DNA from: Acidobacteriota bacterium
GTDB lineage: Bacteria > Acidobacteriota > Vicinamibacteria > Fen-336
DNA: 64,000 bases
Assembly: GCA_022340545.1 (NCBI GenBank)
Contig: JAJDNV010000159.1
Coordinates: 21,872 to 85,871 of the forward strand
Reading direction: 5' to 3'
Part shown: piece by piece, positions 1 through 64,000 of the stretch
How the letters are laid out: each line of letters starts with the position of its first letter
Position numbering within the stretch: position 1 is the stretch's first letter
Made by a program: the position numbers and the translations under genes
Notes under the pieces: generated by a model
What the model was told of the DNA's origin: nothing
The model's input: only the letters and a program-made list of their open reading frames with translations
Database searches by the model: none

Positions 1-2
1 CG

Positions 3-716
3 GAGTCTCACGTCGAGCGCACGGCCGGGGACGACGAGGTCCTGCGTGAGGCCGCGGAGCTGGTGGCTCGAGCCGCCCCGTTTCGCGCCGACGCGGAGGC
101 CTCGGCCGAGCACCGGCGTCAGCTCGCGCGGGTGCTGGCCCTGCGGGCCCTCCGAGGCGCAGTGGACCGAGGGCGGCGACGCCAGCCGCCCGACATCCCC
201 CGTCTTCGCCCGCCGGCATCGCACCGGGGAGCCGCCCCCCTCGCCAACTTCACCTCTGGACGCCTCGACGTGACGGCGAACGGGCGCAAGCTCCGCGTGG
301 ACGCGGAGGCCCGCACGTCCCTGCTCGACCTGCTCCGGGGGGCGGGGATCTTCGGCGCCAAGGCGGGGTGCGGGGCGGGGCGCTGCGGGGCCTGCACCGT
401 TCTCCTCGACGGCCGTGCGGTGGCCTCCTGTCTGACCCTGGCGGTGCGCGCCCAGGGACGCACCGTCCTCACCGTCGAGGGCCTGGGCACGAGCGCGCGG
501 CCGCACGTTCTGCAGACCGTGTTCGCGGAGGAGGGGGCCATCGGGTGCGGGTTCTGCACGCCCGCTCTCCTTCTCGGAGCGAAGTCCCTCCTCGACGCCG
601 TGCCCAACCCGACCGAGGACGAGGTGCGCGAGGCGCTCACCGGGCTCTGCCGCTGCACCGGGTACGTGAAGCCCGTCCGGGCCGTCCTCGCCGCCGCCTC
701 ACGGAGGGAGCGGTGA
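3..716 (+). CDS. XDH/CODH-family protein, 5' partial: C-terminal segment of a FAD-binding (CoxM-like) subunit continuing in-frame into a (2Fe-2S)-binding CoxS-like small subunit
   Basis: In frame 3 the CoxM-like C-terminal motif ASAEHRRQLARVLALRAL is followed, with no stop codon, by the 2Fe-2S motifs CGAGRCGACTV, GCGFCTPA and CRCTGY. A GTG at 270 could be an independent small-subunit start. Stop at 714-716. Confidence 0.6.
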   Translation, partial: ESHVERTAGDDEVLREAAELVARAAPFRADAEASAEHRRQLARVLALRALRGAVDRGRRRQPPDIPRLRPPASHRGAAPLANFTSGRLDVTANGRKLRVDAEARTSLLDLLRGAGIFGAKAGCGAGRCGACTVLLDGRAVASCLTLAVRAQGRTVLTVEGLGTSARPHVLQTVFAEEGAIGCGFCTPALLLGAKSLLDAVPNPTEDEVREALTGLCRCTGYVKPVRAVLAAASRRER

Positions 717-2833
717 CGCTCCGGAGAGCCACCGGGGAGGTGGCCTTCGCCGGGGACTTCATGCGTCCGGGCGCCCTCCACCTGGCGATCCGGCGCTCGC
801 CGGTGGCCCACGGACGCGTCGTCGCGTCCGACACCACGGATGCGCGGGCCCTCCCCGGGGTGGTGGCAGCCCTGGCCGCGGAGGACACGGCGGGAGTCCT
901 CGATCCCGTGCTTCGCTTCGTCGGGGACCGCGCGGGGGTCGTGGCCGCAGAGGACGCCGACATCGCCCGGCACGCCGCGGACATGGTTCACCTCGTCGTG
1001 AAGCCGCTCCCGATCGTCCTCGATGCCGAGGCCGCACGGAAAGATCCGGAACAGGTCGCCGCCCGTTTCGATGTCGAGGTCGGCAACGTTGATGAGGCAC
1101 TCGCGATTGCGGATCACGTCGTCGAAGGGACGTGGACGGTCCCGGCCGCCCCGACGGTGACCCTGGATCCGCCCGTCACCCTGACCTGGCTCGACGACGA
1201 CCGTCGTCTGGTCGTCCGGACCTCGGCGGAGTCACCGTTCCGCGTGCGCCGGCTCCTGGCCGATCGCCTCGGCCTCCCCGCCGCCCGCATTCGCGTGATG
1301 CGGCCACTCGTGGCCGGAGGCGTGGGGGGCCGGCCCGACGTGCCGATCGAGGACCTCTGCGCCCTCGTCACGTTGCGGACGGGGCGTCCGGCACGCCTGG
1401 CGCTGACCGCCGAGGAGCTGCCGCTCTTCCCCGGCCGCCCCCCGCAGAGAATCGAGGTCCGACTGGCCGTGCAGGCCGGCCGCCTGAGCGCCCTCGCGCT
1501 GCGGCTGCTCGTGGACGTGGGCGCAGACTCGGAGGGGGCCGAGGCCCTGCTGAGATCCGCGGCCCGCCAGGCCCTCGCGCTCTACAGTGCCCCGAGCCTG
1601 CGCGTGGAGGCCGTCGCGGTGCGCACTCACCGGCCACCGACCAGCCGACGGCACGGGGCCGACGATGACGCCGCGTTCGCGGTCGAGTGCGCGATCGAGG
1701 AGGCCGCGCGGCAACTCGGAGAGGATCCAGTGAAGTTTCGTCGCCGGCAGCTGCGTCGACCCGGTCGGGGGTACGAGCTGCCCGGCGGGCTGGGCGAAGC
1801 CCCCGGAGCAGACGATGCGATGCCTCTCGACGCGTTGCTGGAGGCCGGAGTGCAGAAGGCCCGCTGGGGCCGACGGGATCGGGGGCGGGGAGCGCTCAGC
1901 CCGGTCCGGTGGGGGCTCGGGGTGGGGCTGGCCCGCCGCGCCGCCGGCGCAGCCGAGGGCACGGGAGCCGCGGCCACCCTCCGCCTCCTGGAAGACGGCT
2001 CGTTCACGCTCGCCGCGGCCCCGTCGTCCACGGGGGCAGCGGACGAAACGGTGTTCGCGTCGGCGGCGGCCAGCATGCTCGGCGTCCCGGCGCGGCGGGT
2101 GGTCCTCGCCGCCGCCGACACCGACTCTGCCCCGTTCGAAGCGGGTGACCACGCGCCCACCTTCCTCTCGACGGGCCGCGCGGTGGAGCAGGCGGCCGAG
2201 GTGGCACGGGAGCTGATCCGCAAGGCAGGCGCCGCCATGCTCGGCACGGACCCGGCCCGGGCCGAGGTGGTCGGCGGTGAGGTGCGTGCGGAGGATGGCC
2301 GTACCGCGAGCTTCGCGGCGATCGGAGCGGCAGCACTCGAGGCCGGCCAGCCCGTCGCCGCCACCGCGGTCCCCTCCATTGAGAACGCACCCCCGTCCGA
2401 TGCCGCCGTCTTCGCCGAGGTGGAGGTGGACACCGAGACCGGTGTGGTGCGCCCGCTTCGTCTCACCGCGGTCGCGGCCGGCGGTCCCTTCGCCGACCCG
2501 CGTCCCGCCGAGGCGCAGGTCGAGGGCGCGCTCGCCACCGCCCTCGAGCGTGCGCTCGCCGCAGCCCTTCCGGTGGATACCGAGGGCCGGCCGCTCGCCG
2601 GGTCCCTGCGCCGCTGGCCCCTCGTGGCCGCCGGTGACGTCCCGCCGATCGCGGTGACCTTCCTCCCGACGGACGACCCCTCGACACGCTTCGGGGCCAT
2701 GGCCGTGGGTGAGACGGCGGGTCGGGCAGCGGTGGCCGCGATCGCGGCGGCGGTTGCCCACGCATCGGGTGGAACGGTGAGGTCGCTGCCGCTCGACCCG
2801 GGGACGGTGCTGGACCTCCAGGCCGGCCGCTGA
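712..2833 (+). CDS. XDH/CODH/aldehyde-oxidase-family molybdopterin-binding large subunit (CoxL-like)
   Basis: GTG start overlaps the upstream stop (GTGA) and follows GGAGGGA. N-terminal Ald_Xan_dh-like region (GEVAFAGDF...AHGRVV..DTTDARALPGVVA) and AGGVGGRPD, a variant of the GGGFGGK motif. About 707 aa. Confidence 0.75.
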
Positions 2834-2865
2834 GACCCGGCCGCCAAGCTAGAATAGCGCCTCTC

Positions 2866-4149
2866 ATGGGTGAGTCGATGGCGTCCCGCCGTCCGGCGGA
2901 CCGGGTCCGTCGTCTCCTCTCCGCGATCGGGCCCGGGATCTTCATCCTGGGGTACATCATCGGCACCGGCAGCGTCACGTCGATGGCGAAGGCCGGCGCC
3001 GAGTACGGGATGACGCTGGCCTGGGCGATGGCGCTGTCGTGCTTCTGCACGTACGTGCTGATCGTCGCGGTCAGCCGCGTGACGATCGCCTCGGGACACA
3101 CTCTCATCCACTGTATCCGCCAGCAGTTCGGGTCGGCCGTGGCCATCGGCATCATCTTTGGACTGATGGCCACGGTCATCTCGTCGGTCATCGGCGTCAT
3201 GGGCATCGCAGCCGATGTCGCGCGGGAGTGGAGCGCCCAGGTCACCGGGAGCGCGGGCATCCCGCCCCTGGCTACCGCCGTGGTCCTGAACGGCATCCTC
3301 GGCTTCCTGATCTGGAAGGGCTCCCACGGTCTCTTCATGAGAGCCATGGCCGTGATCGTGGCCCTGATGGCACTCTGCTTCCTGGTGACGATGTTCATCG
3401 TCATTCCGGGACCGATGGAGCTGATCCGAAGCCTCAGACCGGCCATGCCCGCCCGATCGGAGATGCATCTGGTGCTGGCGGCGATGGTGGGGACCACGAT
3501 GGCCTCGGTCTGCGTCGTCACGAGGAGCTACCTGGTGGCGGAGAGGGGCTGGGGACGGAACGACTTGAGGGCGGAGAACCGGGATGCGATCGTCTCACTC
3601 AGCCTGACCTTCCTCGTGGGCGCCGCGATCATGGCGAGCGCGGCCGGCACGATGCTCCCGGCGGGAATCCCCGTCGTGGAGGCAATCGACATGGTCAAGA
3701 CGCTGGAGCCGCTGGCCGGACGGTTCGCCACCGCGCTGTTCGTGACGGGCATCATCGCCGCCGCGGTGTCCTCCCTGTTTCCCAACTACGTGCTGGGACC
3801 GTGGCTGGTCTGCGACTACATGAACGTTCCACGGAGGATGGACCGGGCGACGGTCCGCGTCGCCGTCGCGGCCGTGGCCTCGCTGGCCTTCGTGGTCCCC
3901 GTCTTCGGCGGCCGACCGGTCTTGATCATGATCGCCTCGCAGGCCGTCAGCACGGTGATCATGCCGGTGCTCATCCTCCTGTTGATGATCCTGCTGAACC
4001 GGTCGGCCGTCGTGGGTGACTACCGGAATCCGATGGCCCTGAATATCGGCCTGATCATCACGCTGGTCTTCGCCCTGGTGGTTTCGTACTCCGGTGCGCT
4101 CGGCCTGGTGGAGGGCGTGAATGAGATCCTCTTTCCATTGAAGGCGTGA
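2866..4149 (+). CDS. Nramp-superfamily membrane transporter with a non-canonical metal-binding site
   Basis: About 11 TM helices. The TM1 region GPGIFILGYIIGTGSVTSMAKAGAEYG aligns with the Nramp GPGFLVAIAYIDPGNFATD motif, but DPGN is replaced by GTGS and no MPH motif is seen. Confidence 0.7.
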   Translation: MGESMASRRPADRVRRLLSAIGPGIFILGYIIGTGSVTSMAKAGAEYGMTLAWAMALSCFCTYVLIVAVSRVTIASGHTLIHCIRQQFGSAVAIGIIFGLMATVISSVIGVMGIAADVAREWSAQVTGSAGIPPLATAVVLNGILGFLIWKGSHGLFMRAMAVIVALMALCFLVTMFIVIPGPMELIRSLRPAMPARSEMHLVLAAMVGTTMASVCVVTRSYLVAERGWGRNDLRAENRDAIVSLSLTFLVGAAIMASAAGTMLPAGIPVVEAIDMVKTLEPLAGRFATALFVTGIIAAAVSSLFPNYVLGPWLVCDYMNVPRRMDRATVRVAVAAVASLAFVVPVFGGRPVLIMIASQAVSTVIMPVLILLLMILLNRSAVVGDYRNPMALNIGLIITLVFALVVSYSGALGLVEGVNEILFPLKA

Positions 4150-4159
4150 GGACAGAACC

Positions 4160-6259
4160 GTGACGAAGACTTCAACCGGCCTGCTGCTCGCCGTGCTCCT
4201 GCCGACGACCAGCCTCGCCCAGACGTCCCCCTTCCTTCCGGAAGAGCACCGACGCGCCCTGGTGAACGAGATCTCGGGAGATCGCGCGTTCGAGCAGGTG
4301 CGTTGGCTGACCCACTATCACCGCACCGGGCCCGGCCGTGACTTCTGGGCCGCGGCCGAGCACATCCGGGCCACCGCCGCGGCGTCCGGGCTCGAGGACG
4401 TGCACCTCATCCGGCAGGAGTGGCAGGGGCATCCCTGGACGTGCCACTCCGGGGAAGCCTGGCTGCTCGGCCCCGAGCCCACGAAGCTGGCCGACTTCGG
4501 CGAGGTAGCGGTCTCGATCGCCGATCACAGCCGCACCACCCACGTGACGGCCGGTCTCGTCGACGTCGGGGAGGGGACCTCCGCCGCCGACTACGAGGAC
4601 GTCACGGTCGAGGGCCGGGTGGTCCTGGCCGCGGGCAGCCCCGACGCGGTGATGCGCGAGGCGGTCTGGAGGCGGGGGGCCCTGGGTGTCGTGTCCTACG
4701 CGTCGTCCCGCCTCCAGTCCTTCGATGCCCCCGACCAGGTGGCCTGGGGCCGTGTCTCCTACGAGGCGAAGGACGTGGCCGGGGTCGACGACGGGACGCC
4801 GGGGACGTTCGCGATCATGGTGTCGCCCCGGCGGGGACGGTGGCTCCAGGAGCGGCTCGCCGGCGCCAGCTCTCCGCTCGAGATCAAGGTGGACATCGAG
4901 GCCGAGCACCCCGAGAAGCGCGAGCAGGGGATGGTCGAGGCCTGGATCCGCGGGAGCGAGATCCACGACCAGCAGATCGTCCTCGTCTCCCACATCCAGG
5001 AGGAGATGACCTCGGCCAACGACAACGGCAGCGGGTGCGCGAGCATGCTCGAGATCGGACGGGCGCTCGGCCGGCTCATCCGGGAGGGAACGCTCCCCCG
5101 TCCCCGCCGCGACATCCGTTTCTGGTGGGTGAACGAGCTCTCGAGCGAACCCCAGTACTTCCGCGATCACCCCGAGACGCCCGACCAGATGCTCCTGGCC
5201 CTGAGCCAGGACATGGTGGGAGCCCGGCAGAGCTGGGGGGGACGCGTCCAGTACGCCTCACGCCTCCCGTGGAGCCTTCCCCACGCCCTCGACGACGTGA
5301 TGGAGAGCATCCTGACCGCGATCCGAGACGGCAACACCTCCTATCTCGTCAATCGGAGCACCGGACAGCCGCAGCCCTTCCTCCAGGAGATCACCGCGGT
5401 CAAGGGCTCGCGTGAGCCGTACCATGCCCGGATGGTGCCGTACTACGACTCGACGGACCACCACTCGTTCACCCCGCGGCACATCAGGGTGCCCGGGACG
5501 AGCCTCACCAACTGGCCCGACCAGTGGATCCACTCCTCGAGGGACGATCTCGAGAACATCGACGCCACCCAGCTCGAGCGGAACGCGGTGGTCGTGGCCG
5601 CGGTGGCCCTCTACTTCGCCTCGCTCCAGGACGAGGACGTGCCCGCCCTCGCCGCCTACATGGCGGCGCGGGGCCGCGCCCGGGTGGCCGCCGACACCGC
5701 GGTCGCGGTGGCCCACCTCGCCCGATCCGAACCCGAGGGACGCCGCCAGGCGTGGGCGGAGGCGGCCCGGCTCGTCCGCCACACCCACGAGCGGGAGGAG
5801 CGGGCCCTCGCGTCCCTGAGCCGGCTCGATCCGAAGGGGCGAAGCCGCGACATCGTCTCGGGCGCCCGGCGCCAGCTCGAAACGTCCCGCGAGTCCGAGC
5901 TCCGCGCCCTCGAGGAGGCCTACGCAGGGCTGACGGGACTCAAGCCGGTTCCCCCCCCACTCGACGACGAGGCTCGGACGATGGCGCAGACCGTCTACGT
6001 CCCGCACGGTGACGTCGCGACGCTCAGCCGGGACCTCCAGGAGGTGGAGTCCCCCAGTGGGCTACACGCCCTGATGGAGTTTGAGGTGCTGAACTTCGCG
6101 GACGGGACCCGCACCGCCTGGGAGGTCTACGAGGCGGTGGCGGCGGAGGCCCTCTCGGCCGGCGAGTGGTACTACGGGACCGTCAGTCCCAGGGACGTCC
6201 TTTCCGTCCTCGACTCCGCGAGGGAGGCCGGCGTGTTCACGGTCGAGATCATTCAATGA
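4160..6259 (+). CDS. secreted M28-family zinc aminopeptidase (PA-domain-like region present)
   Basis: Signal peptide MTKTSTGLLLAVLLPTTSLAQ. DNGSGCASMLEIGRAL is the M28 zinc-ligand motif. GTG start. Confidence 0.75.
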   Translation: MTKTSTGLLLAVLLPTTSLAQTSPFLPEEHRRALVNEISGDRAFEQVRWLTHYHRTGPGRDFWAAAEHIRATAAASGLEDVHLIRQEWQGHPWTCHSGEAWLLGPEPTKLADFGEVAVSIADHSRTTHVTAGLVDVGEGTSAADYEDVTVEGRVVLAAGSPDAVMREAVWRRGALGVVSYASSRLQSFDAPDQVAWGRVSYEAKDVAGVDDGTPGTFAIMVSPRRGRWLQERLAGASSPLEIKVDIEAEHPEKREQGMVEAWIRGSEIHDQQIVLVSHIQEEMTSANDNGSGCASMLEIGRALGRLIREGTLPRPRRDIRFWWVNELSSEPQYFRDHPETPDQMLLALSQDMVGARQSWGGRVQYASRLPWSLPHALDDVMESILTAIRDGNTSYLVNRSTGQPQPFLQEITAVKGSREPYHARMVPYYDSTDHHSFTPRHIRVPGTSLTNWPDQWIHSSRDDLENIDATQLERNAVVVAAVALYFASLQDEDVPALAAYMAARGRARVAADTAVAVAHLARSEPEGRRQAWAEAARLVRHTHEREERALASLSRLDPKGRSRDIVSGARRQLETSRESELRALEEAYAGLTGLKPVPPPLDDEARTMAQTVYVPHGDVATLSRDLQEVESPSGLHALMEFEVLNFADGTRTAWEVYEAVAAEALSAGEWYYGTVSPRDVLSVLDSAREAGVFTVEIIQ

Positions 6260-6260
6260 C

Positions 6261-6372
6261 CCCCCTCCCTCCCCACGTAGGGGGAGGGGAATGCTTGAGA
6301 TAGGCCTTGAACACCCGCGCGTCCCCAGGGAAAGGACACGCAGGCGAGCCTAGGCCTGGTGGCCAGCCGCAC
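6261..6372 (+). repeat. ~110-bp intergenic hairpin repeat element, copy A
   Basis: CCCTCCCCACGTAGGGGGAGGG palindrome plus GCGTGTCCCCAGGGAAAGGACACGC hairpin. Near-identical copies at 11786-11914 (inverted) and 36292-36408, partial copy at 50199-50233. Lies between convergent genes. Confidence 0.6.
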
Positions 6373-6407
6373 CTGTTTGCCGAACCCCCACTCTCCGGCG
6401 TGTTCCG

Positions 6408-7373
6408 CTACTCGGCGGGGACTCTCCCGAAGAGCTCCAGGGCGTAGGCGAGGTCGACGTTCCCACCGGAGAGGACGAGGCCGACGCGGCGGCCCGCGAC
6501 CTCCACCTTGCCTTCCATGGCGGCGGCGAGGGCGAGGACCCCCGTCGGCTCGACGACCAGCTTCATCCGCTCCCACACGAACCGCATCGCTCGAATGAGG
6601 GCGTCGTCCGAGACGGTCACCATGTCGTCCACGTTCTCGCGGACGAGAGGAAAGGTGAGCTTCCCGAGCGACGGCGTCCGGGCTCCGTCGGCGATCGTCG
6701 GTGGGTTGTGGACGGTGTGGAGCTTGCCGGTCTTGAACGACCGCGTGGCGTCGTCGGCGGTTTCGGGCTCGGACCCGACGATCCGGCAGGAGGGGCTCAG
6801 CCGACGGGCCGAGAGCGCGCATCCCGAGAGCAGCCCCCCGCCGCCGCAGGGGACGACGAGGAGGTCGAGTTCGCCCACGTCCTCCAGCAGCTCCTTGCCC
6901 GCTGTCCCCTGACCCGCGATGACGTCGGCGTGGTCGTAGGGAGGGATGAGGACCGGGTGGCCCTTCTGCCGCAACTTCTCGGCGACATCCTCGCGCTTCT
7001 CCTTCTCGGGATCGTACGGGACGATGGTCGCCCCGTAGCCCTCGGTGGCCCGCCGCTTGGCGGCGGGGGCGTTCTCCGGCATGACGATGGTGATCGACAC
7101 CCCGAGCAGCCGGCTGGCCAGCGCGGTGGCCTGGGCGTGGTTTCCGGACGAGTAGGTGAGCACACCGCGCGCCCGCTCCTCGGGCAAGAGCCGGGCGATG
7201 GCGTTGTAGGCCCCACGGAACTTGAAGGCCCCGACCCGCTGGAGGTTCTCGCACTTCAGGAAGAGGTGGGCCCCCAGTCGCTCGTCGAGCGTCCGCGAGG
7301 TCGCGACCGGGGTCCGGTGAGCGATCCCCTTCAACCGCTCGGCGGCCCGGGCCACGTCGTCGAAGGTCACCAT
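6408..7373 (-). CDS. PLP-dependent serine/threonine dehydratase (fold type II; serine-racemase-like)
   Basis: MVTFDDVARAAERLKG...CENLQRVGAFKFRGAYNA (PLP lysine motif) and GGGGLLSG. Start chosen at the internal ATG at 7373. The ORF extends to 7445. Confidence 0.75.
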   Translation of the reverse strand: MVTFDDVARAAERLKGIAHRTPVATSRTLDERLGAHLFLKCENLQRVGAFKFRGAYNAIARLLPEERARGVLTYSSGNHAQATALASRLLGVSITIVMPENAPAAKRRATEGYGATIVPYDPEKEKREDVAEKLRQKGHPVLIPPYDHADVIAGQGTAGKELLEDVGELDLLVVPCGGGGLLSGCALSARRLSPSCRIVGSEPETADDATRSFKTGKLHTVHNPPTIADGARTPSLGKLTFPLVRENVDDMVTVSDDALIRAMRFVWERMKLVVEPTGVLALAAAMEGKVEVAGRRVGLVLSGGNVDLAYALELFGRVPAE

Positions 7374-7475
7374 GAAACCCGTACATATCACAGCGGGTCG
7401 GTCGGCTCGTGGGGTGAGGTGCTTATTCGCCCTCACGGCCACCACTGAGCCGCCGTTCGAGCGAGCCCACCGCCC

Positions 7476-8579
7476 CTACTCGGACGGTTCGTTGTGGGCG
7501 AGGCCGCGACCGGTCACCAGATAGACCGCGAACGTGCCCAGCCAGTGGCCACCCACGTAGTGCTCGCCGGTCACCGCCCCGAGCCCGGCCTCGCGGTGAA
7601 TCCGAGCCGCGGCCCGCAGAGAGGCGATGCGGGCGTCGCCGTCGGGCAGACCGGCGGCCATCCCCTCCAGCATCCAGGCCCGGCTCAGGTTCAGCCCGTC
7701 GAGGTGGGCCAGCTTGGGGTCCGTCGGGTCGAGCACCACGCCGGGCTCGAGCCAGTCGCCCGACCCGTCGGTGGGCAGCGAGGGCAGGAAGACCTCGAGC
7801 CAGCCCGCGTACTCCCTCGGCGCGAGCACCCGCCGCATCAGGTCGGCCTCGGCGAGGCAGGGCGAGAGAAAGTCCTGGCCCGAAGGCTCGTAGTCGAGGG
7901 GGCAGTCGCGGTCGGCCAGGTAGTAGTCGCGACTGCGAGACACCAGGAGTCGCTCCCGCTCCGCATCCCCTGCCGTCCGCGCCCAGTCGAGGATCAGACC
8001 GAAGGCGAAGGCGGTCTGCGAGTGCTCGCCGACCCGGATGGGCTCCGTGAGCTTCGGAAGCCAGTCCGAGATCCGCTCGGCGGCCAGGTCCTCGAGCGGC
8101 TCGAGGGCGGCCGACCAGACGCGGGCCCCGGCGCCCGACTCGCGCAGCTCCGCCGCGAGCTGGAGCAGCCAGGCGAGACCGTAGGGTCGCTCGAAGCTGA
8201 CCCGACCCTCGCCCTCCAGGTAGCGGACCTCTTCCGTCACGTTCTCCACGGACAGGCTGCGGTCGAGGGCCCGGCGGGCCTCAACCGCAAACGCCGCCTC
8301 CGGGTGGAGGCGCAGGAGCCGCGCCAGCAGCCAGTGACCGTGGACCGACGAGTGCCAGTCGTAGCAGCCGAAGAAGGCCGGGGTCAGCCGCCGCGGGGGC
8401 CGGGCATCGTCGTCCGCGTTCATGACGTGGGCGATCTTGTTGGGGTACTCACGATGGACGCAGGCGAGGGCGAGCCCGGCGAAGCGCTCGGCGAGGGCGG
8501 CGTCTACGGGCGCCGCGGCCGTCGAGCTCCCCAGAGCCGTCAACACGAGGACGAGAGCAGGAGCAGAGTGCACACGCAT
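7476..8579 (-). CDS. DUF2891-like secreted protein
   Basis: Signal peptide MRVHSAPALVLVLTALGSSTAAA. FGCYDWHSSVHGHW motif. The ORF-track N-terminal extension to 9470 is Arg/Gly-rich junk. Confidence 0.65.
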   Translation of the reverse strand: MRVHSAPALVLVLTALGSSTAAAPVDAALAERFAGLALACVHREYPNKIAHVMNADDDARPPRRLTPAFFGCYDWHSSVHGHWLLARLLRLHPEAAFAVEARRALDRSLSVENVTEEVRYLEGEGRVSFERPYGLAWLLQLAAELRESGAGARVWSAALEPLEDLAAERISDWLPKLTEPIRVGEHSQTAFAFGLILDWARTAGDAERERLLVSRSRDYYLADRDCPLDYEPSGQDFLSPCLAEADLMRRVLAPREYAGWLEVFLPSLPTDGSGDWLEPGVVLDPTDPKLAHLDGLNLSRAWMLEGMAAGLPDGDARIASLRAAARIHREAGLGAVTGEHYVGGHWLGTFAVYLVTGRGLAHNEPSE

Positions 8580-8702
8580 GGCCCGATCGTAACTCTTCGA
8601 CCAAGGTCCGGCACACCACGCCCCGGTCAAATCAACGCCCGGCGGGACCTCGCCCGGGGTTAGAATCCCACGTCGCCCGTCTTTCCTTCTCTGGAGGCTC
8701 GC

Positions 8703-10022
8703 ATGTCTGATCCTGCGACTCCGACGGCGCAGGGGCGCCTCTCGTCCCCGCTGGCCCGGGCGACGATCCTCGGCGCCGCGCTCGTCCTCATCGGGACCGC
8801 TCCGAGCCACGCCCAGTGGACCCAGTGGCGGGGACCGGAGCGGGACGGCTCCGTGCGGGCCGGGCCGCGAGAGTGGCCGCCGCGGCTCGAGCTTCTCTGG
8901 CAGCGCGACGTCGGCGGGGGCTACGCGGGACCGGTCACGGACGGGCGGCGGGTCTGGGTGCACTCCCGCCGCGGCGGGAACGAGGTCGTCAGCAGCCTGC
9001 GCCTCGACGACGGAGAGCTGGTCTGGAGAGGGGAGTACCCGGCCCCGTTCCAGCAGGACCCGTCGGCAATAAACCACGGCAAGGGCCCCTACCCGACTCC
9101 CGCTCTCGCCGACGGGCGACTCTTCACGTTCGGCGCCCGGTCCGTGCTCACCGCCTGGGACGCCGGCTCCGGCGACCTGTTGTGGAGGGCCGACTACGCG
9201 AGCGAGTTCGACCCGGCCTACCCGTACTTCGGCGCCGTCGCCTCGCCGCTGGTGTGGGGCGGGCTGTGCTTCGTCCCCTTCGGGGGCGCGACGGAACAGG
9301 ATCCCGGCCGGGGCGCCATGATGGCCTTGCGAGTCGCCGACGGCCAGGAGGCCTGGCGTTGGACGGGTGAGGCCCCGGCCACCGGCGCGTCCCCGATCGT
9401 CCGCGAGATCGCGGGCCAGCCGCACCTCGTCTTCAAGAGCAAGGCCCTGATCGTCGGCGTCGACCCACAAACGGGCCGGGAGCTGTGGCGCATCCCCTTC
9501 AGGGTCTCGCAGGACAACACGATCGTGACGCCCGTCTTCGTGGGTGATCGCCTCATCACCTCGGACTACCAGATGGGAGCATGGGCGTGGCGCATCCTGC
9601 CGGACGGCGGCGGCTGGAGCGTGCGCGAGCTGTGGGAGAACCCGTCGGTCTCGATCTTCACCAGCTCACCGGTCCTCGCCGCCGGACTGCTGGTCGGCCT
9701 CTCCGAGACGCGGAAGGGAGAGCTGTTCGGCCTTGATCCGGCCAACGGGGAGATCCGCTGGCGGGGAGAGCCCCGCTGGGGGGAGCACGCCTCCCTGATC
9801 GCACGGGGAAACGAGGTGCTCGTCTTCCGCGAGGACGGCTCGCTGCTCGTCGGGAAGGTCTCTCTAGACGGCTTCGAGACGATCCGGCGCTATGGGGTGG
9901 GCGGCTCCCTGATGTGGGCCCACCCGGCGATCCTGGGCGACCGGATCATCGTCAGGGACGGAGACCGGATCGCCGTCTACGGCGTGTCTCAAGTTGATCG
10001 TCCCGACGCTGGGGCTCGCTGA
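8703..10022 (+). CDS. secreted PQQ-like beta-propeller repeat protein (BamB-like fold)
   Basis: Signal peptide. Repeated ...G.L.W.... units (GELVWRG, GDLLWRAD, GRELWRIPF, GEIRWRGE). Confidence 0.7.
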   Translation: MSDPATPTAQGRLSSPLARATILGAALVLIGTAPSHAQWTQWRGPERDGSVRAGPREWPPRLELLWQRDVGGGYAGPVTDGRRVWVHSRRGGNEVVSSLRLDDGELVWRGEYPAPFQQDPSAINHGKGPYPTPALADGRLFTFGARSVLTAWDAGSGDLLWRADYASEFDPAYPYFGAVASPLVWGGLCFVPFGGATEQDPGRGAMMALRVADGQEAWRWTGEAPATGASPIVREIAGQPHLVFKSKALIVGVDPQTGRELWRIPFRVSQDNTIVTPVFVGDRLITSDYQMGAWAWRILPDGGGWSVRELWENPSVSIFTSSPVLAAGLLVGLSETRKGELFGLDPANGEIRWRGEPRWGEHASLIARGNEVLVFREDGSLLVGKVSLDGFETIRRYGVGGSLMWAHPAILGDRIIVRDGDRIAVYGVSQVDRPDAGAR

Positions 10023-10137
10023 TATCCAACCTATAGCCGCACCGGCCCGCGGGACTCCGGAGGGCGCCCGGCATTGTGGGCGAGGTCCCGATCCCCGTAG
10101 AATCGCCGCGACCGGACACGTTCCCACGCGAGGAGTG

Positions 10138-11694
10138 ATGGACTACGCAGAGGGCCTCAAGAAGGAGGTCGCCGAGACCAAGTTCCTGATCCACGACCTG
10201 CGGGTGCAGTGGTTCTTCAACGAGGTCATCCACTACCACGTCAGCCTCAACACCGACCTCGAGGTCCACGGTGTCGAGCAGGCGCAGATCCTCCACGGGG
10301 CCGACCTCGACGAGCTCAAGGCCAAGGCCCGGGAGGTGCGGAAGCACCTCCGGGAGTACTCGAACGCGGTCACCAACTTCTCGCCGGACCGGACCGTCCT
10401 GGCCAGCGGCAAGAGCTACATCCAGGCGATCTTCGACATGTGCACGCTGATCCTGAACCCCATGTGGGGGAGGATCGATCGGGTCCTGTCCTTTCTGCCG
10501 TCGGAGTCGCGCTCGGTGCGGTCCCGCTCCCACTACCGGAACTGCATCCGCTGGATCTGCGGTGTCTACCGCCGCCTCGATCACTTCCTGGCCGAGCAGG
10601 GGGGCCAGGACACCCACGAGCAGTTCGACCTCGCCGACGACCTGCTGGACTACGCCCACCACACCCTCATCGGCTACGTCGTCGAAAGGAGCGCGGCCCG
10701 GGTGGAGCTCCGGCTCGACCGCCTGGACCACGCGGTTCTCGGCGGCCGGCGGCACCGCTTCCGGCGCATGTTCTTCAACCTGATCATGAACGCGGTGGAC
10801 GCCATGCGCTCCCGGAAGGTGGGGGTGGTCCACGCCAGCGCCGTGGTGGAGGGCGACGAGGTCAGTCTCCGGGTGAGCGACAACGGCGCGGGGATGTCCC
10901 CGGAGAAGATCGAGCAGCTCCTGGCGGACAAGGAGACCCTCGACGGAGAGCTCCACTCCCTGGGCTTTGTCTTCGTGCGGCAGACCGTCGCCGAGTTCGG
11001 CGGCACCCTGGAGATCACCAGCGAGGAGGGCCACGGCACCACGGTCACGATCCGCCTCCCGCACCTGCGCGACGCGGTGCCCACCCCGCGCATGCGCTAC
11101 GACTGCGAGAAGCTCGACCTGCTCAAGGAGGACGACCGCGGAGAGCCCGAGATCGGGAGGGTGACGACCACGGGGGCTCGTGCACTCCTCCCCGTCACGG
11201 AAGGCGCCGCCTGGGGCGAGACGATCCTCGAGGACTACCGGATCTCAGGTGCGGAACACCCGGGCTGCATCTTTGCCATCGGGGTGACCGAGGGGGACGA
11301 GGTCGACTACTTCACTCACAAGCCCTACGAGCGGCTCTGGAACCTCACCCACGAGGATCTCGCCCCCATGTTCTTCCGGGCCACCGTGCGGGGGCGGCTG
11401 GAGGAGGACGAGGAGAGACACCCGGTCCTGATCGTCAAGGCCCCGCACAGCGTGCGCGACTACTTCGAGTTCAAGGAGGTGCCGGAGGAGGAGCGGAGCG
11501 CCGAGACCTACGTCCGGATGGTGCACGACGAGTACGTCCGCATCGCGCGCAAGCTCATCGCCTCGGGCATGGACGGCCGTACGGGCGTCTACGTCACCGA
11601 GATCGAGAAGTTCTTCGCCGACCGCCCCGAGCTGATCGAGACGGAGCCGTTCCGGCTGGAACGCCTGGCGGACCAGAAGCTCAGCACCGAGTAG
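10138..11694 (+). CDS. GHKL/HATPase_c-domain protein (histidine-kinase-like ATPase) with uncharacterised N- and C-terminal regions
   Basis: ATG at 10138 preceded by GAGGAG. HATPase N/G1/G2 boxes: FFNLIMNAVDAM, VSDNGAGMSPEKIEQL, GFVFVRQTVAEFGGTLEITSEEGHGTTVTIRLP. No TM segment and no canonical HisKA H-box. Confidence 0.6.
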   Translation: MDYAEGLKKEVAETKFLIHDLRVQWFFNEVIHYHVSLNTDLEVHGVEQAQILHGADLDELKAKAREVRKHLREYSNAVTNFSPDRTVLASGKSYIQAIFDMCTLILNPMWGRIDRVLSFLPSESRSVRSRSHYRNCIRWICGVYRRLDHFLAEQGGQDTHEQFDLADDLLDYAHHTLIGYVVERSAARVELRLDRLDHAVLGGRRHRFRRMFFNLIMNAVDAMRSRKVGVVHASAVVEGDEVSLRVSDNGAGMSPEKIEQLLADKETLDGELHSLGFVFVRQTVAEFGGTLEITSEEGHGTTVTIRLPHLRDAVPTPRMRYDCEKLDLLKEDDRGEPEIGRVTTTGARALLPVTEGAAWGETILEDYRISGAEHPGCIFAIGVTEGDEVDYFTHKPYERLWNLTHEDLAPMFFRATVRGRLEEDEERHPVLIVKAPHSVRDYFEFKEVPEEERSAETYVRMVHDEYVRIARKLIASGMDGRTGVYVTEIEKFFADRPELIETEPFRLERLADQKLSTE

Positions 11695-11785
11695 GGCGAG
11701 TTTCGGCCGCCTGTCCCCCTCTTGGGGCGAGGCGGGCGTCCGGGCCCATCCCCGCGACTTTGACTCCCCCAGGTGGATGGGTAGG

Positions 11786-11914
11786 TGGGTACCGGTGCGA
11801 CTGGACTCCAGGCCAGGCCCATCCGCGTGTCCCTTCCCTGGGGACACGCGGATGTGCGTGGCCTATCTCAAGCCTTTCCCTCCCCCTACGTGGGGAGGGA
11901 TAGGGTGGGGGGTC
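11786..11914 (-). repeat. ~110-bp intergenic hairpin repeat element, copy B (inverted orientation)
   Basis: Reverse complement matches copy C over GACCCCCCACCCTATCCCTCCCCACGTAGGGGGAGGGAAAGGCTTGAGATAGGCCACG, then CGCGTGTCCCCAGGGAAGGGACACGCGG. Between convergent genes. Confidence 0.6.
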
Positions 11915-11934
11915 AATGAATGATCTGTGCCGAG

Positions 11935-13239
11935 CTACTTCTTGGCGGCCACTTCCTCCAGCATCGCGGTCGTCACCGACTTCGGCCGCTCGATCGGGTA
12001 GCCGAGAGCGCGGTCCCAGATGATGTTGCACATGACGCCCAGGGCCCGCCCGATTCCGAACAGCACGGTGTAGAAGTCGTACTCCTGCAGGCCGTAGTAC
12101 CACTGGATGACGCCGGACTGGGCGTCGACGTTCGGCCAGGGGTTCTTGGCCTTCCCCTGCTCCTCCAGGATCGGCGGCGTCACCTTGTACAGGATGTCGA
12201 CGTACTTGAAGATCGGGTCGTCGGGGAGGTGCTTCAGGCAGAAGTTGCGCTGCTCCATGTAGCGGGGGTCGGTCTTGCGCAGGACGGCGTGACCGAAGCC
12301 CGGGATGACCTGTCCCGAGTTCAGGGTGTCCCAGACGAACTTCTTCATCTCCTCTTCGCTCGGGACCTTCCCGCCCATCTGATCCATCACGCCCTGGATC
12401 CAGCGGAGAACCTCCTGGTTGGCGAGCCCGTGCAGAGGCCCGGCCAGGCCGTTGATCATCGCGGAGGCCGCGTAGTAGGGGTCGGAGAGCGCGCTGGCCA
12501 CGAGGTGGCCGGTGTGGGCGCTGACGTTGCCGCTCTCGTGGTCGCTGTGGAGGAGGAAGTACAGGCGGGCGACGTCGTCGTAGGGCTTGTCGATGCCCAT
12601 CATGTGGGCGAAGTTGCCACCCATGTCCAGGGTGAAGTCCGGGGCGATCGGCGTGTCGGCCCGGTATTTCATCCGGAAGATGTAGGCCCCGAGAGTGGGC
12701 AGCCGGGCCAGCAGATTCATCGCGTCTTCGTAGGTGGGGTCCCAGAGGTCCATCTTGGAGAGACCCTCGTTGTAGCGCTTCACGAAGACGGAGTCCCGCT
12801 GCATGCACAGGATCCCCGCCGAGAACATGGTCATCGGGTGGGTGTCGCGGGGCATGGCCCGGAGAACGTCGAAGACGTACTGGGGCACCCGCGAGCGGGT
12901 CTTGAACTCCTCGGCGACCGCCTCCGTGTCTTTCTTGGTCGGGATGTCGCCGGTCAGCAGCAGGTAGAGGAAACCCTCCACGTAGGGCATCTCACCGCCC
13001 GGCACCTTCGGCAGCTTCTCGAGCGTCTCGGGGATGGTGTACCCCCGGAAGCGAATGCCCTCGTTGGGATCCAGGTAGGAGATATCCGTGACGAGGCACT
13101 TCACCCCTCTCGCCCCACCGATGGCCTGGGCGATCGTCACGTCTCCGACCTTGACGTCACCGTGCTTCTTCAGCAGGGCGGTGGTGCGCGGGCGCCAGGC
13201 CTCGATCTTCTCCCGCAGCGTCTCCTTCAGCTTCGACAT
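11935..13239 (-). CDS. gltA: citrate synthase
   Basis: Full-length. GFGHAVLRKTDPRY and HSDHESGNVSAHTGHLVASALSDPY are citrate synthase signatures. Confidence 0.9.
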   Translation of the reverse strand: MSKLKETLREKIEAWRPRTTALLKKHGDVKVGDVTIAQAIGGARGVKCLVTDISYLDPNEGIRFRGYTIPETLEKLPKVPGGEMPYVEGFLYLLLTGDIPTKKDTEAVAEEFKTRSRVPQYVFDVLRAMPRDTHPMTMFSAGILCMQRDSVFVKRYNEGLSKMDLWDPTYEDAMNLLARLPTLGAYIFRMKYRADTPIAPDFTLDMGGNFAHMMGIDKPYDDVARLYFLLHSDHESGNVSAHTGHLVASALSDPYYAASAMINGLAGPLHGLANQEVLRWIQGVMDQMGGKVPSEEEMKKFVWDTLNSGQVIPGFGHAVLRKTDPRYMEQRNFCLKHLPDDPIFKYVDILYKVTPPILEEQGKAKNPWPNVDAQSGVIQWYYGLQEYDFYTVLFGIGRALGVMCNIIWDRALGYPIERPKSVTTAMLEEVAAKK

Positions 13240-13489
13240 GGATTCCTCCTAGACGGAATGATGCAATCGCCCCAGAAGGACTGGGGTTCCCCCGTGCCGC
13301 AGGTTCTCAAACAACGAGGCTGAGCCTCCAGCTGAGGACACACCGGCGGAAACTATCACACTCGGAACCTAGCACCCCGAGGAACCGCTCGTCCATGATC
13401 CCGAGGTTTCACCGGGCCTTCCCGGCGCCCCGGGGCCACGACGGGTGGGCACCGCGGGAGGTCCGGGCGGAGCCGATCACCCCGAGGGC

Positions 13490-15937
13490 TCAGACGATGA
13501 CCGCCGTGGCGGTGCTCCCCCCGGAGCGCCGCACCTCCAGGCGGGCGGGGAGACGCTCGGCCAGCTCCCGAACGTGGGTGACGACGCCGACCACCCGCTG
13601 GCCGCCATGGAGGGCGTCCAGCGCGGAAACGACGGTGTCGAGCGTCTCGCCGTCGAGCGTTCCGAACCCCTCGTCCAGGAACAAGCTCTCGAGGGCCTCC
13701 GCCGCCCGGCCGCCGGCCGAGAGCCGGGCCAGGCTCTCGGCGAGGGCCAGGGCGAGGGCGAGGGAGGCCAGAAAGGTCTCCCCCCCGGACAGTGTCCGGA
13801 CCGAGCGGATACCGTCGGCGTTCCAGTGATCGACGACGAAGAAGTCCTGCTCGGCCCGCGCCCCCGCACCCGCGGTCTCGCCCGAGCCCAGGCGCAGCGC
13901 ATAGCGTCCCTGGGAGAGCAGTGCCAGGTGGTGGGAGCCGTCTGCGGCGAGCCGCCGCAACGCCTCCTCCTGGATCCAGGCCACGAGCTCGTTGGCCCGC
14001 AGGTGATCGGACAGCGTCTTGAGAAGCGCGGCCTCGGCGTCGAGCCGGGTCTTCTTCTCCCGCAGCTCGGTGGCCCGGACGATCTTCCTTCCGAGACGCT
14101 CGACCTCGCCGCGGAGAGCTCCCACGCGCGTGGCGAGCGCGTTCGACTCTTGTTGACGCGCGGAGCGGCGCGCCTCGAGCGTGTCGACCTCGTCTCCACC
14201 TGCGTCGCGCCGCTCGAGAGGGTCCCAGCCCTCACGTGTGGCGAGATCGCCGAGCGCGGGCTCGATCTGCTCCACGATCGCGGACGCCGCCTCGCGCCGG
14301 GCGGAGATCTCCTCGAGCCGGGCGATCGCACCGTCCCTCCGTGCGGCGGCCGCGGCAAGCTCGGCCTGCAGCCCGGAGAGCTTCTCCTCGATTGTCCTCC
14401 GCTTTGCCTCGAGATCGATCTTTGCCCGTTGCGCGGCGTCGAGCGTCTTCAGCTCGGACTGGATCTCCTCCAGGAGGCGGGGCGCGTCGGCCACGTCGTC
14501 GCCTCCGAACCCTGCCGCGCGAAGATCGTTTGCCAGCTCGGCGCCCGAGGACGTCAGCTGCCCCGCCTGCTCCTCGACCTGAGCGAGCTCACGTCTCAGG
14601 CCCGCCGCCCCGGCCTGGGCCTTCTGGAGGTCCAGCCGGGCCGTCTCGGCGGCGGCGGTGGCGGCTCGCGCGGCCTTCTGCGCGCGGGTGACGCGCGCCT
14701 CAGCCTGGTCGAGCGCGAGGGCGTCGGCCTTCGGCACCGCCGGCACCGTCTGCTCGCACACCGGGCACGGCTCCCCGACCGTCAGCTCACGGCGCAGGGC
14801 CGCCGCCGCGTGCCGCCGGTGGGTCTCCTCCCGCTCCTCCCGTGCCGCCTGGAGCTCAGCCTCGGCCTCGCGCTGAGCGCCTTCGGCGGCCGGGACCGCG
14901 GATTCGGCCGCGACGAGGGCCGTCTGCCCCGCTTCGAGAAACGACTGCTTCTCGGCCCGCGCTTCGGCGAGCCTCTCGAGCTGTGCTCGGAGGGAGGCCA
15001 GCTGCTCTGCCTGCGGCTTCGCGGTCAGGAGGGTCCGCTGCCACTCGAGGTCGAGGCCCAGCCGGTCGATCTGCCCGGCCCGGGCCTCCAGCTCGCCCTC
15101 GAGCGCGGCGCGCGTCTCGTCGCCGCGAGCCAGCATGTCCTCGGCCGCCTTGCGCTTCTCCTCTTCCTGCGCGGCGTCTCGTGCCTGCCCGTCGATCTCC
15201 TGGCGGGCGGTGCGGAGCTTCCGGGCCAGCGTGAGGCCCTCGCCCAGGGCGGCCTGGGTCTTCTCGAGGGCGGCGACCTCCTCCTCGGCCTTCGCGAGCT
15301 CACCGCCTCGCTCCTCGAGCGTCTCGCGGGTGGCGTCCGCGAAGTCCCGCTCGAGCTGCTCCGCGATGAAGGCCGTCTCCTTCCGGGCGTCGGCGTTCTT
15401 CTGGTTGGCCAGCCTCTGGACGGCGTCGTAGATGCCCAGGTTGAGGAGCGACACCAGGATCTTCCGCCGCTCCTTCGGCTCGCCCTTGAGGAACTCGTCG
15501 AACTGCCCCTGCGGGAGGACCACCGCACGCGTGAACCCGTCGTAGTCGAGGCCGAGGATCTGCTCGATGTGAGACCGGATCTCCCGGGCCTTGTCCGCGA
15601 GCGGCTGCGCCTCGGCACCCTCCACGCGCTCGAGACGCTGCTTCGACGCCCCGGCCGGGCGCGCGGTGCGGGCCACCCGGTAGCGCAGCCTCGAGCGCCC
15701 CACCTCGAACTCCAGGAGGACGTTGAGACGCTCGGCACCGTGGCTGATGAGCTGCTTGTAGTCGTCACCGACCCGCGGCACCTGGCCGTAGAGCGCGAAC
15801 ACCAGCGCGTCGATGAGGGAGGACTTCCCGGACCCCGTCGGCCCGGTGATGGCGAACAGGTCGAGGCCGGAGAAGTCGATCGATTGCTTCTCCCGAAACG
15901 AGGTGAAGCCCTCGACCTCGAGCCGGATCGGTCTCAC
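13490..15937 (-). CDS. sbcC: SbcC/Rad50-like exonuclease ATPase subunit
   Basis: N-terminal Walker A (AITGPTGSGKSSLIDALVFALYG), long coiled-coil, C-terminal signature/Walker B (LSGGETFLASLALALA...LFLDEGFGTLD). Confidence 0.85.
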   Translation of the reverse strand: MRPIRLEVEGFTSFREKQSIDFSGLDLFAITGPTGSGKSSLIDALVFALYGQVPRVGDDYKQLISHGAERLNVLLEFEVGRSRLRYRVARTARPAGASKQRLERVEGAEAQPLADKAREIRSHIEQILGLDYDGFTRAVVLPQGQFDEFLKGEPKERRKILVSLLNLGIYDAVQRLANQKNADARKETAFIAEQLERDFADATRETLEERGGELAKAEEEVAALEKTQAALGEGLTLARKLRTARQEIDGQARDAAQEEEKRKAAEDMLARGDETRAALEGELEARAGQIDRLGLDLEWQRTLLTAKPQAEQLASLRAQLERLAEARAEKQSFLEAGQTALVAAESAVPAAEGAQREAEAELQAAREEREETHRRHAAAALRRELTVGEPCPVCEQTVPAVPKADALALDQAEARVTRAQKAARAATAAAETARLDLQKAQAGAAGLRRELAQVEEQAGQLTSSGAELANDLRAAGFGGDDVADAPRLLEEIQSELKTLDAAQRAKIDLEAKRRTIEEKLSGLQAELAAAAARRDGAIARLEEISARREAASAIVEQIEPALGDLATREGWDPLERRDAGGDEVDTLEARRSARQQESNALATRVGALRGEVERLGRKIVRATELREKKTRLDAEAALLKTLSDHLRANELVAWIQEEALRRLAADGSHHLALLSQGRYALRLGSGETAGAGARAEQDFFVVDHWNADGIRSVRTLSGGETFLASLALALALAESLARLSAGGRAAEALESLFLDEGFGTLDGETLDTVVSALDALHGGQRVVGVVTHVRELAERLPARLEVRRSGGSTATAVIV

Positions 15938-17094
15938 CGCTGCGCCTCGTCGTAGAGAGTCTGGAAGAGCTTCTTCAGCTCATCCGAAGGCGGCGCGCCG
16001 TTCTTCCGCGAGTAGTACCGCGTGAACAGCTCCGCCGGCTCGAGCTGCGTGCGGGGAGACTCCTCCTCGCTGGGCTCGGCACCCTCGTCTCGAGGATGAT
16101 CGACGGTCACGTCGAGGGCGTTCGGAAGAAGCTCCTTCACCTGCTCCGCGAGCCCCGGCACCGGTGCCTCCGTCTTCACCGTGACCCGAAGGAAGGCGTC
16201 GTCCACCTCCCCGGCCATGTGCCGCAGCTCTTCGAGCGTCCCTTCCACGTCCCGAAGCCGCCGGCCCGACGTGACCGGCACCTCTTCGACCGAGGCAACC
16301 TGGGCCGGCTTCGCCTCGACGATGACCACGCGCTTCTCCTGCTCCTTTTCCCCAAAGTCGAGCTCGATGAGGGAGCCCGAGTACAGCGTCCTCGATGGCG
16401 CCATCACCTCTTGTGGGCGGTGCAGATGGCCGAGGCCGATGTACTGCAGGGAGGACGGGAGCTGCTGCGGGTTCAGTCCGTATATGTCGCCCAGGTGGAG
16501 CTTGCGCTCCCCGGTGCCGAACAGCGAGCCCGCCACGAGCAGGTGGCCGATGAGGAGATTGACGGTCGACGGTGGAAGGTCCTTCACGAGCTCGGCGAGG
16601 ATCTGTTCGAGGCGCTCCGAGTAGGTCTCGTACCACGTGTGCTCGGGATCCATCACCGCGCAGGCGTCCCCGACCTTGCGCTCGGGTACGAACGGCAGCA
16701 CGGCCACCCGTGCCTCTTCGGCGCCGTCCCGCGACGCCAGCGAGACGATCCCACCCTGCGCCGGCGGCCGGACCTCGGCCCGGACATGGATCCGAAGGCC
16801 TTCGAGGAGCGACGCCAGCGCGCCCAGCTTCTTGGGGTGGTCGTGGTTTCCGGCGATCAGGACGGCGGCGATCCCCTCGGGCAGCAGTCGCGCCAGGAAG
16901 TCGTAGACGAGCTTCTCGGCCTCGGGCGGAGGCGCCGGCGAGTCGAAGATGTCGCCAGCGACGAGGACTGCGTCCACCCGGCGGTCGACGGCGATGTCGG
17001 CCACCTCCCGGAGCGCGGCCGCGTACTCGTCCATCCGGGAGCGACCCCGCAGGGGCTTGCCCACGTGCCAGTCGGCGGTGTGAAGGAGGCGCAC
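15934..17094 (-). CDS. sbcD: SbcD/Mre11-like nuclease subunit
   Basis: MRLLHTADWHVGK...DAVLVAGDIFD...IAGNHDH calcineurin-like phosphoesterase motifs. 4-bp overlap with sbcC. Confidence 0.85.
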   Translation of the reverse strand: MRLLHTADWHVGKPLRGRSRMDEYAAALREVADIAVDRRVDAVLVAGDIFDSPAPPPEAEKLVYDFLARLLPEGIAAVLIAGNHDHPKKLGALASLLEGLRIHVRAEVRPPAQGGIVSLASRDGAEEARVAVLPFVPERKVGDACAVMDPEHTWYETYSERLEQILAELVKDLPPSTVNLLIGHLLVAGSLFGTGERKLHLGDIYGLNPQQLPSSLQYIGLGHLHRPQEVMAPSRTLYSGSLIELDFGEKEQEKRVVIVEAKPAQVASVEEVPVTSGRRLRDVEGTLEELRHMAGEVDDAFLRVTVKTEAPVPGLAEQVKELLPNALDVTVDHPRDEGAEPSEEESPRTQLEPAELFTRYYSRKNGAPPSDELKKLFQTLYDEAQR

Positions 17095-17097
17095 CGC

Positions 17098-18792
17098 TCA
17101 GTCGTCCCTGAAGCCCTTGAAGACGTCGGCCTCGGCGACCGTCGCCGCGACCTCGGTCTTGCGCGTGGCCCACGCCGGGAACGGGAAGCGCACGAGGAGA
17201 GGCGTCGGGATCTCGGGCTGCTGAACGATCATCGTCCCCGGCTTGAGGATGCCCGCCCGTCCCCGGGCGGCGGCGGGGAGGAAGCCATACTCCGAGCGTT
17301 CCGCCTCCGCGGTGTCGAGCCGTCCCACCACCCGGAGCGCGGCGTTGGCGACGATGCGCCCCTCGACCTCGCTTGCGGTCTGCTGCGCTCCGACGAGGAC
17401 GACGCCCAGGCTGCGGCCGCGCTCGGAGATGTCGAGGAGCACCTCCTTGATGGGCCCCGAGCCCTCGCGCGGGGCGTACTTGTTGAGCTCGTCGAGGACG
17501 ACGAAGACGAGCGGCCGCGCCGTTCCCAGCGACTCCTTCTGCTCGAACATCCGCTTGAGGACGGCACCCACCACGAACCTCTTGGCCCGGTCGTGGAGCG
17601 CGTGGATGTCGACGACGCTCACCTGGGTTCGCCTCCACTCCAGGGCGTGCTCCTCGCGCCGGCCGACGTCCGCTCCCCGGATGAGGTGACCCACGTGCCG
17701 AGCCGCCGCGCGCAGCCGCCGCTCGAAGGCCGCCACCGTGCCCGGGGCGGCCGACCGGGCCCACAGCTCGGCCAGCGATCGTTCTTCCGCATCCCGATCA
17801 CGGTCGGTCAGCGTCTCGACGAGGGTGTCGAACGTCTCGATCCTCCGTCCCTCGACCTCGATCCACGGGTCCTTCGGACCCCCGCTCGCCTTCGCCTCCG
17901 CCACCAGCCTGGCCTCGATCAGGTCGACGACGAAGCTGAGCTGGCTGGAGGCATCCTCCGCCTCGGCGAAGAGGAACCTGAGGAGCCGCTCCGTGACGAC
18001 CTCTCGAATCGTCCAGAAGAACGAGGCGACGCCCTTCTGGCGGCTTCCGGTCGCGGGCAAGCGCTCCCGTGAGCCCGGACGCACCGGGGCCAGGACCTGC
18101 ACCGAGTCGAAGGCCTCGGCCGGGAGCCCGAGCCTCCCGTAGTCCTCGCGCGCCGGCGCCGTGAGACGCGCGTTGGGCTGGTCGAGGAAGAGCAGGTCCT
18201 CTCCCTTCACGTTGAAGACGATCGCATGGGTGTTCGGGGCCTCGCCCCCGAGGGCCCCCGAGCGGAAGAGGCTGTGGAGGAGAAACGTGGCGTAGCTGGT
18301 CTTCGTCGCCACCCCCGAGATGCCCGAGATGTTGACGTGGGCCCCGCGTGAGCCGTCGAGGAAGTCGAGGTTGGCGAAGACGGGCTCGCCGTCGCGGGAG
18401 AGGCCGATCGGCAGCCGTCTCTCCATACCATCAAAGAAGAGCGCCTGGTCCCGCCGCTCCCCCACCGCGCGCCGGACCGGCTGCCCCGGCCGCGGCGGGA
18501 CGAAGATCTCGGGCTCGACCCGCGTGACCCGCACATGGGCGGCGTGGGCCACGGTCGCGGGGAGAATGCCCTTCTCCACGAGGAAGACGTCGGAGTCGAA
18601 CGTGGCCCCCTCGTGCCGGGCCCGCACCAGGTCCACGACACCGTAGAGCCGCACCTCGGTCCCGTCCGGGAGAGGCGTGGTCACCTCGACGACGTCGTCG
18701 AGCTGGAGGTACTGGAGGTCCTCGACCCCGACCCAGAACTCGAGCGGCAGCGCGTCGAGGGTACCGAGAACACGACCGACGGGCGGGCTCAC
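17098..18792 (-). CDS. herA: HerA-like DNA helicase/translocase ATPase
   Basis: N-terminal HAS-barrel-like region (GRVLGTLDALPLEFWV...). The C-terminal block VFVVLDELNKYAP...ISERGRSLGVVLVGAQQTASEV...ALRVVGRL resembles HerA DEAH/arginine-finger motifs. Deviant Walker A (GISGVATKTS). Confidence 0.7.
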   Translation of the reverse strand: MSPPVGRVLGTLDALPLEFWVGVEDLQYLQLDDVVEVTTPLPDGTEVRLYGVVDLVRARHEGATFDSDVFLVEKGILPATVAHAAHVRVTRVEPEIFVPPRPGQPVRRAVGERRDQALFFDGMERRLPIGLSRDGEPVFANLDFLDGSRGAHVNISGISGVATKTSYATFLLHSLFRSGALGGEAPNTHAIVFNVKGEDLLFLDQPNARLTAPAREDYGRLGLPAEAFDSVQVLAPVRPGSRERLPATGSRQKGVASFFWTIREVVTERLLRFLFAEAEDASSQLSFVVDLIEARLVAEAKASGGPKDPWIEVEGRRIETFDTLVETLTDRDRDAEERSLAELWARSAAPGTVAAFERRLRAAARHVGHLIRGADVGRREEHALEWRRTQVSVVDIHALHDRAKRFVVGAVLKRMFEQKESLGTARPLVFVVLDELNKYAPREGSGPIKEVLLDISERGRSLGVVLVGAQQTASEVEGRIVANAALRVVGRLDTAEAERSEYGFLPAAARGRAGILKPGTMIVQQPEIPTPLLVRFPFPAWATRKTEVAATVAEADVFKGFRDD

Positions 18793-19763
18793 GCCGCCGC
18801 CTCCTCGTGGAGCCGCGTCTCGATGGCCCGACGGATCACCGCGTGGTCGCCGAGGAGGTGCTTGAGGCGTGCCTCGAGCGCCCCGATGGGGACGAGGTTT
18901 TGAGGGGCCCGCGGGTCACGGGCGGAATCGGAGGCGAAGCGGGGGAGCTCGCGCGCCGAGAGGTCGGCCAGATCCCGCGCCGCGTCCAGGCCGGGTCCCG
19001 ACGGCGCCTCGAGGCGCACGATCCCGGTGAGGGCGGAGTCGATGGGCCGGCCCTCGCCGATCCTCAGGTACCAGGAGTAGCGGGGCTCGCGCGCGGCCTC
19101 GACGAGGAAGAGGGGTGTGCGCTCGCCGACCTCGAGTCGCGGCAACAGAACGGAGGCGGCCGGGTCGAGGTAGGTGCGGAGCAGGCGCTTGACGAAGCCG
19201 ACGACCGGACCCCGAGCGGCCGCGGTCACGTAGGTCAAGGGGCCGTCGAGGAACACCACGGTCACCTCCGCGGCCAGGCGCTCGGCCAGGCCGGCCTCGC
19301 TGGCCCGCATGGCCTTCTGCAGGCCCTCGATCGGGGCCGCCGGTGTGTTCTCGGGCTCGGCCACCGGGTCGAAGACGACACCGATCTCACCGTCGCCGAT
19401 CGGGGCCTCGAAGGGAGCGAGGCGCAGGCCGGCACCGGTGACGGCGACCCGCCCGATCGCCTCGTGGGCGACGCGGGCCGTCTCCTCGATCACGGTCGCG
19501 CCCACCCCGTAGGATCCGAGCAGACCAAAGACCGTCCGGCTTCCGTCCTCGATCAGCAGACGGTGCTCGATGCGCCGCACCCCGTCGACGAAGGCGATGG
19601 CCCGCGAAGAGGGGACCCCGGTCGGGTGCACCGCGGCCCAGACAGACGACTCGACCCGGATGTCCACCCGGGCCGGCTCCTGCCCCTCGTCTCCGATCTG
19701 GATCGCGCCCTCGTACTCCGCCGCCCAGGGGTCGAGCCGGATCCGGGGCTCCTTCTCTCGCAT
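18789..19763 (-). CDS. nurA: NurA-like nuclease (candidate partner of HerA)
   Basis: 324 aa from the ATG at 19763 (MREKEPRI...). Its stop overlaps the herA start by 4 bp. Size and the N-terminal AIAFVDGV (IDGS-like) fit the NurA domain. The upstream ORF-track extension is junk. Confidence 0.55.
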   Translation of the reverse strand: MREKEPRIRLDPWAAEYEGAIQIGDEGQEPARVDIRVESSVWAAVHPTGVPSSRAIAFVDGVRRIEHRLLIEDGSRTVFGLLGSYGVGATVIEETARVAHEAIGRVAVTGAGLRLAPFEAPIGDGEIGVVFDPVAEPENTPAAPIEGLQKAMRASEAGLAERLAAEVTVVFLDGPLTYVTAAARGPVVGFVKRLLRTYLDPAASVLLPRLEVGERTPLFLVEAAREPRYSWYLRIGEGRPIDSALTGIVRLEAPSGPGLDAARDLADLSARELPRFASDSARDPRAPQNLVPIGALEARLKHLLGDHAVIRRAIETRLHEEAAA

Positions 19764-19847
19764 GAACGCCAGGAGTCTATCGCCTGGGCCCGCCGCGTCA
19801 GGTCCGCAAACCGGCGAACCCGCCCGGGCTGCTAACATCATCAGCTC

Positions 19848-21050
19848 ATGCCTCGGATGCGGAAACCGCGGTCGCTGGCCGGCGCAGCCCTGGTGGCGGC
19901 GCTCCTGGCGGGGAGCCCCGCCCACGGCGCGTCCCCGCTCGCCGTCGACCCGGCCGACCCGCGTCTCGTGGGACGCCCCGACCTCATGCAGAGGCTGCAG
20001 GGCAGTGCCCACGGGTACTTCAGGTTCATCAACGCCCCCTTCGCGGCCGAGGCCTGCGCCGCGTTCGCCGACATCGTCGACGAGTTCCCGGACGTGAACC
20101 TCCACGGCGACGCCCATTTCGAGCAGTACGCGGTGACGAGCCTCGGCCACGGGCTGACCGACTTCGACGACTGCACCCAGGGCAAGCCGATCATCGACCT
20201 CGTCCGCTTCGGGACGTCGCTCGTCCTCGCCGCCCGTGAGCGCGGCTGGGGCGACGAGGACGCCAGGTTCCTGGACGCGTTTTTCCGTGGCTACCGCGAC
20301 GCCCTCAAGAAGCCGGATCGGACGAAGCCGATGCCGGGGCTCGCCGCCGAGATCCGGGCCGGCTTCAAGTGGGATCGGGCGGCCGCCCTGCGCCAGGCCC
20401 ATGCCCTCATCGACGCCGCTCCTCTGCCCCCGGAGAGCTTCGCGGAGGGCGCGGCGGAGTTCGCCGGCCTCATCCGGTTCGGCCGCGACGACCTCCCCCT
20501 GCACTTCTTCGAGATCAAGCGGGCGGGCGCACTCAAGCTGGGCGTGGGCAGTGCCCTCGACGAGAAGTACCTGATCATCTTCGAGGGGTGGACCCGGGCC
20601 GACGACGACGACCTCATCGTCGAGGCAAAGCAGATCCGCGACCTCTCCGGCAACCCGTGCGTGCGGACGGACGTGGGCGCGTCGCGGATCCTGGACGGCC
20701 AGCGGCTCATCGCCTACGAGCCTTTCCGCTTCAGCGCCGTCGTCCCCCGGGGCGAGAAGTACTTCTGGGTCCACGACTGGACGGACGACTATCAGGAGAT
20801 CTCGATCGCCACGGTGGTCCGCTCGAGGCAGGATATGGAGGAGATCGCCTACGACGCCGGGGTGCAGCTGGGCCGGGCCCACCCGAAACGGGTCGACGGC
20901 GAGCCCGACAAGGAGCGCCAGAAGGCGACGCTGGAGGCGGTGGGCGGAAACGAGGGGCGCATCCGGGGAGTCATCCGGCGGCTGGCCGACAAAACGGAGG
21001 CGGCCTGGCGCGGCTTCACCGAAGCCGCCGGCCGCCTCCCCAACGACTGA
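19848..21050 (+). CDS. DUF2252-family secreted protein
   Basis: Signal peptide. HGDAHFEQY ... DFDD motifs typical of DUF2252. Confidence 0.65.
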   Translation: MPRMRKPRSLAGAALVAALLAGSPAHGASPLAVDPADPRLVGRPDLMQRLQGSAHGYFRFINAPFAAEACAAFADIVDEFPDVNLHGDAHFEQYAVTSLGHGLTDFDDCTQGKPIIDLVRFGTSLVLAARERGWGDEDARFLDAFFRGYRDALKKPDRTKPMPGLAAEIRAGFKWDRAAALRQAHALIDAAPLPPESFAEGAAEFAGLIRFGRDDLPLHFFEIKRAGALKLGVGSALDEKYLIIFEGWTRADDDDLIVEAKQIRDLSGNPCVRTDVGASRILDGQRLIAYEPFRFSAVVPRGEKYFWVHDWTDDYQEISIATVVRSRQDMEEIAYDAGVQLGRAHPKRVDGEPDKERQKATLEAVGGNEGRIRGVIRRLADKTEAAWRGFTEAAGRLPND

Positions 21051-21072
21051 AGAGAGCGCGGGCCTCCGCGTC

Positions 21073-21591
21073 CTACCAGACCCAGATCCTCACGTGGTCG
21101 TTCCCGTCGTGCACCTCGACGAGGTCGGTGAACCGCACGCCGCCGAGCGAGCCGGCCATGGCGACCGTGGAGATCCGCCCGTCGGAGTCCGGGAGTGCGC
21201 TCCGGGCGAGGCTCAGGGGCACGTTGACCGAGACCTCTTCCTCGTTGCCGTGCACCCGGACGACGAGCTTGTCGCCCACCTTGCGGATGATCACTTCCTC
21301 GTCGGGCTCCTGGACGTGAACCAGCACTCCGTCTGGCGCGGCGGCCAGGGCGTCGAGGATCTCGCGGGCGATCCCGATGTGCTCGAGCGCCTCGTCGGGA
21401 ATCCGAAGCTCCTCCTCGGCCACGATGGGACCGGCGGCCAGGGCGGCCTGGGCGAACACCAGCGGGACCGGGACCATGATCCGATGGCCGTCAGGCCCGC
21501 CCTCCTGCACGTCCACGACCACCACCCCGAGGCTGGCCACGGTGGCCAGGAGGGCGAGGGGCACGGCGAGGACTGCCGCCAGCTTGACCAT
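21073..21591 (-). CDS. secreted protein of unknown function, tandem paralog 2 (internal two-module repeat)
   Basis: Signal peptide MVKLAAVLAVPLALLATVAS. Shares the module pattern (VHVxV...VNVPLSLA..AL...D......V.....VRIWV) with the adjacent gene. Confidence 0.55.
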   Translation of the reverse strand: MVKLAAVLAVPLALLATVASLGVVVVDVQEGGPDGHRIMVPVPLVFAQAALAAGPIVAEEELRIPDEALEHIGIAREILDALAAAPDGVLVHVQEPDEEVIIRKVGDKLVVRVHGNEEEVSVNVPLSLARSALPDSDGRISTVAMAGSLGGVRFTDLVEVHDGNDHVRIWVW

Positions 21592-21600
21592 GACGTCCTC

Positions 21601-22152
21601 CTACTCCTGGGCGTTCTGCTCGTCGATCCAGACCCGGACGGTGGTGTCGGGCTCGCTCACGGTCACGATGTCGCCGCGCTTCTTCTGCAGCTCGGCCACC
21701 GCGGCCTTGATGTTGACGGTGTCACCCTCGCTCGAGAGCAGCGCGTCCACGAGGCTCACCGGCACCTCGACCCGCACCTCTTCCTGGCCCTTTTCCTCGA
21801 CGCGCACGTGGACCTGGTCGCCCTGGCGCCACACCTTGATCGTCTCGTCCTTCTCCTCGACGCTCACCAGCTCGGCGTCGCCGACCGCGGCCAGCTCGGC
21901 CCAGATCTTGCGCACGTCCTCGAGCTTCATCCCGTGCTTCTCGCCGAACTTGAGCTTGCCCTTGGACTCGATGATCTCGGGGGCGGCCTCGAGGGCCACC
22001 TCGACGACGCTCAGCGGCAGGTTGACGGCGACCTTGGACTGCTTCTCCGGCTCCTCGACCCGAACGTGGATCCAGGGCGTCTCGGCGTAGGCGGCGGCGG
22101 GAGCGAGGAACAGTGCCGCCAGACCAACGCCGGCTAGAAAGCTCTTCTTCAT
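21601..22152 (-). CDS. secreted protein of unknown function, tandem paralog 1 (internal two-module repeat)
   Basis: Signal peptide MKKSFLAGVGLAALFLAPAAAYA. Two ~75-aa modules (IHVRVEE...VNLPLSVVEVAL / VHVRVEE...VEVPVSLVDALL) ending in VRVWIDE. Confidence 0.6.
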   Translation of the reverse strand: MKKSFLAGVGLAALFLAPAAAYAETPWIHVRVEEPEKQSKVAVNLPLSVVEVALEAAPEIIESKGKLKFGEKHGMKLEDVRKIWAELAAVGDAELVSVEEKDETIKVWRQGDQVHVRVEEKGQEEVRVEVPVSLVDALLSSEGDTVNIKAAVAELQKKRGDIVTVSEPDTTVRVWIDEQNAQE

Positions 22153-22393
22153 GGCTTCTCCTCCGTACGGCCCGGCTGGTACCCGGCCTCTTCACACCCT
22201 TTTACGCACGGGGTGCCGGGCAGGTTCTCTTAATTGGAGGTTCAATCCGTTGGATACCCCGCTTTCCGCCGGCGAGGCCCGGGGAGCCGTCGCCGGCCCC
22301 CCGTCCACACCCCAGTCCGGATCCTTGACTGAGGTTTTCCGCAGGGTCATGCTTGGCCCCGCTGTTGAAGCTGCTGAAGAAAGGTTGAGCAAC

Positions 22394-22990
22394 ATGTCTA
22401 CGTCGGTGATGGACTCCCTCCTGCCGCTCCTGGAGGGCGGCAACGTTCAGCAGGTCTCGCGCCAGCTCGGCATCGGCGAGGCCCAGGCCGGCACCGCCAT
22501 CAAGGCTGCCGTGCCCCTCCTGGTCGGCGCGCTCCAGCGCCAGGCCTCGAGCCCCACCGGCCTCGATTCGCTGGCCGGGGCCCTCGACCGCGACCACGAC
22601 GGGAGCGTCCTGGACGACATCGGCGGCTTCCTGGGCGGGGGCGGGTCGGCGGCGGCCGGAGCCGGCATCCTCGGCCACGTGCTCGGCGCCCGCCAGTCGA
22701 ACGTGGCGGCCTCGCTCGGCAAGTCCACCGGCCTCGACGCCGGTCAGATCCTGCAGCTCCTGACGATGCTCGCCCCGCTCGTCATGGGGGCCCTCGGGCG
22801 CGCCAAGCGCCAGGCTCCATCCGGACCGGGAGAGCTCGCCGACATCCTCGGCGGTGCCACACGGCAGGTGGACCAGCAGGCTCCCGACTTGATGTCGTCG
22901 CTGGGCCGAATGCTCGACGCCGACGGCGACGGATCCCCGATCGACGACATCGCGGGCATCGCCGGAAGCCTCTTCGGGGGGAAGCGGTAG
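22394..22990 (+). CDS. DUF937-family protein
   Basis: ATG at 22394 after GAAAGG. Repeated DGS.LDDIGG / DGSPIDDIAG motifs. The ORF-track N-terminal extension from 22151 was rejected. Confidence 0.65.
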   Translation: MSTSVMDSLLPLLEGGNVQQVSRQLGIGEAQAGTAIKAAVPLLVGALQRQASSPTGLDSLAGALDRDHDGSVLDDIGGFLGGGGSAAAGAGILGHVLGARQSNVAASLGKSTGLDAGQILQLLTMLAPLVMGALGRAKRQAPSGPGELADILGGATRQVDQQAPDLMSSLGRMLDADGDGSPIDDIAGIAGSLFGGKR

Positions 22991-22995
22991 CCTTC

Positions 22996-23150
22996 TGTCA
23001 CCGAAGTCGTGTGATCCTCTGGAGCGTTGGGCGCTCGGCGGCCACCCCGTCTGCGGGCGCATCAGCTTCGAAGCACAGCCGCGTCCTCGCCGGGGGCCCC
23101 GGCCGCCTGCGCGCCAGCACGCCTATCCAGTTGACACGACTTCGGTGACG
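22996..23150. repeat. 155-bp element bounded by 19-bp inverted repeats (16 bp perfect), MITE-like or structured RNA
   Basis: TGTCACCGAAGTCGTGTGA at 22996-23014 and TGACACGACTTCGGTGACG at 23132-23150. Inner imperfect IR GGGCGCTCGGCGGCC / GGCCGCCTGCGCGCC. Confidence 0.5.
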
Positions 23151-23236
23151 TACCTCTCGCCCGTCATTCCGGGGCGTCACGCGACCGGCGCCTGAGGCCA
23201 CGACGACCCTACGCGATCCTGTAGACTGTCCTCTCC

Positions 23237-23833
23237 ATGCCCACGAATCACCATCGAGAGCTCTGGCTCGTGCGCCACGGAGAAACCCCGGCCAGCCGTG
23301 GACGCACCCTCGCCGGCTGGACCGACGTCCCCCTCACGGAGCGGGGCGAGTCCCAGGCCGCCGCCCTGCGGCCCGTCTTCGCCGGCGAGCCGTTCGAGGG
23401 CGTCTGGTCGTCCGACCTCGTCCGCGCCGTGACCACCGCCCGGCTGGCCCGGGGCGAGCCCCGGCAGGACCGGCGCCTTCGCGAGCTGAGTTTCGGCGAG
23501 CTCGAGGGAGCCGCCTTCACCGCCCTCGAGCCGCAGGTTCGGGAGGCGCTGACGAGGTTCGAGGGCTTTGCCGCCCCCGGCGGCGAGAGCTTCACCGAGC
23601 TCCGCACCCGGGTGATGTCGTTCGTCGACGAGCTGCCGCCGGGCCGGCACGCCCTCTTCACCCACGGGGGCGTGGTGCGGCTCCTCGCCCGGGACCTGGG
23701 TGAAGACCGGTTCGTGCCGACGGGGACCCTCCTGGTCGTGGACTGGGAAGCCCGCCAGCTCCTCTGGCGGCACGAGGGAGAAGGCACCCCCCGCGACGAG
23801 AAGGACGCAGTGGCCGAGGGCTCGTCGGCCTAG
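23237..23833 (+). CDS. histidine phosphatase family protein (phosphoglycerate-mutase-like; CobC-like)
   Basis: LWLVRHGET motif. About 198 aa. Confidence 0.75.
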   Translation: MPTNHHRELWLVRHGETPASRGRTLAGWTDVPLTERGESQAAALRPVFAGEPFEGVWSSDLVRAVTTARLARGEPRQDRRLRELSFGELEGAAFTALEPQVREALTRFEGFAAPGGESFTELRTRVMSFVDELPPGRHALFTHGGVVRLLARDLGEDRFVPTGTLLVVDWEARQLLWRHEGEGTPRDEKDAVAEGSSA

Positions 23834-23947
23834 CCGTCACGCCGCGCATCCTCTGGCCGGGAGAGGGTGAAGCCCGGCCGACACCATGCAGATGAGGGAA
23901 CCGGCGGTGTCGCCGGCCCGTTCTCCGTCTCAGAGCGGAAGACAGGC

Positions 23948-25390
23948 ATGGCCACCGCGGTGTTACCATCCGACGCGATGATCGGGCAGACCTTCAAGCA
24001 CTACGAGGTCGAAGCGGAGCTGGGAAAGGGCGGCATGGGCGTCGTGTACCGCGCCCGCGACACCCAGCTCGGCCGCCCGGTCGCCCTCAAGGTCCTGACC
24101 CCGGAGTTCACCCGGGACGAGGACCGCAAGAAGCGGTTCCTGCAGGAGGCCAGGGCCGCGAGCGCCGTCAACCACCCGGCGATTGCCCCGGTCTACGAGG
24201 TGGGCGAAGGCCCGGAGGGCCTCTTCATCGCGATGGAGCTGGTCGAGGGCCGCACCGTCAAGGCCCTCATCCAGGCCCGCGAGCTGGATCTCCTCGGGGG
24301 CATCGAGGTGGCGCTACAGGTGGCGGGCGGGCTCCAGAAAGCCCACGAGGCGGGCATCGTCCACCGCGACATCAAGCCCGAGAACGTGGTCGTCACCCCC
24401 GACGGGCACGCGAAGATCCTCGACTTCGGCCTGGCCAAGCTCCTCGAGCCCACCGCGCCCGCGACTGCCCGCTCCGCCGACGAGATCTCGCACATGGAGA
24501 CGCTGGCCAAGACGCAGGCCGGCTTCGTGCTGGGCACCCTCCGATACATGAGCCCCGAGCAGGCCCGCGGCCAGGCCATCGACTACCGGAGCGACATCTT
24601 CTCGCTTGGCGTCGTGCTCTACGAGATGGTGACGGGCCAGCTGCCCTTCTCGGGCTCGACTCCGCTGGACACCCTGCACGCCATCGCCTACGAGGAGACT
24701 CGCCCGGTCACCGCGCTGCGACCGAACATCCCTGCGTCCCTCCAGCGCGTCGTCACCCGCTGCCTCCGAAAGCGGGCGGCCGATCGCTATCCCGACGCCC
24801 GCGAGCTGATCACGGACCTGAAGGCGGTGCAGCGCGAGGTGGAGAGCGGGATCTCGAGCAAGGTGCCGCTGGGGGTGAGGCTGCAGGAGCAGTGGACGTC
24901 GCTCCGGCACCGTACGCTGGGCGAGTGGCTCCTGCCGGCGGGTGTGGGCGTAGTCCTTCTCGCGGTCGTGCTCGCGATGCTCTTCGGCCCGGAAACGGAG
25001 GGGCTCCCGGGCAGCCTGATCTTCTTCGGGATCGTCGGGCTCTTCGTGTGGCGCCGCTTCCGCAACCGCCGTATCCGCCTGGCCCGCCGGGCGGTGAAGA
25101 AGATGAGCCGGATGGAGGAGGTCCGCCTGATCGCCCTGGACGGGATGCGCCTCACGGTGCTGGCCGACCGGGCCCAGGCGCGAACCTACGTGCGCGCGAA
25201 CGCGATCGTGGACGCGGTGAATTCGAGCATGTTCTTCGGGGATCCGTTTACGGTGGTGGTCCGCGACGACGTCTCCGACGAAGAGGCCAAGGCGTTGCTG
25301 ACCGGACCGGGCATCCTCTACGTGCGCGAGAACGAGCCCCTCCCTCCCGCGCCCCCCGCCCCGAACACCACCTCGGTCGAGCAGGGCTGA
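23948..25390 (+). CDS. Ser/Thr protein kinase with TM segments and a C-terminal extracytoplasmic domain
   Basis: GKGGMGVVYRA...ALK, HRDIKPEN, DFG, SPEQ Hanks motifs. ATG at 23948. Confidence 0.8.
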   Translation: MATAVLPSDAMIGQTFKHYEVEAELGKGGMGVVYRARDTQLGRPVALKVLTPEFTRDEDRKKRFLQEARAASAVNHPAIAPVYEVGEGPEGLFIAMELVEGRTVKALIQARELDLLGGIEVALQVAGGLQKAHEAGIVHRDIKPENVVVTPDGHAKILDFGLAKLLEPTAPATARSADEISHMETLAKTQAGFVLGTLRYMSPEQARGQAIDYRSDIFSLGVVLYEMVTGQLPFSGSTPLDTLHAIAYEETRPVTALRPNIPASLQRVVTRCLRKRAADRYPDARELITDLKAVQREVESGISSKVPLGVRLQEQWTSLRHRTLGEWLLPAGVGVVLLAVVLAMLFGPETEGLPGSLIFFGIVGLFVWRRFRNRRIRLARRAVKKMSRMEEVRLIALDGMRLTVLADRAQARTYVRANAIVDAVNSSMFFGDPFTVVVRDDVSDEEAKALLTGPGILYVRENEPLPPAPPAPNTTSVEQG

Positions 25391-25415
25391 CAGAGCGGGA
25401 AGACCGCACGGCCAA

Positions 25416-26525
25416 CTAAGGGGGCGGCTCGGAATGACACAGGCGTCGGTAGAGGGTGAGGAGGCGGCCGATCGTCTCGTCGCGGGGGAAGCTGGGCGGG
25501 AGGACGATCCGGCGGTTGACCGCCTCGGCGATCGCCCGAGCCAGGGCCTCCACATCGCCCCAGGGGACGAGCCCGATGCCCGGGTGCCACTCGCGGACTC
25601 CCCCGGACTCCCACGCGGCCACCGGCACCCCGAAGCTGAACGCTTCGATGCCGATGATCCCGAAGGGCTCCTGCCAGCGCGACGGCAGCACCAGTGCGCG
25701 GGCCCGACGATAGAGGGACGACAGGCGCTGGCGACTCACCCAGCCCAGGACCTCGATGGGCGGACCCGAGGACGCCCTCGCCTGTGAGAGGAGCTCCTCG
25801 CGGAGGGGGCCGGTGCCGGCGACCACCAGGGGCAGCTCCACCCCCGATCGCCGCCAGGCCTCGACCGCCTCGAGGACTCCCTTCGCCGCGACCAGGCGCC
25901 CGACGAAGAGGACGCACGGCGGCCCGTCCGGCGCCGCGGCACGGTCGAGGTCGTGGACGAACGGCGGAATCACCCGGATCCGCTTGGTGGGCACACCCAC
26001 CCTCACCAACTCCTCGCGCATGTATCGCGAGAGGACGGTGACCGCCTCCATCGCCCGCACCGCGGCCAGCCGTCGCTCCGTGAGAGCAAGGACCTCGCGG
26101 AAGTAGGCCTCGTCCTCGAAGCAGGGGGCGCAGGTCTCTCGCCCCATCGCCAGCCGGCACTCTTCGCCCCCGAGGGTCCATTTTCCGCGGGCCGGACAGA
26201 AGGACCGGTGATCCTGGATCGTGAGAAGGGCGTTCGGGCGCCCCGCCGCCCACTCGAGCACGGCCGGGTTGACCACGTTGTGCACGTGGATGACCTCGGG
26301 ACCGAAGGAGCGGACGAGCGAGTCCAGGTTGATCCACGCCCCGGTCCGCGCTTCGAGCCCGGGCCGCACGTCGACCGGACACGGGGCGGACACGTTGCCG
26401 TCGACGGCGCCCACCACGAGCCGGGCGTTGTGTCCGGCCTCGACGAGGCCCGCGATGACGCCGAGCATCCAGGTGCAGGCCCCGCCGCGGTCGGTCAACC
26501 GGTCGGCCACGTGAAGGATCCGCAT
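25416..26525 (-). CDS. glycosyltransferase family 4 (GT-B, RfaB-like)
   Basis: MRILHVADRL... N-terminus and a C-terminal E-x7-E-like region (EPFGIIGIEAFSFGVPVAA). Confidence 0.75.
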   Translation of the reverse strand: MRILHVADRLTDRGGACTWMLGVIAGLVEAGHNARLVVGAVDGNVSAPCPVDVRPGLEARTGAWINLDSLVRSFGPEVIHVHNVVNPAVLEWAAGRPNALLTIQDHRSFCPARGKWTLGGEECRLAMGRETCAPCFEDEAYFREVLALTERRLAAVRAMEAVTVLSRYMREELVRVGVPTKRIRVIPPFVHDLDRAAAPDGPPCVLFVGRLVAAKGVLEAVEAWRRSGVELPLVVAGTGPLREELLSQARASSGPPIEVLGWVSRQRLSSLYRRARALVLPSRWQEPFGIIGIEAFSFGVPVAAWESGGVREWHPGIGLVPWGDVEALARAIAEAVNRRIVLPPSFPRDETIGRLLTLYRRLCHSEPPP

Positions 26526-26650
26526 GAGGGCACTCAGGGTAGCCGTCTCCTGCGGCTCGCCAATGTGATGTGGGGCACCGTTAGAATGGGCGTTCATGGT
26601 GCGCCGGGTGGGCTTCGACCGTCTCGGCCTCGTGCAAGGAGGCGAACCCG

Positions 26651-27130
26651 ATGAACGGACGCGCGATGGTGTGGAGCGTGGGGATGGTGCTGCTGGCGAG
26701 CCTGGGCCAGACGAGCGACGGCGCCGAGGCCCCGGAGACGCTGGCCGCGCAGGTGCGGGCGCGGGAGGTCGCCTTCGCTCGGACGATGGCGGACCGGGAC
26801 CACGCCGCGTTCTCGAGCTACGTGTCGGAGGAGGCGCTCTTCATGGGCCCGACGGTGCTCCGGGGTCGGGCCGCGGTGGCCGAAGGCTGGAAGGCCTACT
26901 TCGAAGGTCCTCGGGCGCCCTTTTCCTGGGATCCGGAGCGGGTGGAGGTGATCGATTCGGGAACCCTGGCGGTCAGCTCGGGACCGGTGCGCGACCCGGA
27001 GGGCCTCCGGGTGGGGACCTTCAACTCCACCTGGCGCCTCGAGCCCGACGGTCAATGGAGGGTCGTGATCGACATCGGCTGTCCGCCCTGCCCCTGCCCC
27101 GACCCCTCCTCCGAGACACCGGCGGAGTGA
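26651..27130 (+). CDS. secreted SnoaL/NTF2-like (DUF4440-like) protein
   Basis: Signal peptide. VREVAFARTMADRDHAAFSSYVSEEALFMGP pattern. Confidence 0.55.
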   Translation: MNGRAMVWSVGMVLLASLGQTSDGAEAPETLAAQVRAREVAFARTMADRDHAAFSSYVSEEALFMGPTVLRGRAAVAEGWKAYFEGPRAPFSWDPERVEVIDSGTLAVSSGPVRDPEGLRVGTFNSTWRLEPDGQWRVVIDIGCPPCPCPDPSSETPAE

Positions 27131-27167
27131 GCTCGGGGCCACCAGTCAGCGCGCAAGGAGAGCGAAG

Positions 27168-27833
27168 GTGGACGGAGAGGACATCGTCAACGGCCTCCTG
27201 AGGGGCGCCTTCGGCGGCCGCCGGAAGAGATCGCGCGGCGCGAGGCGCGCCTTCGGGAGGCGCGGGTCGCTCGTCAACGCGACGACGCTGCTGGCGGCGG
27301 CGGGCGTCGCCTGGGGCCTCTACGAGACCTGGCAGGGCCAGCGATCCTCCGGGACCCCGACCGGACCGACGCCTCGACCCGGCACGCCGCCCCCTCCCCT
27401 GCCCGGCGCCACCGCCCCGCCTCCCCTGCCCCCCACAGCCGAAGCAGGACGGCTGCCCGAGCCCGTCCTTCGCGTGGTGCGCCTCCTGATCTCCGCCGCG
27501 GGCGCGGACGGGCGAATAGGACCCGCGGAGCGTGAGGCCATCCTGGCCGAGGCCCGCGCCACCGGGGCGGAGGACGCGGTGGCGGCCGAGCTGGAGTCGC
27601 CGCGGCCGCTCCCGGAGATCGTGGGCGGCGTCACCGACCCGAAGCTCAAGCGGGACCTGTACACGCTGGCGTTCGGGATCGTCCGCGCGGACGAGACGGT
27701 CACCGGGGGCGAGCGGATCTACCTGGCCCAGCTCGCGCATCACCTGAAGCTCGAGCCCGACGACGTCGCGCGCCTCGAGTCCGAGGCCGCCGCTCGCATC
27801 GACGCCGAGGCGGCGAAGGCGGACGACGCGTGA
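27168..27833 (+). CDS. TerB-like / DUF533-family protein
   Basis: GTG start after [40 protein letters not shown] is the TerB-like C-terminal domain. Pro-rich linker. Confidence 0.6.
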
Positions 27834-27861
27834 GCTGAGCCTCAAAACGGAGGGAGGGAGC

Positions 27862-28881
27862 ATGTCGTCGACGCCACAGTGGTACATGGCCGTGGGTGGC
27901 CAGCAGGTCGGGCCCGTGTCCGAGGAAGACATCACCAACAACATCAAGAACGGCAGCGTCGACGCCGAGACCCTGGTCTTCATCGCGGGGATGGACGGCT
28001 GGACGCCGCTCAAGGCCGTGCCCAAGTTCGCGTCCCTGCTCGGCCCGATCGCTCCGCCGCCGATGCCTGCCTCGGCCCGGCGCTCGGACATCATCGACTA
28101 CAAGATCAAGGGCGAGGATGTTCAGTTCGTCGAGATCGAGCTCGACCCTGGCGAGGCCTGCGTGGCGGAGGCCGGGGCCATGATGTACATGACCGCCGGC
28201 ATCCAGATGGACACGATCTTCGGCGACGGGAGCGGCCGGCAGAAGCCCGGGATCATGGGTGCGCTGCTCGGCGCGGGCAAGCGCGTCCTGACCGGGGAGA
28301 GCCTCTTCATGACCGTCTTCTCTTCGCACGGTCGCGCGAAGGAGAGGGTGGCCTTCGCCGCGCCCTACCCGGGCCGGATCCTCGCCATGGAGCTTCCCGA
28401 GCTGGGGGGCGAGCTCATCTGCCAGAAGGACTCCTTCCTCTGCGCGGCCAAGGGCGTGGCCATCAGCATCGCCTTCCAGAAAAAGATCGGCGTGGGCCTC
28501 TTCGGCGGAGAGGGCTTCATCATGCAGCGTCTCCTGGGCGATGGGCTCTGCTTCGTCCACGCCGGGGGCATGCTCCACGAGCTGCAGCTCGGGGCGGGCG
28601 AGACGCTCCGGGTGGACACCGGCTGCCTCGTCGCGCTCCAGCCCAGTGTCGGCTATGACGTCCAGTTCGTGGGCGGCATCAAGACGGCCTTCTTCGGCGG
28701 GGAGGGGCTGTTCTTCGCCACCCTCACCGGGCCCGGCCGGGTGTGGCTGCAGTCGCTGCCGCTGAGCCGCATGGCGGACCGGATCTACAAGGCCGCGCCC
28801 CAGACCGGAGGCAGCCGCAAGGGCGAGGGCTCCATCCTCGACGTCGTCGGGGGCCTGGGCAACATGATCGACGGCGACTAA
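27862..28881 (+). CDS. AIM24-family (TIGR00266-like) protein with N-terminal DUF4339/GYF-like domain
   Basis: N-terminus [18 protein letters not shown]. The remainder matches the AIM24 pattern (GESLFMTVF...[22 protein letters not shown]). Confidence 0.7.
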
Positions 28882-28964
28882 TCGTTCCGGGAACGCCAGC
28901 TGAGCCGACGTTCCCGGAACAGTCCGCTAGGGGAGTGCACGCTGGTTCTCTTCTGAGCTTCGAC

Positions 28965-29423
28965 ATGCGACCCGCGCCCACACTCGCCAGCCGATTGATG
29001 TCGGGAGTCCTCCTCGCGCTCGGGATCCTCGCAGGCGGCCCGGTGGCTCGCGCCGACGACGGGCCACCAGCCGGAACAGCTGGGTCTGGTGAGGACACGG
29101 CGGGACCGCCGGCGCCCGCCCCGAAGCGCCCCGTGCTGGACGAGGAGCAGCCCCCCGTCGGCCCCTTCGGGACTACGGGGCTCGACTTCAAGAGCGACGA
29201 CGGAGGCTATCGCCTGCACCTCTGGTTCCGCGCCCAGGTCCGCTACTCATACCCATTCAACAGTGACCCCCGAGGCCCCGACGACTTCGTCGCCGGCGCG
29301 GTCCACTCCCTCGACCTGCAGCGGATCCGGGTCAAGCTCAAGGGGAACGCCTACCGGCCAGGCCATCGCCATGCGGAAACCGCAGGGTCTCGCCTCGGCG
29401 CCGTTGCCGCCAAGGAGCCTTGA
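28965..29423 (+). pseudogene. truncated porin-like gene fragment (signal peptide plus ~130 aa), possible remnant
   Basis: MRPAPTLASRLMSGVLLALGILAGGPVARA signal. HLWFRAQVRYSY...RIRVKLKGNAYRP resembles the N-terminus of phosphate-selective porins. Stops after 152 aa. A +1-frame continuation reads LDDDATWP...ITLTVYLSIA, then a low-GC tract. Confidence 0.35.
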
Positions 29424-29638
29424 CGATGATGCGACCTGGCCGGCTATGACCATGGCGGCGGGTCTGGCGGCGGGAGCTGGTGGGCTCGGTCGTCAGGCGC
29501 CCATCACCCTAACTGTATATTTATCAATTGCTAAGGTTGTTTCTCGCGAGACCGCCCGGGCGTAACAAAGCCCTTGCATCGCCCGAAACGTACGCCTAAA
29601 CTCGACGAAACAGTTCAGACGTTCCGCTTCTCTACGGT

Positions 29639-30178
29639 TTGAGCCGTCGGTGGGTGACGGCGGATAGAGGGAGTGACTTCTTGCCGCGGGTGTTTGCCTA
29701 CGGGAGCCTCATGGGGGACGCGGTTCTGGCGCGGTACCACGCGCGGCCGGCTCGGCTGGCCGGATACCACCGCGCCTTCCTCCACGAGTCGCTGCGACGC
29801 TGGGGTCAACCCGGGTCCCCCTGCCCCATCCTCGGCCTCTCGCCCGGAGGCGAGTGCTGGGGTCTCGTCTTCGACGTGCCCGCGTCCGATCGAGTCCGCG
29901 TCATGCGGGCCCTCGAGAAGCGGGAAGCCGCGAGCGAGCGCCGCCGTGAGACACATACCGTTGAAACGCCGGATGGACCGCTCCCGGCCGTGGTCTGGGT
30001 ATCTCGGAGCGCCAACGGCAACGGCTCTGACGGTTCGAGCCTCGAGGCACGCCTCCGGACGGCCCACGGCGTCGTGGGCACCGGTCCGGAGTACGTTCGG
30101 GGACTCGTGCACGCGATGGAGCTGCACGGCATCCGGGATTCACTGATCGACACCCTGTGGGAGCGGCTGCAAGGCTGA
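29639..30178 (+). CDS. gamma-glutamylcyclotransferase-like (ChaC/AIG2 fold) protein
   Basis: VFAYGSLM motif. The start may instead be the TTG at 29681, after AGAGGGA. Confidence 0.65.
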   Translation: MSRRWVTADRGSDFLPRVFAYGSLMGDAVLARYHARPARLAGYHRAFLHESLRRWGQPGSPCPILGLSPGGECWGLVFDVPASDRVRVMRALEKREAASERRRETHTVETPDGPLPAVVWVSRSANGNGSDGSSLEARLRTAHGVVGTGPEYVRGLVHAMELHGIRDSLIDTLWERLQG

Positions 30179-30185
30179 TTCACCC

Positions 30186-31295
30186 ATGCTCCTCTACATC
30201 ACCGCAGAAGACATCTTCGGCAGCGACAGACCCGAACGCGCCGGCCCCCGCCCCCTGCACCGCATCCCGGAGACGGTGGCCGGCCTCTTCGACCTGGGCC
30301 TGCGTCATCACATCCGCCCGGCGGTGATGGCCTGGCCGGGGGGCGAGGGGTTCGAGCCCGTTCCCGATTGGAAGCTGGACCGCCTGGCCATTCGAGTCGC
30401 GCTCCAGGGCCGGGAGCGGATGGGCGTGGAGCCGGGGGTCCGCGTGGCTCTCTTCGGCCGGCTGGGCTGGCTCTGGCCGGTCGTGGACTTCGCGGCGATG
30501 GGGTTCGGGGCGGTGCCGGTCGGTCTGGAGCACGACCTCTCGGACGACACCCTCGTCGAGGTCGTTGAGCGGGCCGGCCCGCGGGTGCTCTTTGCCACGG
30601 ATCCCGGGAGCGTGGCGCGCGCACTGCGCCTGCGCCAGGAGGGACACCTGGGAAGCGCCACCCTCGTTGGCGAAGGACTGCCCGAGGAGGAGGGCCTGCT
30701 GCCCCTTTCGCGGCTCCTGGAGCTGGGGTCGATCCTCGACACCGCCGAGCGAGCCCAGGCCTTCCGTGCGTTCTCGCGTCAGATCGCACCCGAGAGCGAG
30801 GCGATGTGGCATGCCGGATCGGAGGGCCTGTCCCGCCTGACCCACCGGGAAGCGATGGGCCGGCTCGAAGGGCGGCTGAGAGCCCACCCGGCACAGAAGG
30901 GCGACGTCGCCTTTGTCGATGGACCCCGGGTGACTCTTGGGGTGCGCCTCACCCTGGCCGCCTTCGTTGGGGACGGTCTCACCACGACCGCCCTGGGCCG
31001 GGAGGGGAGAGCAGACGAGGACGTCGCCGTGCTCCGGCCCCACAAGATGGTCCTGTGCGGAGACTGGCTCGAGGCGACCTGCGAGGGCCAGGCCCCCCGG
31101 TGGCCGGCAGGGCTCGACCGCCCACGGGTCCGACGCCGGCTGATGAAGCGCCTCGGCGGCCGTCTGCGCCGGGTCGAGACCGCGTCGGGCATCAGCGAGG
31201 GCACGGTGCGCGCCCTGGACACGGCGGGAGTGACGCACGAGGTGACGGAGACGGGGGCCAGCGAAGCCGTGCACGGAACGGAGACCGTGCACTGA
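30186..31295 (+). CDS. ANL-superfamily (AMP-binding) N-terminal-domain-like protein with a degenerate P-loop and no C-terminal subdomain
   Basis: GVRVALFGRLGWLWPVVDFAAMGFGAVPV...VLFATD resembles the ANL N-terminus. WHAGSEGLSRLTHREAM lies where TSGTTGxPKGVxLTHRN is expected. 7 bp after the GGCT-like gene. Confidence 0.5.
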   Translation: MLLYITAEDIFGSDRPERAGPRPLHRIPETVAGLFDLGLRHHIRPAVMAWPGGEGFEPVPDWKLDRLAIRVALQGRERMGVEPGVRVALFGRLGWLWPVVDFAAMGFGAVPVGLEHDLSDDTLVEVVERAGPRVLFATDPGSVARALRLRQEGHLGSATLVGEGLPEEEGLLPLSRLLELGSILDTAERAQAFRAFSRQIAPESEAMWHAGSEGLSRLTHREAMGRLEGRLRAHPAQKGDVAFVDGPRVTLGVRLTLAAFVGDGLTTTALGREGRADEDVAVLRPHKMVLCGDWLEATCEGQAPRWPAGLDRPRVRRRLMKRLGGRLRRVETASGISEGTVRALDTAGVTHEVTETGASEAVHGTETVH

Positions 31296-31347
31296 TCGTT
31301 CCCGCGGCCGGCCACGCGCCGCTGCGGGCGAGAGGAGGCAGAAGACG

Positions 31348-33306
31348 ATGGAGACGACGCTTCAGCAGATCGGCGATCTCGCCTGGCGGGCCTTCCAGTC
31401 GGTGAACACCCGCGTCCCCGAGGGACGCTCGGTCGAGCCGGACTGGGCGCCGGGACCCCTGCCGAAATCGCACGAGAGGACGCGTCCGCCCCTCGGCTAT
31501 CCTCGCGAGACGGACTCGCTGTGCCCCCAGTGCGTCATCGAGACGCGGAGGAAGCTCCTGAACGGGGAGCGCGATCTCAAGGACCTCGTCGACGGCCACA
31601 TCGGCGAGGTCAAGGCCACGTTCTACGAGAAGGGCAAGGAGCTCTGGGTCACCAAGACCTGCCCCGAGCACGGGACCTTCGACGACATCCGCTCCATCGA
31701 CGTCGAGTTCGACAAGGTCGTGGAGAGCCGCTTCCCCGGGCGCGACTACCGCACCTTCGGGGACGAGAACGTGCACCGCCACGGCACCTCGACCGTGCGG
31801 TACGGCCGCGGCGCGGTCCTGACCGTCGACCTCACCAACCGCTGCAACATGATGTGCAACCCCTGCTTCATGGACGCCAACCAGGTGGGGTACGTGCACG
31901 AGCTGACGCTCGAGGAGATCAAGAAGATCCTCGACGACTCGATCTCCTTCAAGCCGCGGCGGCAGATGGTGGTGCAGTACTCCGGCGGAGAGCCGACGAT
32001 GTCGCCCCACTTCCTCGAGGCCTGCGCCTACGCGAAGAAGGTGGGCTACAAGCTCATCCAGGCCGCGACCAACGGCATCCGCTTCGCCCTCGAGCCCGAG
32101 TTCGCCTTCCAGGCGAAGGAGGCGGGGCTCGACATGGTGTACTTCCAGTTCGACGGGACCACCAACGAGGCCAACTCCCACCGTCACATCACCAACCTCT
32201 TCGACGTCAAGAAGATCGCCATCGACAACATCGCCGCCGCCGGGATCCGCATCACCCCGGTGGTGACCGTCGTCAACGGCGTGAACAACCACATGGTCGG
32301 TCCGATCTTCGACTTCTGCCTCGAGAACCACGACAAGATGGGCGGGCCCGCGTTCCAGCCGGTGTCCTTCACCGGACGTGACGAGGAGATCAGCGACGAG
32401 GAGCGATTGAAGCAGCGGTACACCACCTCGCACCTCGCCCACGACCTGGCGAAGTACTACGACGGCAAGATCGACCCCTACCGGGACTGGTACCCGCTGG
32501 GTTCCTCGACCGCCTTCGCCTCCCTCGCCGACCACCTGAGGGGACCGCAGTCGGACTTCGGACAGCTCAACTGCGGCTGCCACCCGAACTGCGGGGCGGC
32601 GACGATGATGGTGGCCAACGCCGGCACCGGCGAGTGGGCGACGCTGATGTCGTTCTTCAACCTCGACCAGTTCTTCAGGGACCTCGACGTGGTCGTCGAC
32701 TCCGCTCGCGGCAAGACCGCCACCATCGCCCAGATCGGCCTCTCCTTCCTCCGCAACTTCGACCAGAAGAAGGCCCCGAAGGGGATGACCCCGCTCCGGA
32801 TGCTGGAGCTGTTCAACGGGAAGATGGGCGGGACGGTGACCGGCGACGGCGAGGAGAAGAAGGGCGAGTGGCGCCTGACCACGATCCTGAGCATGTGGTT
32901 CCAGGACCTGTGGAACTACGACTTCCGCCGCACGGAGATGTGCGTGATCCCGTACGGCACCCAGGAGGGCGAGATCTCCTTCTGCGCCTACAACACCGGC
33001 GTGGGGTGGCGGAACATCATCGAGGAGATGCGCCAGGTGGCCACGACGAAGGACTGGTTCGCCGAGAAGGGCCGGCACCAGATCTACGCCGGCGACCGGC
33101 CCGTGGAGATGCCCCACGCCCTCAAGCGCAAGCTGCCGGTCGTTTCTGTCGAGGGAGGAAACGGGAACGGAGACGGCCACGAGCAGGCCCGGCCGGTGGG
33201 CGGCAACGGGAACGGCCAGGGTCACGCGAGGGCGGCCGACGGCGCCCCCCAGCCCGCCGGGCCGCACGCCCAGGGCGGCTGCGGCACCGGCTGCGGGGGC
33301 CACTAG
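31348..33306 (+). CDS. radical SAM enzyme with N-terminal rubredoxin-like Cys pairs and additional Cys clusters; possible MJ0619/Tes (GDGT-MAS)-family member; Gly/Asn-rich C-terminal tail
   Basis: CNMMCNPCF (CX3CX2C) followed by GGEPT. N-terminal CPQC...(45 aa)...CPEHG. Extra clusters CGCHPNCG and C..C. Tail GNGNGDGH...GNGNGQGH...GGCGTGCGGH. RBS GAGAGGAGG. Confidence 0.8.
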   Translation: METTLQQIGDLAWRAFQSVNTRVPEGRSVEPDWAPGPLPKSHERTRPPLGYPRETDSLCPQCVIETRRKLLNGERDLKDLVDGHIGEVKATFYEKGKELWVTKTCPEHGTFDDIRSIDVEFDKVVESRFPGRDYRTFGDENVHRHGTSTVRYGRGAVLTVDLTNRCNMMCNPCFMDANQVGYVHELTLEEIKKILDDSISFKPRRQMVVQYSGGEPTMSPHFLEACAYAKKVGYKLIQAATNGIRFALEPEFAFQAKEAGLDMVYFQFDGTTNEANSHRHITNLFDVKKIAIDNIAAAGIRITPVVTVVNGVNNHMVGPIFDFCLENHDKMGGPAFQPVSFTGRDEEISDEERLKQRYTTSHLAHDLAKYYDGKIDPYRDWYPLGSSTAFASLADHLRGPQSDFGQLNCGCHPNCGAATMMVANAGTGEWATLMSFFNLDQFFRDLDVVVDSARGKTATIAQIGLSFLRNFDQKKAPKGMTPLRMLELFNGKMGGTVTGDGEEKKGEWRLTTILSMWFQDLWNYDFRRTEMCVIPYGTQEGEISFCAYNTGVGWRNIIEEMRQVATTKDWFAEKGRHQIYAGDRPVEMPHALKRKLPVVSVEGGNGNGDGHEQARPVGGNGNGQGHARAADGAPQPAGPHAQGGCGTGCGGH

Positions 33307-33362
33307 ACGAAGGACGCCGCGGCTCTTACGGAGTCGCTGACGCCGGCTCAGGACCTCTGAGG

Positions 33363-34304
33363 TCAGATTCTCTCGGCGCGGGCCTTGAGATTCAGCAGCT
33401 GCTTGCGCTGCATGATGAGGTGGGCGGGGCCGAAGAACGCCTTCATCAGGAGGTCCAGCCAGATCGGCCGGACCAGGCCGCGGGTGCGCACGAGGAGCCG
33501 GGTCCGGGCCGGGCCGAGCTCTTCGAGGACGAACACCCAGGTGGCCCGCAGGAAGCGCGACGGCCTCGCCTCGGACCACTCGAGCTGGGCCAGCTTCGTG
33601 TAGTTGAAGTAGGTCCCGAGGACAAAGGTTTCCGGGGCCTCGAGCTCGAGTACCTCGAACCCTTCCGGGTGGCCGGGTCGCGCGGGCAGAACGTCGCCCA
33701 CCTTCGTCGCCTGGAGCTCGGGAACGAGTCGCTCAGCGCTGGGCCGCCCTCCGTTGTCCAGCCGGTCCCAGCTGTACCAGCCCGCCCGCTCGCAGCCCAT
33801 CTGGACGAGCCACGGCCAGACGGCTTCGCGTGAGGCCTCGATCGTGATGCCGTGCGTGGCCGGGTTCCGGGCCTCGGGGATCTGTCCGTCACCCGGCAGG
33901 TCCCGCTTGCTTTCCTGCCGCGTGGCGTGCCAACGCCACGCCGGACCCGCCCCCATCACCCAGACCGCGGCGCCCCAGGCCGAGAGGAAGATCAGGGTGA
34001 ACGGGATCCACGTGCCGATCGGGCTCTGGAACATGGCCCAGCTGCGCTCGATGAACGGCGCGACGAGCGCGGCGTCCATCACGACCACGACGCCGATGAA
34101 GACGGCAGCCACCCGCAGCGGCGTCGTCACCGCGAGGTACCGAGCATAGACGTACGCGAGGACCCCCGCGATGACCGGGGCCGCGGCCGCGTGCACGATG
34201 AGCGCGGTCTCCATGGGCACCAGGCTCCGGGCCACGGCGATGGTCGCACCGCACAGGCCCCAGCCAAGGAGTGCGAATCCGAAGAGAGCCAGCGTCCGGG
34301 CCAC
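33363..34304 (-). CDS. membrane-anchored SRPBCC (START/polyketide-cyclase-like) domain protein
   Basis: 4 N-terminal TM helices, then an SRPBCC-like C-terminal region. Confidence 0.65.
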   Translation of the reverse strand: MARTLALFGFALLGWGLCGATIAVARSLVPMETALIVHAAAAPVIAGVLAYVYARYLAVTTPLRVAAVFIGVVVVMDAALVAPFIERSWAMFQSPIGTWIPFTLIFLSAWGAAVWVMGAGPAWRWHATRQESKRDLPGDGQIPEARNPATHGITIEASREAVWPWLVQMGCERAGWYSWDRLDNGGRPSAERLVPELQATKVGDVLPARPGHPEGFEVLELEAPETFVLGTYFNYTKLAQLEWSEARPSRFLRATWVFVLEELGPARTRLLVRTRGLVRPIWLDLLMKAFFGPAHLIMQRKQLLNLKARAERI

Positions 34305-34342
34305 AGTACCCTCCTTCCCGGGGACGGCGAGTCTACGACGAA

Positions 34343-35314
34343 TCAGGGCCGAGCAACGGGCCGGTAGTCCGGATACCGAGCGTCGGCCTTCGAGAAGGTC
34401 ACCTGGCGCGCCTCGCCGTCGGCGAGGTGGTACCGGTAGATCTCCCAGCTGCCGGTCATTGTGGAGGCGAAGGCGATCTCCGAGCCGTCGGGCGAGTAGA
34501 CCGGGTCGTAGTTCAGGGCCGGCCAGTCCACGAGAACCGCCTCCTCTCCCGTCGCGAGATCGTGCTCGACGATCGCGCTCACGCTCTTGTCCTCCCGGGG
34601 GCGGCGGTGCACGTAGACGACCTTCGTCCCGTCCGGGCTGAACCGCGGCTCACAGCCACCGACCTCCGAGATCTGACGGGTCTCGCCGCTGGCCACGTCG
34701 ACGACGTAGATCTGGTGTCCCCTCTTCCAGTTGGAGGAAAAGACGATGCGCGTCCCGTCCGGGCTCCAGTGCGGGTTGCCCATGACAGTCCGTTCACCGT
34801 GGCGCACGAGGGGCCGCAGCTCGCTCGTCTTCTGGTCGAGGAGCCAGAGGGACTCGGCGCCCTCCCGGTTCGAGAGGAAGGCGAGGAAGCGGCCGTCCGG
34901 GGATTCGTCGACCTGCCACTCCCGATGGTCGTTGACGAGCACGCGCTCGGGCTCCCCGCCGTCGGCCGGGACCTTCCAGACCTGCCAGCTTCCCGAGCGC
35001 CGGGACGTGAACAGGACCGAACGGCCGTCCCGGGTCCACCGCGGCAACCCATCGTCGGCAGGATGGCTCGTCAGCTGGATCGACGGTCCGCCCTCGACCG
35101 GGACGATGTAGAGGTCCCGAGCGTCCTCCGGTCCCTGTCCGTAGACCAAGGCGCCCTCCGGAATGGCCCGACCGTCAGCACCCGGAGCCCCCGAGCTGGA
35201 GCCGTGGCATGCCACCAGGATCAGCGTGGCCAGGGCGCAGGCGGCGCGTCCTTCGACTCCCGTCCGCCCGGGCGGCCGGCGTCTTCTTCTCGCAGGTCGT
35301 CGCACGACGATCAC
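34343..35314 (-). CDS. TolB-like PD40 beta-propeller lipoprotein
   Basis: Lipobox LILVAC. Repeated SPDG..IAF/SPDGT.IVF PD40 motifs. Confidence 0.7.
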   Translation of the reverse strand: MIVVRRPARRRRRPPGRTGVEGRAACALATLILVACHGSSSGAPGADGRAIPEGALVYGQGPEDARDLYIVPVEGGPSIQLTSHPADDGLPRWTRDGRSVLFTSRRSGSWQVWKVPADGGEPERVLVNDHREWQVDESPDGRFLAFLSNREGAESLWLLDQKTSELRPLVRHGERTVMGNPHWSPDGTRIVFSSNWKRGHQIYVVDVASGETRQISEVGGCEPRFSPDGTKVVYVHRRPREDKSVSAIVEHDLATGEEAVLVDWPALNYDPVYSPDGSEIAFASTMTGSWEIYRYHLADGEARQVTFSKADARYPDYRPVARP

Positions 35315-35407
35315 CGTCGGCTATGATCGCACCACTCGGCGCCGGAAACGGGCGCATCGGCCCTCGGGTCTCGCCCCGGAGCGAACACGGCGAGGCGGGA
35401 GTGACAC

Positions 35408-36229
35408 ATGACTGACCTCATCACCGCACTGGACACCTTGCCACCGGCGCAACAGGCCCTGGCCGCCGGCTGCTTCACGTGGGTCATGACCGCCCTCGGG
35501 GCCGCCACCGTCTTCCTCAAGCGCGAGCCGAGCCGCCGCTCCCTCGACACCTCCCTCGGGGCCGCGGCCGGGATCATGATCGCGGCGAGCTTCTGGTCGC
35601 TCCTCGCCCCCGCGCTGGAGCTGGCGGAAGAGGGACCGCTGCCGGCCTTTGTCCCGGTGTCCTTCGGCTTTCTCGTCGGCGGGCTGGGTCTCTTCGCCGT
35701 GGACAGGATCCTGCCCCACGTTCACCCTCGCCTGGCGACCGCCCAGGCGGAGGGCATTCACACGACGTGGCGGCGCCAGACCCTGCTCGTGCTCGCCATC
35801 ACGCTTCACAACGTCCCCGAAGGGCTGGCGGTCGGCGTCGCCTTCGCGGCCGCGGCCAGCGGCTTCCCCGAAGCAACGATCGGAGCGGCCGTGGCCCTCG
35901 CTCTCGGCATGGGCCTTCAGAACGTGCCCGAGGGAGCGGCGGTGTCGTTTCCGCTCCGGCGGGAGGGGGTCTCGGCCGTCCGAAGCTTCTGGTACGGCCA
36001 GGTGTCTGGAATCGTCGAGCCGATCGCCGCCGTTCTCGGGGCGGTGGTTGTCCTTCAGGTCCGCGGGATCCTGCCCTACGCCCTCGCCTTCGCCGCCGGG
36101 GCCATGATCTTCGTGGTCGTGGAGGAGCTGATCCCGGAGGCCCAGCGCGCGGGAGACACGGACGCCCCTACTATCGGCGCGCTACTGGGCTTCGTGCTGA
36201 TGATGGTCCTCGACACCGCGATCGGCTAG
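35408..36229 (+). CDS. zupT: ZIP-family zinc transporter
   Basis: HNVPEGLAVG and LQNVPEGAAV motifs, 8 TM. Confidence 0.85.
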   Translation: MTDLITALDTLPPAQQALAAGCFTWVMTALGAATVFLKREPSRRSLDTSLGAAAGIMIAASFWSLLAPALELAEEGPLPAFVPVSFGFLVGGLGLFAVDRILPHVHPRLATAQAEGIHTTWRRQTLLVLAITLHNVPEGLAVGVAFAAAASGFPEATIGAAVALALGMGLQNVPEGAAVSFPLRREGVSAVRSFWYGQVSGIVEPIAAVLGAVVVLQVRGILPYALAFAAGAMIFVVVEELIPEAQRAGDTDAPTIGALLGFVLMMVLDTAIG

Positions 36230-36291
36230 TTGTGGCCTGAACGCTGGATTGGAGTCATTCAGACCACGCTCGACGCCCCTAATCGTTCATC

Positions 36292-36408
36292 GACCCCCCA
36301 CCCTATCCCTCCCCACGTAGGGGGAGGGAAAGGCTTGAGATAGGCCACGGACACCCGCGTGTCCCCAGGGAGAGGACACGCGGGCGAATCCCGGCCTGGT
36401 GGCCAGCG
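36292..36408 (+). repeat. ~110-bp intergenic hairpin repeat element, copy C
   Basis: Same element as copies A and B. Between convergent zupT and msrB. Confidence 0.6.
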
Positions 36409-36411
36409 TCC

Positions 36412-37014
36412 CTAGTCGTCTTGCTTCTCGAAGTCGAGGCTCGCGGAGTTGATGCAGTAGCGCAGGCCGGTCGGTCTGGGCCCGTCGTCGAAGACGTGTC
36501 CGAGGTGCCCGCCGCAGCGCCGGCAGAGAACCTCGATCCGACGCATGCCGAGGGTGCTGTCGTCCTTCGTTTCGACGTTCTCCCTGGCCACAGGGGCATA
36601 GAAGCTGGGCCAGCCGGTGCCGGACTCGAACTTCGTCTCCGAGGTGAAGAGGTCGGCGCCACAGGCGGCGCACTTGTAGACGCCCTTCTCGTGGTTGTCC
36701 CAGTAGCGCCCGGTGAAGGCCCTCTCAGTCCCCTTCTCCCGCAGCACCCTGTACTGCTGGGGTGAAAGGGTCTCCTTCCAATCCTGCTGGCTCTTGACCA
36801 CCTTGTCGGACACGACGAACCCCCCCTCCTCGACCGAGAACAGGCGCACGGTCCCCTGGCCTTCGCCCGCCGACACTTCCTCACCGGGAGCCGCGGCCTG
36901 GACAATTCCTGCGGACAGCAGTCGCTCGGGATCTCCCGGGCCCGGACGGAACGCCAAGAGCCACACCAGGGCGGTGATCGCGACGGCGGTGGCGTAGATC
37001 AAGGTCTTTCTCAT
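36412..37014 (-). CDS. msrB: peptide methionine (R)-S-oxide reductase MsrB with N-terminal membrane anchor/signal
   Basis: SelR motifs CAACGADLF...[16 protein letters not shown]...RYCINS. Start at the ATG at 37014 (MRKTLIY). Confidence 0.85.
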
Positions 37015-37210
37015 GGACTCTCCCGGGGCGGAGACCCGCACATCCCCCTACCATGGTGCAACGCCGGGAGGCCACTCGCCATTCCCGGCGGGACGACGAC
37101 CCGTGGGGGCGTAGGTGGTGTATGCTGCGGCATCGTTCCAGGTCAGACGTCCGGCGGCCCCCGCGGAGCAGGGGTTTTTCCTCGCCTGCGGGGCCGGGGA
37201 GGCGACGAAG

Positions 37211-39928
37211 ATGAGCCTGAAGTCCGGCCAGCGCCTCGGGCCCTATGAGATCGAGTCCCCACTCGGCGCGGGAGGCATGGGCGAGGTGTACCGCGCCCAG
37301 GACACACGCCTGGGTCGCTCCGTCGCGATCAAGGTGCTCCCGGCCCACCTGGCCGAGCACCCGCAGCGCCGCGAGCGCTTCGAGCGGGAGGCCAAGGCGG
37401 TCGCCGCCCTCAGCCATCCCCACATCTGTGCGCTCTACGACGTGGGCGAGGAGGACGGCGTCTCCTTCCTCGTCATGGAGCACCTCGAGGGCGAGAGCCT
37501 CGCCGAGCGGCTGTCCCGGGGAGCGCTGCGCCTCGACCAGCTCCTGAAGATCGGAGCCGAGGTGGCGGGCGCCCTCGACCGGGCCCATCGGGCCGGCATC
37601 GCTCACCGCGACCTCAAGCCCGGCAACGTCATGCTCACGAAATCCGGGGCCAAGCTGCTGGATTTTGGCCTCGCCAAGAGCGGGCTGGCCGAGCCGGAGC
37701 GGACGGAGTCGAGCGCGCCGACCGAGGCCGCTCCGGGGGTGGCTCCCCAGGATACGAGCGCCCCGACCGAGGCCAAGCCGCCCCTCACCGAGGCGGGAGC
37801 CGTGCTCGGCACCTTCCAGTACATGGCCCCCGAGCAGCTCGAGGGAGAGGAGGCGGACGCACGAGCCGACATCTGGGCCCTCGGCTGCCTGCTCTACGAG
37901 ATGGCCACAGGGAGCCCTCCCTTTGCCGGGAAGAGCCAGGCCAGCCTCATCAGCAGCATCATGCGGGACGTGCCGGTGCCGGTCGGGGAGCGGCAACCCC
38001 TCACCCCGTCCTCGCTCGAGCACGTGATCGCCCGGTGCCTGGAGAAGGACCGCGAGGACCGCTGGCAGTCGGCCCACGACGTCGCGGAGGAGCTGACCTG
38101 GATCCAGCGCGCGGGCGGGCGGGACGCGACACCGTCGGTGGAAGCCGGGAAGACGCCGCGCCGACCGGGGACGAGCCGGATGGCCCTCGCGGCCGCGGCG
38201 GCGGCCGTCGCCGGGGCGGTGCTTGGCTACGCGCTGGGGTGGGGCCGCACGGAGACGACCGGCGCGGCGAGCTGGAGCGCGCAGCAGCTGACTTTCCAGA
38301 AGGGCGTCGAGAATCACCCCGCGCTGTCGCCGGACGGCCGTCAGGTCGCTTACGTGAGCGAGGCCTCCGGCAACGCCGACATCTACCTCCAGCGCGTCGA
38401 CGGGCGCAACGCCATCAACCTGACGAAGGACTCCCCGGCCGCAGACACCGAGCCCGCTTTCTCGCCGGACGGGAGCCAGATCGTGTTCCGCTCCGAGAGG
38501 GGCGGCGGCGGGATCTTCGTGATGGGAGCCACCGGGGAGTCGGTTCGGCGCATCGGCGACCTGGGCTACAACCCCAGCTGGTCCCCCGACGGCCGCCGGG
38601 TGGTGGTCTCTACGGAGAGAGTCGCCGACCCCCTGAGCCGCCAGGCCACCGCCGCCGAGCTATGGACGGTCGACCTCACCTCCGGGGAGACCCGCCGGAT
38701 CTACGCCGGCGACTCCGTCCAGCCGGCGTGGTCACCCGACGGTCGCTGGATCGCCTTCTGGCGGGTGGACGGCAACTCCGGCCAGCGCGACCTCGCCACC
38801 ATCGACGCGGAGGGCACGGGCGAGTCGGCCGCGGTCACGACCGATGTGCCCGTCGACTGGAATCCAGTCTGGTCGCCCGACGGGCGTCACATCTACTTCG
38901 TGAGCGACCGGGCCGGCACCATGAACGTGTGGCGGGTGGCGATCGATCCGGAGACAGGCGGCGCGGACAGCGAGCCGGTGATGGTGGGAACGCCGGCGGA
39001 GGACGTGGCCTGGCTCTCGGTGGCGAGAGAAGGGGGGAACCTCGCGTACGTCTCACGCTCGGCCCTGCACTACCTCCACTCGTTCCCGCTCGACCCGGAG
39101 CGGCTCCGGCCCGCCGGCGAGGCACGGACAGTCCTCGCCGGGGCCCTGCCGATCCGGTACACCCACCCGTCGCCCGACGGGGCCTCGATCGCGCTGACGA
39201 CCGCGGGAAGCCGCGAAGACCTCTACGTTCTGCAGAGCGACGGGGGCGAGTTCCGGCAGCTCACCGACGACCCCTTCCGGGATCGCGGCCCCCAGTGGTC
39301 GCCCGACGGCTCCGAGATCGCCTTCTATTCCAACCGCTCGGGGACGTATCAGGTCTGGAGCATCCGGCCGGACGGCAGCGGTCTGCGGCAGCTGACGGAC
39401 GTCGCCGATGGGGCGTGGTTCCCGTACTGGTCGCCGGATGGGAAGCGGATTGCCTTCCCCACCGGGAGGGGCACCTGTCTCGTCACCGTCGGTGACGCTC
39501 CGGTGTCGACGGCGGAGTGCCTGCCCGACCTGTCGGCGGACCAGTGGTACGAGGTGCGCGACTGGTCGCACGACGGCCGCTGGCTGGTCGGAAACGCGTC
39601 GCTGCGTGCGGGCGCCGTCCGCCCGGACCTCCTGCTCTGGTCCTTCGACGCCGAGGAGTACCAGCCGATCGAGCATCCCGGGTTCGTGGCACGATGGCTC
39701 CCGGACTCGCGGAATCTCGTCGTGATCGGAGACGACGGGCGCCTCACCCTGGTGGACCACACGACGGGCACCGCCCGCGACGTCGGACGCATCGAGAGCA
39801 GCGGCACGGTCGACCGGGAGCAGATGGGCCTGTCCCGCGACGGCCGCACCGTGCTCGCCCAGGCCAAGTCTCTCGAAGCCAACATCTGGGTTCTCTCGCC
39901 GCCAGAAGATTCCGAGTCCGACGACTAG
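37211..39928 (+). CDS. Ser/Thr protein kinase fused to a C-terminal TolB-like PD40 beta-propeller
   Basis: Hanks motifs (GAGGMGEVYRA, HRDLKPGN, DFGLAK, APEQ), a TM segment, multiple SPDG...PD40 repeats. ATG at 37211 after GGGGAGG. The C-terminal ...SESDD overlaps a hairpin repeat motif. Confidence 0.8.
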   Translation: MSLKSGQRLGPYEIESPLGAGGMGEVYRAQDTRLGRSVAIKVLPAHLAEHPQRRERFEREAKAVAALSHPHICALYDVGEEDGVSFLVMEHLEGESLAERLSRGALRLDQLLKIGAEVAGALDRAHRAGIAHRDLKPGNVMLTKSGAKLLDFGLAKSGLAEPERTESSAPTEAAPGVAPQDTSAPTEAKPPLTEAGAVLGTFQYMAPEQLEGEEADARADIWALGCLLYEMATGSPPFAGKSQASLISSIMRDVPVPVGERQPLTPSSLEHVIARCLEKDREDRWQSAHDVAEELTWIQRAGGRDATPSVEAGKTPRRPGTSRMALAAAAAAVAGAVLGYALGWGRTETTGAASWSAQQLTFQKGVENHPALSPDGRQVAYVSEASGNADIYLQRVDGRNAINLTKDSPAADTEPAFSPDGSQIVFRSERGGGGIFVMGATGESVRRIGDLGYNPSWSPDGRRVVVSTERVADPLSRQATAAELWTVDLTSGETRRIYAGDSVQPAWSPDGRWIAFWRVDGNSGQRDLATIDAEGTGESAAVTTDVPVDWNPVWSPDGRHIYFVSDRAGTMNVWRVAIDPETGGADSEPVMVGTPAEDVAWLSVAREGGNLAYVSRSALHYLHSFPLDPERLRPAGEARTVLAGALPIRYTHPSPDGASIALTTAGSREDLYVLQSDGGEFRQLTDDPFRDRGPQWSPDGSEIAFYSNRSGTYQVWSIRPDGSGLRQLTDVADGAWFPYWSPDGKRIAFPTGRGTCLVTVGDAPVSTAECLPDLSADQWYEVRDWSHDGRWLVGNASLRAGAVRPDLLLWSFDAEEYQPIEHPGFVARWLPDSRNLVVIGDDGRLTLVDHTTGTARDVGRIESSGTVDREQMGLSRDGRTVLAQAKSLEANIWVLSPPEDSESDD

Positions 39929-39930
39929 AC

Positions 39931-39969
39931 CATTCCGAGTTCGACGGCCAGCTCAGCGAACTCGGAATT
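39931..39969. terminator. bidirectional terminator-like hairpin (single copy of the TTCCGAGTYCG hairpin repeat)
   Basis: 11-bp perfect stem TTCCGAGTTCG/CGAACTCGGAA with a 13-nt loop, exactly between the convergent stops at 39928 and 39968. Confidence 0.5.
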
Positions 39970-40903
39970 AGAAGAGACTGAGCTTGATGTACTTCTTCGG
40001 CTTCGTGCGGACGTCCTCGAGAAGCGCGCGGATCTCGACCGCGGCCTTGTCGAAGTTGGCGGCGGCGCTCGAGACGTTGTCGTAGAGCGCCTCGTCGGTG
40101 CTCAGCTTGCCGAGGGTCCCCTCCCCGCGGTCGACGCGGCCGAGGATGGACTCGAGCGACTGCGACGAGCGATCGAGGCCGGAGAGAACCTCGTCCATCC
40201 GGGAGGCGACCTCCTCCACCCGCTTCACCGTGTTCTCGATCTCGGGGCCGGTCGTGACCTTCTCGAGCCCCTCCGCCGAGCGGCGAAGGCTCTTCGTCAG
40301 CGCCTTGAGCTCGCCCCGCTGCTCCCTCACCGTACCCGAGAGCTGCTCGAGCAGCTGGCGGGCCTCGCCCGCCGTACCGTGCAGGTTGCTCACCATCTCG
40401 TCGGAGAGCAGTGCCTTCAGGCGGGCGGCCACGTCGTCCGCCTCTCCGGCGAGCGAGTCCATCTTGTCGAAGAGGCCCACGCCGCTCCGCCCCTCGAGGA
40501 CGTCGCCCCAGACCGCGGTCTCCGAGGAAGAGCCCGGGATCACGTCGGCCACGAGCCCGCCGAGGAGGCCGCTGGCCTTGAGCTCCACCACCGAATCCCG
40601 GGGGACCGAGTACTCGCCTTCGATCTCGAGACGGACCTCGACCTCGTCGGTGCTGATCTTGAACCCCAGGATGCGGCCGATGTTGACCCCCCGCATCTGT
40701 ACGGGGTCGCCCTTTCGGATTCCCGCCGCGTCGGGAACGATCGTGCTCACGATGTAGCGGCCCCGGAAGAGGGCGGCGTCGGTCATCGTCGAGAGAACGA
40801 TCAGGACCCCGGCCAGGCCCGCTACCACGAAGAGACCGACCCAGATCTCCCGTCGGCGACGGCGAAGCTGCGGCGGGGTGGGCAGGGGCTTGTCGGTGCT
40901 CAC
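39968..40903 (-). CDS. mlaD: MlaD (MCE-domain) lipid-asymmetry ABC system substrate-binding protein
   Basis: N-terminal TM then MCE domain (VQMRGVNIGRILGFKISTDEVEVRLEI). Downstream of mlaE and mlaF. Confidence 0.8.
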   Translation of the reverse strand: MSTDKPLPTPPQLRRRRREIWVGLFVVAGLAGVLIVLSTMTDAALFRGRYIVSTIVPDAAGIRKGDPVQMRGVNIGRILGFKISTDEVEVRLEIEGEYSVPRDSVVELKASGLLGGLVADVIPGSSSETAVWGDVLEGRSGVGLFDKMDSLAGEADDVAARLKALLSDEMVSNLHGTAGEARQLLEQLSGTVREQRGELKALTKSLRRSAEGLEKVTTGPEIENTVKRVEEVASRMDEVLSGLDRSSQSLESILGRVDRGEGTLGKLSTDEALYDNVSSAAANFDKAAVEIRALLEDVRTKPKKYIKLSLF

Positions 40904-41703
40904 GGGGTTTCCTCCTCCATGTCCTTCTTCAGGTCCGCCGCATCCTCTTCCATGATGCGGACGGCGGCCTCGGCGGCCAAGCGGCGGTCAGCGAAGGCAC
41001 GGACCACCGGGTCGGGGCTCGCCTGGAACTCCCCAGGAGTCCCCACGAACCGCAGGACCCCGTGCTCGAGGAGGGCGACCCGGTCCGAGATCTCGAGGGC
41101 CTGCTCGATGTCGTGAGTGACGATGATCGACGTCACCCCCGTCTTCTCGCGAATATCGCGGATGAGGCGCGACACCGCAGCGGTGTTCACGGGGTCGAGC
41201 CCGGTCACCGGCTCGTCGTAGAGGAGGATCTCGGGCCGGCCCACGATGGTGCGGGCCAGGCCGACCCTCTTCTTCATCCCGCCGCTGAGCTCCGCCGGCA
41301 GCTTGTTCATGACCTGCCGGGGATCGAGGTTCACGTCCTCGAGGGCCTGCGCCACCTTCTCCAGGACCCAGCCCTCCCGGATGTTCACGCCCAGGGGAAG
41401 CCCGGCGCAGATGTTCTCGCACACCGTCATCGAGTCGAACAACGCCGCGTATTGGAAGACATACCCCACCTTGCCCCGGATCCGGCGCAGCGTCTCGTCG
41501 CCGTCGAAGTAGGCCGACTCCCCGTCCACCCGCACATCGCCCTGGTCGGGAACCAGGAGGCCGTTCGTGGTCTTCAGCAGCACGCTCTTCCCGGTTCCGG
41601 AAGGACCGACGATCGACAGGGTCTCTCCGGTCTGCACGGTGAGATTCACCCCGGTGAGGACCGGAACGTCGAAGGCCTTGTGGACGTCGATGTACTCGAT
41701 CAT
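40900..41703 (-). CDS. mlaF: MlaF ABC transporter ATP-binding protein
   Basis: Walker A GPSGTGKS, signature LSGGMKKRVGLAR, Walker B ILLYDEP. Start at the ATG at 41703 (MIEYIDV). The ORF-track extension to 42408 was rejected. Confidence 0.85.
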   Translation of the reverse strand: MIEYIDVHKAFDVPVLTGVNLTVQTGETLSIVGPSGTGKSVLLKTTNGLLVPDQGDVRVDGESAYFDGDETLRRIRGKVGYVFQYAALFDSMTVCENICAGLPLGVNIREGWVLEKVAQALEDVNLDPRQVMNKLPAELSGGMKKRVGLARTIVGRPEILLYDEPVTGLDPVNTAAVSRLIRDIREKTGVTSIIVTHDIEQALEISDRVALLEHGVLRFVGTPGEFQASPDPVVRAFADRRLAAEAAVRIMEEDAADLKKDMEEETP

Positions 41704-41711
41704 GGGAGGGG

Positions 41712-42509
41712 CTAGTTCAGGAACAGGGACGGGAAGGTGGCGTCGAGGACCAGGAGCGAGATGATCATGAAGACGACAGCGGCGGTGGTCGACCGTCCGA
41801 CCCCTTCGGCACCGCCGCGAGTGCGGAAGCCCATGTGTACCGAGATCAGGGGGATGATGAAGCCGAAGACGATGCCCTTGTTGATCGAGTAGAGCAGATC
41901 CCAGCTGTGCCAGTACATGCGGGCACCATACAGAAACGACTGGTAGCCGAGCCCCAGGGAGAGTCGGGCCGCGACCATCCCGGCGAAGATCCCCACAACG
42001 TTGGCAATGGACACGAGGAGGGGCGTCGTGATCGTGCCCGCGATGACCCGGGGAGCAGCGAGGACGGCAATCGGGTCGCGTCCCAGCGAGTGCAGCGCGT
42101 CGATCTGCTCCGATACCTGCATGGTGCCGATCTCGGCGGTGATCCGCGCGCCCACACGGCCGATCAGGACGAAGGAGGTCATCACCGGGCCGAGCTCCAG
42201 GACGACGCTCGAGGCGACCACGCTGCCCAGAACGTAGAGGGGGATCGTGGAGGTGAGCTGGTAGCCGCCCTGCTGGGTGGTGACCACCCCGGAGATGACC
42301 GCGGTAACCAGCACCAGGGGGAGGCTCTGCACGCCCATCTCCCAGAACTGATCGATGATGCTGCGCATCGACACGCGCCCGCGCAGCGTGGCGGCAGCCA
42401 CGCCCCATGAGAGAGACGCCATCTGGCCGGCGTGCTCGGCGACCGCCTCCGCGGTGCGACCGACGCGTGCGAGGGGCCTCAGAAGACCCCGGCGGATGAG
42501 CTTATTCAT
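41712..42509 (-). CDS. mlaE: MlaE ABC transporter permease
   Basis: 265 aa from the ATG at 42509 (MNKLIRRG...). MlaE-like TM pattern. The ORF-track extension to 43538 was rejected. Confidence 0.85.
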   Translation of the reverse strand: MNKLIRRGLLRPLARVGRTAEAVAEHAGQMASLSWGVAAATLRGRVSMRSIIDQFWEMGVQSLPLVLVTAVISGVVTTQQGGYQLTSTIPLYVLGSVVASSVVLELGPVMTSFVLIGRVGARITAEIGTMQVSEQIDALHSLGRDPIAVLAAPRVIAGTITTPLLVSIANVVGIFAGMVAARLSLGLGYQSFLYGARMYWHSWDLLYSINKGIVFGFIIPLISVHMGFRTRGGAEGVGRSTTAAVVFMIISLLVLDATFPSLFLN

Positions 42510-42590
42510 GGAACCAAGGGCAGGCGTAGGACCTGCGGCACAAACGCTACATTCTACGCCAGGCGGTGCGGTGCGGTAGAATCGCTCGTC

Positions 42591-43586
42591 TTGAGCGGGG
42601 AGCGGCGAAAGAACGCACGTCTCGGCCTGGCCATCCCGGCCCGGGTGCAGGGCTACACCGCGGAAGGGTCCACCTGGGAGGAGTTCGCCACCACCGACGA
42701 TGTGTCGTTGGGGGGGGCCTGCTTCCCGCTTGCCCACGATGTGGAGCTCGGCCAGATCCTCTTCCTCACCCTGGCCCTGCCCAAGCGCCTGCGGCAGTAC
42801 GACCTCCACGACGCCAGCTATCGCGTCTACACCCTGGTGCGCAGTGTCCGCCGTCGGCCCGACCAGCACCGTGTCGGGGTGATGTATTTCGGCAAGTACC
42901 CTCCCCGCGGGTTCCACGACCGACCCGGGGCACGCTACCTGCTCCCGTCGGACTCGCCGGGGGCCAGCCCCGATGCGTCCGACACCACTCCCGAGACGGC
43001 GGCCGAGCCCCCAACCCCGACGCCCGCCGAAGGCCAGGCCCCGGTGTCGAGCCCTTCGCCACCCGCCGAGCCGCCTCCCCCGTTCGAGCCACCCGACTTT
43101 CTCGATGCACTGCCCGACGAGGAGGGGGCGCGGGGGATACGTCCGCCTTCCCCGGGCCCGGCCACCCCGACGCCCCCGGTGTCCTGGGGAACGGACCCCG
43201 AGCCCGAGCCCCGTCCCGGTGTCCCCCCGGCACCGACGCCCACTGCCCCGACCATCGAGTTCCACCCATCCCGGGAGGTCCCGGAGGACCGTCGGGCGTC
43301 TCCCCGGATGCAGATGTGGGTCAACTTCACGATTGAGCAGGTGGACGAGTGGGGACAGGTTCTCCAGGAAGAGCTGACTGTGGCCGACAACGTCAGCCGC
43401 GGCGGCGCCCGGGTGATGACGACCCTGACCTTCCAGGTGAACGACGTGATCCTGGTCCAGGAGGCCGGGGGCGGCTTCGCCACGCGGGCCGAGGTGCGCG
43501 CCATCACGCGGGTCCAGCCCACCACCGAGCGGCTGCACCTCAAGTTCCTCGACCGACAGGCCCCGGACCGTCTCCTCCGTCAGTAG
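42591..43586 (+). CDS. tandem PilZ-domain protein with Pro-rich linker (putative c-di-GMP effector)
   Basis: N-terminal ERRKNARLGL..DDVSLGGACF (PilZ RxxxR / DxSxGG) and C-terminal DRRASPRMQ...ADNVSRGGARV. Start uncertain (TTG at 42591 chosen). Divergent from mlaE. Confidence 0.55.
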   Translation: MSGERRKNARLGLAIPARVQGYTAEGSTWEEFATTDDVSLGGACFPLAHDVELGQILFLTLALPKRLRQYDLHDASYRVYTLVRSVRRRPDQHRVGVMYFGKYPPRGFHDRPGARYLLPSDSPGASPDASDTTPETAAEPPTPTPAEGQAPVSSPSPPAEPPPPFEPPDFLDALPDEEGARGIRPPSPGPATPTPPVSWGTDPEPEPRPGVPPAPTPTAPTIEFHPSREVPEDRRASPRMQMWVNFTIEQVDEWGQVLQEELTVADNVSRGGARVMTTLTFQVNDVILVQEAGGGFATRAEVRAITRVQPTTERLHLKFLDRQAPDRLLRQ

Positions 43587-43590
43587 CCGG

Positions 43591-44709
43591 TCAGACCATC
43601 GCCTCCCGCCGGACCTTCCCGCGGTGGGCCTGGTAGAACTCCACCAGGCGCGGGAGGTAATCGGCGAGGCGCGGACACTCGATCCCGAGCGCTCCCAGGT
43701 CCTCGCTCGCCTGCGCGGTGTCGTGACGCACAGGGTCGTCGAAGTAGTCGAGCGCCTCGCCGGGCATGCCGAAGAATCGCTGCACCGGCTTCGGCGAGAA
43801 GAAGGCGCGGGCCACCTTCAGGGGTACCGGGACCTGGACGAACTTCTTGTCGATGGCCTTCGCGAACATCTCGGCCAGCTCACCGGGAGCGTGGGGCTCC
43901 GGATCGCACAGGTGGTAGGTCTTGCCCGCGCTGATCGGGCTCGCGGAGAGGGACGCGAGTGCCTCGACCACGAAATCGATGGGCACGATATTGACGGTGC
44001 CGAAGCCCAGGCCGATCCGGAGGAACACTCCCGGTGACGGGAGCTTCTCCATCACCCGCAGCACGAAATAGGGCCCGTCGAACTTGCCGGTCTCGCCCGT
44101 CCTCGAGTCACCGACCACGATCCCCGGCCGGTAGATGGTGGAGGGGACGCCCGAGCGGGCGACCTCGACCTCGGCCTGGAACTTCGTCTCTTCGTAGTGG
44201 TTCTTGAAACCCTGCCCCACGTCCAGGTCCGTCTCGCGAAACTTCCCGCGTGTGTTGCCCGAGACGTATGCGGTGGAGACGTAGTGCAGTCGCTCGAACC
44301 GCGCGGCCTTGTCGAGGAACTCGAGGACGTTCTTCGTCCCCTCGACGTTGATCCGCCGTCCGACGTCGCGCCTGACCGCGAGGTCGTAGACGGCGGCGAG
44401 GTGATACGCCTCGGCGAGCGAGCGGCGCAGCTCGCGGGCCGCCTTCGCCGGGATCCCGAGACCCTGGGCCGTGATGTCGCCGGTGATCAGCTCGATCCGG
44501 CCGCGGGTGTGGGGGTGAGAAGATCCGATTGCCTCCACCGCTTCCCGGGCGGCGTCCATGAACTTCTCCTGAACGAGGCAGACGGCGCGCGTGTCGGCCT
44601 TGAGCTCGAGGATCCGGGGAAGGAGGCGTGCGCCGATGAACCCGGGGAAGCCGGTGAAGAGGAAGGAGCGCGAGGCCTCTCCTCCTCCAGCAAGGTCGTT
44701 CTTCGTCAT
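43591..44709 (-). CDS. SDR-family NAD(P)-binding protein of the thioester/fatty-acyl reductase (NAD_binding_4) type
   Basis: FLFTGFPGFIGARL Rossmann motif and YxxxK-type region. Start at the ATG at 44709 (MTKNDLAGG). Confidence 0.7.
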   Translation of the reverse strand: MTKNDLAGGGEASRSFLFTGFPGFIGARLLPRILELKADTRAVCLVQEKFMDAAREAVEAIGSSHPHTRGRIELITGDITAQGLGIPAKAARELRRSLAEAYHLAAVYDLAVRRDVGRRINVEGTKNVLEFLDKAARFERLHYVSTAYVSGNTRGKFRETDLDVGQGFKNHYEETKFQAEVEVARSGVPSTIYRPGIVVGDSRTGETGKFDGPYFVLRVMEKLPSPGVFLRIGLGFGTVNIVPIDFVVEALASLSASPISAGKTYHLCDPEPHAPGELAEMFAKAIDKKFVQVPVPLKVARAFFSPKPVQRFFGMPGEALDYFDDPVRHDTAQASEDLGALGIECPRLADYLPRLVEFYQAHRGKVRREAMV

Positions 44710-44747
44710 GGGCCTGCCTCTCTTTCGCCTGTCCGGCACGCGCGTGG

Positions 44748-45788
44748 TCAATCGGGGCGAGGGGGCGCGGGGCGTGCCCCCGGCGGACAGCAGTCGGCCG
44801 GGCAGACGTCCGGGGACGGTCCGCGCGAGCCGAGGTACAGGCGTACCGGGTCGTCCGTGAGACGCTCGAGGATCAGCTCCCGGATCATGCGGACGAAGCG
44901 GGGGTGGGTCCCCACGGTTTCTGCCCTGACCATGTTCAAACCCAACTCAACCGCGCGGCTCTTCGCCTCGAGGTCGAGGTCGTAGACGACCTCCATGTGG
45001 TCGGAGACGAAGCCAATCGGGGCCACGACGACGTCGCCCACGCCCCCGGCGGCGAGCGCCCTCAGGTGATCGACGATGTCGGGCTCGAGCCAGGGCTGGC
45101 TGGCCGGGCCGGAACGGCTCTGGTAGACCAGGCTCCAGCCTTCTCGTCCGAGCGCCCCGGCCACGAGGCCGGCCGTCTCCTCGAGCTGGACCTGGTACTC
45201 GCTGGTGGCCGCCAGGGCACGAGGAAGGCTGTGCGCGGTGAAGACGAGCCGGGCCTCGGGGCGACGGGGCTCGGGAACCCGCTCGAAGGCCCCGCCGACA
45301 CGCTCGACCAGCGCCTCCACGAAGCCGGGATGGTTGTAGTAGAGGCGGATCTTGTCGACCTCCGGAGCGCCGCTTCCCACCTCCGCGCGGGCCCGCTCGA
45401 TGTCCTGGAGATACTGGCGGCAGCCGGAGTACGAGCTGTAGGCCGACGTCACGAACGCGAGGGCACGTCGCACGCCCTTCCCCGCCATCTCACCCAGGGT
45501 GTCGGCCAGCATCGGGTGCCAGTTCCGATTGCCCCAGAAGACCGGAAGCCGGGGCCCGCGCGAGCCGAGCTCATCGCGCAGGGCGGCGATCAGATCGCGG
45601 CACTGCCCGTTGATCGGGCTCACCCCGCCGAAGTGGTCGTAGTGAGCCGCCACCTGCCGCACCCGCTCCGGCGGGACGTCGCGACCCCGGAGGACGTTTC
45701 CGAGGAACGGCATGACGTCGTCTGGACCTTCCGGACCGCCGAAGGAGACCAGAAGCACGGCGTCGTATTGCGGCGCCATGTCGTTCAT
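44748..45788 (-). CDS. hemH: ferrochelatase
   Basis: AVLLVSFGGPEGPDDVMPFL N-terminus and ferrochelatase-length core. Confidence 0.85.
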   Translation of the reverse strand: MNDMAPQYDAVLLVSFGGPEGPDDVMPFLGNVLRGRDVPPERVRQVAAHYDHFGGVSPINGQCRDLIAALRDELGSRGPRLPVFWGNRNWHPMLADTLGEMAGKGVRRALAFVTSAYSSYSGCRQYLQDIERARAEVGSGAPEVDKIRLYYNHPGFVEALVERVGGAFERVPEPRRPEARLVFTAHSLPRALAATSEYQVQLEETAGLVAGALGREGWSLVYQSRSGPASQPWLEPDIVDHLRALAAGGVGDVVVAPIGFVSDHMEVVYDLDLEAKSRAVELGLNMVRAETVGTHPRFVRMIRELILERLTDDPVRLYLGSRGPSPDVCPADCCPPGARPAPPRPD

Positions 45789-45828
45789 CCTACCTCCACC
45801 GCCGCCGGAAGGGTGGGGGCTGGGCGGC

Positions 45829-46899
45829 CTACCCGCGGGGAGGGTGTCTCTTCAGCGAACTCATGATGCTGCGCCAGCGCGCCTTCTCCTCCCGCTGGAG
45901 CAGGGGGTCGTCGCGGATCTCGAGTGACCGAAGCTCGGCCTGGAGCTTCTGGAAGCTGGCGAGGCGCGCCCCCGGCAGCTCGCCCGCCTCCACCGCGGCT
46001 TGGACCGCGCACCCCGGCTCGGACTGGTGCGCGCAATCTCGAAAGCGGCACCCGGGAGCCAATGCCTGGATGTCCTCGAAGGCGGTGGCCAGCCCCTCCT
46101 CCGTGCCCCAGAGCTGGATCTCGCGCAGCCCCGGGGTGTCGAGAAGCAGGCCGCCGCTCGGCAGGGCCACCAGCTCGCGATGCGTCGTTGTGTGTCGGCC
46201 TCGCTGATCGCTCTCCCGGACCTCGCGGGTCTTCTGCCGCTCCTCCCCGAGGAGGCGATTGACGATCGTCGACTTCCCCACGCCCGAGGAGCCCAGGAGA
46301 GCGACGGTCCGGCCACGCCTCAGCCAGGGCGCCAGCGCCTCCAACCCTTCGCCTTCCTTCGCCGCGATCACCCGGACCGGCACCCCGGGCGCCGCGACCT
46401 CGACCTCGGCCCGGCGGGCGTCGATGTCGTCGCACAGGTCGGACTTGTTCAGGAGAACGACCGGGTCGGCGCCGCTCTCCCAGGCGAGGACGAGGGCCCG
46501 CTCGATGCGTCGCGGGTTGAAGTCACGGTCGAGGCCCATCACCAGGAACACGGTGTCTACGTTAGCGGCCAGGACCTGCTGCTCGGTGACATTCCCGGCG
46601 GCCCGGCGCACGAACGCAGTGCGCCGGGGAAGCACCACCTCGACAAGGGCGCGACCCGCCCGGGGATGCAGCACCACCCAGTCGCCGACCGCAGGGCGGT
46701 CGACCGACGCCCTGGCCGCCTGCCGCAGGCGCCCCGACAGCTCGGCCAGGCGTTCTCCCTCGGCGGCCCGCACCCTCAGGACGCGGGCGTGGGCGACGAC
46801 GACCCGTGCCGGCACCCGTCCCTCCGGCGAAGACAGGTCCGACCACGCCTCGGCGAAGAAGGGCGACCAGCCGAGCTCCTCGAGGGCCTGCTTCGCCAC
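45829..46899 (-). CDS. rsgA: ribosome small-subunit-dependent GTPase A
   Basis: Circularly permuted GTPase: NKSDL ... LLGSSGVGKSTIVNRL ... DTPG. C-terminal Zn cysteines (CRFRDCAH..EPGC). Confidence 0.85.
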   Translation of the reverse strand: MAKQALEELGWSPFFAEAWSDLSSPEGRVPARVVVAHARVLRVRAAEGERLAELSGRLRQAARASVDRPAVGDWVVLHPRAGRALVEVVLPRRTAFVRRAAGNVTEQQVLAANVDTVFLVMGLDRDFNPRRIERALVLAWESGADPVVLLNKSDLCDDIDARRAEVEVAAPGVPVRVIAAKEGEGLEALAPWLRRGRTVALLGSSGVGKSTIVNRLLGEERQKTREVRESDQRGRHTTTHRELVALPSGGLLLDTPGLREIQLWGTEEGLATAFEDIQALAPGCRFRDCAHQSEPGCAVQAAVEAGELPGARLASFQKLQAELRSLEIRDDPLLQREEKARWRSIMSSLKRHPPRG

Positions 46900-46903
46900 G
46901 CGG

Positions 46904-48001
46904 TCAGCCGCGGCGCGTCTTGAAGTCCGCCATGAACGCCACGAGCGCCTGCACCGACTCGATGGGGCATGCGTTGTAGATCGAGGCCCGCAGCCCGCCC
47001 ACGGAGCGGTGGCCCTTGAGCCCGGCGAGGTCCGCAGCCTCCGCCTCCTTCACGAACTGCTTCTCGAGATCCTCGCTCGGGAGGCGGAACGTGACGTTCA
47101 TCCGGGAGCGGCTCTCCTTCTGCGCGTGACCGCGGTAGAACCCGCCGCTCGCGTCGATTGCGTCGTAGAGAAGCCCCGCCTTGGTCTCGTTTCGCCTTCC
47201 GATCTCGGCCAGCCCCCCCAGCTCCCGGAGCCACTTCAACACCCGACCCACCACATACACGGCAAACGTGGGGGGGGTGTTGTAGAGAGACTGCTTCTCG
47301 GCCATCAGACGATAGTCCATGAGCGCGGGCAGCCCACCCGGTGGCCGCTCCAGCAGGTCCTTTCGGATCACGACCACCGCGACCCCCGCGGGGCCGAGGT
47401 TCTTCTGGGCCCCCGCGTAGAGGACACCGTAGGGCTGAATGTCGAGCGGGCGGCTCAACACGTCGGAGGAGGCGTCGCAGACCAGCGGCACCCCGGGTGG
47501 GGTCTTCGGTTCGGTGGGCCACTGGGTCCCGTAGATCGTGTTGTTCGACGTGAAGTGGGCGTAGGCGGCCTTCGGGTCGAAGTCGAGCTCGCCTTGCGAG
47601 GGGATGCGATCGAAGCCGGAGGACTCGGTCGAGCCCACCGTGCGGACGCTGCCTCCCTTGCCCGCCTCCTTCATCGCCGCCCTCGACCAGCTACCGGTGA
47701 GCACGTAGTCGGCGGACGCCCCGGTCGGTCGCAGGTTCGCCGGCACCATGGCGAACTGCAGCGAGGCCCCTCCCTGAAGGAAGAGGACCGCGTGCTCCGA
47801 GGACAGATTCAGCAGGGCGCGAAGGTCGGCCTCCGCCTGCTCGATGATCTCCTTGAACGCCGCCGAGCGGTGGCTCAGCTCCATCACGGACATGCCCGTT
47901 CCGGCGTGATCGAGAAGCTCCGCCTGCACCTGCTCCAGCACGGGGAGCGGGAGGATGGCCGGGCCCGCTCCGAAGTTGTGGACGCGCCTCGTGGTTGTCA
48001 T
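46904..48001 (-). CDS. serC: phosphoserine aminotransferase
   Basis: NFGAGPAILP N-terminus, YAGAQKNLGPAGV PLP-lysine region. About 365 aa. Confidence 0.9.
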   Translation of the reverse strand: MTTTRRVHNFGAGPAILPLPVLEQVQAELLDHAGTGMSVMELSHRSAAFKEIIEQAEADLRALLNLSSEHAVLFLQGGASLQFAMVPANLRPTGASADYVLTGSWSRAAMKEAGKGGSVRTVGSTESSGFDRIPSQGELDFDPKAAYAHFTSNNTIYGTQWPTEPKTPPGVPLVCDASSDVLSRPLDIQPYGVLYAGAQKNLGPAGVAVVVIRKDLLERPPGGLPALMDYRLMAEKQSLYNTPPTFAVYVVGRVLKWLRELGGLAEIGRRNETKAGLLYDAIDASGGFYRGHAQKESRSRMNVTFRLPSEDLEKQFVKEAEAADLAGLKGHRSVGGLRASIYNACPIESVQALVAFMADFKTRRG

Positions 48002-48072
48002 GGGCGCCTATGCTACCCCCGTTCCCGGCCCCTTTTCATGAAACCTTTTCACCGTCTTGAACGTCACAGATC

Positions 48073-48360
48073 ATGAAAGGCGACACCTCGTCTGCCGCAG
48101 GCAGGGCGGGCGTAGCTTCGGAGGATTCCCGAATGGAGCAGGCGCAATCGGGGGTGTCTCACCCGACCCTCAAGATGATGCTGGAGGCCTACGAGAGGCG
48201 GATCATCGAAGAGGCGCTGCACGCCACGAAGGGCAACCAGCGGCGAGCGGCCCGGGCGCTGGGGGTGCTCCCCACCACGCTGCACGAGAAGATGAAACGG
48301 CTGGGCCTGCGGCCTCGTGCCGCCGACACCGAGGAGGTGGCGCCCGTTCTCGTCGCCTAG
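48073..48360 (+). CDS. small Fis-family HTH DNA-binding protein
   Basis: C-terminal HTH_8: ERRIIEEALHATKGNQRRAARALGVLPTTLHEKMKRLGL. 95 aa, no AAA+ domain. The start could be the internal ATG at 48133. Confidence 0.55.
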   Translation: MKGDTSSAAGRAGVASEDSRMEQAQSGVSHPTLKMMLEAYERRIIEEALHATKGNQRRAARALGVLPTTLHEKMKRLGLRPRAADTEEVAPVLVA

Positions 48361-48395
48361 GACCCCCCACCCCTCCGGCCCACGCCGACCCGGCC

Positions 48396-48998
48396 TCAGG
48401 GCCTGAGAGTACCCTCGAAGCCGTGATCACCCACGACCAGGGCAACCCGTGCCGTCGGGATGACGGACACCGAGCCGGAGGGCACGCGCATCTCGATCGC
48501 GTCACCCCGGATCGAGACCTGGCCCGGGCTCGCGGAGTGGTCGGTGCGCCAGAGGCTCCGCTGGCGCCCCTGCGACGTCAGGGCAAACGCTGCCACGGTC
48601 ACGAGGGCCTGGGCCGAGATCCCCTCGGCAGGATCGGCCCCGAGGGCGAGCACCCCGAGGTCGACCCGGTAGTCCGCCCCCGCCCGGGGGTCGTCTGACG
48701 CGGCCGACCAGCCGGTGTTTCGATCAGCATCGCCGTCCACGTAGATCGCGGCCCGGAGGCGGCCGGACACCGGGGCCCCCGACGAGAGGTAGAGGACGTC
48801 ATTCACGGGCCGGTCGAAGCTCACCCGCAGGACGAGCTCGCCGCCGTCGACGACGCCGTGGACCTCGGTGACCTGCGCCGCGATGCCCTCTCCGGGTGCG
48901 ACGTCGGTGACGATCGTGGCGGGGCGCGCGCCCCAGTAGAAGAGCGGTCGACCCAGGGGCTGGGCCAGCAGCATCACGAGCAGAAGGACCATCACCAC
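48396..48998 (-). CDS. hypothetical secreted/membrane-anchored protein
   Basis: N-terminal hydrophobic segment MVMVLLLVMLLAQP. No recognised motif. Confidence 0.45.
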   Translation of the reverse strand: MVMVLLLVMLLAQPLGRPLFYWGARPATIVTDVAPGEGIAAQVTEVHGVVDGGELVLRVSFDRPVNDVLYLSSGAPVSGRLRAAIYVDGDADRNTGWSAASDDPRAGADYRVDLGVLALGADPAEGISAQALVTVAAFALTSQGRQRSLWRTDHSASPGQVSIRGDAIEMRVPSGSVSVIPTARVALVVGDHGFEGTLRP

Positions 48999-49129
48999 GC
49001 AGAGCCTAGTCCCGATCCGACGGGGGGTGCAAGCCGGCCCCCAAGAGCGGGGGTTCAGTCGGTCAGCTCGAAGAGCAGCAGAAGCGTTCGGGTAGTGTCG
49101 GGACCGGACCGGCCCCGGACCTACACGCC

Positions 49130-49351
49130 TCAGGTGCCCCCGTACCCGAGCTTGACGCGGCCCTCGTCAACGATGACCGGCACGCTGCGTCGGCCTCCCG
49201 AGTGCCCGAGCATCTCGTCGAGCGCCGCCGGCGACGCAGTGACGTCCCGATAGTCAACCGTGTAGCCCTTACCCGCGTAGGCCTCCCGGGCCTCGGTGGT
49301 GTGGGGTCACGTGTTCTTGCCAAAGATGAGGACGGTGCGCGAGTCTGCCAT
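49130..49351 (-). CDS. glutaredoxin/NrdH-like small redoxin with an in-frame TGA at the active-site Cys position (candidate selenoprotein, alternatively a pseudogene)
   Basis: Absent from the ORF track. Translation MADSRTVLIFGKNT[TGA]PHTTEAREAYAGKGYTVDYRDVTASPAALDEMLGHSGGRRSVPVIVDEGRVKLGYGGT has the glutaredoxin-fold layout, with TGA (49307-49309) exactly where the CxxC cysteine sits. TATAAT immediately upstream of the ATG. Short GC hairpin downstream of the TGA. Confidence 0.45.
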
Positions 49352-49379
49352 GGCTTCATTATAGGGGCCCCGGTGTACC

Positions 49380-49601
49380 ATGGGCCCCATGCGGAACTTC
49401 GGGGCGATCATGCTGCTTGCAGGCATCCTGGGCTTCTTCTACGCCTCGCAGCAGCTCGAGAAGTACGAGCCGGTGCCCGCGGGCGTGAGCATCAGCGAGG
49501 GACTGAACCGCCCGGCCGGTCGGTGGGACCTGGCGCGCTACGCCTGCGCGGGGGTCGCGGGGATCGGGTTCCTCATGGCGCTCTTCCCCAAGGGACGCTG
49601 A
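49380..49601 (+). CDS. small two-TM membrane protein, hypothetical
   Basis: 73 aa with two hydrophobic helices. 15 nt upstream of the LOG gene. Confidence 0.35.
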   Translation: MGPMRNFGAIMLLAGILGFFYASQQLEKYEPVPAGVSISEGLNRPAGRWDLARYACAGVAGIGFLMALFPKGR

Positions 49602-49615
49602 CGCCCGGTCCACGC

Positions 49616-50197
49616 GTGCGACGCATCTGCGTCTTCTGCGGGTCGAGCGTGGGCTCCGATCCACGCTACCGTGATGCCGCCGCCGAGGTGGGACGCCGGC
49701 TCGCCTCGGAGGGGCTCGGCGTGGTCTTCGGGGGCGGCTCGATCGGGCTGATGGGCGTCCTGGCTGATGCCACCCTGGCCGCGGGGGGCGAGCTGGTCGG
49801 CGTCATCCCCCACGCCCTCGCCGCCCGCGAGCTGGCCCACCGGGGAGTGCCCGACATGCGCGTTGTCCCGAGCATGCACGCCCGCAAGGCCCTCATGGCC
49901 GAGCTCTCCGACGCCTTCATCGCCCTCCCCGGCGGGCTCGGCACCTTCGAGGAGCTCCTCGAGATCGCGACGTGGGGCCAGCTCGGGATCCATCACAAGC
50001 CCGTGGGCATGCTGAATGTCGCCGGCTACTACGCCCCGCTGATCACGCTGCTGGATCACGCCGTGAAGGAGGGCTTCGTCTCGGAGGAGAACCGGCGGCT
50101 CATCGTCGTGGCGGACTCCCCTCCGGCGCTGCTGGAGGAGCTTCGCCGCAACCGGCGGCCGGAGCGGCGTGAGTGGATCACCCCCGACGAGGCCTAG
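49616..50197 (+). CDS. LOG-family cytokinin riboside 5'-monophosphate phosphoribohydrolase (TIGR00730)
   Basis: GTG start. RICVFCGSS...GGGSIGLMG...PGGLGTFEEL motifs. Confidence 0.8.
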   Translation: MRRICVFCGSSVGSDPRYRDAAAEVGRRLASEGLGVVFGGGSIGLMGVLADATLAAGGELVGVIPHALAARELAHRGVPDMRVVPSMHARKALMAELSDAFIALPGGLGTFEELLEIATWGQLGIHHKPVGMLNVAGYYAPLITLLDHAVKEGFVSEENRRLIVVADSPPALLEELRRNRRPERREWITPDEA

Positions 50198-50198
50198 C

Positions 50199-50233
50199 GC
50201 GTCCCCCGAGCCCCCTACGTGGGGAGGGACTCA
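50199..50233 (-). repeat. partial copy (first palindrome only) of the ~110-bp hairpin repeat
   Basis: CCCCCTACGTGGGGAGGGA between convergent LOG and SPFH genes. Confidence 0.4.
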
Positions 50234-51313
50234 GAACTTCACCTCGGTGACCTTCCCGTCCTCGAAGATGACGGTGAGGTCGGCGAAGCTCCAGCGGGTC
50301 TTGTTCCCGAAGACCACCTCTCCGGTCGGGTCCCCGAACATCCCCTTGACCTCGTCGAAGGTCATGCCCGGCGTGATCTCGCGCCGGCCGGTGGGCGCCG
50401 GTGGCGTGGCCGCTGCTCCGGGACCCGCGGGCGGAGTTCCCGCGGCTGCGGGGGGCGTTCCCTGCGTCGCCTTGGCGATGGCCCCCGCCATCATCTGCGG
50501 CATCATCATGCCGATCCCGGCACCCAGACCTAGCCCGGCCGCGCCGCCCGTCTCCCCGGGGTTCTCGGCGGCAGCCTCGACCGCCCGGGCCGTCTTGTAC
50601 GCCATGTAACGCTGCATGTCGCCCACCGCGCCCATCCCCGCGCGCTCGTCGATCATCTTCTGCACTTCCTCGGGCGGGGTGATGGCCCCGATGAGGAAGT
50701 CCACGAGCTCGACCCCGTACTTGGCGAAGTCGTCGGCGACGCGGCCCTTGAGGGCCCCGGACAGCTCGTCGTAGTAGCGAGGGAGGTCGAGGACGGTCTT
50801 GAGCGTCTCGCCCAGCAGGTCGGTCAGCCGGGCCACGCAGATGGCGCGCAGGAAGTCCTCGATGGCATCGGTCGTGTAGACCCCGCGCGTTCCCACGAGC
50901 TGCTGGATGAAGATGGCGGGATCGACGACGCGCATGGAGAACCGCCCGAACGAGCGCAGGCGCACCATCGAGAGCTCGGAATCGCGGAAGACGATGGGCT
51001 CCTTCGTCCCCCACTTCAGCTCGGTGAACGTCTGCCGGCTGACGAAATAGACCTGCGCCTGGAATGGCGAGGTCCCGTCGAAGGGAAGGCCGAGCAGCTT
51101 CACGAGCAGCGGCAGGTTCACCGTCGTGAGGGTGTGGCGTCCGGAGGTCAGGGCGTCGAGCGCCTTGCCGTCCCGGAAGAAGACCCCCCACTGGTTGTCC
51201 TGAACGATGAGCTGCGCGCCGAACTTGATGTCGGCGGAGCCCGAGGGGGGCTCACGGTGGACGATCTCCGAGCCGGTGGGGTCGAAGTACTGGATCAGCT
51301 CGAGAAGGGCCAT
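50231..51313 (-). CDS. SPFH/band-7 domain protein
   Basis: SPFH core (…[29 protein letters not shown]…), Ala/Pro/Gly-rich linker and a small C-terminal domain. Confidence 0.75.
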
Positions 51314-51322
51314 GGGTTCCTC

Positions 51323-51832
51323 CTACTTCACCCCGGAGAGGATGTGCTCGCGCTCGGTCAGGGCCTCGTCGAGCGCGTCGAGCCGGGCGATGAAGCCCTG
51401 AAGCGCTGGCCCCACGCCCCCCGCCGCAGCCCCGGCGGCCTGGGCGGCCTCGCGCGCCTCCTCGACGCCACCGAGGAGAGCGAGGTCGAACCGATAGACC
51501 CGGTCGAGGACGGCATCGTCGATCTTGACTGCGTCGAAGAAGCCGGCGTAGCCGCGGTCCGCGTAGCGGATGCGGGCGGCGACCTTGTCGAGGCGCTTGC
51601 GCGCGGTCTCGATGTCATTGATCGCATCGAGCTCACCCACGCGGCTGGCGTTCGCGGAGAGCGTGTCCAGCTCCTTCTTGGACCCCTCGAGCCGCACCGC
51701 CATGTGTTCGCGGCTGATGCGGTCTGCCTCGCGGCGCCGCTCCTTCTCACGATACCCCTTGAAGCCGGGTATCTTGCTCGCGATCTTCTCCAGGAAGTTC
51801 TGGCCTTCCCGGATCTTGTCGACGAGGTCCAT
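51323..51832 (-). CDS. hypothetical coiled-coil protein co-transcribed upstream of the SPFH gene
   Basis: 169 aa, charged/helical. 9-bp gap to the SPFH gene. Confidence 0.5.
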   Translation of the reverse strand: MDLVDKIREGQNFLEKIASKIPGFKGYREKERRREADRISREHMAVRLEGSKKELDTLSANASRVGELDAINDIETARKRLDKVAARIRYADRGYAGFFDAVKIDDAVLDRVYRFDLALLGGVEEAREAAQAAGAAAGGVGPALQGFIARLDALDEALTEREHILSGVK

Positions 51833-51951
51833 GCTCCTCCCCCCCGCCGCTCGCTACGCGGATGGCCCCAAAAGGTCGGGGCCGGAACGGCTGAAACGAA
51901 GGTACCCGCCGAGCGAGCAGGGGTCAACCGGAGCCGGCTCAGTGCAGCCGA

Positions 51952-53061
51952 TCAGGGACGGCCGATCGTCACCGATGTTCCGGCCGCCTCCGGAGCGGCG
52001 CGCTCCACCGCCGTCGTGCTGGGCTCGGGCGGCAGCAGCCGGGGGGGAACGACGAAGGGCTCCGCCTCGGGCGGGATCTTGCGGATGGGGATGACGTAGC
52101 GGCGTCCGGCGCGGATCATCGTGCTGCGGAGGCCGTTCGCGCGACGGATGGCCCGGGTGCTCGTGCCGTAGCGGCGCGACAGGTGCGAGAGCGTCTCTCC
52201 GCTCCGCACGCGGTGCGTCACGGTGGGCCCGGGGGCCAGGCCCGCCTTCACGAGCAGCGGGTACGCGATCCGACCCCACTCCTGCGCCCGCGCGTTGTAG
52301 AAGCGCACGTGCATGTGATCGCGGTGCCCACGGACGTGCTGGATGAGGGCGTCCTTGCCCCCCGTGTACCGGCCGAACAGGACGTCCAGCCACAGCCGGT
52401 TCTCGCCAACCTCCAGGGCGTGGCTGTAGAGGTACCGCTGAACACTCCGGTCCAGGAAGATCCGGTGAACGTCGGTCTCGGTCACCAGCGCCCGCACGAG
52501 CGCCCAGGTCCGCGGGAGGTCGAGGTTGCTCTTGCGGCCGCGCAGGAAGTCTTCGACCTCCGAGCGGTGGTAGAAGCCGAGGTCAACGTCCCGCCCGACC
52601 TGGTGTGAGGCGTGCCAGTTGAGACGTCCTCCGTCGGGTCGGCTGATGTCGCCAACGACGAGCCGGGGCGAGCCCGGGAACTGCGCTTCGACCGTCTCGA
52701 TCGCCTTGATGATGAAGCCGAGTGTCTCGGTCGTCCCGTAGGTCTCGCGCGGGTTGCGGATCTGCCAGAGATCGCCCTCCGGCATCGGCTGCGGATTGAA
52801 GAGGAGGCCCGCGTTCGGAGAGCCGATCGACAGGGGCCCGAGAGCCTTCGGGTCGAGCTGGATGAGGAGCCTCAGCCCCTCGCGGCTGGGACTGGGAGCG
52901 GTGGGCTCGGGTGCCGCCGGGAAGAGGGCACTGATCGGGGAGAGGTCGATGGCCCCGCCGAGTTCGGGCTGGTCGGCCTCGACGAGCGAGCCGACGGCCA
53001 CGACGAGGAGCGTGGCACAGACAAGGATCGGGCGGTGTCGCCGATTGTCGCTGGTCTTCAT
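51952..53061 (-). CDS. penicillin-insensitive murein endopeptidase (MepA/M74-like) with C-terminal LysM domain
   Basis: Signal peptide. HASHQVGRDVDLGFY ... HVRGHRDHMHVRF metal-ligand pattern. LysM (HRVRSGETLSHLSRRYGTSTRAIRRANGL). Confidence 0.7.
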   Translation of the reverse strand: MKTSDNRRHRPILVCATLLVVAVGSLVEADQPELGGAIDLSPISALFPAAPEPTAPSPSREGLRLLIQLDPKALGPLSIGSPNAGLLFNPQPMPEGDLWQIRNPRETYGTTETLGFIIKAIETVEAQFPGSPRLVVGDISRPDGGRLNWHASHQVGRDVDLGFYHRSEVEDFLRGRKSNLDLPRTWALVRALVTETDVHRIFLDRSVQRYLYSHALEVGENRLWLDVLFGRYTGGKDALIQHVRGHRDHMHVRFYNARAQEWGRIAYPLLVKAGLAPGPTVTHRVRSGETLSHLSRRYGTSTRAIRRANGLRSTMIRAGRRYVIPIRKIPPEAEPFVVPPRLLPPEPSTTAVERAAPEAAGTSVTIGRP

Positions 53062-53336
53062 GAATGTGTGCGGCGTCCCGCCTCATCGGCCTCGCCCCGT
53101 GGGGGGCGATCCGCAGTCAACCTTCGATCGGCGACTATTCTGCCAGAATCCAGGCAGGTTTGTGTCAACCGAGTTGACGTTCTTCTTCCACCCCTGTCAC
53201 CGCCGCCAAACGCTGCGCCGGCGGCGCCGCTTCTGCCCGGCCATCGGGCGGGGCGCCGACGTCTTCCCGCCGGATCTCGGCGTGGCGGCGCGGGGCGCTC
53301 TTGTCGCGGACCGGACATGACAACCGGGGGAACGCG

Positions 53337-53867
53337 CTAGAGGCGAGGCGCCTCGTCGTCGTCCGTCGAGGCCGCGACGGCGATCGAGGTGGGGCCGATG
53401 TTCCCGACGAGGTGGTGGTCGTGGCCCTGGTCGTCGGTGAACTGGAAGGTCACCCGCATCAGGTCGCAGGGGGCGTTCCACCGGAGGAGCACGACGAAGC
53501 TCCTTGCCGAGCCCGCCTCCAACCGGTTCGACCCGGTCTGCTCGATGAGCTGCGCACCGCTGAAATCGTAGCGGTCGACGAGGGCGTCATCCTTGTAGAA
53601 GTCCCCGCGCACGTAGTTGAGGTGGGCACCGAGGCCCGCCGCCTCGCTCATCGACGCGGTGAACTGGACGTAGCTCGTGAAGTTGGGATCGAGGCTCGGC
53701 CCGGTGACCGCGTCGGAACCGATGACCACCGTGATGTCCGCCTTGGGAGCCGTCGCCTGGACGACGGGGCTGCTGGGAGCGGTGAGGTTGGAGTCGCTAT
53801 CGCTGCCGCACCCGGCGGCAAGCATCAGCGCCACCAGCACCGACATCGTCTCGATCGCCCTCTGCAT
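53337..53867 (-). CDS. lipoprotein of unknown function
   Basis: Lipobox MLAAGC. Start uncertain (ATG at 53867, 53885 or 53846). Confidence 0.5.
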   Translation of the reverse strand: MQRAIETMSVLVALMLAAGCGSDSDSNLTAPSSPVVQATAPKADITVVIGSDAVTGPSLDPNFTSYVQFTASMSEAAGLGAHLNYVRGDFYKDDALVDRYDFSGAQLIEQTGSNRLEAGSARSFVVLLRWNAPCDLMRVTFQFTDDQGHDHHLVGNIGPTSIAVAASTDDDEAPRL

Positions 53868-53941
53868 CGCGCCCTCCACGACCAACCTCGGCCGCGGGGA
53901 GGGTGTTCAAGGGGCGTGCCAGCCAGTCCCCGACCTATACG

Positions 53942-53981
53942 CACAACCTAAACGACTCACAATGAGTCGGTTAGGTTGTGG
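53942..53981 (-). terminator. strong hairpin downstream of the GME gene (17-bp stem, 4-nt loop)
   Basis: ACAACCTAAACGACTCA caat TGAGTCGGTTAGGTTGT with one mismatch. About 80 bp past the stop at 54063. Confidence 0.5.
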
Positions 53982-54062
53982 TCGCGAATGGACTCGACGA
54001 GCGGTCTTCTTGTCAGGTTCTCGGACACGCAGGGTCGGCAACCGCGTCCGGCCAGCCCGCGA

Positions 54063-55037
54063 CTAGACCTTCTCCCCGCGGGCCATGGCCTTCTCGGTCT
54101 GCTCCTTCACCCAGGGGTAGGTCCGGGAGAGGCCGTCGCGAAGGCTGTGCCGGTCGACCCAGCCCATCGAGCGGATCCGCTCGGAGCTGTGGTTGCGGGC
54201 GTGAACGCCCACGGGGCCGTCGACGTGGCGGATCTTGACCGTCTTGCCGGCCACCTCGGCCACGAGCTTCACGAGGCCGTCGACCGATATGCGCTCGTCG
54301 GCGCCGATGTTCGTGGGCTCCTCGACGTCGGACTGCATGAGCAGGCGGATGCCACCGACGAGGTCGTCGACGTAGGTGAAGACGCGCATGGCCGTCCCGT
54401 CGCCCCACACCTCGATGGTGCCGCCGTCCTCGACCGCCGCGACCTTGCGGCACATCGCCGCGGGGGCTTTCTCGCGTCCGCCGTTCCAGGTGCCGTAGGG
54501 GCCGTAGCAGTTCTGGAAGCGGGCCACCCGCACCGTCATGCCCATGTTGCGCTGGAAGGCGAGGGCCACCCGCTCGGAGTAGAGCTTCTCCCAGCCGTAC
54601 TCGTTGTCGGGCTGGGCGGGATAGGCCTCTTTCTCGGTGAGATCCGGCTCGTCCGGCTGCTGGTCGCGGTAGACGCATGCCGAGGAGGAGAAGAGGTAGC
54701 GCGGCACACCGTGGTGGGCCGCGGCGTGGCTCATGTGGGTGTTGATCAGCAGGCTGTTGTGCATGATCTCGCACTCGGCGGAGTGGATGAATCCCATCCC
54801 ACCCATGTCGGCGGCCAGCTGATAGACCTCGTCGGCGGGTTTGCCGTCGACGAGGACCGCCCGTACGCAGCTCTCCGGGTCACGAAGGTCGAGCTGCAGG
54901 AACTCGTCGGCCGCGGTCTGCCGAAACTCATGCTGCTTGATGTCGACCCCGCGGACCCAGAGGCCCTCCTGCTTCAGCCGCTCGACCAGGTGGCCCCCGA
55001 TGAACCCTCCCGCACCACAGACCACCGCTCTCTTCAT
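54063..55037 (-). CDS. GDP-mannose 3,5-epimerase (GME-type extended SDR)
   Basis: Long collinear matches to plant GME: LAADMGGMGFI, RFQNCYGPYGTWNGGREKAPAAMCRK, GVHARNHSSERIRSMGW, TYPWVKEQTEKAMARG. N-terminal GAGGFIGGHL. Confidence 0.85.
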   Translation of the reverse strand: MKRAVVCGAGGFIGGHLVERLKQEGLWVRGVDIKQHEFRQTAADEFLQLDLRDPESCVRAVLVDGKPADEVYQLAADMGGMGFIHSAECEIMHNSLLINTHMSHAAAHHGVPRYLFSSSACVYRDQQPDEPDLTEKEAYPAQPDNEYGWEKLYSERVALAFQRNMGMTVRVARFQNCYGPYGTWNGGREKAPAAMCRKVAAVEDGGTIEVWGDGTAMRVFTYVDDLVGGIRLLMQSDVEEPTNIGADERISVDGLVKLVAEVAGKTVKIRHVDGPVGVHARNHSSERIRSMGWVDRHSLRDGLSRTYPWVKEQTEKAMARGEKV

Positions 55038-55175
55038 GGTCGACTCTCACCCTCCTGCTCCCCGCCGGGATGCGGGCAGACGGAACGTATCACAACTCCC
55101 TGGAGGCTCCGACGGCGGCACTCCCAGCTGTCGCACCTGTGAGACGATACGCGCCTCAGACGCGCCCGGGGATCC

Positions 55176-58103
55176 ATGCAGCTCTTCGACATCGTCCTCA
55201 TCACCGCCGGCTCCGAGCGACAGGCCGGGGCTTTCCGGAGCCTGATCGTCCGTCGACAGGACGCCGGCCTCTACCCTCGCGAGGTCGCCTTCGAGGTGGT
55301 CGCCGATCCCCCCGGCGGCCGCGTGGGCACCGGGGGCGGGACGCTGTGGGCGATCGCGCAGCTCCTCGAGCGTCGACGGCCTGATGATCCCGCTGAGTTC
55401 CTGGGGCGCCAGCGCATCCTGTTGATCCATGCGGGAGGAGAGAGCCGCCGGCTGCCGTGCTACGCCCCCGAGGGGAAGCTCTTCGCCCCCCTCCCCCTGC
55501 CGTCGAGCGCACTGCTGCCTCCGGTTGTTCTGGATGCTCAGCTCGGGCTCTTCTTCAAATACCCCTGGCGACCGGGAGAGACCGTTGTCACCACCGCGGA
55601 CGTGTTCATCGACTTCGACGCGGCGAGCGTGCCCGAGGAGCGAGGGCCGGTGTTCGGCTTCGCCAAGCCGGCCCCCCTGGAGCAGGGCTCGCGTCACGGT
55701 GTCTTCCGCTTCGACCGGCACCGCGAGCGGGTGATCGACTACTTCCAGAAGGCGCCGGTCGGGGTTCTGGCCGAGCACGCCCTCATCGAGGGCACCGGCG
55801 AGTGCGCCCTCGACATCGGGCTCGTGTCCCTGGGTCCGGAGGCCCTGCAGGCCTTCCTCACCCTGGGTGAGGCGCCCTTCGAGGACGGCTCTCTCGTCGG
55901 GGGGCTGGCGTCCGGGCACTTGCGCTTTGACCTGTACCTGGAGGTGCTGACCGCGTGCCTGGACGGCCTCTCCTTCGGGGCCTTCTGGGAACGCGTGAAG
56001 GACGCGAGCGCCCTCACCCCGGCGCTGGCGCGCGTCGTCTACGAGGCGTTCCACCCATTCGGGCTCGGGGGCACGATCACCCGATCGACGACGTTCGTTC
56101 ACCTCGGGAGCCTCGCCGAGTTCCCCGGGGCCTGCCGCGATCTCCTCGCTCACCAGGCACGGCCCTTCTACGAGCCCGACGACGGCGAGATCCGACCGAT
56201 GGTGACGTCGGAGGGGATCGTCCACAACAGCACCGCAGTTCGCACGGGAGGCCATGCGCACGCCCCGGCCCTCGTGGAGTCCTGCTCGTCGTGCTCGTTC
56301 CCCTCTCTCGGCGGAGACAACCTCCTCGTGGGTCTCGACGGCGCCGAGATGCCCTTCGAGATTCCGGCGGGGATCGCCGTCGAGGGGCGCGGCCTCGGGG
56401 AGGATCGGGTCGTCGTGGTCGTTTCCGCCCGAGACAGCTTCAGGGTCGTGGATGATCCGGCCGACCTCGTCTTCTGCGGTCAGCCTCTCGACCGGTGGCT
56501 CGACGAGCGCGGCCTCACCCGGGCCGACGTCTTCGAGGAAGACGACGCGACCGACCTCTTCGCGGCGCGGCTGTTCTGCTGCGGTCCGTCGACCGACCTC
56601 CTCGCCGGCTACCTGGCCTGCCCGGACTCGGGCTGGACCGCCAGCTTCCGCGCTGCGCGCCGCCGGTCGCTCTACGAGATCCAGGAACGTGACGACGCCC
56701 TCCGCCGGGAGGATCGCCGGGTGGCACGGCGGCGGGAGCAACTGCGCGCCCTCTTTGAGCGTGGTCATGGCTGGCAGGGGGTGAGCGCGCAGGATTTCGA
56801 GTCCACGTTCGAAGGCGGGGAGTGGCGCCGCCCGCTCGGCGAATGGCTCGAGCGCACCGACGACGCCGTCTTGCGCGCCTACCGCCAGCGCCTCTATCGC
56901 GCGATCGCCGGGCCGCGCGCGGCGGCGGCGCCCCGGCTGCCCGAGATCGAGTACGTGCCACGGACGACGGACGGCCCCCCGCTCCGCCTGGCCCTCAAGG
57001 AGGATCAGATCGTGTGGGCGCGGGCCCCGGTGCGGCTCGACCTCGCGGGCGGCTGGACCGACACCCCGCCCTACACGCTGCGCCACGGCGGCCGGGTGGT
57101 GAACCTCGCGGTGGACCTCAACGGGCAGCCACCCATCCAGGTGTTCTGCCGCCGCACCGCGGAGCGCCACGTGCGCATCCACTCGATCGACCTGGGCCAC
57201 ACGGAGACGTTCACCCGCTTCGAGCAGCTGCGGGACTACGACGATCCCGCATCACCCTTCGCGCTGCCGAAGGCCGCCCTCTCCCTGATGGGGATCGGCG
57301 TCTCGCCGGGCGAGAGGCCGACGCTCCAAGATCTTCTCGATCACCTCGGCGCCGGTCTGGAGATCACGCTGCTCTGCGCGGTGCCCAAGGGCTCGGGACT
57401 CGGGACCTCCTCAATCCTGGGAGCCGTCATCCTGGCCGCCTTCGCGCGCTTCTTTGGGCGCCCGGTCGTCATGGACGAGCTGATCCGGCAGGTCCTCCAG
57501 GTGGAGCAGATGCTGACCACGGGTGGGGGCTGGCAGGACCAGATCGGGGGCGCGATCGGCGGCATCAAGTGCGTGGAGAGCCGCCCCGGCTTCCGGCCCC
57601 ATCCCGTCACCCACCAGCTCGATCCCTATCTGTTTCAGGACCGGGACAGCCTCGGCTGCTTCACCCTCTTCTACACCGGCATCACCCGCCTGGCGAAGAA
57701 CATCCTGTCCGAGGTGGTCGACCAGGTGAACAGCGGATCAAAGGCCTACATCTTCACCCTCCAGCACATGGCCCAGCTCGCCCTGGACGCGAAGGACGCC
57801 ATCGAGCGACGCGATCAGCGCGCCCTCGCCGTCGTCCTGGGCCTCTCCTGGCAGGCCAACAAGCGCGTGCACCCGAGCACGACCAACCCGGAGGTCGAGG
57901 AGATCTTCGCTGCCACCGGTGGCCACCATGATGGGGTCAAGCTCCTGGGGGCGGGCGGCGGCGGCTACGCCCTCTTCGCCTCGCCCGACCTGCCCCACGC
58001 GGACGCCCTGCGCGATCTGCTGCGCCGACGCTTCGAGAACGCCCGCGCCCGCCTCGTCGATTTCTCGCTCAGCACGTGCGGCCTGGAGGTGTCCGCCTCC
58101 TAG
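55176..58103 (+). CDS. bifunctional L-fucokinase/GDP-L-fucose pyrophosphorylase-like protein (N-terminal sugar-1-P guanylyltransferase-like domain + C-terminal GHMP kinase)
   Basis: 975 aa. C-terminal GHMP motif PKGSGLGTSSILGAVILAA and LLGAGGGGYALF. N-terminal ~450 aa with fucose-pyrophosphorylase-like layout. Divergent from GME, 138 bp apart. Confidence 0.75.
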   Translation: MQLFDIVLITAGSERQAGAFRSLIVRRQDAGLYPREVAFEVVADPPGGRVGTGGGTLWAIAQLLERRRPDDPAEFLGRQRILLIHAGGESRRLPCYAPEGKLFAPLPLPSSALLPPVVLDAQLGLFFKYPWRPGETVVTTADVFIDFDAASVPEERGPVFGFAKPAPLEQGSRHGVFRFDRHRERVIDYFQKAPVGVLAEHALIEGTGECALDIGLVSLGPEALQAFLTLGEAPFEDGSLVGGLASGHLRFDLYLEVLTACLDGLSFGAFWERVKDASALTPALARVVYEAFHPFGLGGTITRSTTFVHLGSLAEFPGACRDLLAHQARPFYEPDDGEIRPMVTSEGIVHNSTAVRTGGHAHAPALVESCSSCSFPSLGGDNLLVGLDGAEMPFEIPAGIAVEGRGLGEDRVVVVVSARDSFRVVDDPADLVFCGQPLDRWLDERGLTRADVFEEDDATDLFAARLFCCGPSTDLLAGYLACPDSGWTASFRAARRRSLYEIQERDDALRREDRRVARRREQLRALFERGHGWQGVSAQDFESTFEGGEWRRPLGEWLERTDDAVLRAYRQRLYRAIAGPRAAAAPRLPEIEYVPRTTDGPPLRLALKEDQIVWARAPVRLDLAGGWTDTPPYTLRHGGRVVNLAVDLNGQPPIQVFCRRTAERHVRIHSIDLGHTETFTRFEQLRDYDDPASPFALPKAALSLMGIGVSPGERPTLQDLLDHLGAGLEITLLCAVPKGSGLGTSSILGAVILAAFARFFGRPVVMDELIRQVLQVEQMLTTGGGWQDQIGGAIGGIKCVESRPGFRPHPVTHQLDPYLFQDRDSLGCFTLFYTGITRLAKNILSEVVDQVNSGSKAYIFTLQHMAQLALDAKDAIERRDQRALAVVLGLSWQANKRVHPSTTNPEVEEIFAATGGHHDGVKLLGAGGGGYALFASPDLPHADALRDLLRRRFENARARLVDFSLSTCGLEVSAS

Positions 58104-58199
58104 GGATTTGCAGGCCTCTCACGAGGCGGCTTAAGCTTGTTCCAGCGACCCGAACCGTCACACCCGCCGGTCGCCACGTTACGCAGGAAGGAGTCGACG

Positions 58200-59666
58200 A
58201 TGAGCAGCCCCCTGGAGAGCCTGGAGCCGAAGCACGTCTGGTCCCACTTCGACGGCATCCGCCGGATCCCCCGCCCCTCCAAGCACGAGGAGAGAATGGC
58301 GGCGCACGTGGCGGACTGGGCGAAAGGCAAGGGCTACGAGGTCATCAAGGACGCCACCGGGAGCGTGTTGGTGAAGGTCCCCGCCACCGCGGGGCACGAA
58401 TCGGCCCCGACCGTCATCATCCAGGGCCACCTCGACATGGTCTGCGAGAAGAACTCGGACGTGGCATTCGACTTCCTGAAGGACTCCATCGACGTCCGGG
58501 TGGACGACGACTGGGTGAAGGCCAACGGCACCACCCTCGGCGCCGACAACGGCATCGGCGTGGCCACCGCCATGGCGCTGGCCGACGACCCCGACGTGGT
58601 GCACGGCCCGCTCGAGATCCTCTTCACCGTGGACGAGGAGACGGGCCTGACCGGGGCGATGGCCCTCGACCCCTCCATCCTCACCGGTCGGGTGATGCTG
58701 AACCTGGACAGCGAGGAGGACGGGGCCGTCTACTTCGGGTGTGCCGGGGGCGCCGACGCCGTCACGACTCTGCCGGTGGCCCGGCGACGCGCCTCGCTCG
58801 GCTCGGTGCCCGTGAAGCTGGTGATCAAGGGCCTCAAGGGCGGGCACTCCGGCCTCAACATCATCGAGAACCGGGGCAACGCGCTGAAGATGATGAGCCG
58901 GGTCCTGCTGGCCGCGGTCGAGAAGGGCCTCGAGCTCGACCTCGTCTCGCTCGACGGCGGCTCGAAGCACAATGCCATCCCCCGGGAGGCCTTCGCCACG
59001 TGCCGGGTGCCCAAGGGGAAGCTCGACGCCCTCCAGGCGGCGATCGACGAGATGAAGGGGGAGTTTGAGGCGGAGTACGGCTCCATCGATCCCGATCTGT
59101 CGGTTGTCGTGGAGCAGCCGGACGACAGCGAGGAGATGCGCGAGGTCTTCAACCAGCACGCGCGGGACCGGCTCCTCCACCTGCTGCGTACGCTTCCCCA
59201 CGGGGTGCTGTCGATGTCGCGGGACGTCGAGGGATTGGTGGAGACGTCGAACAACCTCGCCATCGTCAGAACGGAGAAGGACAAGGTGGAGGTCACCACC
59301 TCGCACCGGTCGTCGGTGATGCCGGCCCTCTTCGCGGTGCGCGAGCAGATCCGCTCGGCGTCCCAGCTCGCCGGGGGTGACGTCCACGAGGAGGAGGCCT
59401 ACCCCGGCTGGAAGCCGAACCCGGACTCGGCCATCGTCAACAAGACCCTCGACGTCTACGAGGAGCTCTTCGGCACGCGGCCGGCTCTCAAGGCCATCCA
59501 CGCCGGTCTGGAGTGCGGGCTCCTGATCGAGAAGCTCCCGGGGCTCGACGCCGTCTCGATCGGCCCGGAGATCCGAAATGCCCACTCACCGGACGAGATG
59601 GTGCAGATCTCGTCGGTCCAGCGCTTCTACCAGCACGTCAAGGCGCTTCTGAAAGCTCTCGCCTAA
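58200..59666 (+). CDS. pepD: Xaa-His dipeptidase (M20C)
   Basis: ATG at 58200 after AGGAAGGAG. HLDMV, ADNGIGVA, DEETGLTGA M20 metal-ligand motifs. Confidence 0.85.
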   Translation: MSSPLESLEPKHVWSHFDGIRRIPRPSKHEERMAAHVADWAKGKGYEVIKDATGSVLVKVPATAGHESAPTVIIQGHLDMVCEKNSDVAFDFLKDSIDVRVDDDWVKANGTTLGADNGIGVATAMALADDPDVVHGPLEILFTVDEETGLTGAMALDPSILTGRVMLNLDSEEDGAVYFGCAGGADAVTTLPVARRRASLGSVPVKLVIKGLKGGHSGLNIIENRGNALKMMSRVLLAAVEKGLELDLVSLDGGSKHNAIPREAFATCRVPKGKLDALQAAIDEMKGEFEAEYGSIDPDLSVVVEQPDDSEEMREVFNQHARDRLLHLLRTLPHGVLSMSRDVEGLVETSNNLAIVRTEKDKVEVTTSHRSSVMPALFAVREQIRSASQLAGGDVHEEEAYPGWKPNPDSAIVNKTLDVYEELFGTRPALKAIHAGLECGLLIEKLPGLDAVSIGPEIRNAHSPDEMVQISSVQRFYQHVKALLKALA

Positions 59667-60895
59667 GCCCGTCCCAGCACCAGCGTCGCGTTCGTCCCGC
59701 CGAAGCCGAAGGAGTTGGAGAGGGCCAGCGACAGCCCTCGGGAGAGCGGCTCCAGCACCGGCGGGTAGTCCTCGAGCTCCGGGTCCACCGCCTCCACGTT
59801 GACGCAGGGGGCGATCCAGCCCCCGCGGAGCATTGCCAGGGTGAAGACCGCCTCGATTGCGCCGGCGGCGGAGACCGGGTGGCCCGTGTACCCCTTGGTG
59901 GAGGAGTAGGCGACCGGTCGTCCCCCGAAGACCTTCCGAATGGCCCGGACCTCGGAGATGTCGCCCACCGGCGTCGAGGTGCCGTGGGTGTTGACGTAGT
60001 CGATCTCGTCCGGGCTCACACCGGCGTGATCGAGCGCGCGGCGCATTGCGAGCTCGGCGCCCTCGACGGCCGGCGCCACCATGTTGCCGGTGCCGTCCGA
60101 GGACATCCCGCAGCCCTTCAGCGTCCCCAGGATGTCCGCCCCGCGGGCCTCGGCCCCGGCCCGGGTCTCCAGCACGAGGACCCCGGCCCCCTCGGAGAAG
60201 ATGAACCCCGCCCGGTCGGCGGCGTAGGGCCGCGACGCGCGATCGGGGCGATCGTTGTCCGTCGACGTGTACGCGCGCATCGCATCGAAGCCGACATGGA
60301 AATGGACGTCCGCGACCTCGACGCCCCCGGCGATCGCCGCGTCGACGTGACCGAGCTCGATGAGCTGGGCCGCCAGCAGCAGGTTGTACGCCCCTCCCGC
60401 GCAGGCGGCGGCGGCAGTGAAGGATGGGCCGGTCGCCTCCAGCACCGTGGCCAGGTTCGCGGGGACGGTGGACGCCATGAGGCGCGGGATCACCGTCGGC
60501 GACACCCTGCGGGCACCCCGCTCCCGCGCCAGCTTGGAGGCTACCTCACGGTGCGTTGCGACGTCGCCGGTGCCGCTGCCCACGATGACCGCCAGGTCCC
60601 GCGTCGGGATCTGCGCCTGCCCGAGGGCGAGCCGCGTGGCCCGCAGGCCCAGGAGGGCGGCACGACCCATGAAGCGGGCCTGATGCTTCTCGATCCCGAG
60701 CAGGTCGAGCGTCAGGTCGTTCGGGTAGATCCCTACCAACTGGCACTGCGTGTCGTGCTCCACCGCCGGCGCCCAGGTGGCGAAGGGCGTCGGCCGTCCT
60801 TCGCGTAGGGCCGACTCGATGCTCGCCCAGTCGTCGCCCATGTGGCAGCAGACACCGGTGCCCGTCACGACGACCTCGCGATCGCGGTTCCTCAC
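59663..60895 (-). CDS. beta-ketoacyl-ACP synthase (FabF/KAS II-like)
   Basis: Active-site AAACAGG, HGTSTPVGD, KGYTGHPVSAAG (Cys-His-His triad regions), C-terminal NSFGFGGTNA. Confidence 0.8.
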   Translation of the reverse strand: MRNRDREVVVTGTGVCCHMGDDWASIESALREGRPTPFATWAPAVEHDTQCQLVGIYPNDLTLDLLGIEKHQARFMGRAALLGLRATRLALGQAQIPTRDLAVIVGSGTGDVATHREVASKLARERGARRVSPTVIPRLMASTVPANLATVLEATGPSFTAAAACAGGAYNLLLAAQLIELGHVDAAIAGGVEVADVHFHVGFDAMRAYTSTDNDRPDRASRPYAADRAGFIFSEGAGVLVLETRAGAEARGADILGTLKGCGMSSDGTGNMVAPAVEGAELAMRRALDHAGVSPDEIDYVNTHGTSTPVGDISEVRAIRKVFGGRPVAYSSTKGYTGHPVSAAGAIEAVFTLAMLRGGWIAPCVNVEAVDPELEDYPPVLEPLSRGLSLALSNSFGFGGTNATLVLGRA

Positions 60896-61065
60896 TCCTC
60901 CTCCGATCCTGATCGAGCGGGGTTCGCCCTCCCGGGAAGCCCCTGCATTCTAGGGGATGGCGCTGCCTCGCCCAAGGCAGGAGGCCGGGCCAGGCGCCGA
61001 GCGGGACGAGGCGACGCGACAGGCCGCACCCCTCGAGGGCACCACGCGCGTGGTAGAAACGTCGG

Positions 61066-61848
61066 GTGAGTGCCTTGTCCGGCCGCGACCTGGGCCCTGG
61101 CTTCGCCGCATCCGGCTGGCCTGCGGACGAGGCCCGGCGACTCGCGGGACTGATCGAGCTCTTCCTGAGCCTGCCCGGCCCCGCGATCCCGGGAGGCTCG
61201 TTCCCGGATTTTGCCCGGCTTCAGGACCGCCTCGAGACCTCGGTTCGGGGCAACGACCCCGAGGCGATCGAGGAGAGGCTGCTCGAGCTCTACGCCCACC
61301 TCCACATGAACGAGGCCCCCTACTCCGCCGACGAGCGTCGGCGGATGGACGCCGCCGGGGGCTACTGGAATCACGCCGGCGGCCTGAGCCCGCTCCTCAA
61401 GGCGGCGCCGTGGATCGACGAGCACACGGCGAGCGTCGATTTCGGCGCAGGGAACGGCCTGCAGGGCCTGCTGCTCCAGGTCCTGTGTCCTCACGCCCGC
61501 ACCGTCCAGATCGAGATCTCCGCCCGGATGGCCGAGATCGGGGAGGCGCTGCGGGAGTGGCTCGGCGTGTCACCGGATCGGGTGGACTGGGTCGTCGACG
61601 ATGTCCGGAATGTCCCGGCCACCGGGTACGGCTTCATCTACCTCTACCGCCCGGTCCGCCCGGATGGTCCGGGTCGTGACTTCTACACACGCTTCGCCCG
61701 CGAGGTCGAGTCCGAGGCCCGGCCCCCCGTGATCTTCTCCATCGCGGACTGCCTGCGGGGCTTCCTGTCGGACAGATACGAGGTCTTCTACGGCGACGGC
61801 CACCTGACGTGCTTCCGGCCGGTGGACTATTCCGAGTCCGACTCGTGA
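61066..61848 (+). CDS. class-I SAM-dependent methyltransferase-like protein
   Basis: Motif I VDFGAGNGLQG. GTG start. The C-terminal ...DYSESDS overlaps a hairpin repeat. Confidence 0.55.
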   Translation: MSALSGRDLGPGFAASGWPADEARRLAGLIELFLSLPGPAIPGGSFPDFARLQDRLETSVRGNDPEAIEERLLELYAHLHMNEAPYSADERRRMDAAGGYWNHAGGLSPLLKAAPWIDEHTASVDFGAGNGLQGLLLQVLCPHARTVQIEISARMAEIGEALREWLGVSPDRVDWVVDDVRNVPATGYGFIYLYRPVRPDGPGRDFYTRFAREVESEARPPVIFSIADCLRGFLSDRYEVFYGDGHLTCFRPVDYSESDS

Positions 61849-62023
61849 CCCAGCGGACTCGGAATGAAACGGAAGAAGAAGCTCCGAGTCCGGCTCCCGC
61901 TTCTGCGGACTCGGAATGAGAGGAAACGGAAGGTTCCGAGTTCGAGGCCCGACTCGGCGGACTCGGAACGATGAGAGGAACGGACTATTCCGAGTTCGAC
62001 GTCGGTACACCGAACTCGGAATG
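61828..62023. repeat. tandem array of four ~48-bp units, each a hairpin with conserved 10-12-bp stem (TTCCGAGTYCG / CGRACTCGGAA) and a variable 12-13-nt loop
   Basis: Units start near 61828, 61883, 61931 and 61981. Conserved linker ATGA(N)AGGAAACGGAAG. Single copy at 39931-39969, fragment near 63325-63345. Confidence 0.6.
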
Positions 62024-62028
62024 ATTAG

Positions 62029-63297
62029 CTAGAAGTACCAGGCCAGCTGGAGAAAGAGGCCCGGTCCCCGGGACAGGTACTGGCCAGGCACATCGGTTGC
62101 GATTCCTCCGAACTCGGTGCCGTCCGGACCGACCGGGAGGTTGAAGGCCCCCAGGAGCACCAGGTCCTGCTTGAGGTCGTTCTTCGTCGCCAGCTGGATC
62201 AGGGCGCTGCCGTCGGACAGGTTGGTGAAGACGGTCGGCGTGAGATGGAACAGGGGGTGGAGCTCGATCAGGGCACTGCCGGCGACGTAGTGCTGCCCGA
62301 GGGTGAAGAGCTCGCCCCGAACGACGCGCCGGAGCAGCGCCGGGTTCGCGGCCAGGCTGTCGGGGTCGTACTGGCCATCGGGCTGCCCGAAGCCGTTGAA
62401 GAAATACTCCACGACCCCGCTGAGATTCTTCCCGCCCCACACCCACGAGTAGCTCAGGCTCGTGACCGCGGAGAAGACCGTGCCTTCGTCGGTGAAGGTG
62501 ACGACCGCGTCGCCGCGCCAGACCGCGCCGCCGAGGCTCTGGCTGCCACCCCCGGCCAGGAGGGGATCGGCGAAGTGCCGGGCCACGAGGACGTCAAACT
62601 CGCTGCCCCCGCTCAGCCCGTGGTACTTGAGGGCGAACGAGCACCAGTCGGCGTCGACCTTGCCGGTCTCGAGATTCCGCCGAAGCACCGCCACCCCCTG
62701 GAGGTCGTCGCCGCTCCCACGCAGGTACTGCCCGTAGAGCATGTCGTCGCCGGTCTTGTACTCCTTGTCGACGGCGGCGGGGTCGAAGGGGTTGAAGATG
62801 TCCATGGGCGTGTAGATCATCCCGTTGCCCCAGCTGATGGCCTGGCGACCGAACCGAACCACCGCCTTCTCCCCGGAGTAGCCGATCGACCCCCGGTCGA
62901 GCCGCTGCACGATCGCCGCGCGTCCCTCGTCCCGGAAGACGTAGGTCAGGTTGAACAGCCGGGTGTCGTCCTGCGGAAGCCGAGCGACGAGCCGGAGCAC
63001 TGGCGGGAAGTCTCGGGTGAAGTCGATCGTGTCACCGAAGAGACCCACCAGCTGGTAGCCGACGTCGAGGTTCCAGGGTCCACGATCGACGTCGAGGTTG
63101 AGCCGCAGGTCGAGGTTCTGGTCCAGGGCCTGGCTCCCGGTCAGCTCCCGGAACAGGCTTCCCTCCGGGTAGGCGGTCGCGACGAGCTGGTACTTGACGT
63201 GCCCGCCGAACTCCACGGTCGTCCCCTGGGCGAGGGCGGGGCCAGACGACAAGAGGATGAGGAGAGCGCTCGAGAAAGTCATCCTGACGAGTCTCAT
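62029..63297 (-). CDS. outer-membrane beta-barrel-like protein of unknown function
   Basis: Signal peptide MRLVRMTFSSALLILLSSGPALAQG. Alternating amphipathic strands, C-terminal ...LQLAWYF. The ORF-track N-terminal extension to 63969 is Arg/Pro-rich junk. Confidence 0.55.
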   Translation of the reverse strand: MRLVRMTFSSALLILLSSGPALAQGTTVEFGGHVKYQLVATAYPEGSLFRELTGSQALDQNLDLRLNLDVDRGPWNLDVGYQLVGLFGDTIDFTRDFPPVLRLVARLPQDDTRLFNLTYVFRDEGRAAIVQRLDRGSIGYSGEKAVVRFGRQAISWGNGMIYTPMDIFNPFDPAAVDKEYKTGDDMLYGQYLRGSGDDLQGVAVLRRNLETGKVDADWCSFALKYHGLSGGSEFDVLVARHFADPLLAGGGSQSLGGAVWRGDAVVTFTDEGTVFSAVTSLSYSWVWGGKNLSGVVEYFFNGFGQPDGQYDPDSLAANPALLRRVVRGELFTLGQHYVAGSALIELHPLFHLTPTVFTNLSDGSALIQLATKNDLKQDLVLLGAFNLPVGPDGTEFGGIATDVPGQYLSRGPGLFLQLAWYF

Positions 63298-63383
63298 CTT
63301 GGAGCGTGCGACGAAGAGTCCACCGATGCCGCCAACGGTGGATTCCTCGCCCGACCGTTCACGCAGGCGGGCTCGGAATGACT

Positions 63384-64000
63384 TCAGGCCGCCTCCTGCT
63401 CCGTGTCGTCGACGATCCTGCCGTCCAGCATGCGGACGATGCGACGCGCGTAGCCCATCACGCGCTGGTCGTGGGTGGCGATCACGAAGGTGGTCTCGTG
63501 GCGGGTGTTGAGCTCGACGAACAGCTCCATCAGCTGCTCCGCGGTGTGTGAGTCCAGGTTGGCCGTGGGCTCGTCGGCGAGGACGAGGGTGGGACGCGAG
63601 GCGATGGCGCGGGCGACCGCCACCCGCTGCTGCTGGCCCCCTGACATCTTGGCCGGTCGCCGGTCCTCCAGGCCCTTGAGCCCCACCTCCTCCAGAATCT
63701 CCATGGAGCGCGCGCGGCGCTGGTCGGGGGGGACCCCCTGGACCTCCATGACGAACTCCACGTTCTCGCGCGCGGTCAGCACCGGGATCAGGTTGTAGGC
63801 CTGGAACACGAAGCCGATCTGGTGAAGCCGGAGGCTGGCGAGCTCGCCCTTTCCCAGTCCGTCGATACGCCGGTCGGCGAGCCAGATCTCGCCGCTGTCG
63901 ATCCGGTGGAGGCCACCGATGGCGTTGAGGAGCGTCGTCTTGCCGCCGCCGGAGGGCGCAGAGAGACACACGAAGCCTCCCTCCCCGACCTCGAGGCTGA
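63384..64000 (-). CDS. ABC transporter ATP-binding protein (LolD/MacB-type), 5' end beyond the window
   Basis: Walker A LSAPSGGGKTT, signature MSGGQQQRVAVARA, Walker B LVLADEPT, H-loop ATHD. Confidence 0.8.
   Translation of the reverse strand, partial: SLEVGEGGFVCLSAPSGGGKTTLLNAIGGLHRIDSGEIWLADRRIDGLGKGELASLRLHQIGFVFQAYNLIPVLTARENVEFVMEVQGVPPDQRRARSMEILEEVGLKGLEDRRPAKMSGGQQQRVAVARAIASRPTLVLADEPTANLDSHTAEQLMELFVELNTRHETTFVIATHDQRVMGYARRIVRMLDGRIVDDTEQEAA

Follow-up and report, generated by a model that had tools for sequence, protein, structure and literature searches.

A UXX-star family 1 glutaredoxin-like gene with two in-frame UGA codons, both very probably read as selenocysteine, in an Acidobacteriota bacterium

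Introduction

The closest described relatives of the gene treated here are the UXX-star selenoproteins. A 2026 review lists the NCBIfam family NF041114 with the motif UxxT and two selenocysteine (Sec) residues (PMC13188914). The same review equates this family with the 'distant Grx-like protein 1' of the older literature, credited there to Zhang & Gladyshev 2008, credits the remaining UXX-star families to Haft & Tolstoy 2025, and cites Kim et al. 2011 for the selenoprotein glutaredoxin of Clostridium oremlandii (PMC13188914).

The locus examined in the present study lies in a stretch of 64,000 nucleotides from an Acidobacteriota bacterium, with a G+C content of ~70% (hereafter the window), in which a first-pass annotation had flagged a minus-strand open reading frame (ORF) as a candidate selenoprotein with a single Sec. 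Our analysis indicates that this ORF is very probably a real, conserved, small glutaredoxin-like gene with two selenocysteines rather than one, which supports the selenoprotein reading and replaces its one-Sec form, the TGA at codon 74 being a second Sec codon. The gene belongs to a family that is already curated (NF041114) and published, and is not a new kind.

Results and discussion

Gene layout and family assignment

On re-reading of the minus strand, all of the earlier statements about the sequence of the ORF hold, including the in-frame TGA at the first active-site Cys position, in the motif U-P-H-T. The ATG (49351-49349) opens 14 codons, MADSRTVLIFGKNT, followed by the first TGA and then by 58 sense codons, PHTTEAREAYAGKGYTVDYRDVTASPAALDEMLGHSGGRRSVPVIVDEGRVKLGYGGT, which end in ...KLGYGGT and lead directly into a second in-frame TGA. 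The ORF had originally been ended at this second TGA; the 58 codons up to it were counted correctly, but the gene continues through GGC GTG TAG, giving a coding sequence of 76 residues with two TGA codons, U15 and U74 (Table 1). The second TGA was ruled out as the gene end, as exactly two sense codons and a TAG lie beyond it in a pattern that is kept across the family.

Table 1 Coordinates of the features assigned at the locus (window numbering, all on the minus strand)
Feature	Coordinates	Strand	Evidence
Putative -10 promoter hexamer TATAAT	49358..49363	-	Sequence and between-locus comparison
Complete CDS of the UXX-star family 1 glutaredoxin-like selenoprotein, 76 residues plus TAG (MADSRTVLIFGKNT-U-PHTT...LGYGGT-U-GV-stop)	49121..49351	-	Translation, NF041114.2, PF00462, orthologues
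Probable first Sec codon, UGA, residue 15, at the nucleophilic Cys position of the glutaredoxin active site, motif U-P-H-T	49307..49309	-	TGA/TGY at the aligned codon
Probable second Sec codon, UGA, residue 74, three codons before the true stop, the 'U' of UXX-star	49130..49132	-	TGA in 82/82 readable loci
Codons 75-76 (GGC Gly, GTG Val) and true stop TAG	49121..49129	-	Codon usage, 74 unique loci
SECIS-like element 1, within the CDS; core hairpin 49293-49279 (AGGCC/CGGGA/GGCCU) plus lower helices	49266..49305	-	Folding and comparison
SECIS-like element 2, almost all in the 3'UTR; upper stem 49117-49110/49106-49099 (8 bp), apical loop GUC 49109-49107	49081..49131	-	Folding, bSECIS model, comparison

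With U written as C, the 76-aa product scored 110.1 bits with NF041114.2 ('UXX-star selenoprotein family 1'; cut-off 72) over profile positions 1-70 of 70, and 81.2 bits with the parent model NF041212 (cut-off 66). The NF041114 score was still 93.8 bits when codon 15 was written as X and the last three residues (U-G-V) were removed, and the Pfam Glutaredoxin model PF00462 gave 37.5 bits. The redoxin match is far beyond chance and spans the TGA in one frame, in keeping with the glutaredoxin layout originally proposed across the internal TGA. The accompanying description of that layout as a CxxC-type redoxin has to be abandoned, the family motif being U/C-P-Y/H-T instead.

Like the members of UXX-star family 1, the product is ~76 aa long and has U-x-x-T in the active site of a glutaredoxin and a further U three residues from the end of the chain; its profile match is full length and exceeds the curated cut-off, and the host is Vicinamibacteria-like. 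It differs in nothing of substance; the motif U-P-H-T has His for the usual Tyr, and within the data set this His was found only in the window and in one further locus from the same organism (L005, which matches the window at 99.8% identity across 2.7 kb). UXX-star families 2 and 3 and the HUGP/GUXX-star fusion selenoprotein (NF041211, NF047338 and NF045501) share the glutaredoxin-like domain and the C-terminal U-x-x-stop, as seen in partial matches, but these scored far under the respective cut-offs (36.5 vs 100, 50.2 vs 97 and 43.3 vs 325 bits), and the product is without a HUGP domain. Three other redoxin classes were considered and rejected: the classical dithiol glutaredoxin (Grx3, TIGR02181; 34.4 bits vs a cut-off of 90), from which the product also departs in having Thr as the fourth motif residue and no helix after beta-4; NrdH (TIGR02194; 17.3 bits vs 85.75); and YruB (TIGR02196; 31.1 bits vs 88.55).

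A profile search of a 5.8-billion-protein database returned 3,752 protein clusters; UXX-star family 1 is abundant in Acidobacteriota-like bacteria of soil and sediment. Close relatives found in this way carry the NCBI label 'UXX-star (seleno)protein family 1 [Vicinamibacterales bacterium]'. A single-sequence protein search yielded only two matches, because the database homologues are truncated or miscalled, and the profile search was needed to find the family.

Codon 15 and coding constraint

A total of 84 related loci were compared, of which two came from species-representative genomes (one Vicinamibacteria MAG and one MAG labelled Hyphomicrobium), two from exact protein look-ups and 80 from metagenomes. 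The aligned codon 15 is TGA in 49 of the 84 loci and Cys (TGY) in the other 35, which confirms the correspondence between the TGA and an active-site Cys on which the first-pass annotation had relied. Such a Cys/Sec pair was observed for U15 only. All of the best 120 of the 3,752 database clusters carry the Cys form of the motif, CPYT.

The earlier annotation had named a recently inactivated gene as the alternative, and a glutaredoxin pseudogene would agree with the presence of an in-frame stop within a short ORF that gene callers have passed over. The comparative data already refute it: 49 loci, with protein identities as low as 57%, retain this TGA; promoter, start codon and reading frame are conserved as well; and the sequence beyond TGA-15 remains under coding constraint, with a dN/dS over codons 16-73 of 0.15-0.37 (window versus twelve orthologues). 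This constraint excludes a pseudogene, a reading to which we attach practically no probability.

The C-terminal tail

At codon 74, TGA was found without exception in the 82 readable loci. Sec and Cys replace each other freely at position 15, whereas a Cys-74 form was absent from the 84 loci and from the best 120 database matches. Across the 74 unique loci, codon 75 was GGC in 36, GGG in 24, GGA in nine, GGT in one, CAT in two, and AGC and AGG in one each, codon 76 was GTC in 45, GTG in 22, GTT in four and GTA in three, and a stop followed codon 76 in every case (TGA in 37, TAG in 32, TAA in five). Gly-Val therefore follows TGA-74 in ~95% of the loci with synonymous variation, and the U-x-x-star layout of a second TGA, exactly two sense codons and a stop, read in the window as TGA GGC GTG TAG (49132-49121), occurs in 74 of 74. 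As judged from codon usage, third-position variation in GGN GTN together with a fixed stop is the signature of translated codons and not of an untranslated region.

These observations bear on a simpler model, in which TGA-15 alone is a Sec codon, TGA-74 is a real stop, and the hairpin downstream is a terminator or an mRNA-stabilising element. Gene callers do end all database homologues at ...GGT, directly before TGA-74 (seen in all of the best 120 of the 3,752 clusters), and a strong GC-rich stem-loop lies right past the ORF so defined. Two codons and a stop beyond TGA-74 in all 74 unique loci, varying in their third positions only, would have no place in such a model, and the curated profile covers the tail, the score rising from 93.8 to 110.1 bits once the tail and C15 are included. 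Furthermore, no U-tract follows the hairpin, a terminator scan of this strand found nothing, and the loop shows the G(G/U) signature of a SECIS at SECIS distance. We consider the one-Sec model highly improbable and retain two Sec codons.

Where the true stop is itself TGA (37 of the 74 unique loci, among them L010, L012-L016, L018 and L020), it lies 6 nt past the Sec-TGA, with the same hairpin downstream of both. A Sec-UGA and a stop-UGA only 6 nt apart would represent a natural test of how distance determines whether Sec is inserted or the chain is ended.

SECIS-like elements

The apical loop GUC of the downstream hairpin (element 2) is spaced 20 nt from UGA-74. The 63-nt region has a minimum free energy (MFE) of -29.4 kcal/mol (z = -2.9), a value reached by 1 of 200 shuffles, and the upper hairpin alone contributes -13.3 kcal/mol. 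According to the review, the bSECIS model of Zhang & Gladyshev calls for 4-16 bp in the upper stem, 3-9 nt in the loop with a G in its first two positions, 16-37 nt of spacing and an MFE of at most -7.5 kcal/mol (PMC13188914). Element 2 in the window has all of these properties, as do 69 of 73 family sequences compared with 20% of shuffles. Stricter criteria, namely a perfect hairpin of 5-11 bp with a pairing score of at least 16, a loop with GG or GU, and a loop start 19-27 nt from the U of the UGA, again recovered 69 of the 73 unique sequences versus 4.0% of dinucleotide shuffles and 3.5% of random windows from the same loci. The stems vary freely, with 32 different inner arms and each stem position seen as G-C, C-G, A-U and U-A. 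Shuffles and random windows served as the controls in place of a covariance model, which was dropped because the hairpins had been selected by pairing and pair counts would be circular. Searches with Rfam, which is without a useful model for bacterial SECIS elements, matched nothing at the locus or elsewhere in the window. Based on folding and comparison, we regard element 2 as established in silico as a predicted recoding signal.

The hairpin within the coding sequence (element 1) presents its loop, CGGGA, 18 nt past UGA-15, with a G at loop position 2 and an upper stem of 5 bp. The whole structure folds at -19.8 kcal/mol (z = -0.39), no better than shuffles; at 70% GC, single-sequence folding energy does not separate element 1 from shuffles. 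On a strict reading of the bSECIS model the 5-bp upper hairpin alone misses the -7.5 kcal/mol threshold. The support for element 1 comes from comparison between loci. Across 40 unique TGA forms, pairing is kept in all 160 cells of the four core pairs, a conservation partly confounded with that of the peptide A-R-E-A. The fourth core pair (24-36) is GC in 32, CG in seven and GU in one, with seven double changes and none broken, such that a Glu-to-Asp change (GAG>GAC) is always accompanied by a synonymous GCC>GCG. In a codon-for-codon alignment of 31 Cys forms, the same four pairs were formed in about one third of cells, and all 13 pairs of the element in 41%, no better than slid controls. The small hairpin that had been singled out at the start as a possible part of a SECIS is thus the invariant core of a structure specific to the TGA forms, with one compensatory pair, and element 1 is a probable recoding signal.

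Promoter and translation start

A leaderless mRNA had been suggested at the outset from a TATAAT ending 7 nt before the ATG. The position is correct on re-reading: six nucleotides (GAAGCC) separate the hexamer from the ATG, the A of which is the seventh base. Thirty of 43 unique upstream regions of TGA forms contain a perfect TATAAT 5-9 nt before the start and eight more a 5/6 match, and in most Cys forms a TAnnnT hexamer occurs 6 nt upstream, its place being taken by a Shine-Dalgarno sequence in a few members of low GC content. No Shine-Dalgarno sequence is present between the TATAAT and the ATG in the window. A sigma-70 consensus scan reported neither a promoter nor a -35 partner, and it is the comparison between loci that supports the -10 box. 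The same comparison fixes the start at 49351, together with the fact that the further ATG upstream, inside TATAATG, is out of frame in the window.

A TATAAT conserved in a background of ~70% G+C is strong evidence for a -10 box that would set a leaderless transcript. Its conservation at a fixed distance without a Shine-Dalgarno sequence favours the original suggestion, and the mRNA is probably leaderless.

Genomic context

The gene is flanked on one side by genes for ferrochelatase, RsgA, SerC, a Fis-type HTH protein and an uncharacterised 200-aa protein, and on the other by those for a divergent 73-aa membrane protein, a LOG-family protein, an SPFH protein and a MepA/LysM peptidase. Gene-neighbourhood clustering of 85 loci identified no neighbour conserved across the family that would point to a substrate. 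The only recurrent neighbours were clade-specific: 21 TGA-form loci share an amidohydrolase-like gene, and 18 Cys-form loci a thioesterase-like gene. The 73-aa predicted membrane protein (49380-49601, plus strand) has no family match, and its start lies 28 nt from the ATG of the selenoprotein gene, a pairing kept in ~10 close loci. With divergent starts 28 nt apart, the two promoters must overlap.

Six contigs of the same organism that carry the SPFH gene (L085-L090; JGI 33000317xx/33000366xx, ENA ERZ272514xx) have the selenoprotein gene uncalled in 6 of 6, the public gene calls stopping at the 70/73-aa membrane protein. Most databases cut the Cys-15 relatives short at TGA-74. The organism is also present in metagenomes Ga0316577-Ga0316584. 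With the gene recognised, the gene map can be put right and the organism counted as a probable user of selenium. The orthologue and its flanks in a MAG labelled 'uncultured Hyphomicrobium sp.' (L001, CAXMOH010000206.1) are almost identical to those of the Vicinamibacteria MAG (L002, contig CAUZDW010000006.1), and the Hyphomicrobium-labelled contig may have been mis-binned.

Several other genes of the window are worth recording. A methionine-R-sulfoxide reductase, MsrB, with an N-terminal extension of ~80 residues is encoded 12 kb from the selenoprotein gene (36412-37041, minus strand); MsrB is a classical client of thioredoxin/glutaredoxin-type reductants. A 652-aa radical-SAM protein (31348-33306, plus strand) scored 292 bits with the tetraether lipid synthase Tes model NF045702, under the cut-off of 450, and 199 bits with the radical SAM (seleno)protein TrsS model; it may be a membrane-spanning-lipid enzyme in an Acidobacteriota-like genome. 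A large subunit of a molybdopterin oxidoreductase of the xanthine dehydrogenase (XDH) family (368-2833, plus strand) scored far under the cut-offs of the selenium-dependent XDH models (TIGR03311, 150 bits; TIGR03313, 202 bits), and this weak similarity is not evidence for the use of a selenium-dependent molybdenum hydroxylase. The stops of 46 GC3-selected ORFs in the window were TGA in 22, TAG in 21 and TAA in three; the TAG share looks high for a genome of ~70% G+C, and some ORF ends may have been miscalled.

Decoding and proposed function

In the standard bacterial pathway, SelB, Sec-tRNA(Sec) and a SECIS act at a fixed distance from the UGA. For the locus described here, transcription from the TATAAT box would give a leaderless mRNA starting at or beside the AUG. 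UGA-15 would then be recoded with the help of the small in-frame hairpin and UGA-74 with that of the strong GC-rich hairpin, the latter sitting in the 3'UTR because Gly-Val-TAG alone come after UGA-74. The role of each hairpin would be to bring SelB, loaded with Sec-tRNA(Sec), to the ribosome. The capacity of the organism to decode Sec is assumed from family membership. The 64-kb window itself contains no selA, selB, selD or tRNA-Sec, as determined from 46 ORFs compared with SelA, SelB and SelD and from a tRNA scan; no tRNA gene of any kind was detected in the window or in the 84 loci, and a scan of the window for other genes with an in-frame TGA found none.

The lack of Sec machinery in the window would also be expected if the UGA codons were read through by a standard residue (Trp, Cys or Gly) with a near-cognate or suppressor tRNA in an organism without a Sec pathway, and one metagenome pipeline has produced an orthologue, P0001, in which TGA is translated as Trp. 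TGA is, however, the ordinary stop of well-defined genes in the window (those for SerC, the ferrochelatase HemH, SbcC, SbcD and the SPFH protein), and the code is therefore the standard one and not one in which TGA is a sense codon. In addition, SECIS-type hairpins occur at the right distance after both UGAs, and only if the codon is TGA, and position 15 switches with Cys, never with Trp or Gly. We consider read-through by a standard residue very unlikely. No report of experimental Sec incorporation in UXX-star family 1 was found in the literature covered.

Sec15 would be placed at the N-terminus of helix 1, in the U-P-H-T motif and without a resolving Cys, and Sec74 on a flexible Gly-rich tail (GYGGT-U-GV) that takes the place of the last helix of ordinary glutaredoxins. 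Because the U-P-H-T motif is without a resolving Cys, Sec74 would be the obvious partner of residue 15: Sec15 may act as the attacking nucleophile and the tail Sec74 swing in as the resolving residue, forming an intramolecular Sec15-Sec74 diselenide, or a selenenylsulfide in the Cys15 relatives.

The main functional rival accepts the same gene and the same two Sec residues, and takes the selenolates as a ligand pair for a metal or metalloid (e.g. Hg, As, Cu or Se) and not as a redox couple. Metal binding is mentioned for this family in the review (PMC13188914), and the product is without both a resolving Cys and the glutathione-binding C-terminal helix; the metal transporters Nramp and ZupT are encoded elsewhere in the window, though not adjacent to the gene. 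On the other side, no metal-resistance or transport gene is a conserved neighbour in the 85 loci, and the product shares its fold, the position of its active site and the cis-Pro 'VP' motif with redox-active glutaredoxins. A ligand pair is in our judgement unlikely, and we favour the redox couple. Taking the evidence as a whole, it is highly likely that the locus is a functional UXX-star family 1 gene whose two UGA codons are read as Sec on a leaderless transcript, with Sec15 and Sec74 as a presumed redox pair.

Two further readings are put forward jointly and tentatively, as possible but far from secure: that the C-terminal Sec74, bonding with residue 15, is obligate, and that the family supplies a natural, widespread example of a bacterial SECIS acting from the 3'UTR of a leaderless mRNA. 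Were Sec74 obligate, the family would amount to a 76-residue, self-contained 'redoxin plus TrxR-like tail' with a chemistry beyond replacement by Cys, and a two-Sec redoxin in which one Sec is apparently irreplaceable would be a good test case for the advantage of Sec over Cys. The 3'UTR reading, if true, would extend to the genes with a terminating UGA 6 nt after the Sec-UGA, in which UXX-star family 1 would show how SelB tells the two codons apart. Parts of this proposal may already be covered by Haft & Tolstoy 2025 (mSystems), reportedly the likely primary description of the UXX-star families.

Protein fold and comparison with known redox systems

An AlphaFold model was obtained for the orthologue P0001 (76% identical, with Trp at both TGA codons) using 43 family sequences. 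The model has a pLDDT of 84.5 and a low-confidence tail, and its elements follow the order b-a-b-a-b-b (b1 6-11, a1 16-27, b2 31-36, a2 41-51, b3 59-62 and b4 65-68). Foldseek grouped the model with small glutaredoxins, namely A. fulgidus Grx-1, C. oremlandii cGrx1, BC3987, E. coli Grx3 and NrdH, at TM 0.72-0.78 (also given as 0.74-0.78). A glutaredoxin fold combined with U/C-x-x-T is indicated by the PF00462 match, by U-P-H-T at residues 15-18 and by the P0001 model, from which the product is predicted to be a 76-residue minimal thioredoxin/glutaredoxin fold (beta-alpha-beta-alpha-beta-beta).

The closest solved sequence is E. coli Grx3 (3GRX/1FOV; E = 5e-7), with which the product has in common the T-C-P-Y active site and the cis-Pro 'VP'. 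Grx3 has CPYC, a GG-x-DD segment (also given as GG-Y-DD) and a C-terminal glutathione-binding helix, whereas the product has Thr for the second Cys and a chain that ends in GGT-U-GV without that helix. The selenoprotein glutaredoxin of Clostridium oremlandii, solved as Cys versions (7C10/7C12 and 4TR0/4TR1), likewise carries Sec in the first position of the active site of a small glutaredoxin fold (TM ~0.75), but has a dithiol-type U-x-x-C motif and a single Sec, and is without a C-terminal Sec tail.

By analogy, the proposed Sec15-Sec74 tail chemistry would resemble that of the C-terminal Gly-Cys-Sec-Gly (GCUG) tail of mammalian thioredoxin reductase (TrxR), in which a Sec is likewise found no more than three residues from the C-terminus, in a flexible stretch rich in Gly. 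A bacterial SECIS can act from the 3'UTR if the Sec is near the C-terminus, as with engineered TrxR in E. coli; Arner et al. 1999 reportedly expressed the enzyme there with an engineered SECIS after the stop codon. That arrangement, with a bacterial-type SECIS in the 3'UTR directly past the stop, is the one seen here for element 2. TrxR differs in being a large flavoenzyme with an adjacent Cys as the partner of its Sec, whereas the product described here is a 76-aa redoxin in which the presumed partner is Sec/Cys15 and the putative 3'UTR SECIS is a natural one.

Follow-up and report, generated by a model that had tools for sequence, protein, structure and literature searches.

[quoted passage not shown] Comparison of homologous loci indicates that chance alone does not account for their linkage, and the pair is met again in several bacterial phyla. 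Judged by sequence, each protein is an ordinary member of a known family; together they probably constitute a two-gene module supplying GDP-beta-L-hexose donors for a surface glycan. Features of the locus are listed in Table 1.

Table 1. Coordinates and properties of the GME-FKP locus, numbered from the first nucleotide of the window.
Feature	Position	Strand	Basis or remark
GDP-mannose 3,5-epimerase (GME/GM35E) homologue, 324 aa	54063..55037	-	homology, residue signature
Key residues of GME homologue: GxxGxxG 8-14, S119, C121, Y147, K151, K190, R281
FKP-like ORF, 975 aa	55176..58103	+	ATG start, homology to Bacteroides fragilis FKP
N-terminal sugar-1-phosphate guanylyltransferase domain, PF07959, aa 75-469	55398..56582	+	Pfam
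N-terminal domain residues: D44, H85, G87, G88, R91, R92, K101, D142, V143, H174, K192, F307, H309
C-terminal GHMP-type sugar-1-kinase domain, aa 604-974	56985..58097	+	325 bits to BfFKP C-terminal domain
Kinase domain residues: R620, W627, D629, T630, E777, Q787, D788
GHMP phosphate-binding motif PKGSGLGTSS, aa 737-746	57384..57413	+
Divergent intergenic region, 138 bp	55038..55175	.
Conserved block 1, GGAACGTATCACAAC; on GME strand GTTGTGATACGTTCC	55082..55096	.
Conserved block 2, CTGTGAGACGATACG	55137..55151	.	end 24 nt before FKP ATG
Long stem-loop, terminator-like, no clear U-run	53943..53979	-	84-120 nt downstream of GME stop

The SDR reading frame, like that of its partner, begins with ATG, and the third-position GC content of the two (0.93 for the SDR and 0.89 for the FKP-like frame, in a soil-type Acidobacteriota host with a genome GC of 70%) is the signature of real genes. 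In a PDB search the top solved relatives of the SDR were the GMEs of Arabidopsis and other plants; the Arabidopsis enzyme (AtGME, 2c59) aligned collinearly over residues 6-323 (E 4.2e-82, 279 bits), with 44% identity across 310 aligned residues, upholding the long collinear resemblance to plant GME noted in the preliminary description. The NAD-binding GxxGxxG/A motif is present as GAGGFIG, and the catalytic Ser and YxxxK lie in SSSAC and YGWEK, aligned with the corresponding AtGME motifs (S143-region Ser, Y174 and K178). The catalytic acid/base pair (At C145 and K217) has its counterparts in C121 and in K190 of GGREKAPAA, and R281, in HARN, aligns to the GRN of Arabidopsis, whose R306 acidifies the Cys. 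A GM35E review treats Cys/Lys/Arg as diagnostic of GM35E as opposed to the Cys/His/Lys of GMER, and it is the former set, separating GME from GDP-fucose synthase, that the predicted SDR carries.

The SDR shares its fold and length class (EC 5.1.3.18) with AtGME (PDB 2C59) and with MfGM35E of Methylacidiphilum fumariolicum, together with the NAD motif, the Ser/Tyr/Lys triad, the Cys/Lys epimerisation pair and its Arg helper, Arg281 bearing the identical number in MfGM35E. It differs from plant GME in lacking the N-terminal (~28-residue) and C-terminal (~25-residue) extensions and any tie to the ascorbate pathway; it is encoded beside an FKP, whereas a glycosyltransferase and a methyltransferase adjoin MfGM35E. 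Only one bacterial GME has, to our knowledge, been characterised so far. GME homologues were at first taken to be uncommon in bacteria, but that view does not hold: at 50% identity the homologues (E<=1e-30) form 752 clusters, and over 559 matches were confirmed in metagenome contigs.

FKP biochemistry is known from a small set of enzymes of Bacteroidota, plants and trypanosomatids. The 975-aa protein combines the N-terminal guanylyltransferase-like domain and C-terminal GHMP kinase first ascribed to it: the pyrophosphorylase domain, PF07959, matches at 118.7 bits (cutoff 34), with homology to the N-terminal domain of B. fragilis FKP (BfFKP) beginning upstream of that match, from aa 40-42, and the kinase domain contains both the PKGSGLGTSS motif and a GHMP_N match (PF00288, aa 718-795, 41.1 bits, cutoff 22.3), GHMP_C (PF08544, aa 873-954) being marginal at 20.4 bits, just below its cutoff of 21. 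Both domains are collinear with BfFKP (5yys; 399 bits, or 559 bits with a profile), so that the proposed FKP/FKGP-type architecture is borne out. The likeness covers domain order, size (975 aa vs 949 aa) and all 28 ligand-binding or catalytic BfFKP positions drawn from PMC11982464 (D31, H73, G75, G76, R79, R80, K89, D136, H168, K187, H272, R592, W599, D601, T602, E751, Q761 and D762, among others), of which 27 are identical and one, Ser39, is replaced by Thr. Divergence is much greater in the N-terminal domain (65-88 bits) than in the kinase domain (325 bits, or 469 bits for the profile match across aa 307-976). Alignment to the NCBIfam model PRK13412 is full length (model positions 51-973 of 974) at 526.8 bits, below the equivalog threshold of 721; the predicted protein is therefore placed as a member of the family whose exact functional equivalence is left uncertified by that cutoff. 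The Acidobacteriota FKP lineage is approximately 50% identical to the FKPs of Spirochaetota and Fibrobacterota.

The two genes are divergent and exactly 138 bp apart, as originally described, and an equivalent pair is kept in 5/8 related Acidobacteriota loci with adequate flanks, in two orientations: divergent and 119-137 nt apart (L001, L002 and L008), or on the same strand and 31-37 nt apart (L004 and L005). In four of these (L002, L004, L005 and L008) the pair alone is retained of the genes of the window. Three related FKP loci (L006, L007 and L009) lack a GME in the 10 kb upstream and in as much of the downstream flank as is available: 10 kb for L009 but just 0.7-1.7 kb for L006 and L007. 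In a scan that started from GME, an FKP-like gene was its direct neighbour in 6/44 metagenome loci flanked by 3 kb or more, and in one Anaerolineae MAG too. Contigs of MAGs with the pair include CAVOYO010000012, CAWKAS010000002 and CAVSPR010000009. Besides the Acidobacteriota lineage, at least three deep FKP lineages adjoin a GME, so that GME-paired FKPs comprise at least four lineages, at most 35% identical to each other. At Spirochaetota-type loci the FKP neighbour is GDP-fucose synthase, Fcl (444-468 bits on the NCBIfam GDP-L-fucose synthase model NF047922); since Fcl there takes the place of GME, FKP tends to adjoin whichever enzyme completes a de novo route to a GDP-L-sugar. The fcl-fkp pairs of these MAGs thus resemble the present pair in that FKP directly adjoins the SDR finishing such a pathway, and differ in that the SDR here is a GME, which would lead to GDP-L-galactose/GDP-L-gulose without deoxygenation. 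The literature searched yielded no described GME-FKP pairing and no bacterial L-galactose salvage enzyme, and a recent FKP phylogeny paper holds no discussion of the pairing of FKP with GME.

Co-regulation of the pair, which we infer, may use a common regulator site in the intergenic region, as first suggested; two blocks there are conserved across four orthologous loci. Block 1 may be a -10-like promoter element or one half of an operator; block 2 and the reverse complement of block 1 have TGT..GATACG in common, with five extra bases. When the shared motif was used as a search pattern, block 2 alone was recovered, block 1 being missed because its two motif halves overlap. Compared by eye, neither block fits a CRP/FNR-type TGTGA-N6-TCACA palindrome, and a scan of the 138 bp for sigma-70 promoters and repeats found neither.

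As to substrates and destination glycan, we infer the following. The SDR would use tightly bound NAD+ to oxidise C4' of GDP-mannose, epimerise C5' and C3' through its Cys/Lys acid-base pair and re-reduce C4', giving GDP-L-galactose or GDP-L-gulose de novo. The C-terminal GHMP kinase of the FKP-like enzyme would phosphorylate a free L-fucose-configured sugar at C1 at the expense of ATP, and its N-terminal domain would combine the sugar-1-phosphate with GTP, salvaging GDP-L-fucose and possibly GDP-L-galactose. The products of both enzymes would be donors for fucosyltransferase-like glycosyltransferases, acting on a surface glycan encoded elsewhere in the genome. The hedged reading put forward initially, of synthesis and/or salvage of GDP-L-galactose/GDP-L-fucose-type sugars for a glycan, is favoured by conservation of the synteny and, in other lineages, by a setting among glycan-synthesis genes. 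Wzx and Wzy neighbour the genes at L079, a GT-C glycosyltransferase at L084, NTP_transferase and Wzy at L101, and Fcl and DegT at L066; in the wider census, glycosyltransferases, SDRs, Gmd and export proteins dominate the neighbourhood of GME, which elsewhere consists mostly of glycan-synthesis genes. Counting against a supply module are the surroundings in the window, where a search for glycan-assembly genes (flippase, polymerase), gmd, fcl and manC-like genes found none, the only glycosyltransferase being a GT4 28 kb off; the glycan-degrading neighbours at two related Acidobacteriota loci, L004 and L005 (GH2 with mannosidase-type domains, GH130 mannoside phosphorylase and a heparinase-like, that is polysaccharide-lyase-like, protein, accompanied by GFO/IDH/MocA oxidoreductases); the three related FKP loci without a nearby GME; and the FKP score, 527 against the equivalog cutoff.

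Several other explanations bear on these data. It is scarcely conceivable that the SDR is a GDP-fucose synthase, GalE or other extended SDR instead of a GME. GDP-L-fucose synthase is by name its top NCBIfam match, and a GME model is absent from its NCBIfam matches, but it attains only 117.4 bits against the NF047922 cutoff of 500, far from the genuine Fcl neighbours at other loci. In the PDB, GME entries score 277-279 bits, and GDP-fucose synthase, the next class, 91 (E 6e-25). Lys190 moreover stands as base where Fcl has His, and Arg281 as the Cys-acidifying residue where Fcl has Lys, which led us to reject a GMER/Fcl identity; GalE was rejected on its TIGR01179 score (74 bits, cutoff 262.3) and the presence of the extra Cys/Lys pair. 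The grouping with GME, rather than with Fcl or GalE, is thus as first supposed. That the adjacency is meaningless, two unrelated nucleotide-sugar genes having become neighbours by chance, would accord with the unrelated housekeeping genes flanking the pair in the window and with the three related FKP loci that have no adjacent GME, but is very improbable: the pair survives the loss of all other synteny and an inversion of GME, the association recurs in different phyla with FKPs so dissimilar from one another, and FKP-like proteins are among the commonest immediate neighbours of GME (PF07959 in 5/93).

The sugar taken up by the FKP-like enzyme bears on two further possibilities. According to published work the family acts on L-fucose, with L-galactose and D-arabinose as weaker substrates; BfFKP turns L-galactose into GDP-L-galactose, binding it ~100-fold more weakly than L-fucose, and its Val137 and Phe270 were modelled facing the fucose methyl group, with Trp599 stacking on C4-C6 (PMC11982464). 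A dedicated L-galactokinase/GDP-L-galactose pyrophosphorylase, through which L-galactose salvage by FKP and de novo synthesis by GME would converge on GDP-L-galactose, mirroring the convergence of Fcl and FKP on GDP-L-fucose, would explain why the slot beside FKP is filled by Fcl in some lineages and GME in others, the latter association recurring in at least four FKP lineages, and the reaction is already within the reach of BfFKP (PMC11982464). Such specialisation is nonetheless doubtful, given that affinity of BfFKP and the co-occurrence of FKP, Fcl and GME at L066. Moreover, the sugar-contacting residues (here V143, F307 and W627, equivalents of BfFKP Val137, Phe270 and Trp599) are alike in GME-linked and Fcl-linked FKPs: no specificity switch was found at the 28 published positions, the sole exception being His in place of Gln186, which is specific to the Anaerolineae-type FKP lineage, and first-shell residues fail to discriminate a preference for L-fucose from one for L-galactose. 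The pair could also run in reverse, as a GDP-linked, Leloir-like route in which FKP activates a scavenged L-sugar and GME 3,5-epimerises the GDP-sugar to the D-manno series, GDP-L-galactose yielding GDP-D-mannose, which can feed back into metabolism via mannose-1-phosphate; the equivalent reaction could convert GDP-L-fucose to GDP-D-rhamnose. The GME reaction at equilibrium lies on the side of GDP-mannose (~80:15:5; PMC6678494), at the Acidobacteriota loci the pair has no glycan-assembly genes close by, and the degradative genes and oxidoreductases lie beside it in L004 and L005, but these neighbours are variable and may be unrelated to the pair, biosynthetic clusters house most bacterial GME genes and several GME-FKP pairs, and the searched literature yielded neither a precedent for the reverse route nor an assay of GME on GDP-L-fucose. 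We consider this route improbable; were it true, environmental L-sugars would enter central or D-sugar glycan metabolism.

Supply of GDP-beta-L-hexose donors is accordingly the reading that we prefer. At present the finding stands as a sound annotation together with a modest comparative-genomics observation, and the pair offers candidate enzymes for the production of GDP-L-sugars. Should the FKP prefer L-galactose, or the GME act on a salvaged GDP-sugar, a new salvage or interconversion route would follow. More broadly, L-galactose/L-gulose may be used alongside L-fucose in the glycans of environmental bacteria, as is suggested by the conservation of the GME-FKP pair across Acidobacteriota, Chloroflexota and further uncultured lineages.

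The epimerase and fucokinase genes (see table) are divergent, with 138 bp between their start codons. Third-position GC was 0.93 in the first and 0.89 in the second, and second-position GC was low in both; since these values agree with those of the other credible genes of the window (~70% G+C overall), both ORFs are real coding regions. Their N-termini (MKRAVVCGAGGF... and MQLFDIVLITAGSERQA..., respectively) agree with many homologues, and the nearest named homologues of both proteins came from Vicinamibacteria/Acidobacteriota MAGs. The coordinates, lengths, orientation and spacing in the preliminary description were all borne out by the ORF listing.

Features of the window and of related loci (L numbers; FKP and/or GME loci from other genomes or metagenome contigs)
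Feature	Source	Coordinates	Strand	Details
GME ORF	window	54063-55037	minus	324 aa, ATG start
FKP ORF	window	55176-58103	plus	975 aa, ATG start
Conserved block 1	window	55082-55096		GGAACGTATCACAAC
Conserved block 2	window	55137-55151		CTGTGAGACGATACG
Stem-loop	window	53943-53979	minus	37 nt, near-perfect, 84-120 nt past GME stop codon
Ser/Thr protein kinase gene	window	23867-25390		
Ser/Thr protein kinase gene	window	37115-39928		fused to PD40/WD40-like beta-propeller
Separate PD40 protein	window	34343-35314		
FKP	L001	10001-14633		coordinates take in the additional ORF; FKP ORF ends at 851 aa, remainder in another frame
Additional ORF	L001	12936-14633	minus	565 aa, between FKP and PepD, absent from window
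Aquaporin-family (MIP) gene	L002	8151-8897	as GME	~10 nt downstream of GME
Aquaporin-family (MIP) gene	L008/L074	8148-8894	as GME	~10 nt downstream of GME
GME-FKP operon and flanks	L004/L075	597-14327		
GME-FKP operon and flanks	L005	7797-15047		
Cluster of FKP, Fcl, GME and DegT genes	L066	9917-19695	all one strand	

[quoted passage not shown] Pfam returned generic Epimerase/GDP_Man_Dehyd families only, but the five top solved structures were all GMEs, Arabidopsis GME (AtGME, 2C59) aligning collinearly over residues 6-323 (E 4.2e-82, 279 bits; 44% identity over 310 aligned residues), against 91 bits for the next structure class, GDP-fucose synthase. The sole characterised bacterial GME, that of Methylacidiphilum fumariolicum (MfGM35E), is ~50% identical to AtGME. 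According to the GM35E review, the family differs from GDP-fucose synthase (GMER/Fcl) and GalE in its catalytic Cys, its Lys base (His in GMER) and its Cys-acidifying Arg (Lys in GMER); C121, K190 and R281 of the SDR align with C145, K217 and R306 of AtGME, and GAGGFIG (8-14), S119, Y147 and K151 are also present. GDP-L-fucose synthase, the best-named NCBIfam match, was rejected at 117 bits (cutoff 500), with Lys190 and Arg281 standing where GMER has His and Lys, as was GalE at 74 bits (cutoff 262), given the same distinguishing Cys/Lys/Arg features.

The 975-aa protein is likewise, on sequence grounds, an FKP-type bifunctional fucokinase/GDP-fucose pyrophosphorylase, in agreement with the earlier assignment. 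Pfam detected a fucose pyrophosphorylase domain (PF07959; aa 75-469, 118.7 bits), GHMP_N (718-795) and a marginal GHMP_C. The match to NCBIfam PRK13412 (bifunctional fucokinase/fucose-1-phosphate guanylyltransferase) spanned positions 51-973 of the 974 in the model and scored 527 bits, under the equivalog cutoff of 721. The best solved relative was Bacteroides fragilis FKP (BfFKP, 5YYS; 399 bits, or 559 with a 13-sequence profile), to which the kinase domain was much more conserved than the N-terminal domain. All 28 BfFKP positions tied to GTP, fucose-1-phosphate or catalysis in the 2025 crystal-structure paper (PMC11982464) were kept, 27 identically and one as Ser39 to Thr; in the window FKP these are D44, G51, T52, H85, G87, G88, S90, R91, R92, K101, D142, V143, H174, G175, Q191, K192, F307 and H309 in the pyrophosphorylase domain and R620, W627, D629, T630, G743, E777, G785, Q787, D788 and A926 in the kinase domain. 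Both proteins belong to known families as ordinary members.

The preliminary description called GME homologues uncommon in bacteria, which the searches did not support: among the 1.84 billion representatives of a library, GME-like proteins (E≤1e-30) formed 752 clusters at 50% identity, and the best 120 word-index matches, all ≥68% identical, bore names from Acidobacteriota, Chloroflexota, Kiritimatiellae and Lentisphaerae. Environmental bacteria thus commonly carry the family, of which just one member has been characterised. Many strong GME-domain matches in the library were 520-845 aa long (P0243, P0245, P0250, P0272, P0276, P0321), indicating that some organisms carry GME in fusions with other domains.

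An FKP profile scan, one genome per species, yielded 73 loci, and in 5/10 from Acidobacteriota a true GME (68-94% identical) adjoined FKP. The genes were divergent as in the window in L001, L002 and L008 (gaps of 119-137 nt), and on the same strand in L004 and L005, with GME 31-37 nt upstream. GME was the sole window gene kept near FKP in L002, L004, L005 and L008, so the pair has stayed together through changes of surroundings and orientation. No GME was found within 10 kb upstream of FKP in L006, L007 or L009, nor in the available downstream flank (10 kb in L009, just 0.7-1.7 kb in L006 and L007); the upstream sequence of L003 was too short to judge, and in L025 FKP was only partial, lying at the end of a contig. 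L001, the closest relative, from an uncultured Acidobacteriota MAG, shared its entire local gene order with the window (81-96% amino-acid identity); the break in its FKP and the additional ORF may reflect a frameshift, an erroneous assembly or a pseudogene that took up an insertion.

An alignment of the four divergent orthologous loci revealed two intergenic blocks kept against a diverged background. Each, read toward its own gene, contains TGT(N0/5)GATACG, with five extra bases in block 2, and the variable base shifts in both together across loci (GATAGT and GATAGG in L002). Both blocks may serve as -10-like promoter elements, operators or binding sites of a shared factor; a sigma-70 scan and a repeat finder gave no matches in this region. 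The stem-loop past the GME stop codon (ACAACCUAAC CGACUCA UUG UGAGUCG UUUAGGUUGU) is terminator-like, without a clear U-run, and suggests that GME is transcribed alone in the window.

The window neighbours of the pair (an M74/LysM endopeptidase, a small protein without family match, a PepD-type dipeptidase and a ketoacyl synthase) have no relation to sugar metabolism, and the sole glycosyltransferase within the 64 kb stands 28 kb away. Elsewhere, contexts were mixed. Those of L004 and L005 are of glycan degradation or sugar conversion, with GH2 (mannosidase-type domains), heparinase II/III-like, DUF4861 and GFO/IDH/MocA genes in the former and a GFO/IDH/MocA oxidoreductase and GH130 mannoside phosphorylase in the latter; a xylose-isomerase-like TIM barrel was also seen among these flanking genes. 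An ILVD/EDD dehydratase lay near the MIP gene in L002 and L008, and an AGE-family epimerase nearby in L008. Contexts of glycan synthesis were seen in L079 (Wzx and Wzy), in L084 (with a GT-C), in L101 (with a dehydratase, an NTP-transferase and Wzy) and in L066. In an Anaerolineae MAG, GME-FKP was followed by UDP-GlcNAc 2-epimerase, phosphodiesterase, Wzx and Wzy.

Metagenome contigs scanned with a GME profile contained at least 559 confirmed matches; among the best 80, an FKP-like gene adjoined GME in 6/44 loci with ≥3 kb flank on one side (L084, L100, L101, L110, L121, which is divergent, and L143). GME-linked FKPs fell into at least four lineages of ≤35% mutual identity, their GMEs being 63-71% identical to that of the window except in L066 (41%, plant-like), whose cluster comprises FKP, GDP-fucose synthase, two small ORFs without family match, GME and two DegT aminotransferases. 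In Spirochaetota-type loci GDP-fucose synthase (444-468 bits on the Fcl model) took the place beside FKP. FKP thus tends to adjoin whichever enzyme completes a de novo GDP-L-sugar pathway. The pair goes unmentioned in the papers searched, among them the GM35E review and the FKP phylogeny of 2025, and its conservation is, modestly, a new comparative observation.

FKP converts free L-fucose via its 1-phosphate to GDP-L-fucose, and BfFKP also takes D-arabinose and L-galactose, the latter with a Km of 3.3 mM vs 34 µM for L-fucose (PMC11982464). That the paired FKP is a dedicated L-galactose salvage enzyme seems unlikely. GME-linked and Fcl-linked FKPs did not differ at the published sugar-contacting positions, among them Trp599, stacking on C4-C6, and the two residues modelled as facing the methyl group of fucose, Val137 and Phe270 (PMC11982464), so that sequence cannot discriminate between a preference for L-fucose and one for L-galactose; the sole change was seen in the Anaerolineae-type lineage, where His replaces Gln186. 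A Leloir-like reverse flow through the pair, from GDP-L-Gal to GDP-Man or from GDP-L-Fuc to GDP-D-Rha, is less probable still. In a census of 62 metagenome loci, the genes directly adjoining GME (93 in all) were most often SDR/GDP-mannose dehydratase (9), GT1/GT4 (8), GT2 (7), GHMP kinases (7, five with PF07959), export proteins (3-4) and DegT (3), which marks bacterial GME as mainly a glycan-biosynthesis gene, with FKP among its commonest partners. The best-supported reading of the GME-FKP pair is a module supplying GDP-beta-L-hexose donors.

Follow-up and report, generated by a model that had tools for sequence, protein, structure and literature searches.

REP elements are dispersed palindromes of 20-40 bp that lie in the gaps between co-directional and convergent genes, near the 3' end of the upstream ORF, and that form lineage-restricted families (PMC3733652). 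The survey of Di Nocera et al. (2013; PMC3733652) documents copies that follow the 3' end of the preceding ORF at a distance of under 20 bp, copies that supply a stop codon or encode the last residues of a protein, and reiterated head-to-tail clusters, and it contains no REP family from Acidobacteriota. The repeat described here shares these properties; it adds a new family to a class of bacterial repeats that is well known and does not represent a new type of system. It differs from the GTAG and CGTC REP superfamilies (PMC3733652) in that its unit has neither unpaired tag, CGTC being found in it only at the loop-stem junction, and in that it has an 11-bp stem and a 12-14-nt consensus loop, whereas the CGTC families have 8-9-bp stems and 4-5-nt loops. 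It also differs from REPs in general by the purine-rich GGAACGGAAG linker that is part of its unit and by its low copy number (about 10 exact sites per MAG). The REPINs of the REPIN-RAYT system (Bertels & Rainey 2011, PMC3116915) are likewise short palindromes with conserved stems that persist vertically in a lineage; however, they are inverted REP doublets, whereas the units studied here are single or head-to-tail and no RAYT was found in 466 kb.

The BIMEs of E. coli resemble our repeat in being clustered palindromic units with defined linkers at the 3' ends of genes, a sizeable fraction of which are within ribosome reach of the stop codon. They differ in that BIME units alternate in orientation while the units described here are uniform, in that the sequences are unrelated, and in that closeness to the stop codon is the rule here (49 of 62 sites) and not the property of a subset. 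E. coli BIMEs and stop-proximal REPs have documented roles at the RNA level; E. coli REPs and BIMEs have reportedly been connected with mRNA stabilisation and with termination, and REPs within 15 nt of a stop codon are said to reduce translation through tmRNA. Another comparison is offered by the loci reported in Mycobacterium as MIRU-VNTR, which share direct tandem units of ~50 bp, short intergenic gaps, an orientation that follows the flanking genes, a unit number that differs between related genomes and overlap with stop codons. However, MIRUs are not hairpin-based and their sequence is unrelated, and the likeness is one of analogy only.

The window, by which we mean the whole stretch of 64,000 nucleotides of Acidobacteriota DNA that was analysed, contains four dispersed sites of the repeat, two of them diverged, and two half-copies. 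The largest site consists of four head-to-tail hairpins at positions 61830-62021, each with an 11-bp stem (TTCCGAGTYCG/CGRACTCGGAA), a 12-13-nt loop and a purine-rich linker, and is located between a methyltransferase-like gene (61066-61848, plus strand; sub-threshold Methyltransf_25 match) and an OMP-like gene (62029-63297, minus strand; protein ending ...LAWYF, with only a weak, sub-threshold DUF1302 match). The original prediction had recognised these four hairpins with conserved stems, at 61828-62023, but was wrong in assigning them a periodicity of 48 bp: the unit starts are spaced 52, 52 and 54 bp apart, and TRF reports a single array at 61830-62001 with a period of 52 and 3.3 copies. 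The arm motif, allowing at most one mismatch, is present 13 times in the window versus 4.4 times expected, a number reached by none of 100 shuffles. As RNA, the array folds with -99 kcal/mol (z = -4.75).

The array lies in sense orientation immediately 3' of the stop codon of the OMP-like gene; its four units and three linkers are assigned to the minus strand. Unit 1 (61830-61864; 55 bits), the most distant from the OMP-like gene, has the arms TTCCGAGTCCG/CGGACTCGGAA and the 13-nt loop ACTCGTGACCCAG in the plus-strand reading, and its loop contains the TGA stop codon (61846-61848) of the methyltransferase-like gene. Linker 1 (61865-61881; TGAAACGGAAGAAGAAG on the plus strand) constitutes, on the minus strand, the U/C-rich tail of unit 2 (61882-61916; 38 bits), whose left arm CTCCGAGTCCG has one mismatch and whose 13-nt loop is GCTCCCGCTTCTG. 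Linker 2 (61917-61933; TGAGAGGAAACGGAAGG) leads to unit 3 (61934-61968; 63 bits), which has the arms TTCCGAGTTCG/CGGACTCGGAA with one T-G pair and a 13-nt loop, AGGCCCGACTCGG, that differs from the loops of the neighbouring units; this unit is missing, as a 53-nt indel, from the orthologous array of the relative L019. Linker 3 (61969-61987; CGATGAGAGGAACGGACTA) is followed by unit 4 (61988-62021), with the 12-nt loop ACGTCGGTACAC. Unit 4, which we call the founder unit, begins 7 nt past the stop of the OMP-like gene and is the only unit present in the relative L024.

A fifth copy, at 39933-39967 (minus strand; 57 bits; loop ACGGCCAGCTCAG on the plus strand), had been proposed as the spacer between the convergent kinase and mlaD stops, and this is where we find it: the hairpin starts 0 nt from the mlaD stop codon (TAA, 39968-39970, minus strand) and fills the gap up to that of the kinase gene (39926-39928). 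The half-copy that had been placed within the last codons of this Ser/Thr kinase-PD40 gene (37115-39928, plus strand) is likewise present, as a minus-strand half-unit at 39910-39925 composed of the left arm TTCCGAGTCCG (39910-39920) and ACGAC. It resembles what is left of a second unit, which is still complete, though diverged, in the orthologous locus L017. A fragment expected near 63330 also exists, but it is located at 63366-63379, where it forms the left arm of a hairpin that is full-length but imperfect. This diverged unit (63343-63378, minus strand; TTCCGAGCCCG..CGGGCGAGGAA, with the tail TCCACCGTTGG next to it; 13 bits, E 0.12) begins 5 nt past the TGA of an ABC-transporter ATPase gene (63384-63998, minus strand). 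Two copies had been missed previously. One is a variant hairpin at 28885-28919 (plus strand; 11 bits) with the compensated stem TTCCGGGAACG/CGTTCCCGGAA, a 13-nt loop and the tail CAGTCCGCT, which begins 3 nt past the TAA of an AIM24/GYF_2 gene (27862-28881, plus strand). The other is a half-copy at 25423-25437 (minus strand; TCATTCCGAGCCGCC on that strand) within the last codons of a GT4 glycosyltransferase gene (25416-26597, minus strand), whose product ends ...CHSEPPP.

Genome and metagenome scans showed that the motif is not restricted to the window. In total, we collected 80 distinct units, which after merging correspond to 62 non-redundant sites, all of them from MAGs of uncultured Acidobacteriota or from metagenome contigs of unassigned origin. 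In its exact form, the palindrome occurs at 17 loci distributed over three Acidobacteriota MAGs, nine of these loci (on five contigs) being in a single MAG, and at 52 metagenome loci; the chance expectation for the pattern is, by our own estimate, ~1 match in 596 Gb. The repeat is thus a REP-like family, i.e., a short palindrome dispersed in a narrow clade of uncultured Acidobacteriota. Counting exact matches only, there are about 10 sites per MAG, with about 9 in the best-sampled one, which is far under the numbers of classical REP families. The genes abutted by the hairpin encode, among others, a sigma-54 activator, TldD/PmbA, Ku, PurH, a sulfatase, MlaD, an SSF symporter, a GT2 and an Fe-ADH; according to Pfam scans of 40 genes, they are unrelated housekeeping genes without a common function. 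It should be noted that matches in Planctomycetia genomes were set apart as a separate family, since their loops are 16 nt long, their stems carry an additional GGAC/GTCC extension, their context is low in GC and they show no sign of polarity, and that single matches in Chthoniobacterales and Gemmatimonadota were treated as possible chance matches.

Alignment of the 80 units defines the element as a unit of ~52 bp, consisting of a hairpin of 34-36 bp (mostly 35 bp) and a linker of 15-20 nt. The loops, 12-14 nt long and mostly 13 nt, had been described as variable; they are, however, degenerate copies of one consensus, AYGYCCRRGGCGG, and are kept at orthologous loci. Of the stem cells, 98% are Watson-Crick and 98-99.8% are paired, with compensated variants at stem positions 2, 3, 8 and 9. 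The mismatched stem pairs comprise six G-T and six A-C pairs without strand bias, a ratio that lends no support to selection on the RNA of one strand and is uninformative. On one side, a fixed (T)CA or CG usually comes before the hairpin, and on the other it is flanked by GGAACGGA-nn; the linkers reiterate CGGAA motifs. The first 10 nt of the tail contain 41% T and 36% C, versus 15% T window-wide. On the strand of the abutted gene, the order is a stop codon, 0-7 nt (often TCA), TTCCGAGTYCG, a 12-14-nt loop, CGRACTCGGAA and a tail rich in U and C (UCCGUUYCC, in some cases reiterated).

The element is polar, and the end of its hairpin abuts the stop codon of the gene on its own strand. The covariance model R1 gives 50-70 bits on one strand versus 20-30 on the other. 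On the sense side, a long ORF with high GC3 stops 0-11 nt before the hairpin at 38 of the 62 sites, inside the element at another five, and 12-30 nt away at six, several of which have an intervening half-copy. A gene stop is hence found within 30 nt upstream at 49 of 62 sites, versus 6 of 62 on the opposite side, and the modal distance between stop and hairpin is 3 nt. When orientation was set from the loop alone, and so independently of the flanks, the abutting gene was on the predicted side in a ratio of 35:1. Units are single or head-to-tail, with 11 direct arrays versus three adjacent inverted pairs; all units within an array share one orientation, in the window as in the other arrays, and in each of the three inverted pairs each unit faces its own convergent gene. 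A check had been proposed of whether arrays always sit at convergent 3' ends; many sites lie between co-directional genes, and the one apparently divergent context among the 22 Acidobacteriota-type sites tabulated rests on a doubtful ORF call of 76 aa.

This polarity assigns the array in the window to the OMP-like gene, the copy at 39.9 kb to mlaD and the copy at 63.36 kb to the ABC ATPase gene; in each of these three genes, the stop is separated from the hairpin by 0-7 nt. On the plus strand, the methyltransferase-like and kinase genes are invaded bystanders, which the element entered from behind. Polarity is the key property that escaped the original prediction, which focused on the plus-strand genes.

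The prediction that the element adds C-terminal residues across the stops of two unrelated proteins (...VDYSESDS and ...EDSESDD) is confirmed by a comparison of homologues. In the methyltransferase-like family, conservation extends up to a core ending ...GDGHLTCF[KR]P(R), beyond which the tails vary. In the window, the last ~8 codons (VDYSESDS) and the stop of this gene are encoded by the element, namely by linker, left arm and loop, while in one relative the methyltransferase-like ORF continues across an entire hairpin (...VDYSEFDVRTPNSE) and uses the TGA of the element itself as its stop. The kinase of the window ends ...PPEDSESDD, and its orthologue in a related MAG ends ...LPDASE, 222 nt ahead of the repeat. 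Tails such as ...AGEHSEF in more distant methyltransferase-like homologues seemed at first to be of the same origin but are a separate matter: they derive from a hairpin of GAGTTTT heptamer repeats and not from the element. Rickettsia palindromic elements (RPE) and intragenic REPs (PMC3733652) are comparable in that palindromic repeats join coding sequence and add residues to unrelated proteins, but they are internal in-frame insertions, whereas only the extreme 3' ends (3-12 residues) are affected here. The end residues arise as a side effect when an array grows, or when a deletion occurs, at a pair of convergent genes.

The number of units differs between relatives. At the OMP site there is one unit in L024, three in L019, four in the window and at least three in L050, and at the mlaD site there are 1.5 in the window, two in L017 and four in L077, whose identical loops point to recent tandem duplication. 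This comparison shows that duplication and loss of units make arrays arise and shrink, and that an array can extend backwards into a convergent gene, whose product then gains C-terminal residues encoded by the element and whose reading frame sometimes ends at its TGA. Constraint on the element was seen in six pairs of orthologous sites, but this sample is biased, the motif having been the means by which both sites of every pair were located, and the comparison was therefore repeated on loci located via the protein. These showed the same trend, with identity at 42 of 44 stem positions, 17 of 25 loop positions and 123 of 228 fourfold-degenerate sites. Both window sites are kept at the orthologous positions of genomes that share only 52-74% identity at fourfold-degenerate sites, so that these sites must be old and vertically inherited, with stems that are still intact. 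Among the relatives examined, the hairpin is present in L024 and L080, and synteny is lost in L026, L027, L081, L082, L084 and L085. No clean filled-versus-empty pair of orthologous sites that would delimit an insertion was found through the homologues P0002, P0005, P0010, P0016, P0023, P0029 and P0050.

Taken together, we consider that this REP-like family probably acts as a strand-specific hairpin at the 3' end of RNA. The element would be transcribed as the 3' end of the gene that it abuts, and its stable hairpin and pyrimidine tail may end the transcript, shield it from 3' exonucleases, or both, and may insulate the neighbouring gene; this RNA role is suggested by the polarity. In the window, the genes served would be the OMP-like gene (by the array), mlaD (by the copy at 39.9 kb) and the ABC ATPase gene (by the copy at 63.36 kb). 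The element shares with Rho-independent terminators a stable G+C-rich hairpin straight after the gene, a U-enriched tail and dependence on orientation. However, its 12-14-nt loop exceeds that of typical intrinsic terminators, its tail is no canonical U-tract, having ~4 U in 10 nt mixed with C and G, and one stem sequence is common to dozens of genes. A consensus terminator scan (3-8-nt loops) does not call the hairpins, as their loops are too long, and yields no more than a minor alternative hairpin in linker 1. An exact 11-bp sequence over dozens of loci would not be required of a generic terminator, and something else constrains or homogenises this sequence. The exact stem sequence, and not pairing alone, is conserved well past neutral sites, which implies a sequence-specific partner, presumably a protein or else the copying machinery of the element. 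A bolder form of the RNA reading, which we regard as doubtful, is that the hairpin is the recognition module of a dedicated trans-acting factor of this Acidobacteriota lineage, an RNA-binding protein or nuclease that would define or process mRNA 3' ends within ribosome reach of stops, with arrays as multivalent binding platforms. Such a factor would jointly explain the conservation, far past that of neutral sites, of the exact 11-bp stem and of the length and consensus of the loop, the strand specificity and the distance of 0-7 nt to the stop.

A different reading is that of a purely selfish, non-autonomous mobile element of the REP/REPIN type, without host function and moved by a transposase that acts in trans, of the RAYT type (HUH/Y1) or another, in which case closeness to stops and orientation would reflect target choice and the purging of harmful insertions. 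This possibility, which is compatible with a 3'-end RNA hairpin, is less probable but should be taken seriously: an identical stem is present at many unrelated loci, the loops descend from one consensus, unit 3 with its odd loop and its absence from the orthologous array is compatible with a new insertion, the fixed (T)CA or CG before the hairpin resembles a defined element end, and REP families of other phyla are mobilised by RAYTs (PMC3116915, PMC3733652). However, neither nuclease nor transposase, for which a check had been proposed, was found near any copy, since Pfam scans revealed no transposases among 40 flanking genes and a crude six-frame regex scan (HUH...Y-x-x-N-P) of 466 kb no RAYT-like ORF. 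Moreover, the single or head-to-tail units (11 arrays versus three inverted pairs) are unlike the REPIN doublet, the window sites are old and vertically inherited with intact stems, and single-strand transposition predicts an orientation bias related to replication and not one of 35:1 set by the adjacent gene. That same orientation speaks against a binding site at the DNA level, where the 11-N13-11 palindrome would be bound as dsDNA or cruciform by a dimeric protein (nucleoid-associated, of the gyrase/IHF type as at E. coli BIMEs, or a specific regulator) that organises supercoiling or domain boundaries at gene ends. The conservation of sequence and not of pairing alone, the fixed spacing of 12-14 nt with a partly conserved loop, the mismatches without G-U bias and the CGGAA motifs repeated in the linkers would all suit such a site, but a symmetric operator gives no cause for strict gene orientation or a stop distance of 0-7 nt, the compensatory changes seen in the two arms are better accounted for by intrastrand pairing than by independent half-sites, and the abutted genes have no functional theme suggesting a regulon. 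We think this explanation rather improbable. Finally, an adaptive, CRISPR-like array, with the 12-13-nt loops as acquired spacers, is effectively refuted. Its sole support is the regular spacing of conserved and variable segments, a resemblance that the original prediction had rightly called superficial, as these segments are the arms and loops of single hairpins. A CRISPR array has direct repeats of 24-48 bp, unique spacers of similar length acquired from mobile elements and adjacent cas genes, whereas here the "repeats" correspond to the paired arms of a single hairpin, the "spacers" of 12-14 nt share a consensus and are kept at orthologous loci, and most sites are single units dispersed after unrelated genes. 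In addition, the motif has no match among 2.9 million viral contigs, no cas-like gene is present among the scanned flanking genes, and no Rfam family matches the window at gathering thresholds, the matches within 61700-62150 being at chance level (E >= 0.014).

In summary, the preferred reading of the repeat as a REP-like, 3'-end RNA hairpin leaves the current understanding of bacterial repeats unchanged. For practical purposes, the motif accounts for unusual C-terminal tails without homology to one another's families (SESDS, SESDD, HSEPPP, SEFDVRTPNSE) on unrelated proteins encoded by these MAGs and can be used in annotation as a mark of true gene ends, and the differences in unit number at orthologous loci are possible strain markers. 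The family extends REP-like gene-end palindromes to the uncultured Acidobacteriota, a phylum without a REP family in the main survey, and its 35:1 orientation and modal distance of 3 nt, a clear case of strict polarity and of closeness to stops, argue that the transcript of the gene upstream is what repeats of this sort act on or are selected through.

Four hairpin units follow one another at 61830-62021, as the original prediction had stated, between a methyltransferase-like ORF (61066-61848, +; methyltransferase matches were sub-threshold only) and an OMP-like gene (62029-63297, -). Each unit has a left arm of 11 bp, TTCCGAGTYCG (CTCCGAGTCCG in unit 2), and a right arm, CGRACTCGGAA; the loops of units 1 to 4 measure 13, 13, 13 and 12 nt, and the purine-rich linkers between the units are, in order, TGAAACGGAAGAAGAAG, TGAGAGGAAACGGAAGG and CGATGAGAGGAACGGACTA. 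The unit starts lie 52, 52 and 54 bp apart and Tandem Repeats Finder returns a period of 52, which replaces the 48-bp periodicity proposed originally. With at most one mismatch, the arm motif occurs 13 times in the window (70% G+C) against 4.4 expected, a number reached by no shuffle. A fifth full unit (39933-39967) fills the gap between the stop codons of a Ser/Thr-kinase/PD40 gene (37115-39928, +) and mlaD (39968-40903, -), and a half-unit (39910-39925) makes up the final codons of the kinase gene. Both had been recognized in the earlier list of copies. That list missed the full extent of an imperfect unit that follows an ABC ATPase gene (63343-63378, -; 5 nt after its stop) and two other copies, one a variant with a compensated stem, 3 nt past a TAA (28885-28919, +), the other a half-copy, TCATTCCGAGCCGCC, at 25423-25437 (-).

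The palindrome is not unique to the window. A scan for its exact form in one genome per species (GTDB, 596 Gb) yielded 23 loci, 17 of which belong to three uncultured Acidobacteriota MAGs (nine to MFD09779.bin.2.31), and 52 further loci were found in JGI metagenome contigs, all within a few related sample series. Two of the 23 are singletons and possible chance matches, about one being expected in 596 Gb by our own estimate. Four are in Planctomycetia and have another architecture, with 16-nt loops and an extended GGAC/GTCC stem. These loci (L003, L007, L013 and L014, from Pirellula-like MAGs) have identical 11-bp arms in a low-GC context, without the Acidobacteriota flanks, and belong to a family that is unrelated or only very distantly related. 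Rfam contained no matching family. Once merged, the loci reduce to 62 non-redundant sites holding 80 distinct units. Loci L019 and L017, which lie on a single contig of MFD09779.bin.2.31, are orthologous to the two main sites in the window. At the methyltransferase-like locus the hairpin occurs only in close relatives, with at least ~78% amino-acid identity (L024 and L080), being absent or replaced in more distant homologues.

The main new result is that the element is asymmetric and polar. In the unit alignment a conserved GGAACGGA-nn stands on one hairpin side only, with TGA, TGT or CGA on the opposite side, and the loop is itself directional, beginning A-Y-G and finishing in G. When 26 units were made into a covariance model, the GGAACGGA strand scored 50-70 bits and its complement 20-30 bits. 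With genes called from ORF length and GC3, the linker-free hairpin side was found to abut the stop codon of the opposite-strand gene; on the strand of that gene, STOP is followed by 0-7 nt (often TCA) and then by TTCCGAGTYCG, loop, CGRACTCGGAA and UCCGUUYCC... At 38 of the 62 sites, the stop of a long high-GC3 ORF precedes the hairpin by 0-11 nt (mode 3 nt); such an ORF ends within the element at five other sites and 12-30 nt away at six, several of the latter with an intervening half-copy; on the opposite side, a gene end lies within 30 nt at only 6/62 sites. Because features of the flanks could make this test circular, orientation was re-assigned from the loop sequence alone, and 35 of the 36 informative sites then had the abutting gene where predicted. 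Co-directional genes flank many sites and leave 150-700 nt of free spacer, yet the element is invariably placed against the upstream stop; sites are not confined to convergent 3' ends, an arrangement that had been suggested for checking. The first 10 nt of the sense-strand tail are 41% T and 36% C, versus 15% T in the window overall. It follows from the polarity that three minus-strand genes of the window have copies attached to them (the OMP-like gene the array, mlaD the unit at 39.9 kb, and the ABC ATPase the one at 63.36 kb), and that the plus-strand genes were invaded from their 3' ends. Array unit 4, stop-proximal to the OMP-like gene, is the founder.

Watson-Crick pairs occupy 864/880 stem cells, and variant bases are mostly compensated (position 9: C-G 42, T-A 30, G-C 3, A-T 2; position 8: T-A 74, A-T 5; position 3: C-G 76, G-C 3; position 2: T-A 72, C-G 4). 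In a stringent model-derived alignment 99.8% of cells are paired, and no shuffle reached the observed pairing or covariation score; the mismatches (6 G-T versus 6 A-C) give no pointer to the functional RNA strand. The loops, described originally as variable, share one consensus in the 13-nt class, AYGYCCRRGGCGG, with three positions more than 80% conserved, and are kept at orthologous loci. Across six orthologous gene pairs (fourfold-degenerate identity 60-81%), 130/132 stem and 55/66 loop positions are identical, a comparison biased by the loci having been found via the motif; at loci reached via the protein (the window versus L024 and L080), the figures are 42/44 for stems, 17/25 for loops and 123/228 for fourfold sites. 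These comparisons support conservation by descent, and the identities imply that the stem is conserved in sequence as well as in pairing, to a degree far exceeding the neutral level, the cause being either homogenisation between copies or selection exerted by a sequence-specific partner. The element also carries reiterations of GGAACGGA and CGGAA. A subfamily (L005, L029, L030, L032, L034, L040, L044, L052, L053, L058, L064, L068, L069, L070, L072, L078) is distinguished by an extended conserved flank, GGGCCCCGGGGTTCCAAACGKA, ahead of the hairpin, and its loop, ATGTCCGASGGGG, is also conserved; the GGGG of this loop and the CCCC of the flank could pair in a pseudoknot.

Unit number varies between relatives. 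At the OMP site the window has four units, L019 three, L024 one and L050 at least three, unit 3 of the window being a clean 53-nt indel relative to L019. For the mlaD site the counts are 1.5 (window), two (L017) and four (L077), the identical loops of L077 reflecting a recent tandem duplication. The neighbouring genes are affected: the methyltransferase-like ORF stops within the loop of array unit 1, and this protein and the kinase end in ...SESDS and ...SESDD, as first reported. In the methyltransferase-like family, the conserved core extends to ...GDGHLTCF[KR]P(R), where many homologues terminate; linker, arm and loop encode the additional VDYSESDS of the window protein. The L024 ORF spans the whole hairpin (...VDYSEFDVRTPNSE) and stops at the TGA of the element, with the OMP stop on the adjoining base. 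In L017 a stretch of 222 nt separates the end of the kinase orthologue (...LSLPDASE) from the repeat downstream; in the window this spacer is lost and the ORF runs into the half-unit (...PPEDSESDD). Homologue comparison thereby bears out the claim that the element contributes C-terminal residues, and it does so as a by-product when arrays grow, or deletions occur, where two genes converge. A third protein with an element-derived tail is a GT4 glycosyltransferase (25416-26597, -; ...CHSEPPP), whose final codons contain the half-copy at 25423-25437.

We favour, with some confidence, the view that the element acts as a polar 3'-end RNA element. It would be transcribed together with the upstream gene, and the hairpin and pyrimidine tail would end or protect the upstream transcript and insulate the neighbour. 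Transcript-ending and protecting roles are reportedly documented for enterobacterial REPs. From the same positional pattern, such roles have been argued for other phyla (PMC3733652). At 0-7 nt from the stop codon, the hairpins fall inside the stretch covered by a terminating ribosome, and they may therefore also influence translation termination or the rescue of ribosomes. E. coli REPs located no more than 15 nt from a stop reportedly have such an effect.

That the repeat is mainly a selfish mobile element, which would not exclude a function at transcript 3' ends, seems to us rather unlikely: a crude motif scan of 466 kb gave no RAYT-like ORF, and the associated transposase that had been proposed as a check was absent from the 40 neighbour genes scanned. 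No common function was found among the abutted genes in these 40 neighbours. A DNA-level binding site is a still weaker candidate, and anything CRISPR-like is ruled out with near certainty by the short loops with a shared consensus, the conservation at orthologous loci and the zero matches in the viral contigs scanned for the motif; the array-like look is indeed superficial, as originally judged. Units are single or head-to-tail, matching neither the doublets of REPINs nor the alternating pattern of BIMEs, with only three inverted pairs, each at a convergent gene pair and with every unit facing its own gene. Di Nocera et al. (PMC3733652) distinguish two REP superfamilies, tagged GTAG and CGTC; the element has neither tag and falls outside both.

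Other repeats were seen alongside. A second palindromic family in the window (CTCCCCACGTAGGGGGAG, stem CCCTCCCC/GGGGAGGG) has four copies against 0.2 expected (6269-6286, +; 11880-11897, -; 36309-36326, +; 50209-50226, -), every one just downstream of a gene end. A long G+C-rich inverted repeat (AGGCCAGGCCCATCCGCGTGTCCC / GGGACACGCGGATGTGCGTGGCCT) lies at 11810-11864 and downstream of genes 36412-37041 (-) and 6408-7445 (-); at three loci it adjoins second-family copies, so that the two may form a composite element. Repeats of the type GTCATCCTGAGC...GCGAGGATCTC and relatives occur in L017 (~7230-7300, -) and L080 (~1890-1960 and 3620-3820), and in the related MAG this type takes up the space that separates the kinase orthologue from the REP-like units. 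In L080, an IS110-family transposase (PF01548 + PF02371; 1997-3187, -) lies ~120 nt from the hairpin (1849-1883), where relatives have the OMP-like gene, amid a cluster of a different repeat (GTCATCCYGAGG... / GGAGAGATTCTTCGGGC). A long hairpin of tandem GAGTTTT heptamers and their complement (L083, 2100-2197; L085, 6785-6880) follows the methyltransferase-like gene in more distant relatives and gives an ...EHSEF tail; it is a different gene-end structure in the same position.

The original finding was real and made with care, and it can now be explained better. Its striking features (location at gene ends, overlap with stop codons, residues encoded by the element, clusters in tandem) all have precedents among REP-like repeats; this family is marked by an unusually clean polarity, a larger, partly conserved loop and a low copy number. 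The element is a palindromic repeat, dispersed but confined to one lineage, polar and anchored at stop codons; its stems are conserved, its unit number varies, and it constitutes a new sequence family in a phylum, the Acidobacteriota, where none had been catalogued.
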